Assembly (NCBI GenBank): GCA_041987885.1
Contig: JBHIVS010000001.1
Coordinates: 1 to 52,219 of the forward strand
Source of the DNA: Pseudobdellovibrionaceae bacterium
Lineage (GTDB): Bacteria > Bdellovibrionota > Bdellovibrionia > Bdellovibrionales > Bdellovibrionaceae
Length of the DNA stretch: 52,219 nucleotides
Direction: 5' to 3'
Shown piece by piece: positions 1-52,219 of this stretch. The position numbers were made by a program, and so were the translations under genes. A model generated the notes under the pieces. The model made no database searches and was not told where the DNA came from. It was given only the letters and a program-made list of their open reading frames with translations. Every line of letters starts with the position of its first letter. Within the stretch, counting starts at the first letter, position 1.

Positions 1-759
1 GCCAACTAGCCCCACTGTATAACTGGACTGAGAAAGGCTTGAGCTGTTAGTAGAGCCTTCGATATCCATTTTATCTTCGAAGCTATGAGAGATATAGGTT
101 CCTATTCGATAGTTGCCCATATTGTAACCAGCCCCAAGAGTTTGAATACTGCCCCAGCCTGGCTTGACCGTAATATTTTCATTTTGTTGGGAGAAAGATC
201 TAGCAAAAGATTTGTGAATATCAGCATTGAAGTTAAAATCCCATACCTTAAAGCTTTTTGTGAGTGCAATGCCTGCGCCTAGTGCGTAGAAGCCTTTTCC
301 ATCAAGTTTGGTAAATTTAGTTTCTTCGTAAATTGAAGTTCCTGTGGGAAGACTGAGTTGAATAAAAGTAATTCCGTGCGGTTTCCACCGAGAAAAATAA
401 AGTTCAGGAAAGGTTTCGTGCGCCAAAAATAACTGGCTGTCTCCGAAATTGTAGGAGGATGGGTCGGTATTATTTGTCTTATAGGAAGTTTGTACCGAGG
501 CACCTAGTTGTAAGCTTTTTCCAAAAATCGTAGCGGCATCTATTTTAAGGTTGGTGGTCGCATTTTTGTCGTTCCGACGAATCCAATCATTTCCAGACAA
601 AGCATCTGCTTTTAGTTTTTGATGTCCCAAGCTTAAAGTGAGTTGATGTTTGTCGTCGTTCAGAATTAACGAAGGAAACGCAAAGCCTCCTCCGCAGCAT
701 GCGGCTGCAAAGGAGATTCTTGGAATAAGTAAAAGAATAAATGCAAAGGCTAAATGCAT
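1..759 (-). CDS. Partial (runs off left edge) secreted/outer-membrane protein with N-terminal AACCGGG motif, probable beta-barrel or metal-binding transporter
   Basis: Not in ORF track. Manual translation from ATG at 759 (overlaps upstream TAA): MHLAFAFILLLIPRISFAAACCGGGFAFPSLIL...; signal peptide plus Cys-Cys; frame followed by hand for about 145 codons without a stop. Confidence 0.65.
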   Translation of the reverse strand, partial: MHLAFAFILLLIPRISFAAACCGGGFAFPSLILNDDKHQLTLSLGHQKLKADALSGNDWIRRNDKNATTNLKIDAATIFGKSLQLGASVQTSYKTNNTDPSSYNFGDSQLFLAHETFPELYFSRWKPHGITFIQLSLPTGTSIYEETKFTKLDGKGFYALGAGIALTKSFKVWDFNFNADIHKSFARSFSQQNENITVKPGWGSIQTLGAGYNMGNYRIGTYISHSFEDKMDIEGSTNSSSLSQSSYTVGLVG

Positions 760-1175
760 TAGCGAGCAATCATTAGCGTATGAAAGTAAGAATCAGTGAT
801 TCCATTTTTTGTAACTTCAAAGCGAATTTCCCAGCTACCAGGCATTACAAAGTAAACTTGTTGAATGTCAAAAGTACCGTTACCTAAATCTACAATTTGT
901 ACTGGAGCTGATCCGTGGCCCATGGATGGCATCCATAGGTAAACTTTAATATCTGACGCAGTTAAAGAAGTGTCATCAAATGCAAGTTTGAAAGTTGTGT
1001 AAGTTTGATTTTTTGGAAGTTGACTCCACTCTATCTGTCCACAGATGTTTAAAGAATTAAACTTCAGGGAGCATTCGCCAGCAGCGGCCACCGTTCTGTT
1101 TGCATCAACATATTCCGGGCTTGCACATGCTGTGCATGCTGCGAATAAAAAGAAAATACTAGCTAGAGATTTCAT
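759..1175 (-). CDS. YtkA/FixH-like secreted protein
   Basis: Signal peptide MKSLASIFFLFAAC; WMPSMGHGS and F.MPG.WEIRF motifs; start 1175 coupled to redoxin stop (track ORF starts 1202). Confidence 0.75.
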   Translation of the reverse strand: MKSLASIFFLFAACTACASPEYVDANRTVAAAGECSLKFNSLNICGQIEWSQLPKNQTYTTFKLAFDDTSLTASDIKVYLWMPSMGHGSAPVQIVDLGNGTFDIQQVYFVMPGSWEIRFEVTKNGITDSYFHTLMIAR

Positions 1176-1804
1176 TATGACTCCTGTCTTTGGATATAGC
1201 ATCCAAGAGAACGTTCTTTGGTATGACGTGTTTTTTTATTTAAATTTAAATCTTCGAGAACTTCTTTTAGATAATTTTTATCGGCAGAGGGGCCGACATG
1301 GCTGTTTGTGATCCCACCATCATAGACGAGACCACCCTTGTCGTTAAAGACATAGACATGGGGAGTTTTAAGTGCGCCATAGAGATCTGAAATTTTATTT
1401 TTTATATCGTGAATGACAGGGAAAGGAAAATTAGCTTTTTTGAAGTGTTCAGAGGCTTCTGTCTCTGGTTCGTCTGCGTTGGAGTGAACACCGATAAATT
1501 GAAAATTTTTGTAAGTCTCTGCCAGTTCTTTGACAATTGTTTCGTGACTAGCCGAACAAGGGCATCTTGCTGACATAAAAACCAGAACAGTGCCTTTATT
1601 TTTTTTATCAAGCTGAATAAGTGTGGGTTTTAGATTCGCGAGATTTATGCCAGAAAGTTCTGTAAAAGTGTCTTTGGAGTTACTGATGGCAAATCCATTC
1701 AGAGATCCGAAGCTTAATAGAGTGATGAGGATAACTGTAAAAATCTTAGTTGTTTTCATAGAATGAAGACTGTCTAGCAGTTTTTTTACAAAACTGAAAT
1801 GCAA
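1175..1804 (-). CDS. Redoxin (AhpC/TSA-like thioredoxin fold) protein
   Basis: VLVFMSARCPCS, YGALKTPHVYVF, YDGGI, GCYI motifs; likely start MKTTKIF at 1759. Confidence 0.85.
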   Translation of the reverse strand: MHFSFVKKLLDSLHSMKTTKIFTVILITLLSFGSLNGFAISNSKDTFTELSGINLANLKPTLIQLDKKNKGTVLVFMSARCPCSASHETIVKELAETYKNFQFIGVHSNADEPETEASEHFKKANFPFPVIHDIKNKISDLYGALKTPHVYVFNDKGGLVYDGGITNSHVGPSADKNYLKEVLEDLNLNKKTRHTKERSLGCYIQRQES

Positions 1805-1894
1805 CCTATAGTTGCATGAAAAAAAAACACCTTTGCGCGATGCGTTTGGTGGGTTTTAGCTTACCTTTGAGGTGAGATTGCATAGAATTTTCAT

Positions 1895-3985
1895 ATGTTT
1901 AAGTCACTAAGAGATTTTAAAAAACGTTTGTACCAATATCGAACTCGAGAATCTGTTCACAGAGAATTGGATTCCATTCTAGAAGCCGCTAAAGACCAGC
2001 ACACATTAGAGGATAAGCTCCATTGGCTCGTGCAGTTGTTGCAGTGGATTCGCTTTGAAGGTCATGTGGATGTCCATATTGAACGTGAGGTAGGTCGGCT
2101 TCAAGTGGCACGCTTAAGGTTCTTTTTAATGGTCTTGGATCGTCGTCCAGATTGGAAACTTGAGGTAGCAAAGATTCTACGAGCGATCGTGAAAAAGGTA
2201 AGTGGGCTCGAACTATATACGGAAACAGGATTACCACGAGAAGTGGGTATGTGGAGTGAGTTCTCCGATCGTGTGATGTTAAAAATATTGCCAAGTCCTC
2301 CTTTGGAGCATGAATTGACCCATCTCTTTTGGGCGTTATTTCCAAATCCAGAAGATGTTGTTTGGGTTTCCGGCATCGATAGCAAAACATTTGAAGCTAT
2401 TATGGACTTGTTTGTCTATGAGGTTTCGGAAACAGAGGGTGATTGGAATCGTCTTCAGGATGATTTGTTAGATGCTTTAGATTATTTAGTGATTCAAATT
2501 CGCGCCACCGGTTTAGGGCCTGCTATTCGTAAAAGATTAGATAAAAATGACTTTAGAGAATCTGCTTTTTTTCATCTAGATGAAAATATCGAAGGTTTTC
2601 AGAAAGCCTTTAGGTCTTCAGAAAAAGAACAAGCTTTGGCTTATGCCTCTAAGTTTAGAATGACAGTGTGGGAATGTAAGAGAGAATTAAGTCAAGTTAC
2701 TAAACATTTGGATGAGTATGGAGTTAGTGTTAGTTTAGTTTTTCAAATGGCTCGACTCAGAACTTATCTTGCTCGTGTTGATAGTTTACTAGAGATTTTG
2801 ATCAATGAAAAAATTGAGAGTAAAAAAGTAACAAGCTTTTTGTCTAAGTTGATTGAGGAAACTCAAGAACTACGAAGTATTTCGACTTTATTTTCGCAAA
2901 ATATATCTATGCTAGCTCGTAAGGTTGTAGAAAGAGCCGCGGAGACTGGTGAGCACTACATTACTAGAACCAAAGCAGAGTATCGTCATATGATTGAAGC
3001 CGCCGCAGGTGGTGGAGCTATGACTGCGCTGACTGTGTATATGAAGTTCTTTATTTTAAGTATCGGGTTGTCTAATTTTGGAGAGGGTTTGGGAGCGGCT
3101 TTAAATTATGCGGTTTCCTTTGTGGCGATTCAATTATTTGGCTTTACCCTTGGAACAAAACAGCCGGCGATGACTGCACCTGCCTTAGCTGCGAAAATGT
3201 CTGAAGTAGGAACTGAAAAAGGGATGAAAAGTCTTGTGGACGATATCGTTCATATTATTCGATCTCAAGTTGCGGCGGTAGGCGGGAACGTTCTGTTAGT
3301 TGTTCCTTGTGCAATTCTTATTGATGCTCTCTATTTCTTTTCAACAGGAAATCATATTCTGGGATTGGAAAAGGCAAAGTACACTCTGCACAGCGTAGAC
3401 ATTTTTGGTCCAGCAGTTTTTTATGCAGCATGGACTGGAGTTATATTGTGGTCCTCTAGTTTAATTGCGGGGTGGGCAGATAATTGGTTTGCCTTGAATT
3501 CTTTGCGTAAAACGTTGGGAAGATCGCCGGCTTTAATTGCTGTCTTTGGTGCACGAGGAGCTAAAAGGATTGCTTACTTTCTAGATCATAATATTTCTGG
3601 TTTAGCCGGAAATATTTCTCTGGGGTTCATGTTAGGTATGATTCCAGAGATTATGAAGTTTTTAGGAATTCCGTTAGATGTAAGACACGTTACCCTGTCT
3701 TCGGGAAGTGTTGGGGCTGCCTTGCCTGTCTTGGGCTTAGAGTTTTTTAAGACACCTGAGTTTTGGAGAGCGGTGGCCGGGATTTTCTTTATCGGGGCTG
3801 CCAATGTCTTGGTGAGCTTTTCGATGGCGTTGTGGGTTGCTGTAAAAGCACGGGGAGTGCAGACATCTCAACAAATTGCTATTCGCTCAGCAGTTATGAA
3901 AAGACTTCGAACGGAGCCTCTGAGTTTTTTTATGCCGGTTGGTCAGTCGGTGCGTCCTAAAACTCAAGACAGCTCTGATTCTTAG
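1895..3985 (+). CDS. Gcr-like 'site-specific recombinase' family membrane protein
   Basis: ETGEHYIT, AAAGGG, NYAVSFV, TKQPAMTAPALA, LGIPLDVRHVTLSSG motifs; multiple C-terminal TM helices. Confidence 0.85.
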   Translation: MFKSLRDFKKRLYQYRTRESVHRELDSILEAAKDQHTLEDKLHWLVQLLQWIRFEGHVDVHIEREVGRLQVARLRFFLMVLDRRPDWKLEVAKILRAIVKKVSGLELYTETGLPREVGMWSEFSDRVMLKILPSPPLEHELTHLFWALFPNPEDVVWVSGIDSKTFEAIMDLFVYEVSETEGDWNRLQDDLLDALDYLVIQIRATGLGPAIRKRLDKNDFRESAFFHLDENIEGFQKAFRSSEKEQALAYASKFRMTVWECKRELSQVTKHLDEYGVSVSLVFQMARLRTYLARVDSLLEILINEKIESKKVTSFLSKLIEETQELRSISTLFSQNISMLARKVVERAAETGEHYITRTKAEYRHMIEAAAGGGAMTALTVYMKFFILSIGLSNFGEGLGAALNYAVSFVAIQLFGFTLGTKQPAMTAPALAAKMSEVGTEKGMKSLVDDIVHIIRSQVAAVGGNVLLVVPCAILIDALYFFSTGNHILGLEKAKYTLHSVDIFGPAVFYAAWTGVILWSSSLIAGWADNWFALNSLRKTLGRSPALIAVFGARGAKRIAYFLDHNISGLAGNISLGFMLGMIPEIMKFLGIPLDVRHVTLSSGSVGAALPVLGLEFFKTPEFWRAVAGIFFIGAANVLVSFSMALWVAVKARGVQTSQQIAIRSAVMKRLRTEPLSFFMPVGQSVRPKTQDSSDS

Positions 3986-3998
3986 GTCGACGACATTG

Positions 3999-4031
3999 AA
4001 AAAAGCCTCGGTTCCAAACTGGGGCTTTTTT
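3999..4031 (+). terminator. Rho-independent terminator
   Basis: AAAAAAGCCTCGGTT-CCA-AACTGGGGCTTTTTT. Confidence 0.8.
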
Positions 4032-4327
4032 ATACCCGAAGAAAGATGCGTCGCATTATTTTCCTTGTTGTAATTTTCAGCAGGAAAGATGCTTAAATTA
4101 ATGGCATCTATAAGCATATATTATAGAAGAGTTCGTTTGGGTCCTATATTCGAGCTGGGGCGTCGATTACGAAGAATTAACTTTAACAGATAATTTAAGA
4201 TTTTTTGGTCCCAAAAAAAAATCAAAGTGGTTCCAAAATAGTACTTGATAAAAGTTCCAAGGTGAAATGAAGTGCGTACCTGCAAGGACATCAGTGGGTG
4301 TTGTCCATGGATTATGGGGGATTAAAA

Positions 4328-6007
4328 ATGAAACTCAACGCATTGGCTCTTTTGTTACCTCTGCTAGTTGCTACTTCTGCGAATGCAGAACGCGTGCTTG
4401 TTGTCATGAAGGACTCTACGGCATTTAATAAAGCTCACATGGCTTATAAAGCTAAGGGTAAAGAGTTCTCTGGTGGTTTAAATTTAGGTGTTAAATCTAA
4501 AGCCGTTGGTGAATTAGAAGTTGCCCTTCCACATATCGCTTCGATGATCGTTGATACTGAAGATGTTTCTCAAATTGAAAAATTGAGAAATAATCCGGAA
4601 GTAGCTTCTGTTGAAACAGAAGTATTTCATAAAAATTTAATCCCAGTTAATAAATCTTTGATGGGCGATTCGCTTGTTTCTGGTGAACTAGGTGCAGGTA
4701 CTCCATGGGGTATTTACGCAGTTAAAGCTCCTCAAGCATGGAAAGCTGGAAACAGCCAAGGTGAAGGTGCTCGTGTTCTTGTTTTAGATACTGGTATCGA
4801 TGAAAAACATGCTTCTTTGAATGCTAACTTTGAAAAAGGTAAAGACTTTACTTATTCTCAAGATGGTTACGATGATAAAGATGCTCACGGAACTCACGTT
4901 GCGGGCACAATTGCTGGCGTTCAAGATGAATCTGGTTTTGCAGGTGTTGCTCCAAAAGCTAAAATCCTAGCTGGTAAAGTTTGTTCTTCTGATGGTTGCT
5001 CTAACTTTGCGATTGCTTCAGGTATCAACTGGGGTATTCAAGAGAAAGTGGATGTAATTTCTATGTCTCTTGGTGGTTCTCAATCTACTCCTGCTGAGCG
5101 TAGAGCGATTGATGCTGCTGATAAAGCAGGTATCACTGTAGTTGCTGCTTCTGGAAATGATGGTTCAGGTCGTGTTTCTTACCCAGCGGCTCTTCCGACT
5201 GTTATCGCAGTTGGTGCTATTGGTGATGACATGAAGAAAACTGATTTCTCTCAATACGGTCCAGAATTGGCTATCGTTGCTCCAGGTAAATCTGTAGTTT
5301 CTTCAGTTCCAACAGGTACTGGTCGTGATGCAAAAACAACTGTTTCCAATGGAAAAGTTGAAGTTGTAGTTAAGTCTAATGCGTTTTCTGGTTCTAAAGA
5401 AGTTACCACGCCAGTTACTGGTGAGTTAGTTCCTGCGGGTCTTGGTAAACCTGCTGACTTTGCAAAAGCAAATGTTGCGGGTAAATTCGCTCTAGTATCT
5501 AGAGGTGAAATTTCTTTCGCAGAAAAAGTTAGCAATGCAATCAAAGCAAAAGCTAAAGGTATCGTTGTATATAATAACGAACCTGGATTGATTCTTGGTT
5601 CAGTTGTTGAGGAAGAAGGTCAAACTGTTGCGATCCCTGCATTCATGATTGAACAAGCAGTTGGTCAAGATATCGTTGCTGAAATTTCGAAAGGTGGCAC
5701 TGTAAGTGCAACTTTAGAAACAGCAATCACTGATTACTCTGCATTTGACGGTACTTCTATGGCGACTCCTCACGTATCTGGTGTTGTTGCTCTTATGAAG
5801 GCTGCAAACAAAGATCTAACAGGTGCTCAAGTTAAAGAAATTCTTAAAAAGACTGCTGTTGTTCTTCATGACAACACGAAACTTGAAGTTGGTGCTGGTT
5901 TAGTTGATGCTGAAGCTGCTGTACAAGCTGCGCTTGATGCTAAACGCTCAAACCCTCAACCTCCAGTGGATGGTCAACCAGGCGAACAGCTAGAATTTGA
6001 TTTCTAG
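4328..6007 (+). CDS. Secreted S8 subtilisin-like serine protease with PA domain
   Basis: LDTGID, HGTHVAG, GTSMATPHV catalytic triad; GKFALVSRGEISFAEKV PA insert; signal peptide from ATG 4328. Confidence 0.95.
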   Translation: MKLNALALLLPLLVATSANAERVLVVMKDSTAFNKAHMAYKAKGKEFSGGLNLGVKSKAVGELEVALPHIASMIVDTEDVSQIEKLRNNPEVASVETEVFHKNLIPVNKSLMGDSLVSGELGAGTPWGIYAVKAPQAWKAGNSQGEGARVLVLDTGIDEKHASLNANFEKGKDFTYSQDGYDDKDAHGTHVAGTIAGVQDESGFAGVAPKAKILAGKVCSSDGCSNFAIASGINWGIQEKVDVISMSLGGSQSTPAERRAIDAADKAGITVVAASGNDGSGRVSYPAALPTVIAVGAIGDDMKKTDFSQYGPELAIVAPGKSVVSSVPTGTGRDAKTTVSNGKVEVVVKSNAFSGSKEVTTPVTGELVPAGLGKPADFAKANVAGKFALVSRGEISFAEKVSNAIKAKAKGIVVYNNEPGLILGSVVEEEGQTVAIPAFMIEQAVGQDIVAEISKGGTVSATLETAITDYSAFDGTSMATPHVSGVVALMKAANKDLTGAQVKEILKKTAVVLHDNTKLEVGAGLVDAEAAVQAALDAKRSNPQPPVDGQPGEQLEFDF

Positions 6008-6034
6008 TCGTTACTAAGCTTAAGTTTAAATTTT

Positions 6035-6064
6035 AAAGCCCTAGTCATCGACTAGGGCTTTTTT
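6035..6064 (+). terminator. Rho-independent terminator between convergent genes
   Basis: AAAGCCCTAGTC-ATC-GACTAGGGCTTTTTT. Confidence 0.85.
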
Positions 6065-6083
6065 GTTTTTCAAAATAAAGAAT

Positions 6084-7481
6084 TTAAATTTTATAACGAG
6101 TCATCGCTTTGATAATTTTAAGTTTGAAAGGAGTATAGGGGGGATATAGGACCTTAAGTAGTCTTCCTGCCATTCCTTGTTTTAAAACGGCTTTTTCGTG
6201 GGAAAATTCTTTAAAGCCAAATTCTCCATGATAGCGCCCGATGCCACTTGAGTTAACTCCTCCAAAGGGAAGATCTGGATTAAGTAAGTGAAGTAGGCAA
6301 TCATTGATAACAAGTCCGCCACTAGTTGTTTCTAATTCAAATTTAGAAATCATTTTATCACTTTGAGAGAACAAATAGGCAGCCAAAGGTTTGGGATGGC
6401 TGTTGATATAGTGTATGACTTCATCAAAATTCCGATATGAAACAACTGGAGCTAGAGGGCCAAATAACTCTTCGTCCATAAGAGGGCTGGCGAGGTCCTT
6501 AAGGCTGATGAGTGTTGCTGGAACCTCAAGCTGGGTTTCGTTCGGTATTCCGCCTTCAAGAAGCTTGTCGCCGTGCTTTTGAGACTGTTCGATAAGGCTT
6601 TTAATTCTTGAAAAGTGACGGGGACTGACCATTCTGGCTAAATCCGCTTTTACGTTTTTGTCCGAATAGAACTTATTAATCTGCTCTTTGAAAAGAATTA
6701 AAAACTGATCTTTGATAGATTCATCTACAAAAATATAGTCAGGTGCAATGCAAGTTTGCCCTGCATTGATGAATTTTCCCCAAGCTATTTTTTCTGCGGC
6801 TAACTTTAGGTTTGCTGACTTTTCAACAATACATGGCGATTTACCACCAAGTTCAAGAGTAATACTGCTAAGATTTTCTGCTGCGGCTCGCATTACTATT
6901 TTACCAACAGCAGTGCTGCCTGTGAAAAAAATATGATCAAAAGGAAACTTCAAAAGCTCTTGGGTGACAGAGCTGTCGCCCTCAAACATAAGCACTTCGG
7001 TTTCTAAAAATGCAGTTTGAATAATTTTTTTTAAAACTAAATTGATATGAGGTGTGTACTCAGAGGGCTTGATCGCGACAGTATTTCCAGCTGCGATAGC
7101 AGAAATGAGTGGAATGATGATGAGTTGGAATGGATAATTCCATGGGCCGATTAATAGAACAGTTCCCTTAGGTTCTGGGACTATATAGCAAGTTGTACCA
7201 GATAGACTTAAAGGGTTGTTTACGACTCTTGTACGGGCCCAATTTTTGAGTTGATGTTGAGTGTGTTCAAGCTCTTTAAGAGCTGGGTAAATTTCTGTTA
7301 AATAAGTCTCTGCTTCAGGTTTGTTGAAATCAAGTTTTAGAGCATTGACTATGTCAGAGAAACTACTTTCGATCGCAACCTCTAGTTTTTTGAGTTTATC
7401 GAGTCTGGAATCAATAGACTGAGAGCGAAGTCTGAGGGAATTAGCTTTTAGATTTAATAAAGAGTTTTCAATCATGTCCAT
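6084..7481 (-). CDS. Aldehyde dehydrogenase (ALDH3-like)
   Basis: PWNYP, FTGS, LELGGKSP, NAGQTCIAPDY, EELFGP, PFGGV motifs. Confidence 0.95.
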   Translation of the reverse strand: MDMIENSLLNLKANSLRLRSQSIDSRLDKLKKLEVAIESSFSDIVNALKLDFNKPEAETYLTEIYPALKELEHTQHQLKNWARTRVVNNPLSLSGTTCYIVPEPKGTVLLIGPWNYPFQLIIIPLISAIAAGNTVAIKPSEYTPHINLVLKKIIQTAFLETEVLMFEGDSSVTQELLKFPFDHIFFTGSTAVGKIVMRAAAENLSSITLELGGKSPCIVEKSANLKLAAEKIAWGKFINAGQTCIAPDYIFVDESIKDQFLILFKEQINKFYSDKNVKADLARMVSPRHFSRIKSLIEQSQKHGDKLLEGGIPNETQLEVPATLISLKDLASPLMDEELFGPLAPVVSYRNFDEVIHYINSHPKPLAAYLFSQSDKMISKFELETTSGGLVINDCLLHLLNPDLPFGGVNSSGIGRYHGEFGFKEFSHEKAVLKQGMAGRLLKVLYPPYTPFKLKIIKAMTRYKI

Positions 7482-7576
7482 AGACTATGTGAGGTCATGG
7501 CGTTGGTAAATCTTTATTATTGCGAGAGAGGTCATTTGATTATGTCTCAAAATGACTGGTTCTCAAATAAATTTTA

Positions 7577-7592
7577 CGGCACAGGCATTGCT
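7577..7592 (+). promoter_or_regulatory. Sigma-54 type promoter (-24/-12)
   Basis: CGGCACAGGCATTGCT = GG-N10-GC, ending 14 bp before the ATG at 7607. Confidence 0.6.
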
Positions 7593-7606
7593 GATTTGTC
7601 AGGTAT

Positions 7607-8773
7607 ATGAATTATAAAGCGATACCGTTGAAACTATTCCTATCGTTGGGTGCAATTTTTGTAACCTGCCTGCCAATTAATGCGATGGCTGCTGGGCAGT
7701 GTGAATCAGTGTTTTCAACAAATGTTTCTTACTTTAAAGAGTCTATGGAGCCGATTAGAGCTTTAAGTAGAATGAGCTTGGTTCTTAAGGATAAGTATTT
7801 AAAGGGCTCTGGGCAGTTAACGCAAAAAGAAGTTGTCGATCAGCTGACAGAAATGAAGCAATTGGCGGAGACTTATTTCGATAAAGCCGGCATTTCGTAT
7901 GAAATCCAATGGACTTCTTTTGGTTTTAAAAATTTAAAAGATAGCGCAAACTATAATTCTAAATATCCAGTTTATAAGATTAAGGGTTCAAAACATGGAG
8001 ATGAAGTCTCTAGAATGATTTATGGGGTATTGTCACATCCCTTATATCGGAAAAAGGCTGTTACTTTTCAATTTGATCTTCTTTATGGAATAAAAGCAGA
8101 GTCTGTAGGTCATTATGATACAGGTACAAATATTATTCATATAGGTCCTTATGCTTTGGCTGCAGAGATTTCTGGCCTTACAAATACTGTTCGCCATGAG
8201 GTTCAGCATTATTTTGAGCATATGAAAATTCTTGAAAAGAAGCAGACGACGGCAAGAATTTCATTTTCTGAGGCTCATCCAAAATCAAAAGATCCATATC
8301 ATGATTACTTCCGTTTGGATGAAATAGAAACTCATCTGAGAGATCTTCGGACGATGCTTAGTTTTGATTCTAGATCTGCAAAAGACAAACTTTTTGCAGG
8401 TCATGTGACTCCCGAGGTTTGGAATAATATTTTGGCAAATCGTAAAGTCGTTATCTCTGATAAGTTTGAGACTTTGGATATGATGCTGACGAACTCAGAT
8501 AAAATTCTAATTCATTTACAAGAAAAAACTTATCCAAATGCATTTTTTGAAAACCATGCTAATGGAGAATGGATGGGAGTTTATCTGTTAGATGGATATT
8601 CCTATTCCGTAGTCAGGATTGATTTTTACGGATTGTTCCCAAAGCCCCAATATGAAATGACCAAACCAGAAATTTCGAAAATAGTAAAAGAAACTTTGGA
8701 TTGGAACCATAAGCGAGTTCGAGAAATTCGTGTCGAGTTTGAAAAGTTGAAATTAAAAGCTAACTCAAGATAG
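7607..8773 (+). CDS. Secreted hypothetical protein with HExxH zincin-like motif
   Basis: Signal peptide followed by CESVF; RHEVQHY and a downstream acidic LDEIE segment. Confidence 0.55.
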   Translation: MNYKAIPLKLFLSLGAIFVTCLPINAMAAGQCESVFSTNVSYFKESMEPIRALSRMSLVLKDKYLKGSGQLTQKEVVDQLTEMKQLAETYFDKAGISYEIQWTSFGFKNLKDSANYNSKYPVYKIKGSKHGDEVSRMIYGVLSHPLYRKKAVTFQFDLLYGIKAESVGHYDTGTNIIHIGPYALAAEISGLTNTVRHEVQHYFEHMKILEKKQTTARISFSEAHPKSKDPYHDYFRLDEIETHLRDLRTMLSFDSRSAKDKLFAGHVTPEVWNNILANRKVVISDKFETLDMMLTNSDKILIHLQEKTYPNAFFENHANGEWMGVYLLDGYSYSVVRIDFYGLFPKPQYEMTKPEISKIVKETLDWNHKRVREIRVEFEKLKLKANSR

Positions 8774-8954
8774 TTCTTTTCTCCTAATGGATATATAAGA
8801 TTTATTGCCTCCTAGGTCTATTTAACTGGTTCTGGAGTAAATGAAAATGTATTGAAAGCCTAGTGGAAGCTAATTTTACAAATTCTCCTCAAATTTTGAC
8901 AAGTCCGCTATCTATGATTTAGGACTCCTTATAAATAATAAAGGAGTCTTAGAA

Positions 8955-9947
8955 ATGAAATTTTTTAGCGCGCTATTGACGTTCGCGGTTTTAATCACTG
9001 CCCAGGCCAAAGCAGATAAATTGGTTTTGTATTCTTCTTATGATGGGGAAAGACTAGCTCCTATTTTAAAACCTTTCACAGACAGAACTGGGATCACAGT
9101 TGAAGTTGTAAATGCAGGTTCTGATGACCTTATTAAGCAACTTGAAACAGAGGGGATGAATTCTCCAGCGGATCTTTATTTAGATAAAGACATCGTTTAC
9201 ATGGGTTCAGCAAATGACAAAGGTTTGTTGCAATCATTTTCAACTCAAAAAGTATCTGATAAAATTCCAGCTCATTTAATTTCTAATGATAATAACTGGT
9301 TCTTGTTATTCTATCGCGCACGTACATTGATGTATAACACTCAAAAAGTAAATCCAGCAGATTTGAATACTTATGCAGATCTTGGCGATAAAAAATGGGA
9401 AGGCCAAGTTTGTGTTCGTACTTCAAAAAATAGCTACAATGAAGGCTTAGCTGGTTTTATGGTTAAACATTTTGGTGAAAACCAAGCTGTTTCTATTTTT
9501 GAATCATGGGTTAAAAACTTTGCTGGTGAGCCTTTAAAAGGCGACAGAGATGTTATCCATGCAATTGCTAATGGGACTTGTTTAGTAGGTATCGCAAATA
9601 CTTATTATTTGGCTCCGCTAGTAAGAGACGATGCTTCATTCCCAGTGGGTGTTAAGTTCGTTGAGCAAGATGGTGTTGGTGCTCATATTAATGGTGTCGG
9701 CGTAGGTATTACGAAGTCTTCAAAGAATGTTGCTCAAGCAAATCTTTTCCTAGAGTTCATGACAATGAAGGAAGTTCAAGAGGCTATTGCTGGTGGTTTC
9801 AGTCAATATCCTTCAAGCAAAGAAGCGGGTATTGCTCCTGTGCTTAAAGACTTTGGTTCGTTTGTTGAAGATTTAACAAACGTTAATGACATTGCTAAAT
9901 CTGTAAATGCAGGTAAAGAAGCAATGGTAAAAGCGGGTTACAAATAA
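8955..9947 (+). CDS. Fe(III) ABC transporter substrate-binding protein (FbpA/FutA-like)
   Basis: LYSS, EGMNSPADL, KNSYN, IANTYY, GAHING motifs; SD AAGGAG. Confidence 0.85.
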   Translation: MKFFSALLTFAVLITAQAKADKLVLYSSYDGERLAPILKPFTDRTGITVEVVNAGSDDLIKQLETEGMNSPADLYLDKDIVYMGSANDKGLLQSFSTQKVSDKIPAHLISNDNNWFLLFYRARTLMYNTQKVNPADLNTYADLGDKKWEGQVCVRTSKNSYNEGLAGFMVKHFGENQAVSIFESWVKNFAGEPLKGDRDVIHAIANGTCLVGIANTYYLAPLVRDDASFPVGVKFVEQDGVGAHINGVGVGITKSSKNVAQANLFLEFMTMKEVQEAIAGGFSQYPSSKEAGIAPVLKDFGSFVEDLTNVNDIAKSVNAGKEAMVKAGYK

Positions 9948-10001
9948 ATATTTCGTATATGACTCAGTAAAGTTAATATTTGCTGAAGTTCTATAGAAAA
10001 T

Positions 10002-10037
10002 AAAAAGGAGCTTTGATGAAAATCGGCTCCTTTTTTT
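10002..10037 (+). terminator. Rho-independent terminator
   Basis: AAAAAGGAGC...GCTCCTTTTTTT. Confidence 0.7.
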
Positions 10038-10158
10038 GTTTTTTATCGCAGATGACTTAGTGCCGGATGACAGACTTTTTATTCTTTCTTTTATTTAAAT
10101 CTCCATTGAATATAGATCTGTGAGGCAATAGTTTAATTATTAATAAGGTGAGGGTTCA

Positions 10159-10521
10159 ATGGCTCATTATGTAGATGGATTTTTAATTCCTATTAAAAAG
10201 AAAAATGTCGCTAATTATAAAAAAATGGCTAAGCTGGGTTGTAAGATTTGGATGGAGCACGGAGCTTTAGCTTACTATGAGTCTGTCGGTGATGATTTGA
10301 AAAGCCCATGGGGCTTGCCTTTTGGAAAGCTCTGTAAACTAAAAACAGATGAGACGGCAGTTTTTGCTTTTATTGTCTTTAAATCTAAAGCCCATCGAAA
10401 TAGTGTTAATAAAAAAGTGATGAAAGATCCACGAATGGATCCTGCTAAATTTAAAACCATGCCTTTTGATATGAAAAGAATGTCGGTCGGTGGATTTAAG
10501 ACCATCGTCGCAAGTAAATAA
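10159..10521 (+). CDS. DUF1428 family protein
   Basis: YVDGF, WMEHGAL, MKDPRM, MPFDMKRM..GGF. Confidence 0.9.
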   Translation: MAHYVDGFLIPIKKKNVANYKKMAKLGCKIWMEHGALAYYESVGDDLKSPWGLPFGKLCKLKTDETAVFAFIVFKSKAHRNSVNKKVMKDPRMDPAKFKTMPFDMKRMSVGGFKTIVASK

Positions 10522-10544
10522 ATTATTTTAAATAATTACTTATT

Positions 10545-10572
10545 AAGGAGGGGAGTTATCCCCTCTTTTTTT
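10545..10572. terminator. Terminator between convergent genes
   Basis: GAGGGGA-GTTA-TCCCCTC followed by a T-run. Confidence 0.7.
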
Positions 10573-10981
10573 ATGAATCAGGATATCTATCAAATTTTTT
10601 AATAGATTCTAAATTATTTTCCCAGTTGGCTTTGCTTAAGTAAAATAGGTGAGCTGTGGGTTTCAACGTGACCTCAGAATTTAAGCTTCCTGCGGGAACC
10701 ACAAGCAGCTTTCCATCCATTTGTAGGTTCGGCACAGAAGATCCACAGTTTTTACAAAAACTTTTAACGTGACGGGTTTGTGGAAGATGATAGGTCTGTA
10801 TAGATTCTTTCCCAGAGATCCAATGAAGATCGGCCTTTGTTGAAAATAAATTCGCCGCGTGGGCAGAGCCTGTGTCTTTCTGGCAGTGTTTGCAGTGACA
10901 GAAATAGAAACTTTCAAAGGGGCCTGTCGCTTCGTATTTAATTGTTTCACACAAGCAAGAACCTTGGTGAGTTTCTGTCAT
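10571..10981 (-). CDS. GFA family (CENP-V-like) Zn protein
   Basis: GSCLC, CHCKHCQK.TGS, FCKNCGS. Confidence 0.9.
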   Translation of the reverse strand: MTETHQGSCLCETIKYEATGPFESFYFCHCKHCQKDTGSAHAANLFSTKADLHWISGKESIQTYHLPQTRHVKSFCKNCGSSVPNLQMDGKLLVVPAGSLNSEVTLKPTAHLFYLSKANWENNLESIKKFDRYPDS

Positions 10982-11128
10982 GGAAGATCTCCTGTTGATT
11001 GATATGTGAATATTTTAAAGTCAGCCTATGGTGATGTAAACTAAACTTTAATAAGGTCATTGGATTATTTTTATGATATGGATTGGATGGGTTTTGCTTG
11101 GGCATAAGAACTTGTAGACAGAGGGCTG

Positions 11129-11626
11129 ATGGATTTTTCTGCTGATTTTGAAATTTTTAATGAAAAAATATTTAAAAATTGTGGCTTAGATTGTTCTTTG
11201 CCGGTTGTCGAAGACGAGAGTTCTGAGTATCAAGCTCATACCTTTAGCGTTAATAAAAAAAATGTCCGTTATAGATTAGCGAAAGTGACTCCTACTAAAG
11301 TTGGTCAATTTGTGACTCTTTGGAAGAGAATTGGAAATTCGGTTATTCAGCCGTTTGAGAGTACGGATGATTTGGATTTCTTTGTTGTGACTGTTAAGTT
11401 TCAAGGAAGGCTGGGGCAGTTTGTATTTCCTAAAGCCATCTTGCTTCAGCAAGATATATTGTCTGTTGACTCTAGGGGAGGAAAAAGAGGTATTCGTGTT
11501 TATCCAGCTTGGGATAAGGTGGAAAGTAAGCAAGCCTTAAAGACCCAAAAGTGGCAGCTAGAATATTTTTTTGAAATTTCTGAGAGTGTCAATCTTGAGA
11601 GAGTTAAAAGACTTTATTCCGTCTAA
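11129..11626 (+). CDS. mepB: MepB family protein
   Basis: AKVTPTKVGQFVTLWKR, GQFVFPK, GKRGIRVYPAW, TQKWQ. Confidence 0.85.
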   Translation: MDFSADFEIFNEKIFKNCGLDCSLPVVEDESSEYQAHTFSVNKKNVRYRLAKVTPTKVGQFVTLWKRIGNSVIQPFESTDDLDFFVVTVKFQGRLGQFVFPKAILLQQDILSVDSRGGKRGIRVYPAWDKVESKQALKTQKWQLEYFFEISESVNLERVKRLYSV

Positions 11627-11642
11627 TTTTTAGAAGTTTTAG

Positions 11643-11687
11643 ATAATCAAAAAGCCTTGTCTTTTTTGGACGAGGCTTTTTGATTAT
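11643..11687. terminator. Bidirectional terminator
   Basis: ATAATCAAAAAGCCTTGTC-N7-GACGAGGCTTTTTGATTAT between convergent genes. Confidence 0.8.
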
Positions 11688-11745
11688 AGGATTTTGTTCT
11701 GATATTTAGAAGAGATAAAATTTATATCAGCTGCGTTTAATTTTC

Positions 11746-12150
11746 TTATTGTTTTTTACAGCGAAGATTGTTTCCGAAGCCGTACTCAAGGCGTTTATCA
11801 ATTTTTTCATTTGATCTTGCATAGAGTTGCAAGGTTTGGATTTCATTGCTGTTTAAATCCAGAGTTCCACTGATTAAAATGTCAGATGCTGGGTTTGGCT
11901 CATATGCTAAAACTCTGCCTGTAGCTATGAAGTCGTTTCCTTCGCTAGCTGTGATTAGGATTGAGCCATGATGAATTTGATTTCTGCCATGGTGATGAAA
12001 TCTGAAAGCTATTTCTTGGTCAGGAGTTAATTTTTCAACGACAAGTTGAACTTCTCCCTTTGGGACCTCCGCAGCACAGATGTATGTTTCTGAGGCCATA
12101 GCTGATGTTGATAAAAGAATAGTCAAGAATCCAAATACAAACTTACGCAT
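11746..12150 (-). CDS. Secreted hypothetical protein
   Basis: Signal peptide, N- and C-terminal Cys, SD AGGAG. Confidence 0.7.
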   Translation of the reverse strand: MRKFVFGFLTILLSTSAMASETYICAAEVPKGEVQLVVEKLTPDQEIAFRFHHHGRNQIHHGSILITASEGNDFIATGRVLAYEPNPASDILISGTLDLNSNEIQTLQLYARSNEKIDKRLEYGFGNNLRCKKQ

Positions 12151-12276
12151 ATAAACTCCTGTTGAGTCTGTGAAGGGAGGGGTCGCTGAAATGCGTTCCC
12201 TCTGTTGGTGAAAACTATTTAGGCCTATTTAAATATTCTTGCAAATAATGAATAATAATTAGTATCATCACTTTTA

Positions 12277-13116
12277 ATGATGGATGTTAATCCCACCGAT
12301 TTACGGTATTTTTTTGAAGTAGCGCAAACTTTAAACATTTCTCGAGCAGCAGAGAGGTTAAATATTGGTCAACCAGCTGTGAGCCAGGCTCTTCAAAGAA
12401 TCGAGCGTATTCTAGGGGTTGCGTTATTTGATAGGTTTAAAACGGGTGTTCAGTTAACTCCTTCGGGTCAAAAGCTTTTGAATGAAGGGCGTGCGGCCTT
12501 AGAGGCGTGGGAAAATATGTATAGGGCTGCTCAATCCGCGGAATCTGCCATTGAGGGCCGTTATACCTTGGGTTGTCATACCGCAGTAGCCATGTATACT
12601 CTGTCTAGATTTTTAAAAGGCATGCTGGAAAGTCATCCAAAACTGGAAATAGTCTTAAAACATGGGCTTTCAAGAGAAGTCGCTGGAGACGTGATAAGTT
12701 TTAAAACTGATTTTGGGTTGGTGATGAATCCTGTTCGTCATCCTGATTTAGTCATTAAGTATGTCTGTGAAGATAGGGTTTCCTGTTGGAAAACGACGGA
12801 ATGTATTGAAGATACTCTGATATTTGATCCTGCGTTATCCCAATCACAGGTATTGTTAAAGAAAATCGAAAAGACTTTAAAGATTAAACGTCATTTGACG
12901 TCGGGGAGTTTAGAGGTTGTGGCGAACCTAGCTTCTAGTGGTTGTGGTATTGCTGTATTGCCGGCCAGAGTGGCGGCCTTGTATCCGAATTTAGTCGCAG
13001 TTAATAAAGATTTGCCTTCAGTTTTGGATAGATTGGCCTTGGTCTATCGCGCTGATCGTAGCTTTACAGCTTCGGCGAGAGTCATCGTTGATTCTATAGT
13101 AAAGGCAGGATTTTAA
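12277..13116 (+). CDS. LysR family transcriptional regulator
   Basis: LNISRAAERLNIGQPAVSQALQRIE..LG..LFDR....VQLTPSG HTH. Confidence 0.95.
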   Translation: MMDVNPTDLRYFFEVAQTLNISRAAERLNIGQPAVSQALQRIERILGVALFDRFKTGVQLTPSGQKLLNEGRAALEAWENMYRAAQSAESAIEGRYTLGCHTAVAMYTLSRFLKGMLESHPKLEIVLKHGLSREVAGDVISFKTDFGLVMNPVRHPDLVIKYVCEDRVSCWKTTECIEDTLIFDPALSQSQVLLKKIEKTLKIKRHLTSGSLEVVANLASSGCGIAVLPARVAALYPNLVAVNKDLPSVLDRLALVYRADRSFTASARVIVDSIVKAGF

Positions 13117-13208
13117 AAAAAATATGCGAAACACAAGCTGTTGACTCTAAAAGACAGGAATGTTTAATTTAAGGCTCCCTCATTGTTCTAAAGAACTTTT
13201 ATAGGTGC

Positions 13209-13291
13209 GCGCGGGTGGTGGAATTGGTAGACACGTACGTTTGAGGGGCGTATGCGCAAGCGTGAGGGTTCAAGTCCCTCCTCGCGCACCA
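13209..13291 (+). tRNA. tRNA-Leu(GAG)
   Basis: Acceptor GCGCGGG/CTCGCGC-ACCA, D-loop GGAATTGGTAGAC, anticodon arm TACGT-TTGAGGG-GCGTA, long variable arm, GGTTCAAGTCC T-arm. Confidence 0.97.
13276..13291 (+). repeat. attL core
   Basis: CCCTCCTCGCGCACCA, identical to 48016-48031. Confidence 0.92.
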
Positions 13292-13388
13292 ACCTAAAAA
13301 GACCCCTTCTAAAATATACATACAATAGAGCACCTAACCCCCTTGAAATCATTGGGTTTTCATATCTCTTTTCATTCCTGCTTATTCG

Positions 13389-13429
13389 TACCCATTCCTA
13401 CCCATTACTAGCCATTCCTAGCCATACTA
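13389..13429 (+). repeat. Four 10-bp-phased repeats, putative Xis/RDF sites
   Basis: TACCCATTCC TACCCATTAC TAGCCATTCC TAGCCATACT between att core and arm sites. Confidence 0.55.
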
Positions 13430-13430
13430 T

Positions 13431-13452
13431 CTTACAACTTTCTTACAACTTT
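13431..13452 (+). repeat. Integrase arm-type sites (left)
   Basis: CTTACAACTTT x2, identical 22-mer at 47935-47956. Confidence 0.8.
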
Positions 13453-13608
13453 AAAAAAGCGACTTTTCGAGCGTTTTTGACTTTTCAAAAAGTACTCAGA
13501 AATTCAAGTCCTACTTTTTCGACCATTATCACATCAAATTTAACCAAAATTATCGCATTGCAAAAACAATTAGCGAGGCATTTGCACGTTCATTTTTCGG
13601 GGGAAAAC

Positions 13609-13758
13609 ATGACAACAGAAGCACAAAAAAAGAAGCTCAAAGACGAGCTTAAAAATCTACAACTAGAACTCATCGCCGCTGCTTGTGATCAAGAAAAGCG
13701 CCGACTATCACGCATGATCAAGTCAAGAGCCGAGACTCTTGCGGTTTTGGGCGGGTAG
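13609..13758 (+). CDS. Small phage hypothetical protein (49 aa)
   Basis: MTTEAQKKKLKDELKNLQ..., GGGGG SD; 3' part of track ORF 13252..13758. Confidence 0.6.
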   Translation: MTTEAQKKKLKDELKNLQLELIAAACDQEKRRLSRMIKSRAETLAVLGG

Positions 13759-13759
13759 T

Positions 13760-14587
13760 ATGGCTAGGTTTTCTGGTGGGTGGATAAAGGTATATCGAGA
13801 GATTATTGGGACTGACATTTCTGAGCACCCAGTCAGGCTTGCTCTTTTTATTCACCTAATTGCAATGGCAAATATCGAAGAGACTTGGGTTGATTGGGGA
13901 GGCACGCCAAGGAAGTGCCCTAGGGGTTCTTTGGTCACATCATATAGGGAGCTTGCAAAGGTCGTAGGTGCAGACAGGCAAAGTGTGGAAAGACAGCTTA
14001 AATACCTAGCGTCAAGAGACACCCTCTTAGTAGAAAGCGAGACACGCGGAACATTTATAACTATTTGTAATTATTCTGAGTATCAAGACAAAAAGAAGAG
14101 TGACGAGACAGTTTCAATCCAAAGCTGTGACACTGACACAGCCACGGTCACAGCCACGGACAATACCTCTAATGAAGAATTAAAGAATATAAGAACTAAA
14201 GAAGTAAAGAATAATAATATTAGCTCGGTCGTGCAAAAAAGCACTTCCCTCGTTGATTCTCCAAAGAAAACTTTATCCATTCAGTCTTTTGAGGATTTTA
14301 ATTTTATCTTGTCCAAAAAACAAAAAAGCAATCTTGCCTTGCTTTATCCTGACTTTGAGTTCTTGCGAAGAGAATTTATCAAAATGGACTCATGGCTTTC
14401 CGCTAATCCAAAAAAGAATCGAAAAACAGCAAGAGGTTGGGATCAGTTTGTGGGGAATTGGCTTTCTTCCTCATGGCCTAAATATCAGGCATCAATTCCG
14501 TCAAACGGCGCGCAAACCGTCGCAAAAGCTGAAATTGAAAACAGGATAGCCAATTTATTTAATGGAGATAAGTCTAATGCGTCCTAA
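13760..14587 (+). CDS. Phage replication initiator (replisome organiser)
   Basis: GWIKVYR, RGSLVTSYRELA, TFITICNYSEYQ winged-helix signature; C-terminal DSWLSANPKK...F..NWL domain. Confidence 0.8.
   Translation: MARFSGGWIKVYREIIGTDISEHPVRLALFIHLIAMANIEETWVDWGGTPRKCPRGSLVTSYRELAKVVGADRQSVERQLKYLASRDTLLVESETRGTFITICNYSEYQDKKKSDETVSIQSCDTDTATVTATDNTSNEELKNIRTKEVKNNNISSVVQKSTSLVDSPKKTLSIQSFEDFNFILSKKQKSNLALLYPDFEFLRREFIKMDSWLSANPKKNRKTARGWDQFVGNWLSSSWPKYQASIPSNGAQTVAKAEIENRIANLFNGDKSNAS
14126..14222 (+). other. Putative phage replication origin within the initiator gene
   Basis: CACAGCCACGG direct repeats (14137-14147, 14149-14159) plus GACAC repeats followed by an A-rich tract; lambda-O-like placement. 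Confidence 0.4.
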
Positions 14588-15197
14588 AACCTTCGCCACT
14601 GGCATTTCTATGATAACCGATACCTTCGGGGAGGCCCCCATCAAAGGACCTCGCCTTGGCCGTATTAAAGACATTTGCGAAGGGAAGATTGATGATGATG
14701 GCTTTATCGAAATATGCGGGATTATTTGCGACAATTTTAGGCAATATCCTCTTCCTTCTGATTTTACTAAGGCTGTAAATGATTGGCGTCGAAATTATCA
14801 CTCTTCAAATGGCAGGTCTTATTCTGAATATACCTATGACTCTGAATCTACAGTCATAGAAGCAGAGATTCGTTGTGAAAAATGCAACGACATCGGTTAT
14901 GTGAGAATCAGACACAGGACTCAAGACTCCTTTGACTCACTAATGCTTTGCGGCTGCATAGATGGACCTGTAGGGACCGCTATACCTGAGTGGGATGCGC
15001 AACTAGTTGGGGTTTACAACAAAACACCAGTCCCTAACGAATGGTTTAAGCCGTCTGTAAGTGAAGACTCATCTGACATCGATATTAAAGATCAAATTTG
15101 GAGCAAGGTAGACGGATGGAGGAAGTGGAAACTCAAAGCCGAAAAGCATTGGAGACAGCTTCGAGATTTGGATATTGAGAAAAGGAAGGCACGCTAA
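14577..15197 (+). CDS. Putative helicase loader/replication accessory with Zn ribbon
   Basis: Follows initiator; RQYPLPSDF motif; CEKCNDIGY...CGC; no Walker A. Confidence 0.5.
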   Translation: MRPKTFATGISMITDTFGEAPIKGPRLGRIKDICEGKIDDDGFIEICGIICDNFRQYPLPSDFTKAVNDWRRNYHSSNGRSYSEYTYDSESTVIEAEIRCEKCNDIGYVRIRHRTQDSFDSLMLCGCIDGPVGTAIPEWDAQLVGVYNKTPVPNEWFKPSVSEDSSDIDIKDQIWSKVDGWRKWKLKAEKHWRQLRDLDIEKRKAR

Positions 15198-15298
15198 TGA
15201 CTAGACAAGATTTGGAATCTTTAGGTTTTTTTCTGTTTTTAATAATCGCGTCCTGCTTTGCTTTTTACATAAGTCTATCGACACCGCTAGGCTATTAG
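15197..15298 (+). CDS. 33-aa membrane peptide
   Basis: MTRQDLESLGFFLFLIIASCFAFYISLSTPLGY; TAATG coupling; below ORF track cutoff. Confidence 0.5.
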   Translation: MTRQDLESLGFFLFLIIASCFAFYISLSTPLGY

Positions 15299-15329
15299 TT
15301 TTCCACAAAGCAAACGCGACATATTCACA
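15299..15329 (+). promoter_or_regulatory. DnaA-box pair
   Basis: TTTTCCACA (matches TTWTNCACA) and ATATTCACA (1 mismatch). Confidence 0.5.
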
Positions 15330-15387
15330 TTGAAAATAAATTTAAAAAAAGATTTTAAAAAAGTTTTATAAAAGTTTCGGGGGGATT

Positions 15388-15621
15388 GTGAATCAGGAGT
15401 TGAAAGTAAAATTGATAGAGACTGTGACGATTGCTGATAACAACGCTTTGAAAACTCAGATCGCGAATCTGCGCGTTCAACTTGAGGACATGAAGCTCAA
15501 ATATGTTCAAGCTTTGCAGCGTGAAAACTCGCTTAGGAACGAAGTGCATGAGTTGAGGAAGAAAGAGTTTGACTCACTACTTGAGGGAAAGTTTTTAGTT
15601 CAAAACAAAACAATCGCTTAG
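15388..15621 (+). CDS. Phage coiled-coil hypothetical protein
   Basis: ORF with GGGGGG SD and GTG start. Confidence 0.6.
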   Translation: MNQELKVKLIETVTIADNNALKTQIANLRVQLEDMKLKYVQALQRENSLRNEVHELRKKEFDSLLEGKFLVQNKTIA

Positions 15622-15677
15622 AGAATCGTTTAAAAAACATGATGCATTAAGAATGTGAAAAGTATGAGAGGTAAAAA

Positions 15678-16022
15678 ATGATGTCACCATATAAAGAACT
15701 GTTTTCAGATTGGAAAAATGTTCAAAGTAATTTTGAAATGCAAGAACCAGAGCCTGATGAAGTATTTGCTGCCTTTTATGATTACGCAGACTATTCAGGC
15801 GCATCTTTTGTTGCTTACCGAAATGGAGATAGCTACTTCATTGTAGAGGCAAGTCATTGTTCTTGCTATGGACTTGAAGGATCTTGGAGCCCCGAGGAGT
15901 TTAAGAGTCGCGAAGTGTTCATTGAATACTTAAAAAAACGAGATCCATATGAAGAAAATTTAAAATCAATCGTAAATAATATTGTAGATAAATTAGAAGC
16001 TAAGGATGTAGAGAATGGCTAA
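15678..16022 (+). CDS. Phage hypothetical protein (HCSCYG motif)
   Basis: YDYADYSG...EASHCSCYGLEG; SD GAGGT. Confidence 0.7.
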   Translation: MMSPYKELFSDWKNVQSNFEMQEPEPDEVFAAFYDYADYSGASFVAYRNGDSYFIVEASHCSCYGLEGSWSPEEFKSREVFIEYLKKRDPYEENLKSIVNNIVDKLEAKDVENG

Positions 16023-16320
16023 ATGGCAAGTAGGCGACATCGTAATTATGACTGAAGATAATTCTGAAGGAGTTGTAACCGCCGTAGGAAAAACTAAGCT
16101 ATTAGTGAGCTATGGTGACTACACATACATTCAAGAAGCTGTATTCAGTGTCAATGACACTATCTTCATAAAACCAAAGCCAAAACAAATAACTATCAAC
16201 AAAGACCAATTCATACAGGCATGGGATGGTTTGGTTACATCTCTTCATAAAGGCGAGAAAGTAAATACGGCAAAGGAATCTGAATTTTTTAATATTCTAA
16301 CTAGAAGAATAGGGCTTTAA
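16015..16320 (+). CDS. Phage hypothetical protein (SH3/KOW-like N-terminus)
   Basis: KWQVGDIV..GVVTAVG; overlapping coupling. Confidence 0.6.
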   Translation: MAKWQVGDIVIMTEDNSEGVVTAVGKTKLLVSYGDYTYIQEAVFSVNDTIFIKPKPKQITINKDQFIQAWDGLVTSLHKGEKVNTAKESEFFNILTRRIGL

Positions 16321-16321
16321 A

Positions 16322-16660
16322 ATGAAACTAGCAGAAGCACTTTTACAAGATAAGCCGATTAAGAGAAAAGGCTTTAAAATGTGGTGCAAGCCAGAGATAG
16401 TTAAGAGTAATATTTCACCTTTTGCATCATTGCCGACTGTCTGTGATGAGGATAAATACACGCTCGATTATATAAACATGACTGCCGAGGACTGGGAAAT
16501 AAAACCAGAGCCGATGCGAGTAGAGTTTGAGTGTGTTTGGCGCAAGAACGCAGCGGGAACACTATATCCTGAAGCTATAGTTAGAGAAATTGGAATGTTC
16601 GATAAAATGGTTGATTCAGGTAAAAGTTTTAAAGTCACCTGTGAGGAGGTTGAGGGATGA
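16322..16660 (+). CDS. Phage hypothetical protein
   Basis: MKLAEAL..KPIKRKGF...AEDWEI pattern. Confidence 0.6.
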   Translation: MKLAEALLQDKPIKRKGFKMWCKPEIVKSNISPFASLPTVCDEDKYTLDYINMTAEDWEIKPEPMRVEFECVWRKNAAGTLYPEAIVREIGMFDKMVDSGKSFKVTCEEVEG

Positions 16661-17004
16661 AATTTCCAGAACAATATAGATCGCAACATCCATTAGGACT
16701 TCCACACAAAGAAGGGGACCCATTTGGGTGGTTCATGATTCCGTCCCCCATCAAAACAAATCAATGGATAGCTGTCCAAGCTGATGCTCAGACTGACTGG
16801 GAACATGTTTCAGCATCTATTAAGAATCGGTGCCCTACGTGGGAGGAAATGTGTCATTTGAAAAGTCTTTTTTGGGGCGATGATGAGTGTGTGGTGCAAT
16901 ATCATCCACCTAAAGCTGACTACGTTAATTTAGCAAAGACTTGTCTTCATTTGTGGAAATATAAGGGCGACATGCCAAGGCCACCAAAAGAATATGTGGG
17001 GTAG
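16657..17004 (+). CDS. Conserved phage protein (WEHVS...RCPTWEEMC family)
   Basis: WEHVSAS, RCPTWEEMC, FW.DDECVVQYHPPK.DYVN, CLHLW. Confidence 0.75.
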   Translation: MKFPEQYRSQHPLGLPHKEGDPFGWFMIPSPIKTNQWIAVQADAQTDWEHVSASIKNRCPTWEEMCHLKSLFWGDDECVVQYHPPKADYVNLAKTCLHLWKYKGDMPRPPKEYVG

Positions 17005-17006
17005 GC

Positions 17007-17372
17007 ATGACTAACGAAATGCAGAAGCGGATTGAAGTAAGAATGGAATCTGATGAAATTGAATTTAAGCATGGTGTATGGCCAGAGACTAAAGAAGGCG
17101 TGAAATTGCGAGATGCTGATTTTGCAGCTTTAGGTTTCAGGGGAGGCTTCCAAGCAGGCGCAAAATTCATTCTCGAACTTCCTGAGTTGAAAGAAGTATT
17201 TAAGGCTTTGGAGTTTTATAAATCATATTCAGACTGCTCGGAAGGATGTCGGACAAGATCAGACTCTTGGGTTTTGAAATGCACTTGTGGTTTTGTCGCT
17301 AAAGAAAAAGAACACAGACAAGCCATCTCCAAAATTAAATCATTGGGAATCGTGAAGGAAGGTGAAAAATGA
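17007..17372 (+). CDS. Phage hypothetical protein with Cys cluster
   Basis: ALEFY...C..GC...CTCG. Confidence 0.6.
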   Translation: MTNEMQKRIEVRMESDEIEFKHGVWPETKEGVKLRDADFAALGFRGGFQAGAKFILELPELKEVFKALEFYKSYSDCSEGCRTRSDSWVLKCTCGFVAKEKEHRQAISKIKSLGIVKEGEK

Positions 17373-17674
17373 AAGTTATCGTTGCAGGACCTGAAAAAGT
17401 AATTATCGAAATGACTACTGAAGAATTTGGGCTTTTAACAAGTGTTCGAGTAGGTGATTATTATGGGAATGGAGGTCTATCTCCTAATTCACTAGCTGGG
17501 ATGGAGTTTGATTTATCAAATGTTATGAAAGCTATTTTTGATTTGAAATGCGTTTATGAAGTTAAAGAGCGCATTAAAAGTGATCTTCTTCACGTCGCAA
17601 GTAAGATGGATAAATTAACATTTCCGTTAGTGTCTTTTAAAGATGTTAAAGCTGAGAAGGTGAGTGATGAGTAA
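17369..17674 (+). CDS. Phage hypothetical protein
   Basis: ATGA overlap, SD AAGGTG. Confidence 0.6.
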   Translation: MKVIVAGPEKVIIEMTTEEFGLLTSVRVGDYYGNGGLSPNSLAGMEFDLSNVMKAIFDLKCVYEVKERIKSDLLHVASKMDKLTFPLVSFKDVKAEKVSDE

Positions 17675-17924
17675 GTGGTTAAGAGTTAGATTTCTGTCAT
17701 CGAGTGTTGATGATTGTAGACCTATTTACAATGATGAAAACCCTGAAGGACCTTGGTGGTGTTCTGGATATTCAGAAAATAATGCTGTAATTGTAGCTTA
17801 TGTTAAAAGCGAAGATACTATCTTGAAGCAATGGCCTGAGGCCGAGAATATTGAAATAGAAACAATCGAAAAGCCTACATTTTCCGACAGGTTCCCAAAG
17901 CCTAAATGGTGGAAACATGAATAA
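17664..17924 (+). CDS. Conserved phage hypothetical protein
   Basis: DCRP...GPWWCSGY...VAYV...WPEA...FSDRFPKPKWW. Confidence 0.7.
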   Translation: MMSKWLRVRFLSSSVDDCRPIYNDENPEGPWWCSGYSENNAVIVAYVKSEDTILKQWPEAENIEIETIEKPTFSDRFPKPKWWKHE

Positions 17925-18288
17925 CACAATGGTGCCAAAAGAACTCTGTCCAAACTGTGGTCGTGTAGACTTCGGGATACTTAGAGACATGACCTCTCGC
18001 AGAGTGTGTAAGTGTAGTCATAGTTGGGCTGCACCTGAGAAAAAAGACACTGGTTATAAAAGGCTAAAGCGTGAATCGGAAGAATACTTTACCAAATGGG
18101 GTGAGTATATGAAGAGAGCCAATGCTGCTGAAGCTAAAGTTGAGGAGTTAACTAAGGAAATCGAAAGACTAAAACAATGCTGTAAAGACTTCGAGTTTGT
18201 ACTTGAAGGTTCCAAGGCTGTTAAGCAATCGGATGAAATGCTAGAGAATAGAGAAGACGCTTTAATGCGTGCTCTTAGTTGGAGGTAA
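17917..18288 (+). CDS. Zn-ribbon plus coiled-coil phage protein
   Basis: CPNCG...CKCSHSW; AEAKVEELTKEIERLK. Confidence 0.6.
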   Translation: MNNTMVPKELCPNCGRVDFGILRDMTSRRVCKCSHSWAAPEKKDTGYKRLKRESEEYFTKWGEYMKRANAAEAKVEELTKEIERLKQCCKDFEFVLEGSKAVKQSDEMLENREDALMRALSWR

Positions 18289-18660
18289 GTGATGAGTAAA
18301 GTTAAACACTACAGACTAGATATATATGAGAGTAATAAGTCAGGTGAGTTTGAGACTTATGCCGATATGAAAGAATCAGAGCCATCAAGATTTACTTATG
18401 TAAAGTCTACCGACTACGACGCTCTCAAAAAAGACCTAGAAATAGTCAGAGACTCTCATAGACGCCAAGGCCAGTTAAATGATGCTTTGACTGCTAAGCT
18501 TGAGAAGGCGGAGCTAGAGGTTAAGTTCGTAAAAGAATACCTAAACCCTGCTGACACTTCATTTAAGCAGATGATAGATGCGTTTAGGTCATTACCAAAG
18601 GAAAAACAAGATAAGCTAATAAACCTCTCACAATCACTTGCTGATTTCGAGAATACCTAA
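18289..18660 (+). CDS. Phage hypothetical protein
   Basis: YVKSTDYDALK motif then coiled coil; SD GGAGGT. Confidence 0.6.
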   Translation: MMSKVKHYRLDIYESNKSGEFETYADMKESEPSRFTYVKSTDYDALKKDLEIVRDSHRRQGQLNDALTAKLEKAELEVKFVKEYLNPADTSFKQMIDAFRSLPKEKQDKLINLSQSLADFENT

Positions 18661-18670
18661 AGGGGGAAGG

Positions 18671-18817
18671 GTGATCTACTACTCAGACATAACTAACGAA
18701 CTATACATTGTCACAGCTCACCGCAATTCCTTCATATATTATCATCCTACTTACGGTGGTGGCTTTATATCGAGACAACAATTGAGAAATAATTTTATAA
18801 AGATAGGTGAGTTATGA
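18671..18817 (+). CDS. 48-aa phage hypothetical protein
   Basis: GTG start after GGGGGAAGG; MIYYSDITNELYIV...FIKIGEL; ATGA overlap with next gene. Confidence 0.5.
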   Translation: MIYYSDITNELYIVTAHRNSFIYYHPTYGGGFISRQQLRNNFIKIGEL

Positions 18818-19080
18818 GTTTTAAATCTTACAGAGAAGAATCTAAAGGCAATTGGGGAATCTATCAAGAGGAAACACTAAATTTAGACCAAATCAACACA
18901 GGCGCAATTCTCCGTATTGCTGACGCTACTGAAAAGATGGCTTCTAATTATGTAAAAATGGAAAACGAGCTGTCTTATTACAAGAAACAAAGTTTGCAGA
19001 GGTATGACGAAATCGAAAAACTCCGCAGATCAAACGCTGCTCTTCGTGGGGTGATTAAGAGAATGAAGAAGGGTTTATGA
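18814..19080 (+). CDS. Conserved phage hypothetical protein
   Basis: YREESK.NW...QINTGAILRIADATEKMA.NY...RSNAALRGVI. Confidence 0.7.
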   Translation: MSFKSYREESKGNWGIYQEETLNLDQINTGAILRIADATEKMASNYVKMENELSYYKKQSLQRYDEIEKLRRSNAALRGVIKRMKKGL

Positions 19081-19256
19081 AGAGAGACTCAAGAAAGCTT
19101 TATTATCATCCCAAAAGAAAATACTTCATTACATTAACGCCTATTGGAGACTCAGTTGTGATTGAGGAGAGTGAAAATTGGTGTACAAGATTTTTAAAGA
19201 AAAACTATGTTATGCCCTCTAAGAGAGGTTTTAAACTTGTTGGAGAAATTAAATGA
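19077..19256 (+). CDS. 59-aa phage hypothetical protein
   Basis: MKRDSRKLYYHPKRK...FKLVGEIK; ATGA overlaps at both ends. Confidence 0.55.
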   Translation: MKRDSRKLYYHPKRKYFITLTPIGDSVVIEESENWCTRFLKKNYVMPSKRGFKLVGEIK

Positions 19257-19537
19257 ACCCACAAAATAAGGCGAGATGCTTCTTTATGCATACATATACT
19301 TTAGATCAAGCTTTAGATAGGTGTGATCTTGGAGATCATAAACCAGCATTGGTATGTCAGTATCCGCACAAGAGTGACATAGAAAATCTAACTGAAGTCA
19401 TCGAAAAATCAGCATACGAAAAAGCCGTGGAAGCGTTGAAAGAGATTTCAAGAAGAGCTGAGAGGCCTGAGACAAATAATCATTTATCAAGCGTGGCAAA
19501 AGAAACTCTTCGTGAGTTGGGGGTTGATAGTGAATAA
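19253..19537 (+). CDS. Phage hypothetical protein
   Basis: VIEKSAYEKAVEALKEI..AKETLRELG. Confidence 0.6.
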   Translation: MNPQNKARCFFMHTYTLDQALDRCDLGDHKPALVCQYPHKSDIENLTEVIEKSAYEKAVEALKEISRRAERPETNNHLSSVAKETLRELGVDSE

Positions 19538-19715
19538 TTTTAGAGTTTGGATTATAAATTTTCTCATCGGGGATTGCTCATACGTTAGGAATGTAGTTAT
19601 AGACGGGAAAATTTCTCTTAGAGAAAAACACTGTGTTTCAGGATGTGCCTTCGTTAATGATAGTTACGTCTACACATCACACGCTAGGTTTCCGAAAGCT
19701 GGGAGGGATGAATGA
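19512..19715 (+). CDS. Phage hypothetical protein
   Basis: Likely GTG start at 19530 overlapping previous gene. Confidence 0.45.
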   Translation: MSWGLIVNNFRVWIINFLIGDCSYVRNVVIDGKISLREKHCVSGCAFVNDSYVYTSHARFPKAGRDE

Positions 19716-19730
19716 GGCGTAAGATTCTAT

Positions 19731-19826
19731 ATGCACTTGCAATTCTTGATATGTTTTTTTGCGATTTCATTTGTAATTTGCGTAGCGTTCGCAATTGCGG
19801 GAATTTTCAAATTACTAGTTCAGTAA
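19731..19826 (+). CDS. 31-aa hydrophobic peptide
   Basis: MHLQFLICFFAISFVICVAFAIAGIFKLLVQ; weak SD. Confidence 0.3.
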   Translation: MHLQFLICFFAISFVICVAFAIAGIFKLLVQ

Positions 19827-19870
19827 TTCCAACCACTTACAGATTTAAACTTGTAAAAAGTGGAGTTTTT

Positions 19871-19940
19871 TGAACTGTTCGATATTTTCGAATAGTTCGA
19901 CTGCTTGCAATGAACTGTCTGGAGTTTCCGGATAGTTCGA
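19871..19940 (+). repeat. Two tandem 30-bp imperfect palindromes with a 10-bp spacer
   Basis: TGAACTGTTCGATATTTTCGAATAGTTCGA and TGAACTGTCTGGAGTTTCCGGATAGTTCGA. Confidence 0.85.
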
Positions 19941-19941
19941 G

Positions 19942-19971
19942 TTATCCACATAATTTTTAGAGTTATTCACA
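19942..19971 (+). promoter_or_regulatory. DnaA-box pair upstream of endolysin
   Basis: TTATCCACA (perfect) and TTATTCACA, direct orientation, 21 bp apart. Confidence 0.65.
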
Positions 19972-20030
19972 TCCAAAAAAATAATAAAAAATAATTTTGC
20001 GCCCTTGATAAAAATATGTCGGGGGTGTTT

Positions 20031-20807
20031 ATGGATAAGAAATTAGCCGATCATTTGTGGACCGCAAGATGGGCGATAACGAATAACAAAAAAGAAGTCG
20101 CTTACGAGGAAGTAACTAAGGCATTGGTTCATATCGGAGCGGAGGGCTCTGTTGAAGTTGACAGACCGACGATTACTCCGCCAGTCATTGAAGAGCCTAA
20201 ATTTACAGAGCCTGCAATTGTCTATGTAAAAGGCGTTAAATTTGATGACGACGGCGAATATCAAACTCAATCAAAAAAATTTAGTGGTTTAGTAGTTCAT
20301 CACACAGTTTCAAATAGATCTGCTGCTAGTGCAAAATCTGTATTGAATTGGTTAGCTTCAAAAAATTGGGGCTGCATGGTTATGGATGAAAATGGTGTCA
20401 TTTATGTGCCAGAAGGATGGGATTTCTTTAAAAAGAGAAATGATCATGCGGGTAACTCGAAATGGGATGGCCTTACTTCAGTATCTCGATTCTTCGCAGG
20501 TATTGAAATTTGTAATTGGGGCTTAGAGCAAGGCAAAGGCGGCATTTATCGCGAAGTCACAACTAAGCAAGGCTATGTTGTCGCGGGTAACTATCAAGCA
20601 TTCACAGAGGCACAAGAAAAAGCCCTTATCAATTTTATCTTATGGGCTAAATCTAAAAATCCTGAATTTAATTTAGACAACGTAGTCGGGCACGATGAGT
20701 TGAGACGTGAATTTGGAAAGCTTGGCGATAAGCAAGATCCAGGCGGATCACTATCTATGCCTATGCCTGAATTCAGAAAGCACATAAAAGAGCTTTGGAA
20801 TAAGTAA
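20031..20807 (+). CDS. Endolysin, N-acetylmuramoyl-L-alanine amidase (amidase_2)
   Basis: LVVHHT, HAG.S.W, GIEICNWG, FTEAQ, VVGHDE, KQDPGG; start 20031 after GGGGG SD (track start 20016). Confidence 0.85.
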   Translation: MDKKLADHLWTARWAITNNKKEVAYEEVTKALVHIGAEGSVEVDRPTITPPVIEEPKFTEPAIVYVKGVKFDDDGEYQTQSKKFSGLVVHHTVSNRSAASAKSVLNWLASKNWGCMVMDENGVIYVPEGWDFFKKRNDHAGNSKWDGLTSVSRFFAGIEICNWGLEQGKGGIYREVTTKQGYVVAGNYQAFTEAQEKALINFILWAKSKNPEFNLDNVVGHDELRREFGKLGDKQDPGGSLSMPMPEFRKHIKELWNK

Positions 20808-20992
20808 TGCCTAACAAATCAATCGACCAAATCAGAATCGAGGAGCTTCACACATTAAGTGAGGCTCTGAAATGTTTTGAAATGGCAAACATTTTAGATT
20901 CTCAACGGATGCGCATTTTGTTCCAAGAAATGCAGAGGCTTTATATTAAGGTGCAAGATGAGATTCGCGAAAAAACAAATTACGCGGAGTAA
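20807..20992 (+). CDS. Phage hypothetical protein
   Basis: TAATG coupling. Confidence 0.5.
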   Translation: MPNKSIDQIRIEELHTLSEALKCFEMANILDSQRMRILFQEMQRLYIKVQDEIREKTNYAE

Positions 20993-21317
20993 ATACGGCA
21001 ACAAGCGAACAAAAGTAGGAGACCTTACTTTCGATTCGCGCAAGGAAGCTCGGTACTACAATTTTCTTTTAGCTTTGCAGGAGCAAGGAAAGATCCATTC
21101 TTTGCGTTGTCAGGTGCCGTTTAGTTTTACGATTAACGGCGAGGCTATGAGAAATCCCGACACAAATCGAGTGATCAAATACGTCGCAGACTTTGAGTAT
21201 TTCACGAGCGAAGGTGAGCGCAAGGTCGTGGACGTAAAGGGATTTAAGACAGATATTTATAAAATCAAAAAAGCGCTGATGCTAGCTTGTAACGGAATAT
21301 TGATAGAAGAAATCTAA
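20958..21317 (+). CDS. DUF1064 family PD-(D/E)xK nuclease (resolvase-like)
   Basis: SKYGNK, FDSRKEARYY, YVADFEY, VVDVKGFKT..YKIKK. Confidence 0.9.
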   Translation: MRFAKKQITRSKYGNKRTKVGDLTFDSRKEARYYNFLLALQEQGKIHSLRCQVPFSFTINGEAMRNPDTNRVIKYVADFEYFTSEGERKVVDVKGFKTDIYKIKKALMLACNGILIEEI

Positions 21318-21407
21318 AAGGCGGCGACTCGACTGCTAGGTGTGCGCACACGCGGGAGCTGCCTTAAGGCTTACGACGTCGCTGATTAAAGCGTGATATA
21401 GAAAAAA

Positions 21408-21620
21408 TTAACTTTCAACTAAATCAATCGCCTTCACTAGCATTTTCTGCAAGTCCCTTCCAAACTGCGATTTTGTTTCGCCTTGGATCTTGTCATATTT
21501 TTCCTTGTAGCAACTAGGCACCCATATCGTAATAGCTTTTTTGCTAATAGCTTCAGAAGCCTTGGCTTTATAGTATTCTTTAAAAGATAGGTCTACGATT
21601 TCGTCTAATTTTTCATGCAT
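21408..21620 (-). CDS. Small putative DNA-binding regulator (ribbon-helix-helix-like), divergent from terminase
   Basis: ITIWVP strand followed by two helices; TACCAT-N6-ATG, no SD. Confidence 0.5.
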   Translation of the reverse strand: MHEKLDEIVDLSFKEYYKAKASEAISKKAITIWVPSCYKEKYDKIQGETKSQFGRDLQKMLVKAIDLVES

Positions 21621-21640
21621 GGGTTAATGGTATCGGATAA

Positions 21641-21672
21641 TAAAGCTTTAATAAAATTAAAAGTAGATTAAA
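21641..21672 (+). promoter_or_regulatory. 32-bp late-gene upstream element, copy 1
   Basis: TAAAGCTTTAATAAAATTAAAAGTAGATTAAA, 28/32 identical to 23600-23631. Confidence 0.7.
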
Positions 21673-21698
21673 GCGGCGCGACTACTATCTTTATATTT

Positions 21699-22154
21699 AT
21701 GAGTGAAGAAAAAAGACCGATTGGCAGACCTTCTAAATATAAACCAGAATACTGCGAACAACTTATCGAGCACATGGCAAGCGGACTTTCCTACGAGAGC
21801 TTTGCAGGTGAGTTACAAATTGCAAAGCAAGTTCTTTACGATTGGGAAAAAGCTCATCCTGATTTTCTAGACGCCAAAGAAATTGCGTTTAATAGAAATC
21901 GCACGTTTTGGGAAAAACTCGGCATTGAGCATATCATAAATAAATCTGATTCTGAATCTCTAGGCGATGGCGTTAGCTCGTCCAAATCACGTTCTCTTAA
22001 CGCTTCTGTTTGGATTTTCAACATGAAAAATCGCTTTAAGTGGCGTGATCGCCAGCCAGATGAGACCGATGTTGTAGTCAATAATCTATCACAAGCAAAT
22101 GATGATGAGCTTCAAAAGTTACTTGATGAAAAACTAAAAGAGCTAGGGAAGTAA
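21699..22154 (+). CDS. terS: Terminase small subunit
   Basis: GRPSKYKPEYCEQ, LYDWEKAHPDFLDA, WIFNMKNRFKW; directly upstream of terL. Confidence 0.85.
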   Translation: MSEEKRPIGRPSKYKPEYCEQLIEHMASGLSYESFAGELQIAKQVLYDWEKAHPDFLDAKEIAFNRNRTFWEKLGIEHIINKSDSESLGDGVSSSKSRSLNASVWIFNMKNRFKWRDRQPDETDVVVNNLSQANDDELQKLLDEKLKELGK

Positions 22155-23602
22155 TGAGCGAGGTCCGCGAAGCTTTAGCTATTATTGAAGAAATAGAGCG
22201 ACGAAAGCGTGAGAATAAAATCCGCTCTTATTATCCCGACACTGGAAAACTTGCGCGTGAGTTTTACAAAAAGCACATGGCGTTTTTTGCGGCTGGTAGT
22301 GAGTACAATGAGCGGTTAATGCTAGCGGCGAATCGTGTTGGGAAAACCGAAGGCGTTGGTGCCTATGAAGTGACTCTGCACTTAACAGGTGATTATCCTA
22401 TCTGGTGGCCTGGCAGACGCTTTAATAAGGCAACAGAGGGCTGGGCTGCGGGCGATAGCTTAGAAACTGTGCGCGATATTATCCAAAATAAACTTCTAGG
22501 GAAATTAGAAGATGTCGGCACAGGGATGATTCCTAAAGATAAAATCCATTCCGTTACGCGCAGAACAGGCAAAGCGGAAATGGTTGATACGATTTACGTT
22601 AGGCATAAATCAGGCGGCATTAGCTCACTTGCTTTGAAATCATATGATCAAGGTCGTAAATCATTCCAAGGAACAAAGAAAGATTTTCTATGGCTAGATG
22701 AAGAGCCACCGTTAGATATTTACACTGAGTGTTTGCTCCGTACGATGGACACGTCAGGCGATGAAAACTCAACCAATGGTCTAATGATTCTGACATTTAC
22801 ACCGCTTTCAGGAATGTCTGAAACTGTTTTATCTTTTTTGCCAAATGGTGAAGTGAAGGAAGAAATCAGAGAAAATAAATATGTCGTCATGGCATCATGG
22901 GATGACGTGCCTCATTTAACCAAAGAGGCGAAAGACCTTTTGTGGGCCTCTATTCCGCCGCACCAGCGAGATGCGAGGTCTAAAGGTATCCCTGCACTTG
23001 GATCTGGTGCGATTTACCCGGTTACTGAATCTGACATCTTTGTCGATGATTTTGCAATACCAGATCACTGGCCTAGAGCTTACGGCTTAGACGTTGGCTG
23101 GAATAGAACTGCGTGCGCTTGGGGTGCATTAGATAAAGAGTCGGATATTTTATACGTCTACTCAGAACACTATCGCGGACAAGCCGAAGCATCGATTCAT
23201 GCTGAGAGTATTAAATCTCGTGGTGATTGGATACCAGGTGTTATTGATCCAGCCTCAAGGGGACGCGCTCAAGCTGACGGCAAGCAATTACTGCAAATGT
23301 ATATTGATTTAGGTCTTGATATAGATGTCGCTAACAACGCGGTTGAGTCTGGAATTTACGAAGTATGGCAGAGGATGTCTACAGGTCGCCTGAAAATATT
23401 CAATTCATGCTCTAACATTAAGGCAGAGTTTAGATTGTACCGCCGCGATGATAAAGGGCGCATTGTAAAAGAATCAGATCACTTAATGGATGCGCTTAGG
23501 TATTTAGTTATGTCTGGCATCTTGCGTGCGAAAACTAAAGAGAAGAAAAAGCCAAAAAGCGGCTACCATTATGGAATAACTGCGGATTCATGGATGAGTT
23601 AA
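22154..23602 (+). CDS. terL: Terminase large subunit (P22 gp2-like)
   Basis: AANRVGKT Walker A, WLDEEPP Walker B, LTFTPL.G, GLDVGW, DHLMDALRY. Confidence 0.95.
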   Translation: MSEVREALAIIEEIERRKRENKIRSYYPDTGKLAREFYKKHMAFFAAGSEYNERLMLAANRVGKTEGVGAYEVTLHLTGDYPIWWPGRRFNKATEGWAAGDSLETVRDIIQNKLLGKLEDVGTGMIPKDKIHSVTRRTGKAEMVDTIYVRHKSGGISSLALKSYDQGRKSFQGTKKDFLWLDEEPPLDIYTECLLRTMDTSGDENSTNGLMILTFTPLSGMSETVLSFLPNGEVKEEIRENKYVVMASWDDVPHLTKEAKDLLWASIPPHQRDARSKGIPALGSGAIYPVTESDIFVDDFAIPDHWPRAYGLDVGWNRTACAWGALDKESDILYVYSEHYRGQAEASIHAESIKSRGDWIPGVIDPASRGRAQADGKQLLQMYIDLGLDIDVANNAVESGIYEVWQRMSTGRLKIFNSCSNIKAEFRLYRRDDKGRIVKESDHLMDALRYLVMSGILRAKTKEKKKPKSGYHYGITADSWMS

Positions 23603-23631
23603 AGCTTTAATTTTATTAAAATTAGATTAAA
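23600..23631 (+). promoter_or_regulatory. 32-bp late-gene upstream element, copy 2
   Basis: TAAAGCTTTAATTTTATTAAAATTAGATTAAA. Confidence 0.7.
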
Positions 23632-23657
23632 ATTATTTGCCTGCGACAATCAAAGTC

Positions 23658-25835
23658 GTGGAAGAAACTAAAAAAAATCAAAAAAAAGATGTTGTTAGTT
23701 TAGCAAAAGAGAGATTTAAAGCAGCACTTGATGCGCAGAAAAACTCTCGACTTGAGTTTGAAAAGGACCTTGATTTTAAGGTCGGCCAGCAATGGGATGA
23801 AAAACTTAAGCGTGATCGACAAAGCGAGGGCCGTCCCTGCTTAACCGTTAATCGCATTCCACAATTTACAAATCAGATCATTAACGACATTCGACAAAGC
23901 CGTCCGGCGCTAAAAGTTTATCCTGTCGATGATAAAGCCGATATTGAAACGGCTAAAATCCTCCAAGGATTGCTTAGGCATATCGAGTACAACTCAGGCG
24001 CCGATGTTGCTTACGATACGGCAGCATCAAGTGCTGTTGACGTTGGCTTAGGATATTTCAGAGTTTACACAGAATACGTTAGCCCAACATCGTTCGATCA
24101 AAGAGTTAAGATCGGAAAAATTGATAATGTTTTTAGTGTTGCTCTAGATCCAAATTCGTCCGAGCCAGATGGGTCCGATGCTGAGTACGGTTTTATTTTT
24201 ACCGACATGGCAAAATCTGAGTTTAAGCGTAAATATCCTAAAACAAAAGTCTGTGAAGATAGTCGTTGGGAAGATTTAGAATCTCAACGCGATGACGATT
24301 GGATCAAAAAAGATGTCGTTCGCATTGCGGATTATTTCGTAAAAGAATACTCAAAAGAAACTTTAGTTTTGTTATCTAATGGCCAAGCGGTATTAGAAAA
24401 TGAAATGGAAAGATATTTGGCCGAGCTTTATGCGCAAGATCCAACTTTTCAAGGTCTGATCACTGTTAAAGATTCACGCGAAACTATAGTGCCAAAAGTA
24501 ATGCAGTATAAAATTGCAGGCGATGAGGTGCTAGAAAGCACAGAATTTCCAGCGCCTTTTATCCCGATCATTCCTGTTTATGGGAGTGTTGTAAATATTA
24601 AGGGCGAGAAACATATCTACGGCATTATTCGTTTCGCTCGCGATCCACAAACTATGTATAACATCTGGGTTTCTGCTGAGACTGAGGCCATTGCATTATC
24701 TCCGAAAGCTCCGTTTGTCGGTGTTGAGGGGCAGTTTGAGGGCTTTGAAGCTAAATGGGCAACGGCTAACGTAAAGACGCACGCTTATTTAGAATACAAG
24801 CCAATCAGCGTTGCTGGATCACCAGCACCGCCGCCACAAAGAAATACCTACGAGCCAGCTATTGCCGCAATCACTCAAGCCCGCATGGGCGCAAGTGAGG
24901 ACATGAAAGCAACAACTGGCATTTATGATGCCGCACTAGGGGCTAGGTCAAACGAAACATCAGGCATTGCTATTCGTGGCCGTCAGGCTCAAGCCCAAAC
25001 TTCCAACTACCATTTCAGTGACAATTTAATGCGCTCTATTCGCCACCTTGGGAAAATCATCATGTGCATGATCCCGAAAGTTTACGACACAGCTAGGATT
25101 GAAAGAATCATGGGCGAGGATGGATCAGAAGAGCTTGTTCATCTAAATAAAGAAGTCATTAAAAACGGCAAGCTTCAAATATTCGATGTTACCGTTGGTG
25201 AGTATGATGTGGCAGTTGAGACTGGGCCAAGCTTTGCGACTAAACGTCAAGAAGCTGTTGCTTCGATTATGGATTTTATCAGAGCTTATCCGCAAGCGGC
25301 GCAAGTCGTGGGGGATTTGTTAGTTAAGAACATGGACTGGCCTGAGGCTAAAGAGATTGCTGATCGCTTAAAGAAAACAATCCCAGCGCATTTATTAGGT
25401 GAAGGAAATGAACTGCCTCCGCAAGCTCAGGCGCAAATCGCACAAATGCAGCAATCTCTGCAAATCCTCCAAGGTCAACTTCAGGCCGCAACAATGAAAA
25501 TTCAAACAAAAGAGCTAGAGATCAAATCTCGTGAGAGAATCGAGGCGGCGAAACTAGAAACTGATTTGATTAAAGAGCAAATGAAGATTTCTAGCGACTA
25601 CAACTCTCTTGAAGTGCAACGACAAATCGCTGAGCTAAATGCGATTCAACATCAAGAGATGCTCGCAATCGAGCAAGCTCGTCAAGCTGAGCTGCAAAGA
25701 CAAATCGAACAAGAACAAATGAATCAACAAAATTACGAAGCTGAAGGGCAAGAGATGTTTACGGACGCGCAAATGCCTCAAATGCCTTTTGGTTTTGATC
25801 CAAACAACAACCCTATCGGTGGGTTCACCGAGTAA
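23658..25835 (+). CDS. Portal protein (P22-like)
   Basis: GQQW, RPCLTVN, IPIIPVYG, RDPQ.MYN, NETSG.AI, GEYDV.V.TGPSF.TKRQE; Q-rich C-terminal barrel; GTG 23658 preferred to TTG 23637. Confidence 0.92.
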   Translation: MEETKKNQKKDVVSLAKERFKAALDAQKNSRLEFEKDLDFKVGQQWDEKLKRDRQSEGRPCLTVNRIPQFTNQIINDIRQSRPALKVYPVDDKADIETAKILQGLLRHIEYNSGADVAYDTAASSAVDVGLGYFRVYTEYVSPTSFDQRVKIGKIDNVFSVALDPNSSEPDGSDAEYGFIFTDMAKSEFKRKYPKTKVCEDSRWEDLESQRDDDWIKKDVVRIADYFVKEYSKETLVLLSNGQAVLENEMERYLAELYAQDPTFQGLITVKDSRETIVPKVMQYKIAGDEVLESTEFPAPFIPIIPVYGSVVNIKGEKHIYGIIRFARDPQTMYNIWVSAETEAIALSPKAPFVGVEGQFEGFEAKWATANVKTHAYLEYKPISVAGSPAPPPQRNTYEPAIAAITQARMGASEDMKATTGIYDAALGARSNETSGIAIRGRQAQAQTSNYHFSDNLMRSIRHLGKIIMCMIPKVYDTARIERIMGEDGSEELVHLNKEVIKNGKLQIFDVTVGEYDVAVETGPSFATKRQEAVASIMDFIRAYPQAAQVVGDLLVKNMDWPEAKEIADRLKKTIPAHLLGEGNELPPQAQAQIAQMQQSLQILQGQLQAATMKIQTKELEIKSRERIEAAKLETDLIKEQMKISSDYNSLEVQRQIAELNAIQHQEMLAIEQARQAELQRQIEQEQMNQQNYEAEGQEMFTDAQMPQMPFGFDPNNNPIGGFTE

Positions 25836-25851
25836 AACCATAGGAGCTTAA

Positions 25852-26826
25852 ATGCCTATTGATGACATTGTTTCTGAAGGATATTCAAACCTAGAGGCTG
25901 CACCAGAGGCAGCGAAGCCTAGTGTTGATACTAAGGAAACTAAAGAAGAAATCTCTGTGCCTGCGCCAGATGCAAGCAAAACCACTAAAGAGTCAGAGGC
26001 TTTAGAAAACGATAGTGACATGAACGATGATGATTCAAGCGATGACTCCACGGATGAAGAGTCGATTGATAATCAGTCTGGAAAGTCCAAGAAATCACGC
26101 GGTATCGAAAAAAGGATTAAGAAGCTAACGAAAGCTCAAGCTGAGCTTCGCGCTGAAAATCAATACCTTAAAGAGCAAGCAATGCGCTTTCAACAAATGC
26201 AGAGTCAACCTGCGCAAGTCTCTAGCGAGACACAAAAGACGCAAGCGAATTATGGTAATGATGGCAAACCTAATCCTGATGATTTTGAAACAAATGCGGA
26301 TTATGTGGACGCTTTAACAGAGTGGCGCTTTGAGCAAGCAGATAAGGCTCGGGCGGCAAAAGCACAAGCTGAAGCTAGCAATAATGCTTTTAATGCAAGA
26401 CTTCAAAAGCATGAGGGACGGGTAAACGAGTTAAAGGCTCAAGTGCAAGACTATGATCTTGTCTACAATGAGTTTATTAGCGAGCACCCGAACGTGAAAG
26501 TTAGCCAAGCGGTTGCTGACATGGTTTTGGAGTCGGATATTTCCGCTCACATCTCCTATGAGCTGTTTAAAAATCCAGATCTTTTAATCAATTTATCTAA
26601 GATGAACGAGACCCAAGCGGCTCGCGAGATTGGAAAAATTGAGAGTCGTTTAGAGCGCACAATCGAAGAGCGTAAAAAACAAACAAAAACAATAACTAAA
26701 TCTAATGCTCCGGCACCGTTAGGCATCATCAACTCATCTAATGCGGGGGCTGCAATTCAAAAAAGCCTCAATGAGATGACGGCAGATGAATACATTGCCT
26801 ATAGGGCTGAGCAAAGAAAAAGATAA
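25852..26826 (+). CDS. Scaffolding protein
   Basis: Acidic N-terminus, KRIKKLT, KP.PDDF...DY.DAL..W, AAREIGKIE; between portal and coat. Confidence 0.8.
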   Translation: MPIDDIVSEGYSNLEAAPEAAKPSVDTKETKEEISVPAPDASKTTKESEALENDSDMNDDDSSDDSTDEESIDNQSGKSKKSRGIEKRIKKLTKAQAELRAENQYLKEQAMRFQQMQSQPAQVSSETQKTQANYGNDGKPNPDDFETNADYVDALTEWRFEQADKARAAKAQAEASNNAFNARLQKHEGRVNELKAQVQDYDLVYNEFISEHPNVKVSQAVADMVLESDISAHISYELFKNPDLLINLSKMNETQAAREIGKIESRLERTIEERKKQTKTITKSNAPAPLGIINSSNAGAAIQKSLNEMTADEYIAYRAEQRKR

Positions 26827-26836
26827 GGATTAAATC

Positions 26837-28051
26837 ATGGCAAACGCTATTAACACAGGCGATATTATCGCAAAAGAAGCACTAGCGATTATTGAAAATC
26901 AGCTAGTAATTTCAAAAAACATCAACCGCGAATACAAAAAAGAGTGGGATAAGAAACGTGATTTCTCTATCGGAGATCAAATCACAGTAACTAAACCAGC
27001 TCGTTTTGTTGGTCGTAATGGTAAAACTGCGTCAATCGAAGACTACAAAGAGGAACCAGTTACTATCAAGCTAGATAAGCAAATCGGTGTCGATGTTTCT
27101 TTCGACTCAGCCGAGCTTGTAACTGATTTTAACATCGATCATTTCTCTGAAAAAGTATTGAAGCCACAAGTTTCTTTCCTTGCTAATCAGATTGACCTTG
27201 AAGTTTCTAAGTTAGCTCTTAGCGTAGCAAATGCAGTCGGTACGCCTGGAACAACTCCAACGGCTCTTAAAACATACCTTCAAGCTGGTGCGAAGCTTTC
27301 AAACTTCGGTGCTCCAACTTCTGATCGCGGTATCGTTTTGAATCCTTTGGCACAAGTTGAAATTGTTGATGGTCTTAAAGGTCTTTTCAACTCTACAACT
27401 CAAATCAAGTCTCAATACGAAGATGGTGCAATGGGTAGAGCGGCTGGTTTTGACTGGGCAATGTCTCAATCAATCCACACTCACACAGTAGGACCTTTGG
27501 GTGGAACTCCGCTTGTTAATGGTGCAGCTCAAACTGGATCTTCACTTGTGACAGATGGTTGGACTGCGGCTGCGGCTTTACGTCTTAACAAAGGTGACGT
27601 TTTCACGATTGCGGATGTTTATGCGGTTAATCCGATCACTAAGCAATCAACTGGCGAATTACAGCAGTTTGTTGTAACTGAGAACGCGTCATCATCTGCG
27701 GCGGGTGCTGCGACTATCTCAATCTCGCCTGCAATCGTAACAACTGGCCCAACTAAAAACGTAAGTGCGGCGCCTGCTGATAATGCGGCAATCACTGTTT
27801 TGGGTGTGGCTAACACTGTTACTCCGATCAACCTTGCATACCACAAAGAGGCATTTGCTCTAGTAACTGCTGACCTTCCATTGCCAAAAGGTATGGAAAT
27901 CGCAGGACGTGCAGCATCTCCTAAGACTGGTATCTCTGTTCGTTTCGTTCGTGGTTATGACATCAATTCAGATAAATTCATCTCTCGTTTAGATGTTTTA
28001 TTTGGTTGCGCTGTTCTTCGCCAAGAATGGGCTTGCCGAGTTCAAGGTTAG
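26837..28051 (+). CDS. Major capsid protein (P22 gp5-like)
   Basis: IAKEAL, IGD.I.V.KP, LANQID, GDVFTIA.V.AVNP, NLAYHK.AF.L...DL, RLDVLFG. Confidence 0.92.
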   Translation: MANAINTGDIIAKEALAIIENQLVISKNINREYKKEWDKKRDFSIGDQITVTKPARFVGRNGKTASIEDYKEEPVTIKLDKQIGVDVSFDSAELVTDFNIDHFSEKVLKPQVSFLANQIDLEVSKLALSVANAVGTPGTTPTALKTYLQAGAKLSNFGAPTSDRGIVLNPLAQVEIVDGLKGLFNSTTQIKSQYEDGAMGRAAGFDWAMSQSIHTHTVGPLGGTPLVNGAAQTGSSLVTDGWTAAAALRLNKGDVFTIADVYAVNPITKQSTGELQQFVVTENASSSAAGAATISISPAIVTTGPTKNVSAAPADNAAITVLGVANTVTPINLAYHKEAFALVTADLPLPKGMEIAGRAASPKTGISVRFVRGYDINSDKFISRLDVLFGCAVLRQEWACRVQG

Positions 28052-28071
28052 TAAAAAGTTTGATGACTTTC

Positions 28072-28102
28072 CTAGTGGGGGCCTTGTGCCCTCGCTAGTT
28101 TT
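28072..28102 (+). terminator. Probable terminator after capsid gene
   Basis: CTAGTGGGGGC-CTTGT-GCCCTCGCTAG-TTTT. Confidence 0.55.
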
Positions 28103-28135
28103 AAATTTGTTAAAACAAGATTAAAGAGAGGCGAA

Positions 28136-28453
28136 ATGGAACAATATCCTAAGTGGATTTACCACAAAACTATCCCTGCAAAGATTGTCGAAACTAAAGA
28201 GGATCACGATGCGCAAGGGCCAGAGTGGAAAGAAACACCTTTTGTTATCAGTGAAGAACAGATCGCGGCGTCCGATGAACAGACGGCAGATAAAGCCGAA
28301 GGCGAACAAAGAAAAGCGCCAATTAAGGAAGCTGACTTCACAAAAATGAAAGTATCCGAGCTAAAAGCGTACTTGATTGAAAATGGCGTTGCGGCTGAGG
28401 AAGTCGATAGCCTAAAAAAAGATGAATTGATTGCTAAAATCGGGAGTCTATAA
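28136..28453 (+). CDS. Phage protein with C-terminal HeH/Rho-N-like domain
   Basis: YPKWIYH N-terminus; FTKMKVSELKAYL...LKKDELIA. Confidence 0.65.
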   Translation: MEQYPKWIYHKTIPAKIVETKEDHDAQGPEWKETPFVISEEQIAASDEQTADKAEGEQRKAPIKEADFTKMKVSELKAYLIENGVAAEEVDSLKKDELIAKIGSL

Positions 28454-29263
28454 GTGAAGGTTAGAGATATTGTTCGAGGCGCTTTAGAGTTGTGCGGTGT
28501 GATTGCATCAAATGAAACTGCTAGTGCTGCCGATGGCGCTCTAGGTTTGCGCGTCTTGAACAATATGCTCAACTCATGGTCCGCAGAAAATCTTTCTCTT
28601 TATCAAACAAATAGAGAAGTAATTGAAATCAATGCAGGAATGCAGAGCTTAACCGTTGGGCCTACTGTGGGATCAACATTTGTATCTAGCAGGCCAATGA
28701 ATATTGTCGGCGCATCATACGGCGAACTAACGAAAACTCCTATTTATGGGCCTGATACTTTTGGTGAAGATGATGAAGATACAGTGGGAATTGATGAATC
28801 ACTAATCCCTATCCCTGGTGCTTTGATCGGATATGATTTAAAGGTTGATACTGAGTTCCCTTTAGAAATTATCGACCTTCAAAAATGGGTTTCTCTTTCG
28901 CAAAAATCTCTCACATCAAATGCGCCTAGCTATTTATTTGTTAAAGGAGGCGGGACTGATGAGACATTAAATCTTTATCCTGTCCCTGATCGCACGATTG
29001 GTTTAGTTATATACACACAAAATGCTTTAGGCTCTTTTGATTCTCTTGATGATGATCTTAATTTACCTCCGAGCTATATTGAGGCTCTGGAGTACAACTT
29101 AGCGCTAAGGCTTGCGCCACGATTCGGTCAAAGCGTTGATGCATTGCTATTTGATGAAGCCTCTAGGCTAAAAGGCATTTTGAAATCTAAAAACAGCAAG
29201 TCTCCTAGAATGTTCTCAGATATATTTGCCGTTAAAAAATTCAACATCTTGTCGGGGGACTAA
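28454..29263 (+). CDS. Head-tail adaptor (P22 gp4-like)
   Basis: DIVRGALE.CGV.A..E...A.D...GL..LN.ML.SW; LYPVP; LP..Y.EAL.YNLA.RLAP.FG. Confidence 0.8.
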   Translation: MKVRDIVRGALELCGVIASNETASAADGALGLRVLNNMLNSWSAENLSLYQTNREVIEINAGMQSLTVGPTVGSTFVSSRPMNIVGASYGELTKTPIYGPDTFGEDDEDTVGIDESLIPIPGALIGYDLKVDTEFPLEIIDLQKWVSLSQKSLTSNAPSYLFVKGGGTDETLNLYPVPDRTIGLVIYTQNALGSFDSLDDDLNLPPSYIEALEYNLALRLAPRFGQSVDALLFDEASRLKGILKSKNSKSPRMFSDIFAVKKFNILSGD

Positions 29264-30813
29264 TGAAATTTGATGGATTCATTGGACCTAGTTATGAATT
29301 AGACGCAAGAGAAGTTGACTGCCAACGTGCGGTTAATATTTATCCTGAAGTTGTTGAGTCTGGTAAAGGCAAAGATGGCATCGTTTCTTTCTTTAGGCCG
29401 ACCGATGGAACTGAAGAGTTTATGACTGTGGGTTCTGGTCCTATCCGAATGATTCTTGAGGATAGAATTCCAAAAAATGATTCTCCAATTCAGGCTCTTA
29501 AAAGATATTTCATTGCTTCTGGCTCTGAGCTATTTGCACTTGAATACAGCAAGACATTTGTTTGGAATATCATTAAGCTTGGCGATTTAGAGACTGCGAC
29601 AGGAAATTTTTCCGGAGTTTCAACAAGTAAAGATCCTCTGTTTTATCAGGCAATTTTTGCTGATGGAGTAGATGTTTATCAAGCTTACGCGATAAACACA
29701 GACGGGCTAATCACTCGATCGTTTGCAAAAAAGAGCGAGGAAGATCCAGAGGGTCCGACATTGATGGGGCCGCCAATCGGAACAACGGTTCTAGTTTGGA
29801 TTGATGGATTTATAATTTCAATTATAGGCGGAACGGATCAGTTTTATGTCTCTTATTGGGGAAGTTTAAATACTGATGCATTGAGCTTTGCAAGCTCTGA
29901 AGGCGATCCAGATAAATTAGTTTCTGGAATCGCTCTAAATCGAAATTTATATCTAATGAACGAAGAGACTTTTGAAATATGGTCAAACACTGGAAATGCA
30001 GATTTTCCGTTTGAACGTATCTCAGGCGGCTTTATCGAAACAGGATTATGGGCTGAAAGGTCGCTTGCAAAAAATAATTCTACAATTTTTTGGCTCGGAA
30101 GAACAAAAACAGGTCGTGGAACTATTTACGCGACAAAAAGTGCTCAGCCTCAAAGAATTTCTACTCATGCAATCGAGCAAGCGATCTCGACTTACGCAAA
30201 TCCAGAAAAAGCGACAGGATATTGTTACTCTCGAAATGGACATGATTTTTATGTCCTAAATTTCGCAGAGGCTACTTGGTGTTATGATCTTACAACAGGA
30301 TTATGGCATGAAAAGGCTTATACAAATCCAACCACATTAGAGCTTGAAAGACATCGCGGAGATGTTTGTATTTTCAGCGATATTTTAGGCGATTCACTAA
30401 TTGGTGATTACGAAACAGGCAAATTGCATCTCTACAATCCGAAGGTTTATAAGGATGCCGATTCATTCATAACTAGGATGCGGGTGTTTCCTCACATCTC
30501 TGCTTCTGGAAATAGATTGTTTTGCAATGAGCTTCGCATCGATATGAAAACAGGCGTTGGACTTCCAGGAGATGTTCAAGGAAGTGATCCTCAAATCATG
30601 CTCGACTGGTCCGATGATGGCGGGTATTCGTGGTCAAATGAGGCATTAGGATCATTAGGAGTATCGACAGGACCTATTGGTGATCGAAAAAGACGTGTTA
30701 AGTGGAATCGCCTTGGGTCTTATCGTGATCGCGTCTTTAGGGTAAAAGTAACTGATCCTGTTGAGACTATTTTCCTAAGTGCAGATATTGAAGTGAAAGT
30801 GGGGCGGTCGTGA
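29263..30813 (+). CDS. Tail hub / packaged DNA stabilisation protein (P22 gp10-like)
   Basis: SFASSEGDPD, EIWSNTG...FPF.R, RISTHAIE, WSDDGGYSW, WNRLG..RDRVF. Confidence 0.9.
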   Translation: MKFDGFIGPSYELDAREVDCQRAVNIYPEVVESGKGKDGIVSFFRPTDGTEEFMTVGSGPIRMILEDRIPKNDSPIQALKRYFIASGSELFALEYSKTFVWNIIKLGDLETATGNFSGVSTSKDPLFYQAIFADGVDVYQAYAINTDGLITRSFAKKSEEDPEGPTLMGPPIGTTVLVWIDGFIISIIGGTDQFYVSYWGSLNTDALSFASSEGDPDKLVSGIALNRNLYLMNEETFEIWSNTGNADFPFERISGGFIETGLWAERSLAKNNSTIFWLGRTKTGRGTIYATKSAQPQRISTHAIEQAISTYANPEKATGYCYSRNGHDFYVLNFAEATWCYDLTTGLWHEKAYTNPTTLELERHRGDVCIFSDILGDSLIGDYETGKLHLYNPKVYKDADSFITRMRVFPHISASGNRLFCNELRIDMKTGVGLPGDVQGSDPQIMLDWSDDGGYSWSNEALGSLGVSTGPIGDRKRRVKWNRLGSYRDRVFRVKVTDPVETIFLSADIEVKVGRS

Positions 30814-31337
30814 GTACGAATAACCGCTTTATCGAGGGCTTGAGAATACCGATTGAAAATGAAGCTATTGAAGGAAAAGGCTTTGTTGTTGAATGGCTTA
30901 AGTTCTTTAAGAAACTTTTTGATATTAACAAAACATCGTCTGTTGAACTCTATTTTTCATTTTCAAATAATCTTGCGAATCAAGTAATTACAGGACTTCA
31001 GTTTGATTATACTAGAGTAAGTCAGGTGCATATTAATTATTTCATTCAAAGAGTGAGTTTTGATGATGGCCCAACAACTGGAATAGGCAAAGTAGAGTCA
31101 GGAATTTTATCAGTTTATTACAATCCTAGATCCAAAACTTGGTCAGCAACAAAAACAGTAACTAGTGGTGCGAATACAGCGGGTATTACTTTTTCAGTAA
31201 ATGCAGATGGACAAGTTCTTCTCTCAAGCACAAATGAAAACGGTGCATGGACTTCAGGATCAATTTCTAAAATGTCTTATAATTATAAAACTATCGAGGC
31301 GAAATTTGTAAATCAGCCTCTAGGTTGGGGTTTATGA
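30810..31337 (+). CDS. Putative tail-associated structural protein
   Basis: Position after gp10-like gene; EWLKFF N-terminus; beta-rich. Confidence 0.55.
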   Translation: MSTNNRFIEGLRIPIENEAIEGKGFVVEWLKFFKKLFDINKTSSVELYFSFSNNLANQVITGLQFDYTRVSQVHINYFIQRVSFDDGPTTGIGKVESGILSVYYNPRSKTWSATKTVTSGANTAGITFSVNADGQVLLSSTNENGAWTSGSISKMSYNYKTIEAKFVNQPLGWGL

Positions 31338-31666
31338 AATCACTATACGGTCAATATATCAAAGAGCGCGAAGGGTTTGAAATTCTTGAAGATGAAAACG
31401 GTTTTGCTACTTATAAAATAAGCGGCAAAGAATGCTATATCAGAGATATTTTCGTTAAACCAGAGTTTAGGAAAATGAACTTGGCTTCAAAGTATGCAGA
31501 TGAAATTGCAGAAATCGCAAAAAAACTAGGATGTACTCATCTTAGTGGAACCGTAGCGCCAATGGCGAATGGATCAACTCAAAGTATTCAGGTTTTGTTG
31601 GGTTATGGTTTTAAACTTTTAAGTTCTGATAATCAAAAAATTGTATTTATTAAGGAGATTGCGTAA
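31325..31666 (+). CDS. GNAT acetyltransferase-like protein
   Basis: YIRDIFVKPEFRKMNLAS..AD...AKKLGC..L.G, GF motif; likely start 31334. Confidence 0.8.
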   Translation: MGFMKSLYGQYIKEREGFEILEDENGFATYKISGKECYIRDIFVKPEFRKMNLASKYADEIAEIAKKLGCTHLSGTVAPMANGSTQSIQVLLGYGFKLLSSDNQKIVFIKEIA

Positions 31667-32493
31667 TGGGTGATGTATGGTCGGACATAACAGGTCAAAC
31701 AGCTAGTAAAAATGCTCAAAAATCTCAAACTGCTGCCACAAATAACGCTAATCAGGCACTAACAAGTTCGTATAATTCACAAGTTTCCTATTTAAATCCT
31801 TATGCGGGTGCTGGTTCTGCAGCTTTAGATCAACTTGCAGGTGGCAATATTGGTTCTAATTATCAACAAAGTGCTGGTTATCAAGCTCAAATGGAAGCTG
31901 GTCAGAATGCAATCAATAATCAAATGGCAGCAAGAGGAATGGGAAATTCCGGTGCTGCACTAAAAGCATTGACTAGCTACTCTCAAGATTTAGCAGATCA
32001 AGATTATCAGCAATATTATCAAAATGAATCTAATAGACTAAGTCAACTTGCAGGCATGGGGCAAAATGCTGCGAATAACTTGGCTAGTGCAGCTGGTTCT
32101 TATGGTTCAAATCTTTCTAACAATTATATGGGCCTTGGAAATGCATCAGCTGCAGCTCAAATCGGACAATATAACCAAATGGCGGGACTTGCCACTGAAG
32201 GTTTTAAAGGTGGCGCTACGGCTTTAGCTTTTTCCGATGAACGACTTAAAACAAATGTTTCAGTGATTGATTCAAAAGAAATTAAAGAATTTAGAAAAAA
32301 TCTTACTCCATATCTTTTTGAATACATCTCAAAGGAGCATGGCGAAGGTCAGTGGGCGGGAGTTATGGCCCAAGATTTAGAAAAATCTAAACTAGGCAAG
32401 CTTGTTGTTCTTGAAGATAAAGACGGCAATAAGCAAATCGACATTAAAAAAGCAGTTTCTCTTTTACTAGCGCTTCAAGCGGAGGTGGCATAA
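31666..32493 (+). CDS. Putative DNA ejection protein (gp7-like) with C-terminal peptidase S74-like domain
   Basis: G/A/N/Q-rich, PYA.AG..AL, GYQ...G..A....AARG...SGA.LKAL; FSDERLKTNV...Y.Y...GVMAQDLE. Confidence 0.75.
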   Translation: MGDVWSDITGQTASKNAQKSQTAATNNANQALTSSYNSQVSYLNPYAGAGSAALDQLAGGNIGSNYQQSAGYQAQMEAGQNAINNQMAARGMGNSGAALKALTSYSQDLADQDYQQYYQNESNRLSQLAGMGQNAANNLASAAGSYGSNLSNNYMGLGNASAAAQIGQYNQMAGLATEGFKGGATALAFSDERLKTNVSVIDSKEIKEFRKNLTPYLFEYISKEHGEGQWAGVMAQDLEKSKLGKLVVLEDKDGNKQIDIKKAVSLLLALQAEVA

Positions 32494-33512
32494 TGACTGG
32501 CGTTGACCACACAATTTACTTTAAACAAGAGGTCCCTAAGTTTGGCACTGCAATTTTGAGTGGACTTACTCAAGGCATGAAAATGCGTGACCAAGTTGAT
32601 AAAAGAAACTTTCAGCAGGCAGAAATGCAAAGATTAGATCAACTAAGAGCACATGAATCAGAGATTCAGAATGCTCTTAGTCAGTCCATTGTTAAAGGGG
32701 CAGATGGGTCTTCTTCTATTGATAATAAGATTTATCAAAGCAATATAGCAAATCTTGCTGGAAGTAATCCTCTTGCTGCTCAGAAATTGCAAGAGTTTAA
32801 TCTAGGACTAGAGCAGCGACAAAGGGATACTCAGAAGTTTGAGGCAGATCAACAGCAGCGTGGTCTTGATAATCAGTTTAGACAAGCTCAAATGAGAAAG
32901 CTTAATGCTGAAACTAATCAGTTGATGCAAAAGCCTACAGATCCAATTTCAAAACTAACTGAAGCGGAAAAGACTGTAGATAAAACTTTCGGTAAAGATT
33001 ATGTAGACTGGACATCGGGCGGACGTCAGAGCGCCTTGTCTGAGATTAATAAACTTGAAGGAGTCGTAGGTCGTCTTGGGGATAAAGTTACTACTGGCGG
33101 TCTAACAGGGATGCTCCCTGATAGATTAACATCAAATGATGTTTTAAGCGCTAGATCCGATGTGCAATCAACAGTAATGAATTCACTTCGAGCTATTCTA
33201 GGGGCGGCATTTACAGAAAAAGAAGGTGAAAGAGTAATTAGAAACACTTGGAATGAAGCTGATTCAACAGAGAATAATAAAGCAAGACTTCAGAGGCTTG
33301 TTGATAACTTAAAAGATCAGGCTGCTGCAAAAGATGCTCAATCTAATTATTACGAAGGAAATAGAACTCTCTCAGGATACAAGCCAGTTTCCGAGATAAA
33401 TATGTCTCCTAGAGCTACTAAGCAAGATTCTGAAGCAGTTTCATGGGCAAAGAAAAATCCAAATGATCCAAGATCAGCAGCGATATTAAAAGCTAACGGA
33501 TTTGGGGGCTAA
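32493..33512 (+). CDS. Putative DNA ejection protein (gp20-like position)
   Basis: Helical, Q-rich; LGAAFTEKEG; C-terminal AVSWAKKNPNDPRS. Confidence 0.65.
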   Translation: MTGVDHTIYFKQEVPKFGTAILSGLTQGMKMRDQVDKRNFQQAEMQRLDQLRAHESEIQNALSQSIVKGADGSSSIDNKIYQSNIANLAGSNPLAAQKLQEFNLGLEQRQRDTQKFEADQQQRGLDNQFRQAQMRKLNAETNQLMQKPTDPISKLTEAEKTVDKTFGKDYVDWTSGGRQSALSEINKLEGVVGRLGDKVTTGGLTGMLPDRLTSNDVLSARSDVQSTVMNSLRAILGAAFTEKEGERVIRNTWNEADSTENNKARLQRLVDNLKDQAAAKDAQSNYYEGNRTLSGYKPVSEINMSPRATKQDSEAVSWAKKNPNDPRSAAILKANGFGG

Positions 33513-35687
33513 ATGGCATTTGATCCTGATGCATATTTAAAGCAAAAAACTGCACAATCTAAGTCCACTGGTTTTGACCCAGATACTTATCTTGAATCAA
33601 AAAGGGAAAAAGCATCTACCTTAGAATCTGCTGCAAGGGGTGCCGCTCAAGGTGTGTCGGGTGGCCTAGCAGACGAAATCTATGGCGGCATAAAAGCGAT
33701 TGGCGATGATTTTAAGAAAATGTTTTCTGATGAACCAAAAGCTAAAGCTGTGCGCGATGAATTCGGGCGAGTAACGAATTTAGATGAAATCAACAAAGGC
33801 ACTACTTACGAAAAATATAGAGATGAGTGGCGCGAAGGTGATCGGCTGGCTAATAAAGACAATCCAAAAACAGCATTTGTCGCTGAGCTAGTCGGTGGTA
33901 TTGCTTCACCAATCAATAAAATTGCTAAAGGAAAAAGCGCTGCACAAGCTGGCTTGCGACTCGGTGGAGTTTATGGCTTCGGTAAATCAGAGGCAGAAGA
34001 TTTAGGCGAAATTGCTGCTGACACAGCAATAGGTGCGGGGGCTGGTTTAGTTTTAGGCAAAGGCATTGAAAAAGGAATTGAAAAAGGTGCGCCGCTTGTA
34101 GGTAAAGGCATGAAATATGCGGGCGATAAAGTTGCAGCATTATCAAAAAAGATTGCTGATGCTACGATTGAATCTGGCCCTGCCGATAATGCTCAAGCTG
34201 TTATCGAGGCCACTAAGCGACTAGGTGCAAGTCCAACTCCTGCAATGCTCACTAAATCTCAACACGTTCAAATGCTAGAACAATCACTAGCAGATAGCCC
34301 TAGCTATTTCGGGAAGCGCATTTATGGGCAACGTCAAAAGGTCTTAGACGCAATCACGGATAAGACCGATGATGTTTTGCGCGAGGGTGCAGGCGAATCA
34401 CCTTATCAAGTGGGTGAAGAGTTTAAAAGAGGAATGATCGGGAAATTGCATGAGCGCATTGATCCTGCAACGGCAACCTTTGATGAGATTCGAGCGATTT
34501 CAACACAAATGCCTGTCGGTGAGCGATCTATCAACTCTGTTTTAAATAATATTTCAAAAATTCCAGAGGTTCGTTTATCTGGTGGTGCAAACGTATCTAA
34601 ATACACTGATATGATTTCAAGAGCGACGAGCGCAGATGATTTGCATAGAATTAGCTCAATGATAAACGCAGATGCAAGGGCTGCGCAAGGATCTGAAAAG
34701 CATTTGCTTGGATTGATAAACGATAAAGTAAAAAATCTTGCTGACAACTCGACCATGCGTGCAGCGATTAAAGTCGCAAAAGAAGGCGGGATGCGCGAGA
34801 ACACTGGGAAGAAAATCGGGACTGAGATAGTTCAAGAACTGCGCGATGCAAGATCTGCTTATCGTGGGGCAGCTCAAGATTTTGGGGATGTGTCGCGAAA
34901 TGCTAGAATCAAATTCAAAGGCCCTCAGACTTATGTTGATGATTTAGAGGCGATTGCTTCTGAGGATATTCAAAAGAAATTCTTTAACACAAAAGATATT
35001 TCGCAACTAAATGTTTTAAAGGAAAAATTCCCAGAGCAATTCGAGCTACTAAGACGCGGTGAGATTGGTAAAATTTCAAGCGCAATCGAGGGCATAGCTC
35101 AAGGCTCACGCGGCGAGACGCAAGTAAATAAGTTTCTAAATCAAGTGCGCAAATTATCGCCCGAAGCTCAAGACATGATTTTAGGACAAGGCAAATCGGT
35201 TGTTGACGATATTTCTACCGTCTACACTAACTTTCCTAAAAATCATAATCCTTCAGGCACCGCAAAAATGAATGCTCTTAATGAGATTCTAACCTCAAAC
35301 ATTAAAGACGCAGGGAAATACCTTTACTATAAAGGCGCCTCTTCAAATATGGCAGGCAAACTAGGCCAACGTGCAAGGGAAGTGGCGCAAATGTCTCCTG
35401 ATGCAATCGCAATTAGCAATGCAACAAAAAGACTATCGGAGCCGCTTAATAGAATAGTCGTGCGCGGAGCAAGTGATATTCCTGCGACTGGCCCTGAGAG
35501 ATGGATCAGTAAAGGGGCTGAAAGATTAACGGCTGAAGGAATTTCTCAAGAAGAAATTGAAAATTTACAATCAACTAAACAAGGCCGCGCTTTACTGATT
35601 GAAGCATCGGACGCGAAGCCCAATTCTAAAAGACTTGAATCTGTTTTGCGAAGATTAAGAACAGCAACAAGTCAAGGGGGCCAATAA
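33513..35687 (+). CDS. Putative large DNA ejection protein (gp16-like position)
   Basis: N-terminal FDPDAYL/FDPDTYL repeats, RGAAQG...GLADE, Gly/Ala-rich hydrophobic segment, NPSGTA. Confidence 0.7.
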   Translation: MAFDPDAYLKQKTAQSKSTGFDPDTYLESKREKASTLESAARGAAQGVSGGLADEIYGGIKAIGDDFKKMFSDEPKAKAVRDEFGRVTNLDEINKGTTYEKYRDEWREGDRLANKDNPKTAFVAELVGGIASPINKIAKGKSAAQAGLRLGGVYGFGKSEAEDLGEIAADTAIGAGAGLVLGKGIEKGIEKGAPLVGKGMKYAGDKVAALSKKIADATIESGPADNAQAVIEATKRLGASPTPAMLTKSQHVQMLEQSLADSPSYFGKRIYGQRQKVLDAITDKTDDVLREGAGESPYQVGEEFKRGMIGKLHERIDPATATFDEIRAISTQMPVGERSINSVLNNISKIPEVRLSGGANVSKYTDMISRATSADDLHRISSMINADARAAQGSEKHLLGLINDKVKNLADNSTMRAAIKVAKEGGMRENTGKKIGTEIVQELRDARSAYRGAAQDFGDVSRNARIKFKGPQTYVDDLEAIASEDIQKKFFNTKDISQLNVLKEKFPEQFELLRRGEIGKISSAIEGIAQGSRGETQVNKFLNQVRKLSPEAQDMILGQGKSVVDDISTVYTNFPKNHNPSGTAKMNALNEILTSNIKDAGKYLYYKGASSNMAGKLGQRAREVAQMSPDAIAISNATKRLSEPLNRIVVRGASDIPATGPERWISKGAERLTAEGISQEEIENLQSTKQGRALLIEASDAKPNSKRLESVLRRLRTATSQGGQ

Positions 35688-36712
35688 TGGCAGCAGCAGT
35701 TCCATTTATTATGCCTCAATGGTTCGATGATAACGGAAAGCCTTTAGCTGGCGGTAAACTCTGGGTTTACCTTGCTGGCACTAATGCTAAAGGAATTTCC
35801 TACACCGACTCAAGCGGGAGCGTTCCAAATACAAATCCTGTGATTTTGGATTCATCAGGTCGAGCAAGTGTGTGGCTTTCCCCTGGAAACTACAAGCTTG
35901 TGCTGATGACAAAGGATGATGTCGTATTGTGGACTAAAGACAAAGTTAAACCTGCCGACGGCGGCGGTGGTGGCATTGTAGATGCTGATTATGTCTTTGA
36001 TGCATGGTCGGCAAGATTTGGTGAACAGTTCACTTCTACAGGCCTTATGAACACTTTAACAAAGATCATTAAGCCACAATACACAGCGCCAGCGATTTCT
36101 CTTTCTGGATCCTCAAATGTATTAAGAGAAAAAGGTGATTCGGTCGCAAGCGTGACGCTAACTGCAAGTGTGACTAAAAGATCTAATCAAATTGCTGAAG
36201 TTAGATTTTATCAAGGAGCTACGCTTTTAGGCACCAAGACTGGAACTATTCCAGACGGTGGGTCTGAGACTCAAAACTACTCGACTCCATTTTCTGATAA
36301 TATTTCATTCACTGCACAAGTTGATGATATTCAAGTTGGTGATGATGGACCAACAACGGTCACATCTAACACGACAACTTACTCTTTTGTTTATCCATAT
36401 TATGTCGGTGCGGGGGCTACGGCGCTAAATACAACAGGCATTAAGGCTCTTACTAAGAGAATCATTTCATCAACTGCCAGTAGACAAGAAGATATTGCGG
36501 CAACGGCTGGGCAAGTTTTCTATTTTGCATATCCTGCAAGCTATGGTGCTTTAACAAAAATCTTTGACGTTAATAATTTTGATACTTTGCCTGATTGGAC
36601 ATTAAGAACTGAAAATATCACTGGTCTTGATGGCAATCCAGTTTCGTATCGTATTTATGAATTTAAAAATCCTGTAGTGGCTGGAACATATCGCTACACA
36701 TTTGTGAGGTAA
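35687..36712 (+). CDS. Tail fibre/spike adaptor with head-binding-like N-terminal domain
   Basis: QWFDDNGKPLAGGKL.VY.AGT...YTD...NTNPVILD..GRA.VWL; C-terminal YFAYPASYG.LT.I.D. Confidence 0.75.
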   Translation: MAAAVPFIMPQWFDDNGKPLAGGKLWVYLAGTNAKGISYTDSSGSVPNTNPVILDSSGRASVWLSPGNYKLVLMTKDDVVLWTKDKVKPADGGGGGIVDADYVFDAWSARFGEQFTSTGLMNTLTKIIKPQYTAPAISLSGSSNVLREKGDSVASVTLTASVTKRSNQIAEVRFYQGATLLGTKTGTIPDGGSETQNYSTPFSDNISFTAQVDDIQVGDDGPTTVTSNTTTYSFVYPYYVGAGATALNTTGIKALTKRIISSTASRQEDIAATAGQVFYFAYPASYGALTKIFDVNNFDTLPDWTLRTENITGLDGNPVSYRIYEFKNPVVAGTYRYTFVR

Positions 36713-36715
36713 TAA

Positions 36716-39070
36716 GTGGGAATTGAGTTAGCATCTAGTTTTGATAGAAAAGCAGGGGTTCCATTAGATTCACTCTCCAGAGTCGCAAATATAGCAGCGA
36801 GAGATGCAATTCCAGCGCTAGTTCGATATGTCGGCATGGAAGTGACTGTTTTAGATGATGGAACGGGACTACAGAAAAAATACTGGCTGAAGTATGGGAT
36901 TGATAACGCTGATTGGTCTGACGACGTAGGTGGCGGAGGCTCTGGATCAGGTGTGATTCAAGCTGCTGACATTGCAGCTAGAGATGCTATCGCGACCGAT
37001 CAAAGACAAGAAGGATTGCTAGTTTATGTTTTTAGTGCAGGCACAGAGCCAAAGACTTTTCAATTAGTTGGAGGTATCTCAAATGCTCACTGGAAAGAAG
37101 TAGCTACTCAAGATTCAACTACTACTCTTAAGAACAAAGACATCGACGGCGGTACAGCTTCAAATACTAGCCGCTTAACTACCCCAAGATCTGCAACTAT
37201 TGAGGCAGCGGCGGCACTGGTTAGAAAAAAAGCAACTCTGCTTTATAACGATTTTACAAATAAATTTCTTAAAGACAATGGCACTGATTTAAAATCAATC
37301 CCTGACTTCGGAGACGTAAATATCTTTGCGCAAGAAATTGCCGCTGACAATGTGATCGGTTCATGGACTCAAAATTTAAGCGGTATTACCGCAACTTTCA
37401 CAAAGGGAACTGATTCAAGACTTGGAACTTGTTATAAATTAGACATTACGTCCGCAGCAAGTGGCACAGGTGGCACTTACACAGTTCGAAAAGACTTCTC
37501 TGTTCCAGAGGATGCTAGAGGATCTTATGTTGAACTTTCTTATGATTATGTCTCGACAGTTACCAAAACTGGAACTTGCATTATTCTTTATGATGTAACG
37601 AACTCAGTTGTAATTGTTCCTCAGACAGATATTCAAGCACAACCTGACCCAACGTCTTTGGTGACTAAGGGTTTTATTACTTTCTCTATTCCTTCAACTT
37701 GTGCAACTCTAAGAGTGTTCATTGGAAGAGCGGTAGATGCGAGTGCCATTGCAATCTCTAATCAGTATTTTTATTTTAATAATTTACAGCTTAAGAAAAC
37801 ATTTCAAAATATTGGTTCACCTAGTACAGCGGTAGTAAATACAGGAGTAACTACATGGGCGGCAGCGACTACAGCTCCCACTAAAGGAACAACAGTAAAA
37901 GATAAAGTGTTAATGTGGCGAGAAGGGCAGTTTGCTTGTGGTATCGTAGAGTATCAACAAAGTGCTGCTGGAAGTGCTGGCTCTGGATTATATTACCTAG
38001 ATATTGCTTCCAACTTAGCTGTTATTGGTGCAAGTGAGATTGACACTAATTTGATTTCTACAAGCACACCTAGTGGAACTTTTGACGGTGGAACGTCTGT
38101 AGGGTTCGCATCATGGACTAGAAGTGCAGCTCTTAATGCTAAAGGTAACGTCGCAGTTTTTTCGGCAACTAGATTATCTTTCCACTATGTAGCTGGGAAT
38201 GTTGATGGTACAGCAGGGACAGGACCTTTAAGTAACAGCACAACTTTTTTTGGCTACGCAACAGGCACTTTTTCGTGCTTCTTCAAAGTTCCAATTAAAG
38301 GTTGGTCATCTACTGCAAGATACGCTGACTATACTTTGAATCAGGATGTTAGTTTTGTTGGATTTAGAGCAGCCTCTACAGCAGCATCGCCAACTGTCAA
38401 TGTGAAAGTAGATTCAGTTAAAGATACCGTCGGGGCTTGGGATGCTGTGAATGGAGAGTATGAGGTTAAGAGTGCTGGCGATACGGATATTGAAATGACT
38501 GCTCAGACATCGACTTCTGGTGGAGCTTTTGTTTATAAAAATGGAACAAATACGGGGTACTTCATTGGAGCGTCTTGGGGAGCTAACGGTGTCATAAGCG
38601 GGAGTGTAACAATTCCTAATTGTATTGTCGGAGATAAACTAAGCATAAGACTAAACGCATCTTTCAATCTAACAAACACATATCTATCCTTCTCTAAAAG
38701 AGCAACCTCCCAACAACTATTCACTCCTATTGCTCAAAGATATGTTGTTAAAACTTATCAATCAGGAACTTCTTGGTATGAGGTTTACAATGATGGATGG
38801 GTGAAGCAGGGTGATTATATTAACACTGGCACCGATTCATCTAGAGCAACAACTTTGGTTATTCCGATGAAAGATGCGAACTACGAGCCAAGGACAACAA
38901 TAATCACGACATCAAACTCATCACCTACATGGGAAAAAGTTGGATTCAGTGCAATTTCATCAACACAAGTAACTCTATGGGCAGGTTCGGTGCTTACTAA
39001 AAAATGGTCAGTCGAAGGCTACGGAAACTCAGCCGCAGTAAAAGCTTTAGGTTCTAATCCAAATTATTAG
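36716..39070 (+). CDS. Tail fibre / receptor-binding protein
   Basis: Two IAARDAI...R..G..V.V repeats; T/S/G-rich beta modules; C-terminal WYEVYNDGWVKQG...W.VEGY (gp53-like). Confidence 0.75.
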   Translation: MGIELASSFDRKAGVPLDSLSRVANIAARDAIPALVRYVGMEVTVLDDGTGLQKKYWLKYGIDNADWSDDVGGGGSGSGVIQAADIAARDAIATDQRQEGLLVYVFSAGTEPKTFQLVGGISNAHWKEVATQDSTTTLKNKDIDGGTASNTSRLTTPRSATIEAAAALVRKKATLLYNDFTNKFLKDNGTDLKSIPDFGDVNIFAQEIAADNVIGSWTQNLSGITATFTKGTDSRLGTCYKLDITSAASGTGGTYTVRKDFSVPEDARGSYVELSYDYVSTVTKTGTCIILYDVTNSVVIVPQTDIQAQPDPTSLVTKGFITFSIPSTCATLRVFIGRAVDASAIAISNQYFYFNNLQLKKTFQNIGSPSTAVVNTGVTTWAAATTAPTKGTTVKDKVLMWREGQFACGIVEYQQSAAGSAGSGLYYLDIASNLAVIGASEIDTNLISTSTPSGTFDGGTSVGFASWTRSAALNAKGNVAVFSATRLSFHYVAGNVDGTAGTGPLSNSTTFFGYATGTFSCFFKVPIKGWSSTARYADYTLNQDVSFVGFRAASTAASPTVNVKVDSVKDTVGAWDAVNGEYEVKSAGDTDIEMTAQTSTSGGAFVYKNGTNTGYFIGASWGANGVISGSVTIPNCIVGDKLSIRLNASFNLTNTYLSFSKRATSQQLFTPIAQRYVVKTYQSGTSWYEVYNDGWVKQGDYINTGTDSSRATTLVIPMKDANYEPRTTIITTSNSSPTWEKVGFSAISSTQVTLWAGSVLTKKWSVEGYGNSAAVKALGSNPNY

Positions 39071-39072
39071 GA

Positions 39073-39444
39073 ATGATTATGGAAATAACTATATTAAATC
39101 AACTCGGTATTCACTTAGCAGAAATCATAAGGACACTCTTCATCATGGGTGTTCTTTGTATTCTTTTTGTTCGATATGCTTGGCCGCATCTAATGAAATT
39201 TTTTAGAAACATTTCTGATCTAAAAGATACTGTTAAAGATTTGCAGAAGTCTGTAGATGCAACAAATGGTCAAGCTAAGGAAGCTAAAGACGCTATCGTT
39301 AAAATGCAAAAATCAGTAGATACTTTAAGCCATACACTTCAAGAGCACATGGTTCAAACGGACGTGAGAATGCAACAGGGTGAAGACAGATTTTCTCAGC
39401 TAGATAAAAGATTAAGTATTTTAGAATCTAAAACAAACCATTAG
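39073..39444 (+). CDS. Holin-like membrane protein (1 TM plus coiled coil)
   Basis: Hydrophobic TLFIMGVLCILFV; RFSQLDKRLSILE C-terminus; follows tail fibre. Confidence 0.45.
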   Translation: MIMEITILNQLGIHLAEIIRTLFIMGVLCILFVRYAWPHLMKFFRNISDLKDTVKDLQKSVDATNGQAKEAKDAIVKMQKSVDTLSHTLQEHMVQTDVRMQQGEDRFSQLDKRLSILESKTNH

Positions 39445-39455
39445 GAGGGTTTAAT

Positions 39456-39668
39456 ATGGAAAAAGAAATCTCAAAAGGTGTGATCGCAAAATTAGAAAAC
39501 GGTGTCGTGTCTGTTGAAGCAGATTTGAAAGTATTGGCGTTGCCAGTAATTGAAGACATTCAAAAAAAGATTGAATCAGGTGAAATTGATTTAATCAAAG
39601 GCACTGACTTAGATGCAACGGTAGCAAACAAAGTTCTTGAGCAATTGAAAAAAGTTTTAGCGGCATAG
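39456..39668 (+). CDS. Phage hypothetical protein
   Basis: SD AGGAGG; IDLIKGTDLD. Confidence 0.65.
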   Translation: MEKEISKGVIAKLENGVVSVEADLKVLALPVIEDIQKKIESGEIDLIKGTDLDATVANKVLEQLKKVLAA

Positions 39669-39750
39669 GGTCGCTAGGGGGGCGGGTGGGTCTTACTTTT
39701 TGACTAACGGTAGGTGATTCTGCCCACTCGCCTTTGTTTTAGGAGTTAAT

Positions 39751-39978
39751 ATGTTTAATAAATTTTTGACGATGTTGCTTAGTGCTTTTCTTGGCGCAAT
39801 CGCCGACGAGTTAAAAAAGATAAAAAAAGAAAACGACGATTTAAAAGCTCGAAACAAAGCACTCACTCAAGAGCTCGCAGACAACAAAGCTCGCGCTGAT
39901 AAGTATGAGAAAATCGTCAAAGATCAAAACGCAGGCCGCGATGATCGCAGGAGGGCTGAGGATGAGCTCATGGGATAA
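39751..39978 (+). CDS. Putative i-spanin (Rz-like)
   Basis: N-terminal hydrophobic helix plus coiled coil; SD AGGAG; overlaps a lipoprotein gene. Confidence 0.45.
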   Translation: MFNKFLTMLLSAFLGAIADELKKIKKENDDLKARNKALTQELADNKARADKYEKIVKDQNAGRDDRRRAEDELMG

Positions 39979-40279
39979 ACACAAAATCAACTTTGCAATT
40001 ATCATTTATATTTTTGCAGCTCTAATTTTTTCTGTTTTCGCGTTAGGATGCAAAAGCACCGAAGAAGTTTTAAGAGATGCACCTATTGAGTACATCTATG
40101 TCTTAGACATCAGACATGGAGTTTGCTCGCAGTTTAAAGTCATTAACAAGCGCACTCTGCAAGCAAAGCGAGTGGCGGAGTATGATATTCCCGTTTGTGA
40201 TGGCTTTGTTGGATTGACTGCGCAGGATTTTTTGAATTTGAAAACGTATATTAAGAAGCTCGAAAACTCAGGTAAATAA
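39962..40279 (+). CDS. Putative o-spanin-like lipoprotein
   Basis: MSSWDKHK-hydrophobic-FALG/C lipobox; two further Cys (track start 39905). Confidence 0.5.
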   Translation: MSSWDKHKINFAIIIYIFAALIFSVFALGCKSTEEVLRDAPIEYIYVLDIRHGVCSQFKVINKRTLQAKRVAEYDIPVCDGFVGLTAQDFLNLKTYIKKLENSGK

Positions 40280-40448
40280 ATAAAACTCTATTTTTTCTCT
40301 CAAGTTTGGACGCGACTATCCCGATTAGAGATAACTGGACTTTCGTGGGGGAAAATTGGAATCAAATAAGCTTAGTCATCTAAAGATGATGATCCTTGTT
40401 GCATTAGTGGAAGTTGAAAAGCTTGAGTCAGATGCCCTATTAAAGCAG

Positions 40449-40478
40449 AAAAAGAAAAAGCCCCGCAAGTGCAGGGCG
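40449..40478 (-). terminator. Terminator downstream of NYN gene
   Basis: Minus strand GCCCTGC-ACTT-GCGGGGC-TTTTTCTTTTT. Confidence 0.7.
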
Positions 40479-40508
40479 CATTTGAAATTAATTAAGGGTG
40501 GGGGTTAG

Positions 40509-41114
40509 TTATTTTGAAAACTTTTTTTCAAGCAGTTTCATCGATGTTGACGAAGGAGATACGGGAATTGGTTTGAATTGTGATAGTATTTTTTTAGACA
40601 TGGTTAGCGGGATTGCATTTACTTTTTTAAATTCATCCGATAAATGCTTCATATCGTAATTCAAGCAAACGAGTATTTTTTTGGAAAACATTTTACAGAC
40701 AGACTCAATCGCGGGTAATAAGTCAGTGTCTGATGAAAAAATATAAGCTTGATCATAATTGTTGTAAAAAGCATCTATAATTAAATCTGTAGCAATTCTA
40801 ACATCAACGCCTTTTTCGACTGGGTATTTTTCTCCTTTAAACTGTCCGTAGAAAACTTTTATCCCTAAAACATCTTCGACATGGCGATAGAAAGCGTCGT
40901 CCCTGTGGTGTTTTGCTTGGTCTATTTCAGCAGGAAACCTCGCTCCATACATTTTGTATAGAATGTTCTTATTGTATTTCCCATTGTCGGTGATGAAGAG
41001 ATCGGCGAGTTTTTTGTAGTCATAACCTAAAGCATCGAAACCTAGGCCTTCTAGGGTGTGAATCATATTTCTACTGTCGAAATAAGCGATCGCCTTAAGA
41101 ATAATTGACCTCAA
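40509..41114 (-). CDS. NYN domain (LabA/DUF88, PIN-like) ribonuclease
   Basis: AYFDSRN, EKGVDVRIATDL, YD.A.IFSSDTDLLPA acidic catalytic motifs; start uncertain (TTG 41114 or ATT 41102). Confidence 0.9.
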   Translation of the reverse strand: MRSIILKAIAYFDSRNMIHTLEGLGFDALGYDYKKLADLFITDNGKYNKNILYKMYGARFPAEIDQAKHHRDDAFYRHVEDVLGIKVFYGQFKGEKYPVEKGVDVRIATDLIIDAFYNNYDQAYIFSSDTDLLPAIESVCKMFSKKILVCLNYDMKHLSDEFKKVNAIPLTMSKKILSQFKPIPVSPSSTSMKLLEKKFSK

Positions 41115-41183
41115 AAAAAAGTAAAGGGATATGACCTTTCGACCATATCCCCACCCTTTCAGCTATTAACATCAGGGCATGCA
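41113..41183 (-). ncRNA. Putative ~70-nt RNA ending in an intrinsic terminator upstream of NYN
   Basis: -10 TATACT at 41194-41189; TGCCCT/AGGGTG stem; GGGATATGGTC-GAAA-GGTCATATCCC plus TTTACTTTTTTTT. Confidence 0.5.
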
Positions 41184-41416
41184 CTGATAGTATATCGGAC
41201 AATCGCAGCAACAAATCAACTTTTTTCATTATTCCATTATTTAGGCTAGGCTGAATCCCCTCAGGCGCGAATATAAAGGGTTTTAAGGTCGACAAAAAGT
41301 GTCAAATGCCTGAAAAAAGTGCAAATAAACTGTATCAACTTGAGCCGCCTAAGCTGCAAAAGTGCATGCTGATGGCGCCGGTACCGTCGATACTGACAGC
41401 GCCGCAGCAGCAGCAA

Positions 41417-41962
41417 TTACCTAAACAACCAAGATAGCCATTTTTTGAATAGAAAGAGCGCAACAGAAAAGCCAAACAAGAAAGTCGCAATGAATAGCGG
41501 TATTGAATACTTCGGGTTATTGTCGGTTATAACTCTGCTCGATGAAATCTTTTTAACTGGTTTCTCTTCAGAATTATGCAGATTTTCTATCGATATATTT
41601 GAAATTCTACATTTTTCAAGAAGCTCTCTCTCAAGATGTGCTGGCCCTTTTAGGTATCCAGACTCACTAAAAATTAAGGTAGAATTTTTATTTTCTAAAT
41701 ACTTATCTGGATCGAATGTTTCCTTCCAAGTAGAGGGTTGATCAATGGGGTAAAGATCCCAATTAAATTCTCCAATTTGAATCTTTACATCTTTGAAGTT
41801 TTCATCAAAACAATTTTGAGCTTCTTTTATTACGTATTTATCGTAGGCCGTGATTGGCAGTCCGATAACTATAAATCCGATTCCAATTGTTACGATGAGA
41901 CATTGAACTGATAAATAAAGCTTATACCCAACTGATTTAAATTTAGACTTCATGGGATACAA
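41417..41962 (-). CDS. Two-TM inner-membrane lysogeny protein, candidate superinfection exclusion factor
   Basis: N- and C-terminal TM helices around a ~110-aa loop containing FDPDKYL; directly downstream of repressor. Confidence 0.6.
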   Translation of the reverse strand: MYPMKSKFKSVGYKLYLSVQCLIVTIGIGFIVIGLPITAYDKYVIKEAQNCFDENFKDVKIQIGEFNWDLYPIDQPSTWKETFDPDKYLENKNSTLIFSESGYLKGPAHLERELLEKCRISNISIENLHNSEEKPVKKISSSRVITDNNPKYSIPLFIATFLFGFSVALFLFKKWLSWLFR

Positions 41963-41977
41963 ATCGGTTAATCGATA

Positions 41978-42361
41978 CTAATCCTTAACCTGTTTTCTAT
42001 TTTCTTTTTTCAAACTCAATAAATTTTGTGCTGATAACTTAATCATCTCAAGTTGAGACGAGTCTAGGCTATTTAAAAGAGACTGAATCTCTAGGATTAG
42101 GGAGGCGCGGTCGGTTCGAGGCTCATTGTGGGCAGAAATGGAAGAGCTATCAACAGCCCCTAATAAGTGATTAGGCGTAATTTTTAGGGTTTCACAAATC
42201 AAATTTAGCAATTCAACAGAAGGCTCGCGCTCATCTCTCATTAATTGATTGAGGTATGAAAGGCTTACTCCGAGCGCATCTGCGGCCTCTTTGTAAGTTT
42301 TATATCCTTGTTTTTTGATCTCAGATCTTAAGCGCGATCCGAAAACCTTAGTATTTTCCAT
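41978..42361 (-). CDS. Phage repressor (XRE/HTH_3), no S24 peptidase domain
   Basis: FGSRLR, TYKEAADALGVSLSYLNQLMRDEREPS..LL..IC..L.ITPNHLLG. Confidence 0.88.
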   Translation of the reverse strand: MENTKVFGSRLRSEIKKQGYKTYKEAADALGVSLSYLNQLMRDEREPSVELLNLICETLKITPNHLLGAVDSSSISAHNEPRTDRASLILEIQSLLNSLDSSQLEMIKLSAQNLLSLKKENRKQVKD

Positions 42362-42373
42362 TAATTATAAGCC

Positions 42374-42446
42374 TATACGCATATAGCGTCATTTTCTATA
42401 AGCCATGTGCGTATATTTGTTGATAAGTATATGCAAATAGCGTATA
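42374..42446. promoter_or_regulatory. Three operators TATAnGC-N5-GCGTATA and rightward promoter
   Basis: 42374-42392, 42397-42415, 42428-42446; TTGATA(42420)-N17-TATATT(42443). Confidence 0.8.
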
Positions 42447-42465
42447 TTTGTATGCAGAGGTAATA

Positions 42466-42651
42466 ATGTTGGACGCAATTAAGAGACGTATTGAAGAGAG
42501 AGGACTGAAACATCGTTGGTTGGCTGACCAAATGGGTGTGCACCCGACAACATTGAGTCGGTTTTTGACTGGCAAAACTAATCTAAGCAATGCGGCTCTG
42601 AAGTCGCTACTTAGACAGTTGGATCTCGAAGCACTTATGAAGAGTGCTTAA
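42466..42651 (+). CDS. Cro-like HTH protein
   Basis: RGLKHRWLADQMGVHPTTLSRFLTGK; SD GAGGT; divergent from repressor. Confidence 0.85.
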   Translation: MLDAIKRRIEERGLKHRWLADQMGVHPTTLSRFLTGKTNLSNAALKSLLRQLDLEALMKSA

Positions 42652-42792
42652 TTCATAGAGCTTTCGAGTTGGCGCTCGAAGGTTCCATTGAGTTAGCGAT
42701 TTAACACACATTTCAAAAGTAATTCGTTACAACTTTTCAATTTGTAAAAGTTGCAGGCATTGCTTTGTCAAAAAGCTGAAGGGAGCTTTGAG

Positions 42793-43044
42793 ATGAAAAA
42801 AACGTATGAAGTCACTTCTGATGATATTGATTCTCTCGAAAATTTGACTGTTGTTTTCGACACCTACGACGGAAGAACGGCCCTCATTCAAGAGATATAC
42901 CTTTACTGCGACATGATGAGCGATTGGATCGACGTAACGATGCTAATGCTTCCAAAAGAAAAATTCATGGAGCGACTTATAGATGTTCTTGAGGATCATT
43001 TATTGAATCTCGCTTTTGAAAAACTTAATGAGGAGGCGGTGTAA
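42793..43044 (+). CDS. Phage hypothetical acidic protein
   Basis: SD GGGAG before ATG 42793 (track start 42751). Confidence 0.6.
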   Translation: MKKTYEVTSDDIDSLENLTVVFDTYDGRTALIQEIYLYCDMMSDWIDVTMLMLPKEKFMERLIDVLEDHLLNLAFEKLNEEAV

Positions 43045-43994
43045 TGAGTAGCCTAGTTAAAATTCAAAACACAGAAGCTCTTATAAAAAAGCAAGCAAAG
43101 AATTTTGCCGATCTAGCGTCTACTCATAAAGCTGTAAACTTTAATCAAGAGGCGCACTTTGCTATGCAGGCGATTAAGGCAAATTCTTTTTTAGCTGACA
43201 CGGCCTACAACAATCCCGACTCACTTATCAACGCAGTTTCAAATGTCGCGAGCGTTGGTTTATCTCTAAATCCAGCGCTCAAGCACGCCTACTTAGTGCC
43301 GCGAGATAAAAAAGTTTGCTTGGACTTTGGTTATAAAGGTCTTGTGCATCTGGCGATTGATTCGGGTGCGGTGGTCTTTGTTCAAGCTGAAATCGTCTAT
43401 CAAAAAGATAATTTTATCCTAAAAGGCAGAGGGCAAGAGCCAATCCATGAGCGCAATCCATTTGCAAAGGATAGAGGCGAAATCGTCGGCGCGTACTGTG
43501 TGGCAAAACTAGCAAGCGGTGATTTTCTAGTTGAGACTATGAGTTTAGAAGAAATTTGCGCGATCAGAGACAAAACTCAAGCTTACAAGGCTTTCAAAGA
43601 GGGCAAAGTTAAGTCAGCAATCTGGGCCACTGACTTTGCTGAGATGGCAAAGAAAACAATTATCAGACGAGCCTCAAAGTCTTGGCCGATGTCAAATGCT
43701 AGTCGTGTCGAGCTTGCAACTAAGATTCAAGACGAGGGCGAAATGGCAATCGATGTTACTCCGATTGTTGATAGCGAAGTGCAAGAGACTGTAGAGCTTT
43801 CAAAGATTGATGAAATCAGGGAGCTAGTCATTGCACTTAATAAAGACGAAGCAAAGCTAGTCACTCATTGTGCCACTAAGTTTAGACGCAAAATCGAGTC
43901 ACTAGATGAGTTGACACTAGTTGAGCAAGAGCAAGTTTTAATCATGCTTTACGATTTAGCTAAAAAACAAGAGGTCGCAGATGCTAACGCTTAA
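43044..43994 (+). CDS. recT: RecT-family single-strand annealing protein
   Basis: GLSLNP..K.AYLVP, GYKGL..LA, GEIVGAY.VA, W.TDF.EMAKKT.IRR. Confidence 0.92.
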   Translation: MSSLVKIQNTEALIKKQAKNFADLASTHKAVNFNQEAHFAMQAIKANSFLADTAYNNPDSLINAVSNVASVGLSLNPALKHAYLVPRDKKVCLDFGYKGLVHLAIDSGAVVFVQAEIVYQKDNFILKGRGQEPIHERNPFAKDRGEIVGAYCVAKLASGDFLVETMSLEEICAIRDKTQAYKAFKEGKVKSAIWATDFAEMAKKTIIRRASKSWPMSNASRVELATKIQDEGEMAIDVTPIVDSEVQETVELSKIDEIRELVIALNKDEAKLVTHCATKFRRKIESLDELTLVEQEQVLIMLYDLAKKQEVADANA

Positions 43995-44685
43995 TGATTA
44001 CGCAAAACAGATTAAAACCTTCCAAGATAAATTCGGGAGCGATGTTATCTTAGGCGAGCAAGGATCAATCGCGTGGCTGCAATCGCGCTTAGGTGTGATT
44101 ACGGCGAGCGAGGTCTCTGCGGCAGTTGCTAAAGTAGGCACAGAGACTAGGAATAATTATTTGTGCAAACTCGTCTCAGAAGTCGCGGCGGGGACAATCG
44201 AAGAAATCAATTCTAAATATATGGACTGGGGTAAAACTCACGAGCCAGCCGCAAGATCAAGTTATGAGTTTGCTAAAGACTGTGTGGTCGAGCAAGTCGG
44301 TTTCATTTTCAAAGATGATACCTTCCGCGAGGGCGCAAGTCTTGATGGCTTTATTCAGGGGCAAGATAAGATTTTAGAGATCAAGGTTCCTTACAATACT
44401 GCCAATTACATTAAGTTTTTAATCCAAGACAAAATCAAAGCTGAATATCAGTGGCAATATCAATATCAAATGAGAGTGACTGGCGCAGAGATCGCAGACT
44501 TTGTTCAATATGATCCGCGCATGACTGTTAGTCCTTTTAAAGTTTTAACGGTTGAAAGAGATGCTGAATATCAGGCGAAGTTTGATGAGCTTATTCCTGC
44601 TTTCATTGATGACATGGATAAGATGCTCGAAAAAATAGGCTTAACTTTTGGCTCTCAATGGCTCCGATTAAAGGCAGGTGAGTAA
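43981..44685 (+). CDS. YqaJ/lambda-exonuclease family nuclease
   Basis: EQGS.AWL..R.G.ITAS, M.WG..HEP.AR, GASLDG, LEIKVP, QYQYQM, YDPR. Confidence 0.9.
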   Translation: MLTLNDYAKQIKTFQDKFGSDVILGEQGSIAWLQSRLGVITASEVSAAVAKVGTETRNNYLCKLVSEVAAGTIEEINSKYMDWGKTHEPAARSSYEFAKDCVVEQVGFIFKDDTFREGASLDGFIQGQDKILEIKVPYNTANYIKFLIQDKIKAEYQWQYQYQMRVTGAEIADFVQYDPRMTVSPFKVLTVERDAEYQAKFDELIPAFIDDMDKMLEKIGLTFGSQWLRLKAGE

Positions 44686-44855
44686 TGAGCATCTGGTCAA
44701 GTCCACTAATTAGAGCGATCGAGTGCGGCGCTGCCTGCAAAGAGTGTGGCGAAATTATTACCGACAATCCAGAGGGCGAAACAATAACTTGCGATGAGTG
44801 CAAAGGAGAAAATGAGAAAGAAAATAGAAAAAGTAACATGGCAACATCGTTTTGA
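44685..44855 (+). CDS. 56-aa Zn-finger protein
   Basis: TAATG coupling; CKECG...CDECK; below ORF track cutoff. Confidence 0.55.
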   Translation: MSIWSSPLIRAIECGAACKECGEIITDNPEGETITCDECKGENEKENRKSNMATSF

Positions 44856-45030
44856 TTTTTCAGCTATTTTAGAGTGCGAGCATTGTGGCCATAAGCAAGA
44901 ATTAAAATCGGGATATGACGATGAATATTATCATTCAAAAGTTTTGCCTTCGATAACTTGCGAAAGCTGCAAAAAAGATCGCCAAGGCAATATTACGAAT
45001 CAAAATTCTCAGGGCACCGTAAGTGTTTAA
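44812..45030 (+). CDS. Zn-ribbon phage protein
   Basis: DFSAILECEHCGH...GYDD.YYH..V.P...CESC; SD AAGGAG before 44812. Confidence 0.7.
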   Translation: MRKKIEKVTWQHRFDFSAILECEHCGHKQELKSGYDDEYYHSKVLPSITCESCKKDRQGNITNQNSQGTVSV

Positions 45031-45089
45031 TAAAATTTAAAAGAGGGTGAATAAATGCAAATCACACACAAACTAGAATGGATAGTATA

Positions 45090-45908
45090 ATGCTTGGACG
45101 CGTCCGTTGGAGCGATGTGTATGCGGGCAATGGAATTATTCGCGGCGACGATGGGAATGAATATTACTTCGATATTTCAGTCATTAAGTTTCCTTATCGA
45201 TCGGCAGATCTTCGCTCAGGTTGTCGTGTTTCATTTGCAGTCAACGAGCGAATCAGTGATTGCCCATGTGCTCATCAAGTAGTGTGGATTAAAGATAAAA
45301 ATGTGGAGTTTGATGTGAAAAATATTTGTGGATTAAAAGAAAGTCAATTTGAGAAAATTTATTCTCTATATCGCAAGGACGTAAGTGTATTGCCAAAAAC
45401 TGGTGGACACAGAGGGTTTAATATTTTTTGTCAGGCATATGACTACGAAAGTAGAGATCGTCTGTCTAAGATAACATTTGAAATTATTACGGATACCGCT
45501 CCTAGTGAGACTCAAATAGATAATGCACTTAGGGAAGAATTGATTCGCCGCTTAGAAGTAGCAAGTGGGGATTTTACGGACGCTGTTTTCGGTTACTTTA
45601 AGTCACAAAATAGAAAATATGTTGAGATGTTTAAGTCTGATATTTGTGACCTGTTAATCGAGAACTCAAAACTTTTTGAAAAAATCTTATTGGAAAATAT
45701 CGATCACCCAGAGGTGAATGAGTTATTTCAGAGAATTCTAGATCATAACACATATCAAGCAGAGCAGGATCTATTGGTTGAAGCAGAGAGAGCATGTCGG
45801 CAGCAAGCCCAAGACAGAAGAATGCAGCAAGATTTAAAGACAGTTAAGAAGAAACGAACACCAAAACAAAAACTAAAAGAAGATGAGTTTGGAGAGTTGA
45901 AGATATGA
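45090..45908 (+). CDS. Cold-shock (OB-fold) domain fused to an unknown domain
   Basis: GRVRW....G.GII..DDG.EYYFDIS.I....L..G.RVSF; start 45090 or 45078. Confidence 0.6.
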   Translation: MLGRVRWSDVYAGNGIIRGDDGNEYYFDISVIKFPYRSADLRSGCRVSFAVNERISDCPCAHQVVWIKDKNVEFDVKNICGLKESQFEKIYSLYRKDVSVLPKTGGHRGFNIFCQAYDYESRDRLSKITFEIITDTAPSETQIDNALREELIRRLEVASGDFTDAVFGYFKSQNRKYVEMFKSDICDLLIENSKLFEKILLENIDHPEVNELFQRILDHNTYQAEQDLLVEAERACRQQAQDRRMQQDLKTVKKKRTPKQKLKEDEFGELKI

Positions 45909-46135
45909 AAAAATCTAAAAATTTAGCCGTCAAAGTAGGCGAGTACACAACAAAAGACGGTCAAACAAAAGGCCGCTATTTAAACGTCGGTTGCATTATG
46001 GAGGGCGATAAAGGCTCTTTTATATTGCTCAACAAAACTTTTAATCCGGCGGGCATTCAAGACGGAAAAGAATCAGTGATTATTTCCATGTTTGAAGAAA
46101 AACCGAAGGATGAAAACCCTGATGACTTCTTTTAG
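45905..46135 (+). CDS. Small SSB-like phage protein
   Basis: GEYTTKDGQTKGRYLNVG; acidic-aromatic tail DENPDDFF. Confidence 0.55.
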   Translation: MKKSKNLAVKVGEYTTKDGQTKGRYLNVGCIMEGDKGSFILLNKTFNPAGIQDGKESVIISMFEEKPKDENPDDFF

Positions 46136-46592
46136 ACGCTAACTCTAGGGAGATCCCTTTAAACCTCCCGATGAGAATCAGGCCCTTTACCCTTAGATGA
46201 GCCAATCAGAAAAGGGAGTTTGAATGAAGTGATCTTGTGGTGTCTCGAAAGATGGTGGGTTGTAATCCCTAAGTAATCGGCCATTGAGATCACTTCCTTG
46301 AGACTTTGCGCCGAACAAGTGCAAAACCGCAATAAACGTTCGGATAGTTGCGGAGGCGTCAGGAGTGGCCCTGAATAATACTCAAAGAGACGGACTAAGC
46401 GGGGTCTCTTTAATCAACCAAGGCTTAAACCTCGTTTAGGTTCGACAAAACGTGAGCTAGTGAATAGCTCAGAAATATAAGTCCCTGTGGCACCGAGGTT
46501 ACGGTGCAGTTTGAAATCTCTCCCCATCGCCTAGGGTAGGTAGTAGCTAGGGGCGAGTGATCGCATGATGGGGGGAGATTTGAGGTTATTAG
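46136..46592 (+). ncRNA. Putative large structured non-coding RNA
   Basis: No + strand ORF in the track; about ten consecutive helices and several loop-loop complementarities (see findings). Confidence 0.65.
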
Positions 46593-46602
46593 TGGGGGTG
46601 TT

Positions 46603-46797
46603 ATGGCGATGAAGCGCAAGAAAAATACAGAAATAGAAAAGTTTATTTCAAGGTCTGAATTGATCGAGCTAAGAGGGTTGTCTTTAAAATTCATTCAATC
46701 TCACTTGAGAAATATTGAATACTCAATGGGATACCGAACTAAAAAATATAAACTTTCAGAAGTGGACGCGCTTTTAGAGCAAATGCGAGCAGGATAA
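46603..46797 (+). CDS. xis: Excisionase-like HTH protein
   Basis: FISRSEL....GLS..FI......G.RTKKYKLSEVD; immediately upstream of integrase. Confidence 0.7.
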   Translation: MAMKRKKNTEIEKFISRSELIELRGLSLKFIQSHLRNIEYSMGYRTKKYKLSEVDALLEQMRAG

Positions 46798-46801
46798 TTA
46801 A

Positions 46802-47917
46802 ATGACTAACGACCGCGCAAGATATATCAAAATGAATGGGCATCTAGGGTTTTATCAAAATGCGGTTTCAAAAAGAATCCGATATATTAAAGTTCACAAT
46901 GGAGTTACGGTAAGGCTTTCAACCAAAGCGACTAAAATCACGGATGCCAAAAAGATTGTCGATGAATATTTGATAAATCTTTTCTCTGAAAATCCTAAAA
47001 AAGACCTTTTAAAGAAAAAAGGCATTCAAAATCCATTGATCTCGAAAATTTGGAAAGAGCTTGTCGAGTCTAGATCCGTATCAAGGCAAGAAACTACTAT
47101 TGAAGGGTATGATGTATCTTGGCGCATCGGCATTGAGCCTTTTTGGGGCAAGAAAACCGTTCTTGAACTCAATCCAAGAGTTATGAGTGAATACGAGAAA
47201 TGGTATCTACAAAAACACAAAGAGCGTGTATTTTTTAATACCGGAAAGCACTTGGCGATGCTTATTCGCTATTGTCATCAAAACGGATATATTCAAAAAA
47301 TAGTGCCCGTCCCTGATATTGACCTAATCATAAACACAAGAACTCAAAAAGAAAAAGTGGGCAGGGTATATACAGACGCTGAGTACAAAGCTTGTATTGC
47401 CCATGCTTTTAATCCCATGATCAAGGTAGCCCTAACTTGTTACCGACATCTTGGGATGCGCAAAATGGAGCTTTTATCATCAAAGATTGAGCACTGGGAC
47501 TTGAAGAATAAAACCCTTAAGCTTTGGTCTGCCAAAAATAAGAAGTGGCGCACTGTTGTGATCCCAGATGTCGTTTTAGCGGCAATCAATGAATGGTTAG
47601 AAATTAGGCAAGATTCGATTTGGATGTTTCCTTCCGCAACAAATTCAGAAAAGCACGTCGTCTCTCAGGTCTTTGATGAGCAATGGACTAAGACAAAAAT
47701 CGCCGCAGAAATAGAAAATGCAGATGTTGAAAACGCTGCAAGGATCCATGACTGGAGGCATACTTTTGCCACCATGACAGCTCGTGACGGATGGCCTCCG
47801 ATAGCAGCTTGCTATGTTTTAGATATGTCTTTGCAGGAGTATCAAAATACCTATACTCACGTTTCGATGAAGGATATAATGAAGTTGATGATTAAGTCTT
47901 TCGGTGGTCAGAAATGA
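46802..47917 (+). CDS. int: Tyrosine integrase
   Basis: GMRKMEL (R), KNKKWR (K), HDWRHTFAT (HxxR), LDMS...TYTH (Y); adjacent to attR. Confidence 0.92.
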   Translation: MTNDRARYIKMNGHLGFYQNAVSKRIRYIKVHNGVTVRLSTKATKITDAKKIVDEYLINLFSENPKKDLLKKKGIQNPLISKIWKELVESRSVSRQETTIEGYDVSWRIGIEPFWGKKTVLELNPRVMSEYEKWYLQKHKERVFFNTGKHLAMLIRYCHQNGYIQKIVPVPDIDLIINTRTQKEKVGRVYTDAEYKACIAHAFNPMIKVALTCYRHLGMRKMELLSSKIEHWDLKNKTLKLWSAKNKKWRTVVIPDVVLAAINEWLEIRQDSIWMFPSATNSEKHVVSQVFDEQWTKTKIAAEIENADVENAARIHDWRHTFATMTARDGWPPIAACYVLDMSLQEYQNTYTHVSMKDIMKLMIKSFGGQK

Positions 47918-47934
47918 CCATTTGGGCTTATCAA

Positions 47935-47956
47935 CTTACAACTTTCTTACAACTTT
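47935..47956 (+). repeat. Integrase arm-type sites (right)
   Basis: CTTACAACTTTCTTACAACTTT, identical to 13431-13452. Confidence 0.8.
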
Positions 47957-47972
47957 TCCTTGTTGAAAATCT

Positions 47973-47985
47973 CAAGGGCTTGATT
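47973..47985 (-). promoter_or_regulatory. IHF consensus site in att arm
   Basis: Minus strand AATCAAGCCCTTG = WATCAANNNNTTR, between arm and core. Confidence 0.6.
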
Positions 47986-48015
47986 TTATTGTCTAAAATA
48001 GAAATATGTTTTAGG

Positions 48016-48031
48016 CCCTCCTCGCGCACCA
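48016..48031 (+). repeat. attR core (duplicated tRNA 3' end)
   Basis: CCCTCCTCGCGCACCA. Confidence 0.92.
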
Positions 48032-48110
48032 TTTCAAAGTGATTGTTCAAATTTTCAAAGACAAGTACGGTTAAAGTAAGCTATGGTACCCCCAAAATTG
48101 GGGATCTATA

Positions 48111-48494
48111 ATGAATGTGCTTTTTGCTCTAATAATGTCTTGGATGTCTTTTGCTTCAGCTGCGGAGTCTATTGGAAGAGTCAATTGCTATACTTTAAAT
48201 CGTCCCGTTAGCCATATGATTCATGCCGATATTATTGGAACGAGATCGGACAAAGAGTGGAAGGTTGAGTACGCCAATATCAATCTCACTTCCTATGATT
48301 GGAGCACCCATGTGGAAACTGCTCCGCTGAAAATTTGGCAAGCAGTTCCTAGTATGAATGACCGTAATTTTTCCGAACATTTTAAGAATCAAGAAGTAGA
48401 ACTTGAGGCTTTTCATGATGATGCTGGGGCTATGTCTTTCATTTCTTATGAAGGAAAAGTGTATCAGCTAATTTGTGAAGTTGAGATCTATTAA
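48111..48494 (+). CDS. Secreted hypothetical protein
   Basis: Signal peptide; N- and C-terminal Cys. Confidence 0.7.
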   Translation: MNVLFALIMSWMSFASAAESIGRVNCYTLNRPVSHMIHADIIGTRSDKEWKVEYANINLTSYDWSTHVETAPLKIWQAVPSMNDRNFSEHFKNQEVELEAFHDDAGAMSFISYEGKVYQLICEVEIY

Positions 48495-48608
48495 ACCTAA
48501 AATCAGGATTAAGTTGTTTTAGGTCTTTGGTGTAATAAGTGGTTTTTTCTCAATGTTATAGGGTGCCTAAACATTAATAACTCTGAATAATTCCTAATTA
48601 TTTTTTAA

Positions 48609-49070
48609 CTAAGGAAAAACTTTTTCAAATTCTTCAAAAACAATTGGCATTGTCTCATCAAAAATAAGGCCCTGCTTTACGAACTCTTCTTTATAAAATC
48701 TGATATGGGCTTGTTGCCAATATTTTAGAGTTCGATCGCCTTCTCCTTCGCGGTAAGCATTTTCTTCTGAAATCTTATTGAATTGAATAGTGCTGACTTT
48801 TGTAGTTTTGACGATACAAACTGCATTTCTATTCCAATCAGTGACAACAAAGATGCCGCCCACTGATGGAAGCGGGCTTCCTGTTTTTTCTAAAGACCAA
48901 AGGGCTTGAGCAGTTGCACGCTTGATGCCTTGATCTACTAAGAGAGCTAGTTCATTGGCTTCTTTTTCATTATTGGAAAATAAGTCGGCAATGATCTCTT
49001 TCGGTGCGGAAACACCTAGAGTCTGATGATAGTCTAGCCACATTTTTTTTACTGATTCTGTGAAGTCCAT
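48609..49070 (-). CDS. ASCH domain protein
   Basis: ANELA.LV..GIKRAT, EGEGDRTL.YW...H..F, IVFEEF. Confidence 0.9.
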   Translation of the reverse strand: MDFTESVKKMWLDYHQTLGVSAPKEIIADLFSNNEKEANELALLVDQGIKRATAQALWSLEKTGSPLPSVGGIFVVTDWNRNAVCIVKTTKVSTIQFNKISEENAYREGEGDRTLKYWQQAHIRFYKEEFVKQGLIFDETMPIVFEEFEKVFP

Positions 49071-49275
49071 ACATGTTTCATAGTTCAGGTTGAAGGAGGT
49101 GTCTATAAGAGAAATGTTTTTATCTTAAAATGAATATGGTTGTGTTGGAGACGAATAAAAATGATTCGATTTCCATTTCATTAAATGTTTTTAAATTTCC
49201 TGTTTTTGTATTCAGAATGAGACAGATTTTCTGATCTGGACTTGGGTGGGTGTTTTCATGGCCGATAGAGAATCC

Positions 49276-50238
49276 ATGAAAACACAAAATATATCATCTT
49301 TGAAATCTCTTTTTTTATCTTCTGTCTTTCTTTTAGTTGGAGCTACCTCACAAGTTGCATTTGCGGATGAGACTTTTGAGTCGAACCCAACGGATGAAAA
49401 TACCATTGAAGCCAATCTTTTAGGTCTTAATGAAGTAGCTATTGCTGGGGATAGTTGGGGACTCTTGGCTTGTATTTTTCATAGTGTTGATCGCGCCTTG
49501 GTACGTGAAAAAATGTTTGGTGTGATCACAAGTTTAAATTGTCCGTTAACGACGGATGCGGGTATGAGAGCTGAGCATTGGTCTGAATCTGATCAGAATA
49601 AAAGATTGTTAAAAAGTTTAAAGTCTAACAAGAAAATTCGTGTATTAATTTTAAGTCTTGGTGGTAATGACTTGATTAAGTATTGGAATAAGTCTTTAAG
49701 TCGCGATCAGGAACAAGTTCTTTTTGCCACGATTCGTGAACAGATTTCAGCTGAAATCCGTGAGTATCAAAAGATACGACCTGATTTAAAAATTGTTGTT
49801 TCTGGTTATGATTATCCTCGATTTACAGCGGATAATAAAATTTCTGCCTATCGCAAAGTTTATAAAAGATTTGGCGAGCCGACACCTTATGAATTGAATT
49901 CGATGATCGCGCGTTTTTCTAAGGAAATGACTAAATTGTCGGATGGTGGAAAATCAGTCGCATATATTCATCATTTAGGTGTTACAGAATACTATAGAGG
50001 ACAGTCTGAAGTAGGTTTGAAGCCTTATCAGACTTTATCTCCGGATAAGATTTCTTCTAGGGATGCTCCGGCAAGAGTTGGTGGCGATCTTAGAATTTTA
50101 AATGGTTCCAAATCCATGGCGCGCATTAAAGTTGGCAGTCATGAGTTCGCTGTGGATGCCTTTCATTTGTCGCCGAAGGGGTACTATTATACGTCATTGC
50201 ATACAGTTCGAATGTATATCAAAGACTGGTTACGTTAG
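49276..50238 (+). CDS. Secreted SGNH/GDSL hydrolase
   Basis: IAGDSW, LSLGGND, DAFHLSPKGY; GCCGATAG (sigma-28-like -10) at 49261; track start 49246. Confidence 0.85.
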   Translation: MKTQNISSLKSLFLSSVFLLVGATSQVAFADETFESNPTDENTIEANLLGLNEVAIAGDSWGLLACIFHSVDRALVREKMFGVITSLNCPLTTDAGMRAEHWSESDQNKRLLKSLKSNKKIRVLILSLGGNDLIKYWNKSLSRDQEQVLFATIREQISAEIREYQKIRPDLKIVVSGYDYPRFTADNKISAYRKVYKRFGEPTPYELNSMIARFSKEMTKLSDGGKSVAYIHHLGVTEYYRGQSEVGLKPYQTLSPDKISSRDAPARVGGDLRILNGSKSMARIKVGSHEFAVDAFHLSPKGYYYTSLHTVRMYIKDWLR

Positions 50239-50394
50239 TTCCTAGATAAAATAGTCAAAAATATATTGTGCTCAAATGCCTATAATTCCATGTGAAATTA
50301 GGTGTTTGGGCACTTTACTTTATTAAATATGTAAAAAAATAAAATATTTTTTATCCCTATTAACCCGTGGTTAAAGGTGGGGAGTCATATAGAT

Positions 50395-50520
50395 AGAACG
50401 GGCAAGGATGCTGGTTCTAAAGAGTGATAAAGGGGAACTAGGATGGCTCCCAAAAGATCGCTCAGGAGGCCAAGGACGGCCAAAAAAGTAGAAACGAACT
50501 TCACAGTACAAATAGGAGCA
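50395..50520 (+). ncRNA. GGA-loop-rich CsrA/RsmA-binding leader or sRNA
   Basis: AGGA in hairpin loops at 50395-50418, 50432-50451 and 50468-50481, plus CAGGAG and TAGGAG. Confidence 0.5.
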
Positions 50521-50544
50521 TAGGTACTACAAAGGGAGAAGGTT

Positions 50545-50670
50545 ATGGAAGACCTAAGAGAAGTGATGGTGTTTTGTTTAGTTTACTCGGGGGTGATCAT
50601 TTATACATTAGCTATGACAGTCAGACCTCCTGCAGTGGAGGATAACAAAGTGAAAGTTCAGATTAAATAA
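50545..50670 (+). CDS. 41-aa single-TM peptide
   Basis: MEDLREVMVFLLVYSGVIIYTLAMTVRPPAVEDNKVKVQIK; purine-rich SD. Confidence 0.55.
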   Translation: MEDLREVMVFCLVYSGVIIYTLAMTVRPPAVEDNKVKVQIK

Positions 50671-50728
50671 ATTTAAATAGACCTAAGAATTCTAGGGAGG
50701 TTTGGTGGTTCCCTCGCTAGAGCTCTTA

Positions 50729-50757
50729 AAGGGGGAGGCAACTCCCCCTTATTTTTT
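50729..50757 (+). terminator. Rho-independent terminator
   Basis: AAGGGGGAG-GCAA-CTCCCCCTT-ATTTTTT. Confidence 0.85.
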
Positions 50758-52219
50758 AGTAAGATTGAACTTCAAGTTTTATATCTAAATTTCTAAGATC
50801 AATATGAGGACCCTTGTCGTGTTTGCTGATAACTAAATCTACCAATGCGGGCGATTTGGATAACAAATCAAAGATATCGACTTTTATTCCTTTAATTCCA
50901 TATAAAGATTCTAAGTTAAGTGCAGGGATGTTCGGAGAATATCTTTCGCTAAATGTATTCGATCTATGCCAAGTTGTTTGGGTGCTCCATTTTAAGTTTA
51001 AGAGAGAACTATTTAAAATATAATTGAACTCCTGAGACTTAGTTTTAAGCTTTGCGGTTTTTCCAAGACTTAATTGAATAATCGATGTTTGAGAATAATC
51101 TTTAGAGTGTAGTTGAGTGTACTCTGGAAATAATTCTATTTTATGAATGTAGCTCGCTTGAAGAAAAGGAATAGAGCTTTCAGGAATTTTCACAGTCACA
51201 GACCCTTGGGCGTTAAGGATTGCAAGGTCTGACTCACTCAGCGAAATGATGTCGGATCTGTAAGAGGGCGTAATCATTCCAACCTGTGTACGAAGCTGTT
51301 CAAACAGGCTATTGATATTGCCAAGGTAAATAGATCGTAGAACCGAAAGTCTTTCTTCAAGAGATAGATTTTTTCCAGAAATTTTAAGAATTTCTTTTTT
51401 TAGCGCTTGAGAATCAAACGGAGAATTTATTTCTTTTTGATAAGCATATTCGTAGGCTCTTTTAATATTATTATATAAATAATCTAACTTTTCAAAACGT
51501 CGCTCTTGCAGATCCTCTAAGAAAATAAGGAGATCATTTGAGTAAATATCAGAATTCGCAAGAAAAAATTGGGAAGTTTTTTCTTGAAGTATTTTTGATT
51601 CTTGAATTCGTTGAGCGAGTTCGGCAAAGGAATCTGTTAATTGAGAAGTATTTTTATAGATTTCTGCTTTCAGATAAATATGCTCATTGAAAGTCGATTC
51701 AAAAGTTTTAAAAATAGGGTCCATTGCCTTTAAACGATTGAACTCCTGTTCAATTTCAGAAATAGGAACCGATTTTGATTTAAAGTCCTCGGAGGTTTTT
51801 TGAAGAGCTTCGTAAAGAGGTTTCAATTTTGCATAGGTTTCTTTGGCAAAATTCAGAGTTTCCTTAGAGACGTGCTTATAGTGTTCGAATTTAATTTTTT
51901 CGATTTCTTTAGGACTCGCATTTTCAGGAATTGTCGGATGACTGCGAATTAGATCATAGCTGTTGCCAGCGGTTTTCTTAAAATCATTATAACTTTTTTT
52001 AGATTGAGCCAAAGTTTCTTTATCTGTCAAAGAGTCTATGGATTTATAAATTTCCGAAGCAGATTCAATGTAATCGCCTAGGTTTTTATTTTCATCGACT
52101 TTTGTTAGCTGTTGAGCAAGGTTGCCGGCAATAGCCAAAGTCGGTTGATAGACTGGAATGATCTTCGTTAGAGAAACAACGGAGTTAATCATTTTTTTTA
52201 ACTTATTCCATCTGTTTTT
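50756..52219 (-). CDS. C-terminal part of a large helical hypothetical protein (runs off right edge)
   Basis: Frame is open upstream of ATG 52192 to the window end; coiled-coil region then beta-rich C-terminus. Confidence 0.7.
   Translation of the reverse strand, partial: KNRWNKLKKMINSVVSLTKIIPVYQPTLAIAGNLAQQLTKVDENKNLGDYIESASEIYKSIDSLTDKETLAQSKKSYNDFKKTAGNSYDLIRSHPTIPENASPKEIEKIKFEHYKHVSKETLNFAKETYAKLKPLYEALQKTSEDFKSKSVPISEIEQEFNRLKAMDPIFKTFESTFNEHIYLKAEIYKNTSQLTDSFAELAQRIQESKILQEKTSQFFLANSDIYSNDLLIFLEDLQERRFEKLDYLYNNIKRAYEYAYQKEINSPFDSQALKKEILKISGKNLSLEERLSVLRSIYLGNINSLFEQLRTQVGMITPSYRSDIISLSESDLAILNAQGSVTVKIPESSIPFLQASYIHKIELFPEYTQLHSKDYSQTSIIQLSLGKTAKLKTKSQEFNYILNSSLLNLKWSTQTTWHRSNTFSERYSPNIPALNLESLYGIKGIKVDIFDLLSKSPALVDLVISKHDKGPHIDLRNLDIKLEVQSY

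Follow-up and report, generated by a model that had tools for sequence, protein, structure and literature searches.

Why should a membrane protein encoded next to a prophage repressor carry, in its loop, the same peptide with which the DNA ejection protein of that phage begins? The question is raised by a gene at positions 41417 to 41962, on the reverse strand, of the window (the whole stretch of 52,219 nucleotides analyzed here). The first-pass annotation had placed the peptide, FDPDxYL, twice at the start of the large ejection protein and once in this membrane protein, and the coordinates are confirmed: FDPDAYLK (33519 to 33542) and FDPDTYLE (33573 to 33596) open the 724-residue gp16-like open reading frame on the forward strand, and FDPDKYLE lies at 41693 to 41716 on the reverse strand. 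These three copies, all within one prophage, are the only ones in the whole assembly among 3,340 stop-to-stop frames of at least 100 residues (883,957 residues). The expected number is 0.013 genome-wide and 2.5e-6 for a protein of 181 residues, figures that are flattering because the pattern was picked after the fact. With three copies seen against 0.013 expected, a chance origin of the sharing was rejected. A recent DNA duplication was rejected as the source of the loop copy, which differs synonymously from the second ejection copy in three of seven codons for shared residues and from the first in two of six; codons that differ while the residues are kept indicate that the loop copy is not a fresh duplicate.

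The prophage, its ejection genes, and the repressor-linked membrane protein

The prophage spans positions 13268 to 48031 and is integrated at tRNA-Leu, with repeats at 13268 to 13291 and 48008 to 48031 and an integrase at 46802 to 47917. It is assigned to the P22-like phages by PHROGs matches of its portal (phrog_156), capsid (phrog_283), and head-closure (phrog_578) proteins, and among the top-scoring related prophages of the genome collection, several are labeled Bdellovibrionales or Bdellovibrionaceae. Just inside each end is a copy of an identical 22-nt repeat (13431 to 13452 and 47935 to 47956), possibly an integrase arm site, and the terminase gene pair is flanked by an AT-rich repeat of 32 nt whose copies are 88% alike (21641 to 21672 and 23600 to 23631). 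An early gene at 45078 to 45908 encodes a weak cold-shock-like N terminus (E value of 0.038) fused to an unknown domain.

Downstream of the head-closure genes, three forward-strand open reading frames follow in the P22 gene order 7, 20, 16, the order that the accessible parts of the P22 literature give for the gp7/gp20/gp16 channel genes after the head-closure gene (bioRxiv 10.64898/2026.09.03.749273; PMC8954989). The first (31666 to 32493) encodes a gp7 homologue that matches phrog_598 (“DNA ejection,” E value of 1.5e-24) and ends in a Peptidase_S74 domain (PF13884, E value of 2e-7); phrog_578, phrog_598, and the gene order together identify a P22-like ejection cluster. The second (32493 to 33512, 339 residues) and the third (33513 to 35687) are named gp20-like and gp16-like from gene order only, with no named family match. 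Six of seven aligned relatives of the gp7-like protein share its Peptidase_S74 C terminus, and very large host proteins in genomes G137 and G076 end in similar domains. The gp20-like and gp16-like genes (32493 to 35687) share one reading frame with a single TAA and then the ATG directly between them, so that the tail module of the one adjoins the head module of the other and both could be swapped together in a single short DNA cassette. The tail is a predicted two-helix hairpin (WAxxNPNDPRSAAI, 33420 to 33497), the putative receptor of FDPDxYL, and the head, a swappable N-terminal module, carries the doubled peptide (33519 to 33596).

The membrane protein is 181 residues long when read from the TTG at 41962 and 178 residues long from the ATG at 41953, the likely start. 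As first described, its gene lies right after the repressor on the same strand: it begins 24 nt past the stop codon of the HTH repressor gene (41978 to 42361, reverse strand; PF01381, E value of 2.4e-10), and no terminator-like site was found in between. The protein is likely made in the lysogen, and it is of the class expected of an exclusion protein, being a small prophage membrane protein encoded where repressor linkage predicts lysogenic expression. An NYN-domain protein is encoded downstream on the same strand (40509 to 41114; PF01936, E value of 2.3e-7), with a terminator-like hairpin at 41152 to 41125 between the two genes; the prophage L021 has an NYN-like gene, recognized by eye, close to its immunity region as well (7641 to 8270). 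A sigma-70-like promoter (42364 to 42392) ends 2 nt before the repressor ATG, too near for a normal leader, so the start or the promoter may differ, and operator-like repeats lie nearby at 42397 to 42420 and 42428 to 42451. A short contig of sequencing run X8 that contains the 3′ end of the repressor gene turns into a different sequence at the point where the membrane protein gene starts (41961); this one contig, at a depth of 2, hints at an exchangeable slot behind the repressor. Contig breaks near the ends of the gene in runs X3 and X6 were left out of the evidence.

The protein has two hydrophobic segments (approximately residues 14 to 38 and 153 to 173) and basic termini, with four Lys or Arg residues in the first 16 positions and three in the last 10. 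An AlphaFold2 model (pLDDT of 83.8) consists of two long helices and a small beta region. On these features, together with an invariant cysteine pair, both ends are predicted to be cytoplasmic and the loop between Cys51 and Cys118 (41609 to 41812, reverse strand) to be periplasmic and closed by a disulfide. In this loop, FNWDLYP (41747 to 41767) precedes FDPDKYLE, as the first-pass annotation had it, and the latter falls in a low-confidence stretch of the model (residues 71 to 90). The protein has no family match in Pfam, PHROGs, NCBIfam, or PADLOC, and a fold search with the model against PDB and BFVD returned none at an E value of 0.001; the top three matches in the ESM Atlas are unnamed and weak (0.88 to 0.90).

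Co-variation of gp20-like tails and gp16-like heads

The first-pass annotation had suggested that FDPDxYL is a docking peptide, possibly for the C-terminal domain of the gp20-like protein, and two counts in related phages agree with a partnership of this kind. Among 92 loci found through other genes, a set that leaves out the locus itself and L137 to L139 (fetched with the tail), the peptide opens the gp16-like protein in all five loci with a WAxxNPxDPR hairpin tail and in none of the 87 without it. Conversely, all 12 loci (nine distinct sequences) fetched by the C-terminal 49 residues of the gp20-like protein alone continue with a gene that starts with a doubled F[DN]PDx[YF]L. Related loci in these counts are not independent. 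One of the five hairpin loci, L162, has both modules in common with the other four, to which it is unrelated in the bodies of its proteins (local scores of 28 to 57). A PDB sequence search with the hairpin profile gave nothing meaningful.

Other tails and heads also occur as matched pairs, namely, a GYxFxGGxP tail with a PWE[KQ] head and a VVQxGxxYTLN tail with a KF[DN]PNxxFE head, although seven of the eight class patterns were derived from the same data on which they were counted. In some loci, the polarity is reversed, with gp20 ending in a short peptide and gp16 starting with a small domain. A pattern-free test on 2,536 pairs of loci with unrelated bodies revealed similar heads in 10 of 31 pairs with similar tails and in 64 of the 2,505 others, and the internal-window control gave 0 of 17. 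Over the whole matrix, the rank correlation between tails and heads is weak (rho of 0.06, a value matched by the highest of 500 permutations). Doubling is a common property of the heads, being found in 51 of 87 gp16-like proteins, whereas internal windows are doubled in three. The gp16-like protein P0025 is 91% identical to that of the prophage overall, but identity falls to 26% in the N-terminal 50 residues, and the head of P0025 is a domain found on the gp20 tail in L152 (score of 78); by such comparisons, the head is a module that swaps fast.

The co-switching of tail and head among many types, here as a hairpin with a doubled peptide, bears on what is known of P22 and Sf6. The two phages differ in tail/head type: in P22, gp20 terminates in a short peptide and gp16 starts with a small domain (L238, 1070 to 4314), like L081 and L201, and Sf6 carries a different pair (L239, 2263 to 5555), like L053. 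Both share with loci studied here the plan of a short peptide ending gp20 and a small domain opening gp16, whereas the prophage has the reverse polarity, with the domain on gp20 and the doubled peptide on gp16. Leavitt et al. report, in the available text, that swapping gp16 or gp20 singly between P22 and Sf6 is nonfunctional and that the double swap works (PMC10883804). The differing types may explain this incompatibility, although the ejection proteins of the two phages differ outside the junction as well. In situ structures locate the C-terminal foot of gp20 at the outer surface of the inner membrane and have gp16 reach it by diffusion, and AlphaFold3 models in the same work, as far as its accessible text goes, set the gp20 tail beside residues 1 to 205 of gp16 in an assembly of 12 gp20 and 6 gp16, the copy number not being settled (bioRxiv 10.64898/2026.09.03.749273). 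The accessible parts of the P22 papers leave open how gp16 finds gp20 and what makes both genes so variable; the channel papers, to the same extent, do not describe a swappable tail/head code, and the gp20 tail is unresolved there.

From the co-switching, the doubled heads, the P22/Sf6 swaps, and the gp20 foot seen in situ, we infer that tail and head very probably form a physical handshake, with the two peptides of each gp16 serving two gp20 tails. Such a handshake would let the foot of the periplasmic gp20 tube capture gp16 diffusing in the membrane, and two peptide copies on each gp16 would agree with a 12:6 ratio. The co-switching elements define a minimal interface of a 26-residue domain and an 8-residue peptide. 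Compared with the initial reading, the partnership of FDPDxYL now has a count-based test.

Loop peptides in the membrane protein family

A search of 1.84 billion representatives retrieved 20 relatives of the membrane protein, and a profile search added one. Both cysteines that flank the loop are invariant in 21 of 21 aligned rows, and scaffold positions K14, S18, P36, YD40-41, D147, P150, W175, and W178 are conserved. The loop between the cysteines varies from 13 to 90 residues. The family has no match in PHROGs and none to PADLOC families at an E value of 0.01, and the Pfam and NCBIfam search gave only three weak matches, each in a single member.

Some of these loops resemble ejection heads. 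In a comparison with the N-terminal 45 residues of each of the 92 gp16-like proteins, 7 of 21 loops, this protein included and the near-duplicate P0005 left out, score at least 34, whereas none of 133 membrane-flanked loops of host proteins does so. Against internal windows of the ejection proteins, none of the 21 reaches 30, a score at which shuffles give 1.8. The remaining 14 loops match no ejection head in the library. The first-pass annotation had asked for conservation of the motif among homologues, and this was not borne out: FDPDxYL occurs in 6 of the 21 aligned members, and others carry other head peptides. These six require five changes on the scaffold tree, are no more clustered than shuffles, and have the peptide at different loop positions, which, on a tree with support for 4 of 18 branches, suggests that FDPDxYL was gained or lost repeatedly.

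A scan with a head library enlarged by 17 further ejection proteins, in which all 12,881 host windows scored below 32, detects two or three peptide types per loop in four members. The loop of this protein (P0001) carries FNWDLY and FDPDKY, that of P0006 carries FNWNDF, PWEKYQ, and FDPDQY, that of P0010 carries KDGTVY-VGDDEW, KFDPNQ, and FDPDAY, and that of P0021 carries GGDDWA, FDPNKP, and PWNKYP. FNWDLY scores 33 against FNWDNY, the doubled head motif of L021, in apparent agreement with the proposal that this peptide is directed at a different phage group. In run X4, a 95%-identical allele has FNWDLY(P) changed at three of seven residues, all three codon changes being nonsynonymous, and the stretch from 41610 to 41750, which includes FDPDKYLE, unchanged. 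The same run contains a near-identical gp16 body with a P0025-type head and a second phage with a hairpin/FDPD junction, loose ends identified by eye that the contigs do not link to the membrane protein gene.

Few members of the family can be placed in a genome. Searches with the family profile (A1) gave matches in 3 of 390 and 2 of 401 genomes, counting the genome of origin, and this window is the only one in which a motif-bearing member is tied to a prophage. The relatives in the three genomes with readable surroundings (G137, G076, and G592) have host or island genes around them and carry no motif; a search of these genomes with A5 found Peptidase_S74-type tail matches only in two genomes, nothing in the third, and no gp7-like gene. 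Viral contigs (P0001 and P0013), metagenome contigs (P0013 and A4), and annotated phages yielded no further genomic contexts.

A candidate decoy, its alternatives, and known exclusion systems

The arrangement described above points, on balance, to a protein that is probably a periplasmic decoy, predicted from sequence to occupy incoming gp20 tails and so to block channel completion and DNA entry of P22-like phages. The parts visible in the sequences are the paired switching of tails and heads and the fixed two-helix scaffold with its cysteine pair and variable loop peptides. What would follow is that, on the periplasmic side of the inner membrane, the gp20 tails are taken up by the loop peptide, so that gp16 cannot dock, the channel remains incomplete, and the DNA stays out. 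FDPDKYL would cover the type of the prophage itself and FNWDLY a second type. Such a mechanism, if true, would exclude phages in a way whose targets are predictable from sequence, with several phage types covered by one small protein. A wider picture, to which we give slightly less than an even chance, is that a swappable peptide-domain lock of many types joins tube to pore in P22-like phages and that the family is a reprogrammable scaffold that collects the keys of several phages in one disulfide-closed loop, its target range being readable from sequence and changeable by peptide swap, and the diversity of locks being the escape side of an arms race.

Conservation of the scaffold at the positions listed above goes well beyond the needs of a tether and would suit a sensor, in which the loop binds the incoming 12-mer gp20 foot as bait, the scaffold clusters, and membrane damage or a partner such as the NYN protein is triggered so that the cell aborts infection. 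The persistence of motif-less relatives outside prophages, one of them near a toxin-antitoxin-like gene pair identified by eye, and the NYN gene next on the same strand fit this idea, and SNIPE is a precedent for defense at the injection site in the available text (PMC13190303). However, the protein has neither an enzyme domain nor a long cytoplasmic part, the terminator-like hairpin separates its gene from the NYN gene, none of the 21 members has a PADLOC match, and a killing bait of the prophage's own type would need silencing in its lytic cycle, so that we regard a sensor as unlikely. Exclusion could also come about by occupation of a host envelope factor in a YajC-like role, with the peptide binding this factor and not gp20; for SieA, the accessible text leaves YajC occlusion open as an alternative (PMC10883804). 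This is quite improbable here, as the peptide type tracks the gp20 tail across unrelated phages, many peptide types exist among phages of related hosts, and a small domain common to the L152 gp20 tail and the head of P0025 fits a handshake between two phage parts.

That two thirds of the loops have no detected motif, and that FNWDLY is eroded by nonsynonymous changes in a close relative, would be expected if the peptides were tolerated passengers or relics of recombination on a scaffold with a different exclusion or envelope function. Relics would not be expected to show matches confined to the N-terminal 45 residues of ejection proteins (7 of 21 loops, compared with 0 of 21 for interior windows), to accumulate as several types per loop, or to keep their residues through synonymous change, and this explanation is rather improbable. 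A function in the lytic cycle, either holding ejection proteins in assembly or stopping injection by readsorbed progeny, would account for the loop peptide of the self type, and upregulation of sieA on induction is reported in the available text (PMC10883804). Yet the gene lies on the repressor strand, opposite to the late genes, the periplasmic loop would be out of reach of cytoplasmic assembly, and foreign peptide types would be useless, which makes such a function very improbable.

The candidate decoy can be set beside known exclusion proteins. T4 Imm and HK97 gp15 are small membrane proteins that block DNA entry, as is proposed here; they differ in having no PHROGs or Pfam match to this family, and we know of neither displaying copies of phage peptides. 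The parallel originally drawn with P22 SieA stands as an analogy of place and step: SieA is a small inner-membrane protein of a prophage of the P22-like group, and the block of DNA entry at the gp20/gp16 step that is shown for it in the accessible text (PMC10883804) would apply here by inference. Homology is absent, as the family profile aligned to P22 SieA gives an hhalign probability of 0.5% (E value of 0.11), SieA has three predicted transmembrane segments against two here, and sieA follows gene 16 directly on the opposite strand, whereas the gene described here is 5.7 kb more distant and follows the repressor. On these three differences, membership of the protein in the SieA family was rejected. 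The same source, as far as its available text goes, reports that SieA excludes phages of different junction types and that escape mutations map to residues 338 to 350 of gp20 and residues 532 and 546 of gp16, outside the tail and head modules, and does not propose mimicry for SieA (PMC10883804). Because the escape mutations lie elsewhere and its reach is broad, these data speak against a use of the junction modules by SieA. SNIPE, too, defends the cell from the inner membrane while the phage injects, and it probably contacts one of the injected phage proteins, but, according to the accessible text, it is a nuclease directed against siphoviruses via tape-measure proteins (PMC13190303), whereas the membrane protein has no enzyme domain. 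In a literature search, the titles and opening abstracts found, most subscription papers lying outside its coverage, described neither a tail/head code nor exclusion by a peptide mimic.

Among 762 small hydrophobic open reading frames from 95 related loci, no convincing second decoy of a phage's own type was found, the four matches being low-complexity or misassigned. A membrane protein in one related phage contig (L088, 12290 to 12826) carries PWEKY, a head type that is not that of its own phage; this may be chance.

Follow-up and report, generated by a model that had tools for sequence, protein, structure and literature searches.

What does a prophage keep in a gap of its early operon that appears to encode no protein? 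The question was raised by positions 46136–46592 of the window (the whole stretch of DNA that was analysed, 52,219 nt), which a preliminary description had read as one ~455-nt RNA, comparable to GOLLD and ROOL and stabilised by kissing loops. The host assembly (G000) is 70% complete, and its contig C1 is the window. Judged by its genes and its rRNA leader, the host is probably Bdellovibrio-like. The window contains a prophage of ~35 kb (13268–48031), bounded by repeats of the 3' end of tRNA-Leu(GAG), with attL at 13268–13291 and attR at 48008–48031. A further exact 22-nt direct repeat was found just inside both prophage ends (13431–13452 and 47935–47956).

The early operon begins with an HTH repressor gene (− strand) and an HTH gene (+ strand), continues with RecT-like, exonuclease and small genes, and reaches the gap after a 76-aa gene; beyond the gap lie a 64-aa gene and the gene of a tyrosine integrase. 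The 76-aa gene (45905..46135, + strand) matched PHROG 37570/18187, of unknown function, and gave no match in a Pfam search. The 64-aa gene (46603..46797, + strand) matched neither PHROG nor Pfam, and is xis-like by size and position only. The names 'SSB-like' and 'xis' given to these two genes earlier may be retained as positional labels, to which Pfam lent no support in either case. The integrase gene (46802..47917, + strand), the last of the operon, matched phrog_1 at E 8.8e-32, and PF00589 was found in its relatives. No promoter or terminator was detected on the + strand in 45700–46900. This suggested that the gap is read through from upstream, plausibly from the early (cro) promoter.

Two early genes upstream of the gap, both on the + strand, gave hints below the cut-off: a cold-shock-type domain in 45078–45908 (E 0.038) and a Lar-like zinc ribbon in 44794–45030 (E 0.00093). 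Downstream of the repressor lies an NYN-domain gene (40509–41114, − strand; PF01936, E 2.3e-07), which is likely to be expressed in the lysogen and is possibly an RNase moron. Elsewhere in the host assembly, a reading frame with a GGQ motif (G000:C266:462-1133), which we take to be release-factor-like, has an in-frame TGA after codon 35. The contig is phage-like and has three tRNA genes beside this frame; either read-through control or a misbinned phage contig is possible.

Much of what had been proposed for the gap was borne out by the letters. None of the three + strand frames contained an open reading frame of at least 40 aa with a common start. The nine helices tested all paired fully, and the two inner hairpins were present. 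The gap also folded better than its shuffles (+ strand z −3.64, with 0 of 100 shuffles as good; − strand z −4.20). Most of this folding signal came from two long stems, referred to below as stalks (z −4.6 and −4.8), and the spacer between them (z −2.0) and the 5' part (z −1.25) folded more weakly (60 shuffles each). No Rfam family matched the window at the gathering threshold or the gap at E<=10. A structured non-coding region on the + strand, inside a co-directional early operon, is thus supported.

The proposed architecture fared less well. Although the nine helices pair as letters, those at 46359, 46384 and 46428 had pair probabilities of at most 0.08 in the nested ensemble. The first helix (46159/46214) had a probability of 0.0, because its 3' strand pairs in the outer part of stalk 1 (0.66–0.98). 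The complementarities that had been taken for kissing loops exist as letters, but their number was at the chance level. When unpaired bases, defined by an approximate mask, were shuffled 1000 times, complementary stretches of at least 5 bp numbered 11 observed versus 9.7 in the shuffles, and those of at least 6 bp numbered 1 versus 1.8. The hairpin GGG-UUGUAAU-CCC had been called T-loop-like; it is equally readable as a Tyr(GUA) anticodon-type loop.

Searches with the gap itself gave no homologue. DNA searches returned nothing in 400 genomes of the phylum at E<=0.001, nothing but chance matches of 19–29 nt (in 10 genomes) among 181 of the family, and no homologue among the INPHARED phages; nhmmer likewise gave no significant homologue. 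Exact patterns matched 0 times in viral contigs. Four exact-pattern matches were rejected as chance hits unrelated to the gap RNA, as were seven in metagenome contigs, four of which came from one IS630 end. Scans by integrase alignment were swamped by generic integrases, this clade accounting for 2 of the 79 viral loci and for none of the 80 genome loci, and five RecT-like viral loci contributed no new stalk (one repeated L198). Six spacer RNA sequences aligned with a column identity of 35% and without a fold in common.

The recurring element was exposed by a phage, found by integrase alignment, that had repeated stems around unrelated insides. In the motif, 5'-UUGAA and about ten more pairs lead to an insert, after which the complementary strand runs back to UUGAG; a G.G mismatch occupies the centre, and there is usually another mismatch three pairs further in. 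The window holds exactly two such stalks, at 46220–46302 and 46511–46584. A strict test was applied to 21 regions (654 kb of strand-bases) surrounding related integrase, exonuclease or RecT genes. It gave nine stalks in five loci, all in the sense of the recombination/integrase operon. Before counting, four rows were dropped: L237 (the L198 phage) and L235 (identical with L236) as duplicates, a stalk in L205 that passed only a lax test, and the phage SPO1 control. The rest of the host assembly gave two matches in 5.22 Mb. The enrichment corresponded to a Poisson probability of about 1e-11, with thresholds that were fixed after the hits had been seen; for five of the nine stalks, the region was retrieved when the motif had already been defined. 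With the G.G centre there were nine matches, and with each of the 15 other possible centres 0–3.

The motif was absent in 22 of the 27 regions scanned, including six further regions (five from other families) with 0 matches. It was also not found on the sense strand of the first 13,500 nt of phage SPO1, a stretch in which RNase III sites lie. At the end of a contig of a related prophage (L021; G418:C82), the spacer-end motif and a long hairpin without the G.G core were seen before xis. This indicated that variant stalks exist and are missed by the strict scan.

In an alignment of 11 phage stalks, 12 of 16 pairs showed two-sided changes, and covariation was 0.63, compared with at most 0.14 for slid partners. 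A test of the ~20-bp helix found 91.7% of the cells paired. All three values are partly circular, pairing having been a search criterion.

The same scan on ribosomal RNA operons gave one match each, and this was the 16S precursor stalk, identical in core and register (4 of 4 operons in three complete genomes of the genus). The host's own 16S 3' arm ends in UUUUGAG. An RNase III gene (PF00636) was present in the host (G000:C105) and in three of four other genomes. In B. subtilis, according to the passages of PMC4838370 on pre-rRNA processing, RNase III cuts the 16S stalk, and a probe placed 'immediately upstream' of site III-2, a wording that is not nucleotide-exact, is complementary to a stretch ending in GUUUAGUUUU. 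In G331, G160 and the host, the base that follows this 10-mer is the mismatched G; G072 has nine of the ten bases there. For S. aureus, the relevant part of PMC3386247 places the 16S cuts at A-92 in the leader and U+64 in the trailer, with a 2-nt overhang, and for Aquifex that of PMC3074117 describes an A-C pair beside the 3' cut in the 16S stem. These data fit cuts after UUGAA on the 5' arm and between UU and GAG on the 3' arm. As the phage stalks bear the host 16S-stalk signature, cutting of the gap RNA into pieces is predicted.

We interpreted the gap as a set of swappable small-RNA cassettes, from which host RNase III probably frees three RNAs and a trimmed xis-int message; the RNAs are possibly decoys. 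On induction, the early transcript would be read from the upstream promoter and cut four times, in the register given above, leaving 2-nt 3' overhangs. The products would be cargo 1 (75 nt), the spacer (216 nt) and cargo 2 (66 nt). The cargo RNAs would keep a terminal stem of 10–15 bp, which may protect them. The stalks would thus stay constant and their contents be exchanged like accessory genes.

The modules all lie on the + strand. The weakly structured 5' leader (46136..46215) would remain on the upstream mRNA after cutting. Its stretch GAGAAUCA-GGCCCUU also follows the counterpart of the 76-aa gene in G411/L223, in an unchanged position. About 22 identical bases are common to the leader (46161–46182) and to the end of an element in L016, L017, L018 and L020, presumably IS630-like as read from its ORFs; as homology this match was rejected, since it was judged a chance event for a scan of such size.

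The 5' arm of stalk 1 (46216..46235) has its UUGAA core at 46220–46224 and a predicted cut between 46224 and 46225. The 3' arm (46287..46306) has its UUGAG core at 46298–46302 and a predicted cut between 46299 and 46300. G46222 is mismatched with G46300. The arms enclose cargo 1 (46236..46286), a module of two hairpins with a predicted product of 46225–46299. One of its hairpins, GGG-UUGUAAU-CCC at 46257–46269, has a stem of 3 bp and the 7-nt loop UU-GUA-AU. In a contig of public sequencing run X14, the 44-nt core of cargo 1 (46239–46282) was unchanged but relocated, lying behind stalk 1 and not inside it.

The spacer (46300..46515) would be released as the RNA between the stalks. Of its seven short hairpins, three are well supported, and two of the loop contacts of the preliminary description fall within it. 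Positions 46284–46515 occur in the X14 contig with six differences, and no second full homologue of the spacer was obtained. The 5' arm of stalk 2 (46507..46528; UUGAA core 46511–46515) and its 3' arm (46567..46588; UUGAG core 46580–46584) have predicted cuts between 46515 and 46516 and between 46581 and 46582. The outer pairs of this stalk are weak (probability 0.11–0.34). Cargo 2 (46529..46566), a hairpin with a G-rich loop and a short hairpin, would give the product 46516–46581, and the last cut would place the 5' end of the xis-int message 21 nt before the ATG. In contigs of run X4, the end of the first hairpin of cargo 2 was retained and the second hairpin swapped. The variants from public runs are known from contigs, three of the four runs examined are probably DNA, and parts not covered count as no evidence.

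Related phages carry the same kind of stalk around different contents. Independently of the pairing criterion, stalk 1 and a stalk of G411 agree in 15 bases of each arm, and their inserts (46 and 105 nt between 16-nt arms) are unrelated. The array of G411 occupies this slot too, behind the counterpart of the 76-aa gene. In G414, such modules extend over about 940 nt. Inside one G414 stalk (L225:3905-3977; G414:C140) lies a tRNA-Lys(UUU)-like RNA, which scored 32.5 bits with RF00005 (gathering 29) and has neither the GG of the D loop nor the UUC of the T loop. When the RNA downstream of a stalk is taken to begin precisely at the predicted cut, it is closed in 3 of 11 cases by a 7-bp helix together with a stacked hairpin and an A, a closure found for 0.9% of random starts. 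The window spacer has a degenerate version of this acceptor-like closure, without the full 7-bp helix. The close relatives G121 and G331, which have the same small gene, have no array, and the RNA was absent in 5 of 5 loci with relatives of the upstream small gene.

A separate conserved module, GCGUGGAAGCUGU ... CUG(G/U)AG(A)CACGC, is absent from the window and had no Rfam match. It was located in L223 (− strand, in the spacer between stalks, 10815–11001), L225:4077–4140, L204 (− strand, 2550–2778) and the L021 contig end. Its spacer-end hairpin has the loop AGUCGCGC in two phages, with stems that differ by compensatory changes. A second cargo family, of two hairpins, was seen in L223 (− strand, 11001–11092) and L198:13745–13830, with a 20-nt identical block inside different stalks.

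Four other readings were weighed against the swappable cassettes. The stalks might be T7-type signals that process or stabilise the early message, tuning above all xis-int, with the enclosed RNA as filler or as decayed tRNA debris. The differing cargo with its low sequence conservation, the absence of the array from several relatives, and the single stalks found shortly before ribosome-binding sites in G513/L224 and L204 all speak for such signals. For tuning a single cut would suffice, but the phages keep as much as 940 nt of structured RNA; modules recur in distant phages (the 14-nt block GCGUGGAAGCUGU(G) in three, the 20-nt cargo block in two), and the 44-nt core of cargo 1 is unchanged in its new slot. 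We therefore regard this reading as improbable. A single large RNA of the GOLLD/ROOL kind, or at most a compact pseudoknotted domain formed by the 216-nt spacer, would account for the z score of −3.64 and for the four or five loop complementarities present as letters. Both partners of the contact between the 5' and 3' domains appear to be kept in the contig variants, and a CUACCC/GGGUAG pair, weak as a 6-mer match, occupies similar places in G411. Nevertheless, the loop contacts are at the chance level, Rfam gave no match, the relatives are mosaics with no full-length homologue, and the stalks bear the 16S signature. The claim of one ~455-nt RNA was accordingly abandoned as very improbable.

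Slightly weaker still is the view that the UUUGAA arms bind proteins, whether as boxA-like (nut-type) antitermination sites or otherwise, and that the stems stay uncut. UUUGAA is common to the host 16S 5' arm GCUCUUUGAAAAC, which we take to resemble the boxA consensus, and to most of the phage arms, and in many cases the arm is preceded by a hairpin. Against this view, the location is the end of the operon, and where the host has CUC/CUU directly ahead of the core, the phage arms have three other bases, which covary with the 3' arm (AU, GC, UA, CG). This indicated conservation of the duplex and not of a single strand. Hardly credible, finally, is a DNA-level element (a small insertion element with target duplication, or a recombination cassette) or a divergent self-splicing intron. 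The UUGAA/UUGAG flanks do resemble a short direct repeat, the modules change slots, and GGACU/AGUCC presumably resembles P7 of group I introns. But the core G-U pairs in 10 of 11 stalks fit sense RNA only, all 11 stalks are on the sense strand, no gene is interrupted, and the identity with the 16S stalk would be left unexplained. Group I introns, tmRNA, RNase P and known ribozymes gave no match with covariance models or ARAGORN. Group I intron, hammerhead and c4-type folds were also weighed by eye and dropped, having no Rfam support.

We return to the cassettes and to what the released RNAs might do. That they act as decoys binding host proteins is the least certain part of the proposal, and we rate it as rather doubtful; the tRNA-shaped cargo is the only hint of it. 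The anticodon-like loops are GUA (Tyr) in cargo 1 of the window and UUU (Lys) in the G414 cargo. Both tRNA-Tyr and tRNA-Lys are named, in the relevant passages of PMC11555353, as targets of retron-Eco7 and PrrC170, respectively. The GUA hairpin is the one such match in 467 nt and may be due to chance. The window gap gave no match to RF00005 and no tRNA by ARAGORN at default settings; relaxed settings called a tRNA-Tyr at 46229–46309, among 271 mostly spurious calls.

Antisense pairing was scanned for in the 70%-complete host assembly, where the best match outside the locus was 14 nt; one match of 16 in 17 fell in a coding region. The host has csrA, and the spacer contains four GGA in 216 nt, about the number expected by chance. 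A CsrB-type reading, weighed by eye, was set aside, as GGA is not enriched and Rfam lent no support. The boldest form of the proposal gives temperate phages of predatory bacteria an accessory locus made of RNA only and built like a small rrn operon. By means of counterfeit 16S stalks, host RNase III would mature interchangeable RNAs there, including non-translating tRNA mimics (Tyr-GUA, Lys-UUU) as decoys for tRNA-cutting defence nucleases, and the compact 216-nt spacer would represent a new class of pseudoknotted RNA. We consider this unlikely.

If the cassette reading is right, 'empty' gaps in phage early operons may be slots for swappable RNA genes, and the copy of the host 16S stalk would be a searchable signature from which product ends are predicted to the nucleotide. 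The arrays would offer candidate small RNAs for anti-defence or host-control roles, and their stalks a naturally occurring series of covarying substrates for RNase III. It would also follow that dense helices in a phage gap may be a processed array and not one large RNA.

The principle of processing is already known from rRNA, T7 and DicF; what is new is the swappable, partly tRNA-shaped cargo. A literature search that lay mostly outside subscription papers turned up no description of phages in which mimics of the rRNA stalk are arrayed with swappable cargo. In T7 and SP82/SPO1, the intercistronic RNase III sites are simple hairpins between early genes. The array resembles the sites of T7 and SP82/SPO1 in placing stems for host RNase III between phage early genes, with cleavage predicted here; it differs in that its loop is a structured cargo and its stem copies the 16S stalk. 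The RNase III targets of SP82 are mentioned in the relevant part of PMC4838370. In the dicBF prophage operon, as described in the passages of PMC10448788 on DicF, RNase III helps to cut DicF from the early mRNA. The array would likewise belong to a pL-type prophage operon that yields small RNA by way of host RNase III. DicF, however, is one antisense sRNA with known targets, whereas the array holds several interchangeable, partly tRNA-shaped RNAs for which no antisense target was found.

With GOLLD and ROOL, as far as they are characterised in the relevant part of PMC12286853, the array has in common a structured, prophage-encoded RNA with tRNA-like neighbours. Unlike GOLLD, which by that account is often over 800 nt, it is shorter, and unlike both it has no Rfam match and no conserved full-length fold, and is predicted to be cut into pieces. 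The gap RNA is not a member of either class, as it has no covariance-model match and the corresponding slots of related phages are mosaics that do not share one full-length fold. The phage tRNAs of anti-defence described in the passages of PMC11555353 on T5 are working tRNAs that refill the pool, tRNA-Tyr countering retron-Eco7 and tRNA-Lys countering PrrC170. In contrast, the array RNAs have no normal T arm or no D/T-loop contacts, and would be decoys at most.

The array stalks also resemble the 16S precursor stalk of the host genus, which is likewise a long helix closing an RNA, with a UUGAA/UUGAR core and a G.G mismatch in the same register. The order of the array, stalk, tRNA-like spacer, stalk, is that of the host rrn spacer. 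Unlike the 16S stalk, the array stalks do not keep the boxA-like bases before the core, and they enclose swappable RNAs of 60–130 nt within a protein-coding operon of a phage.
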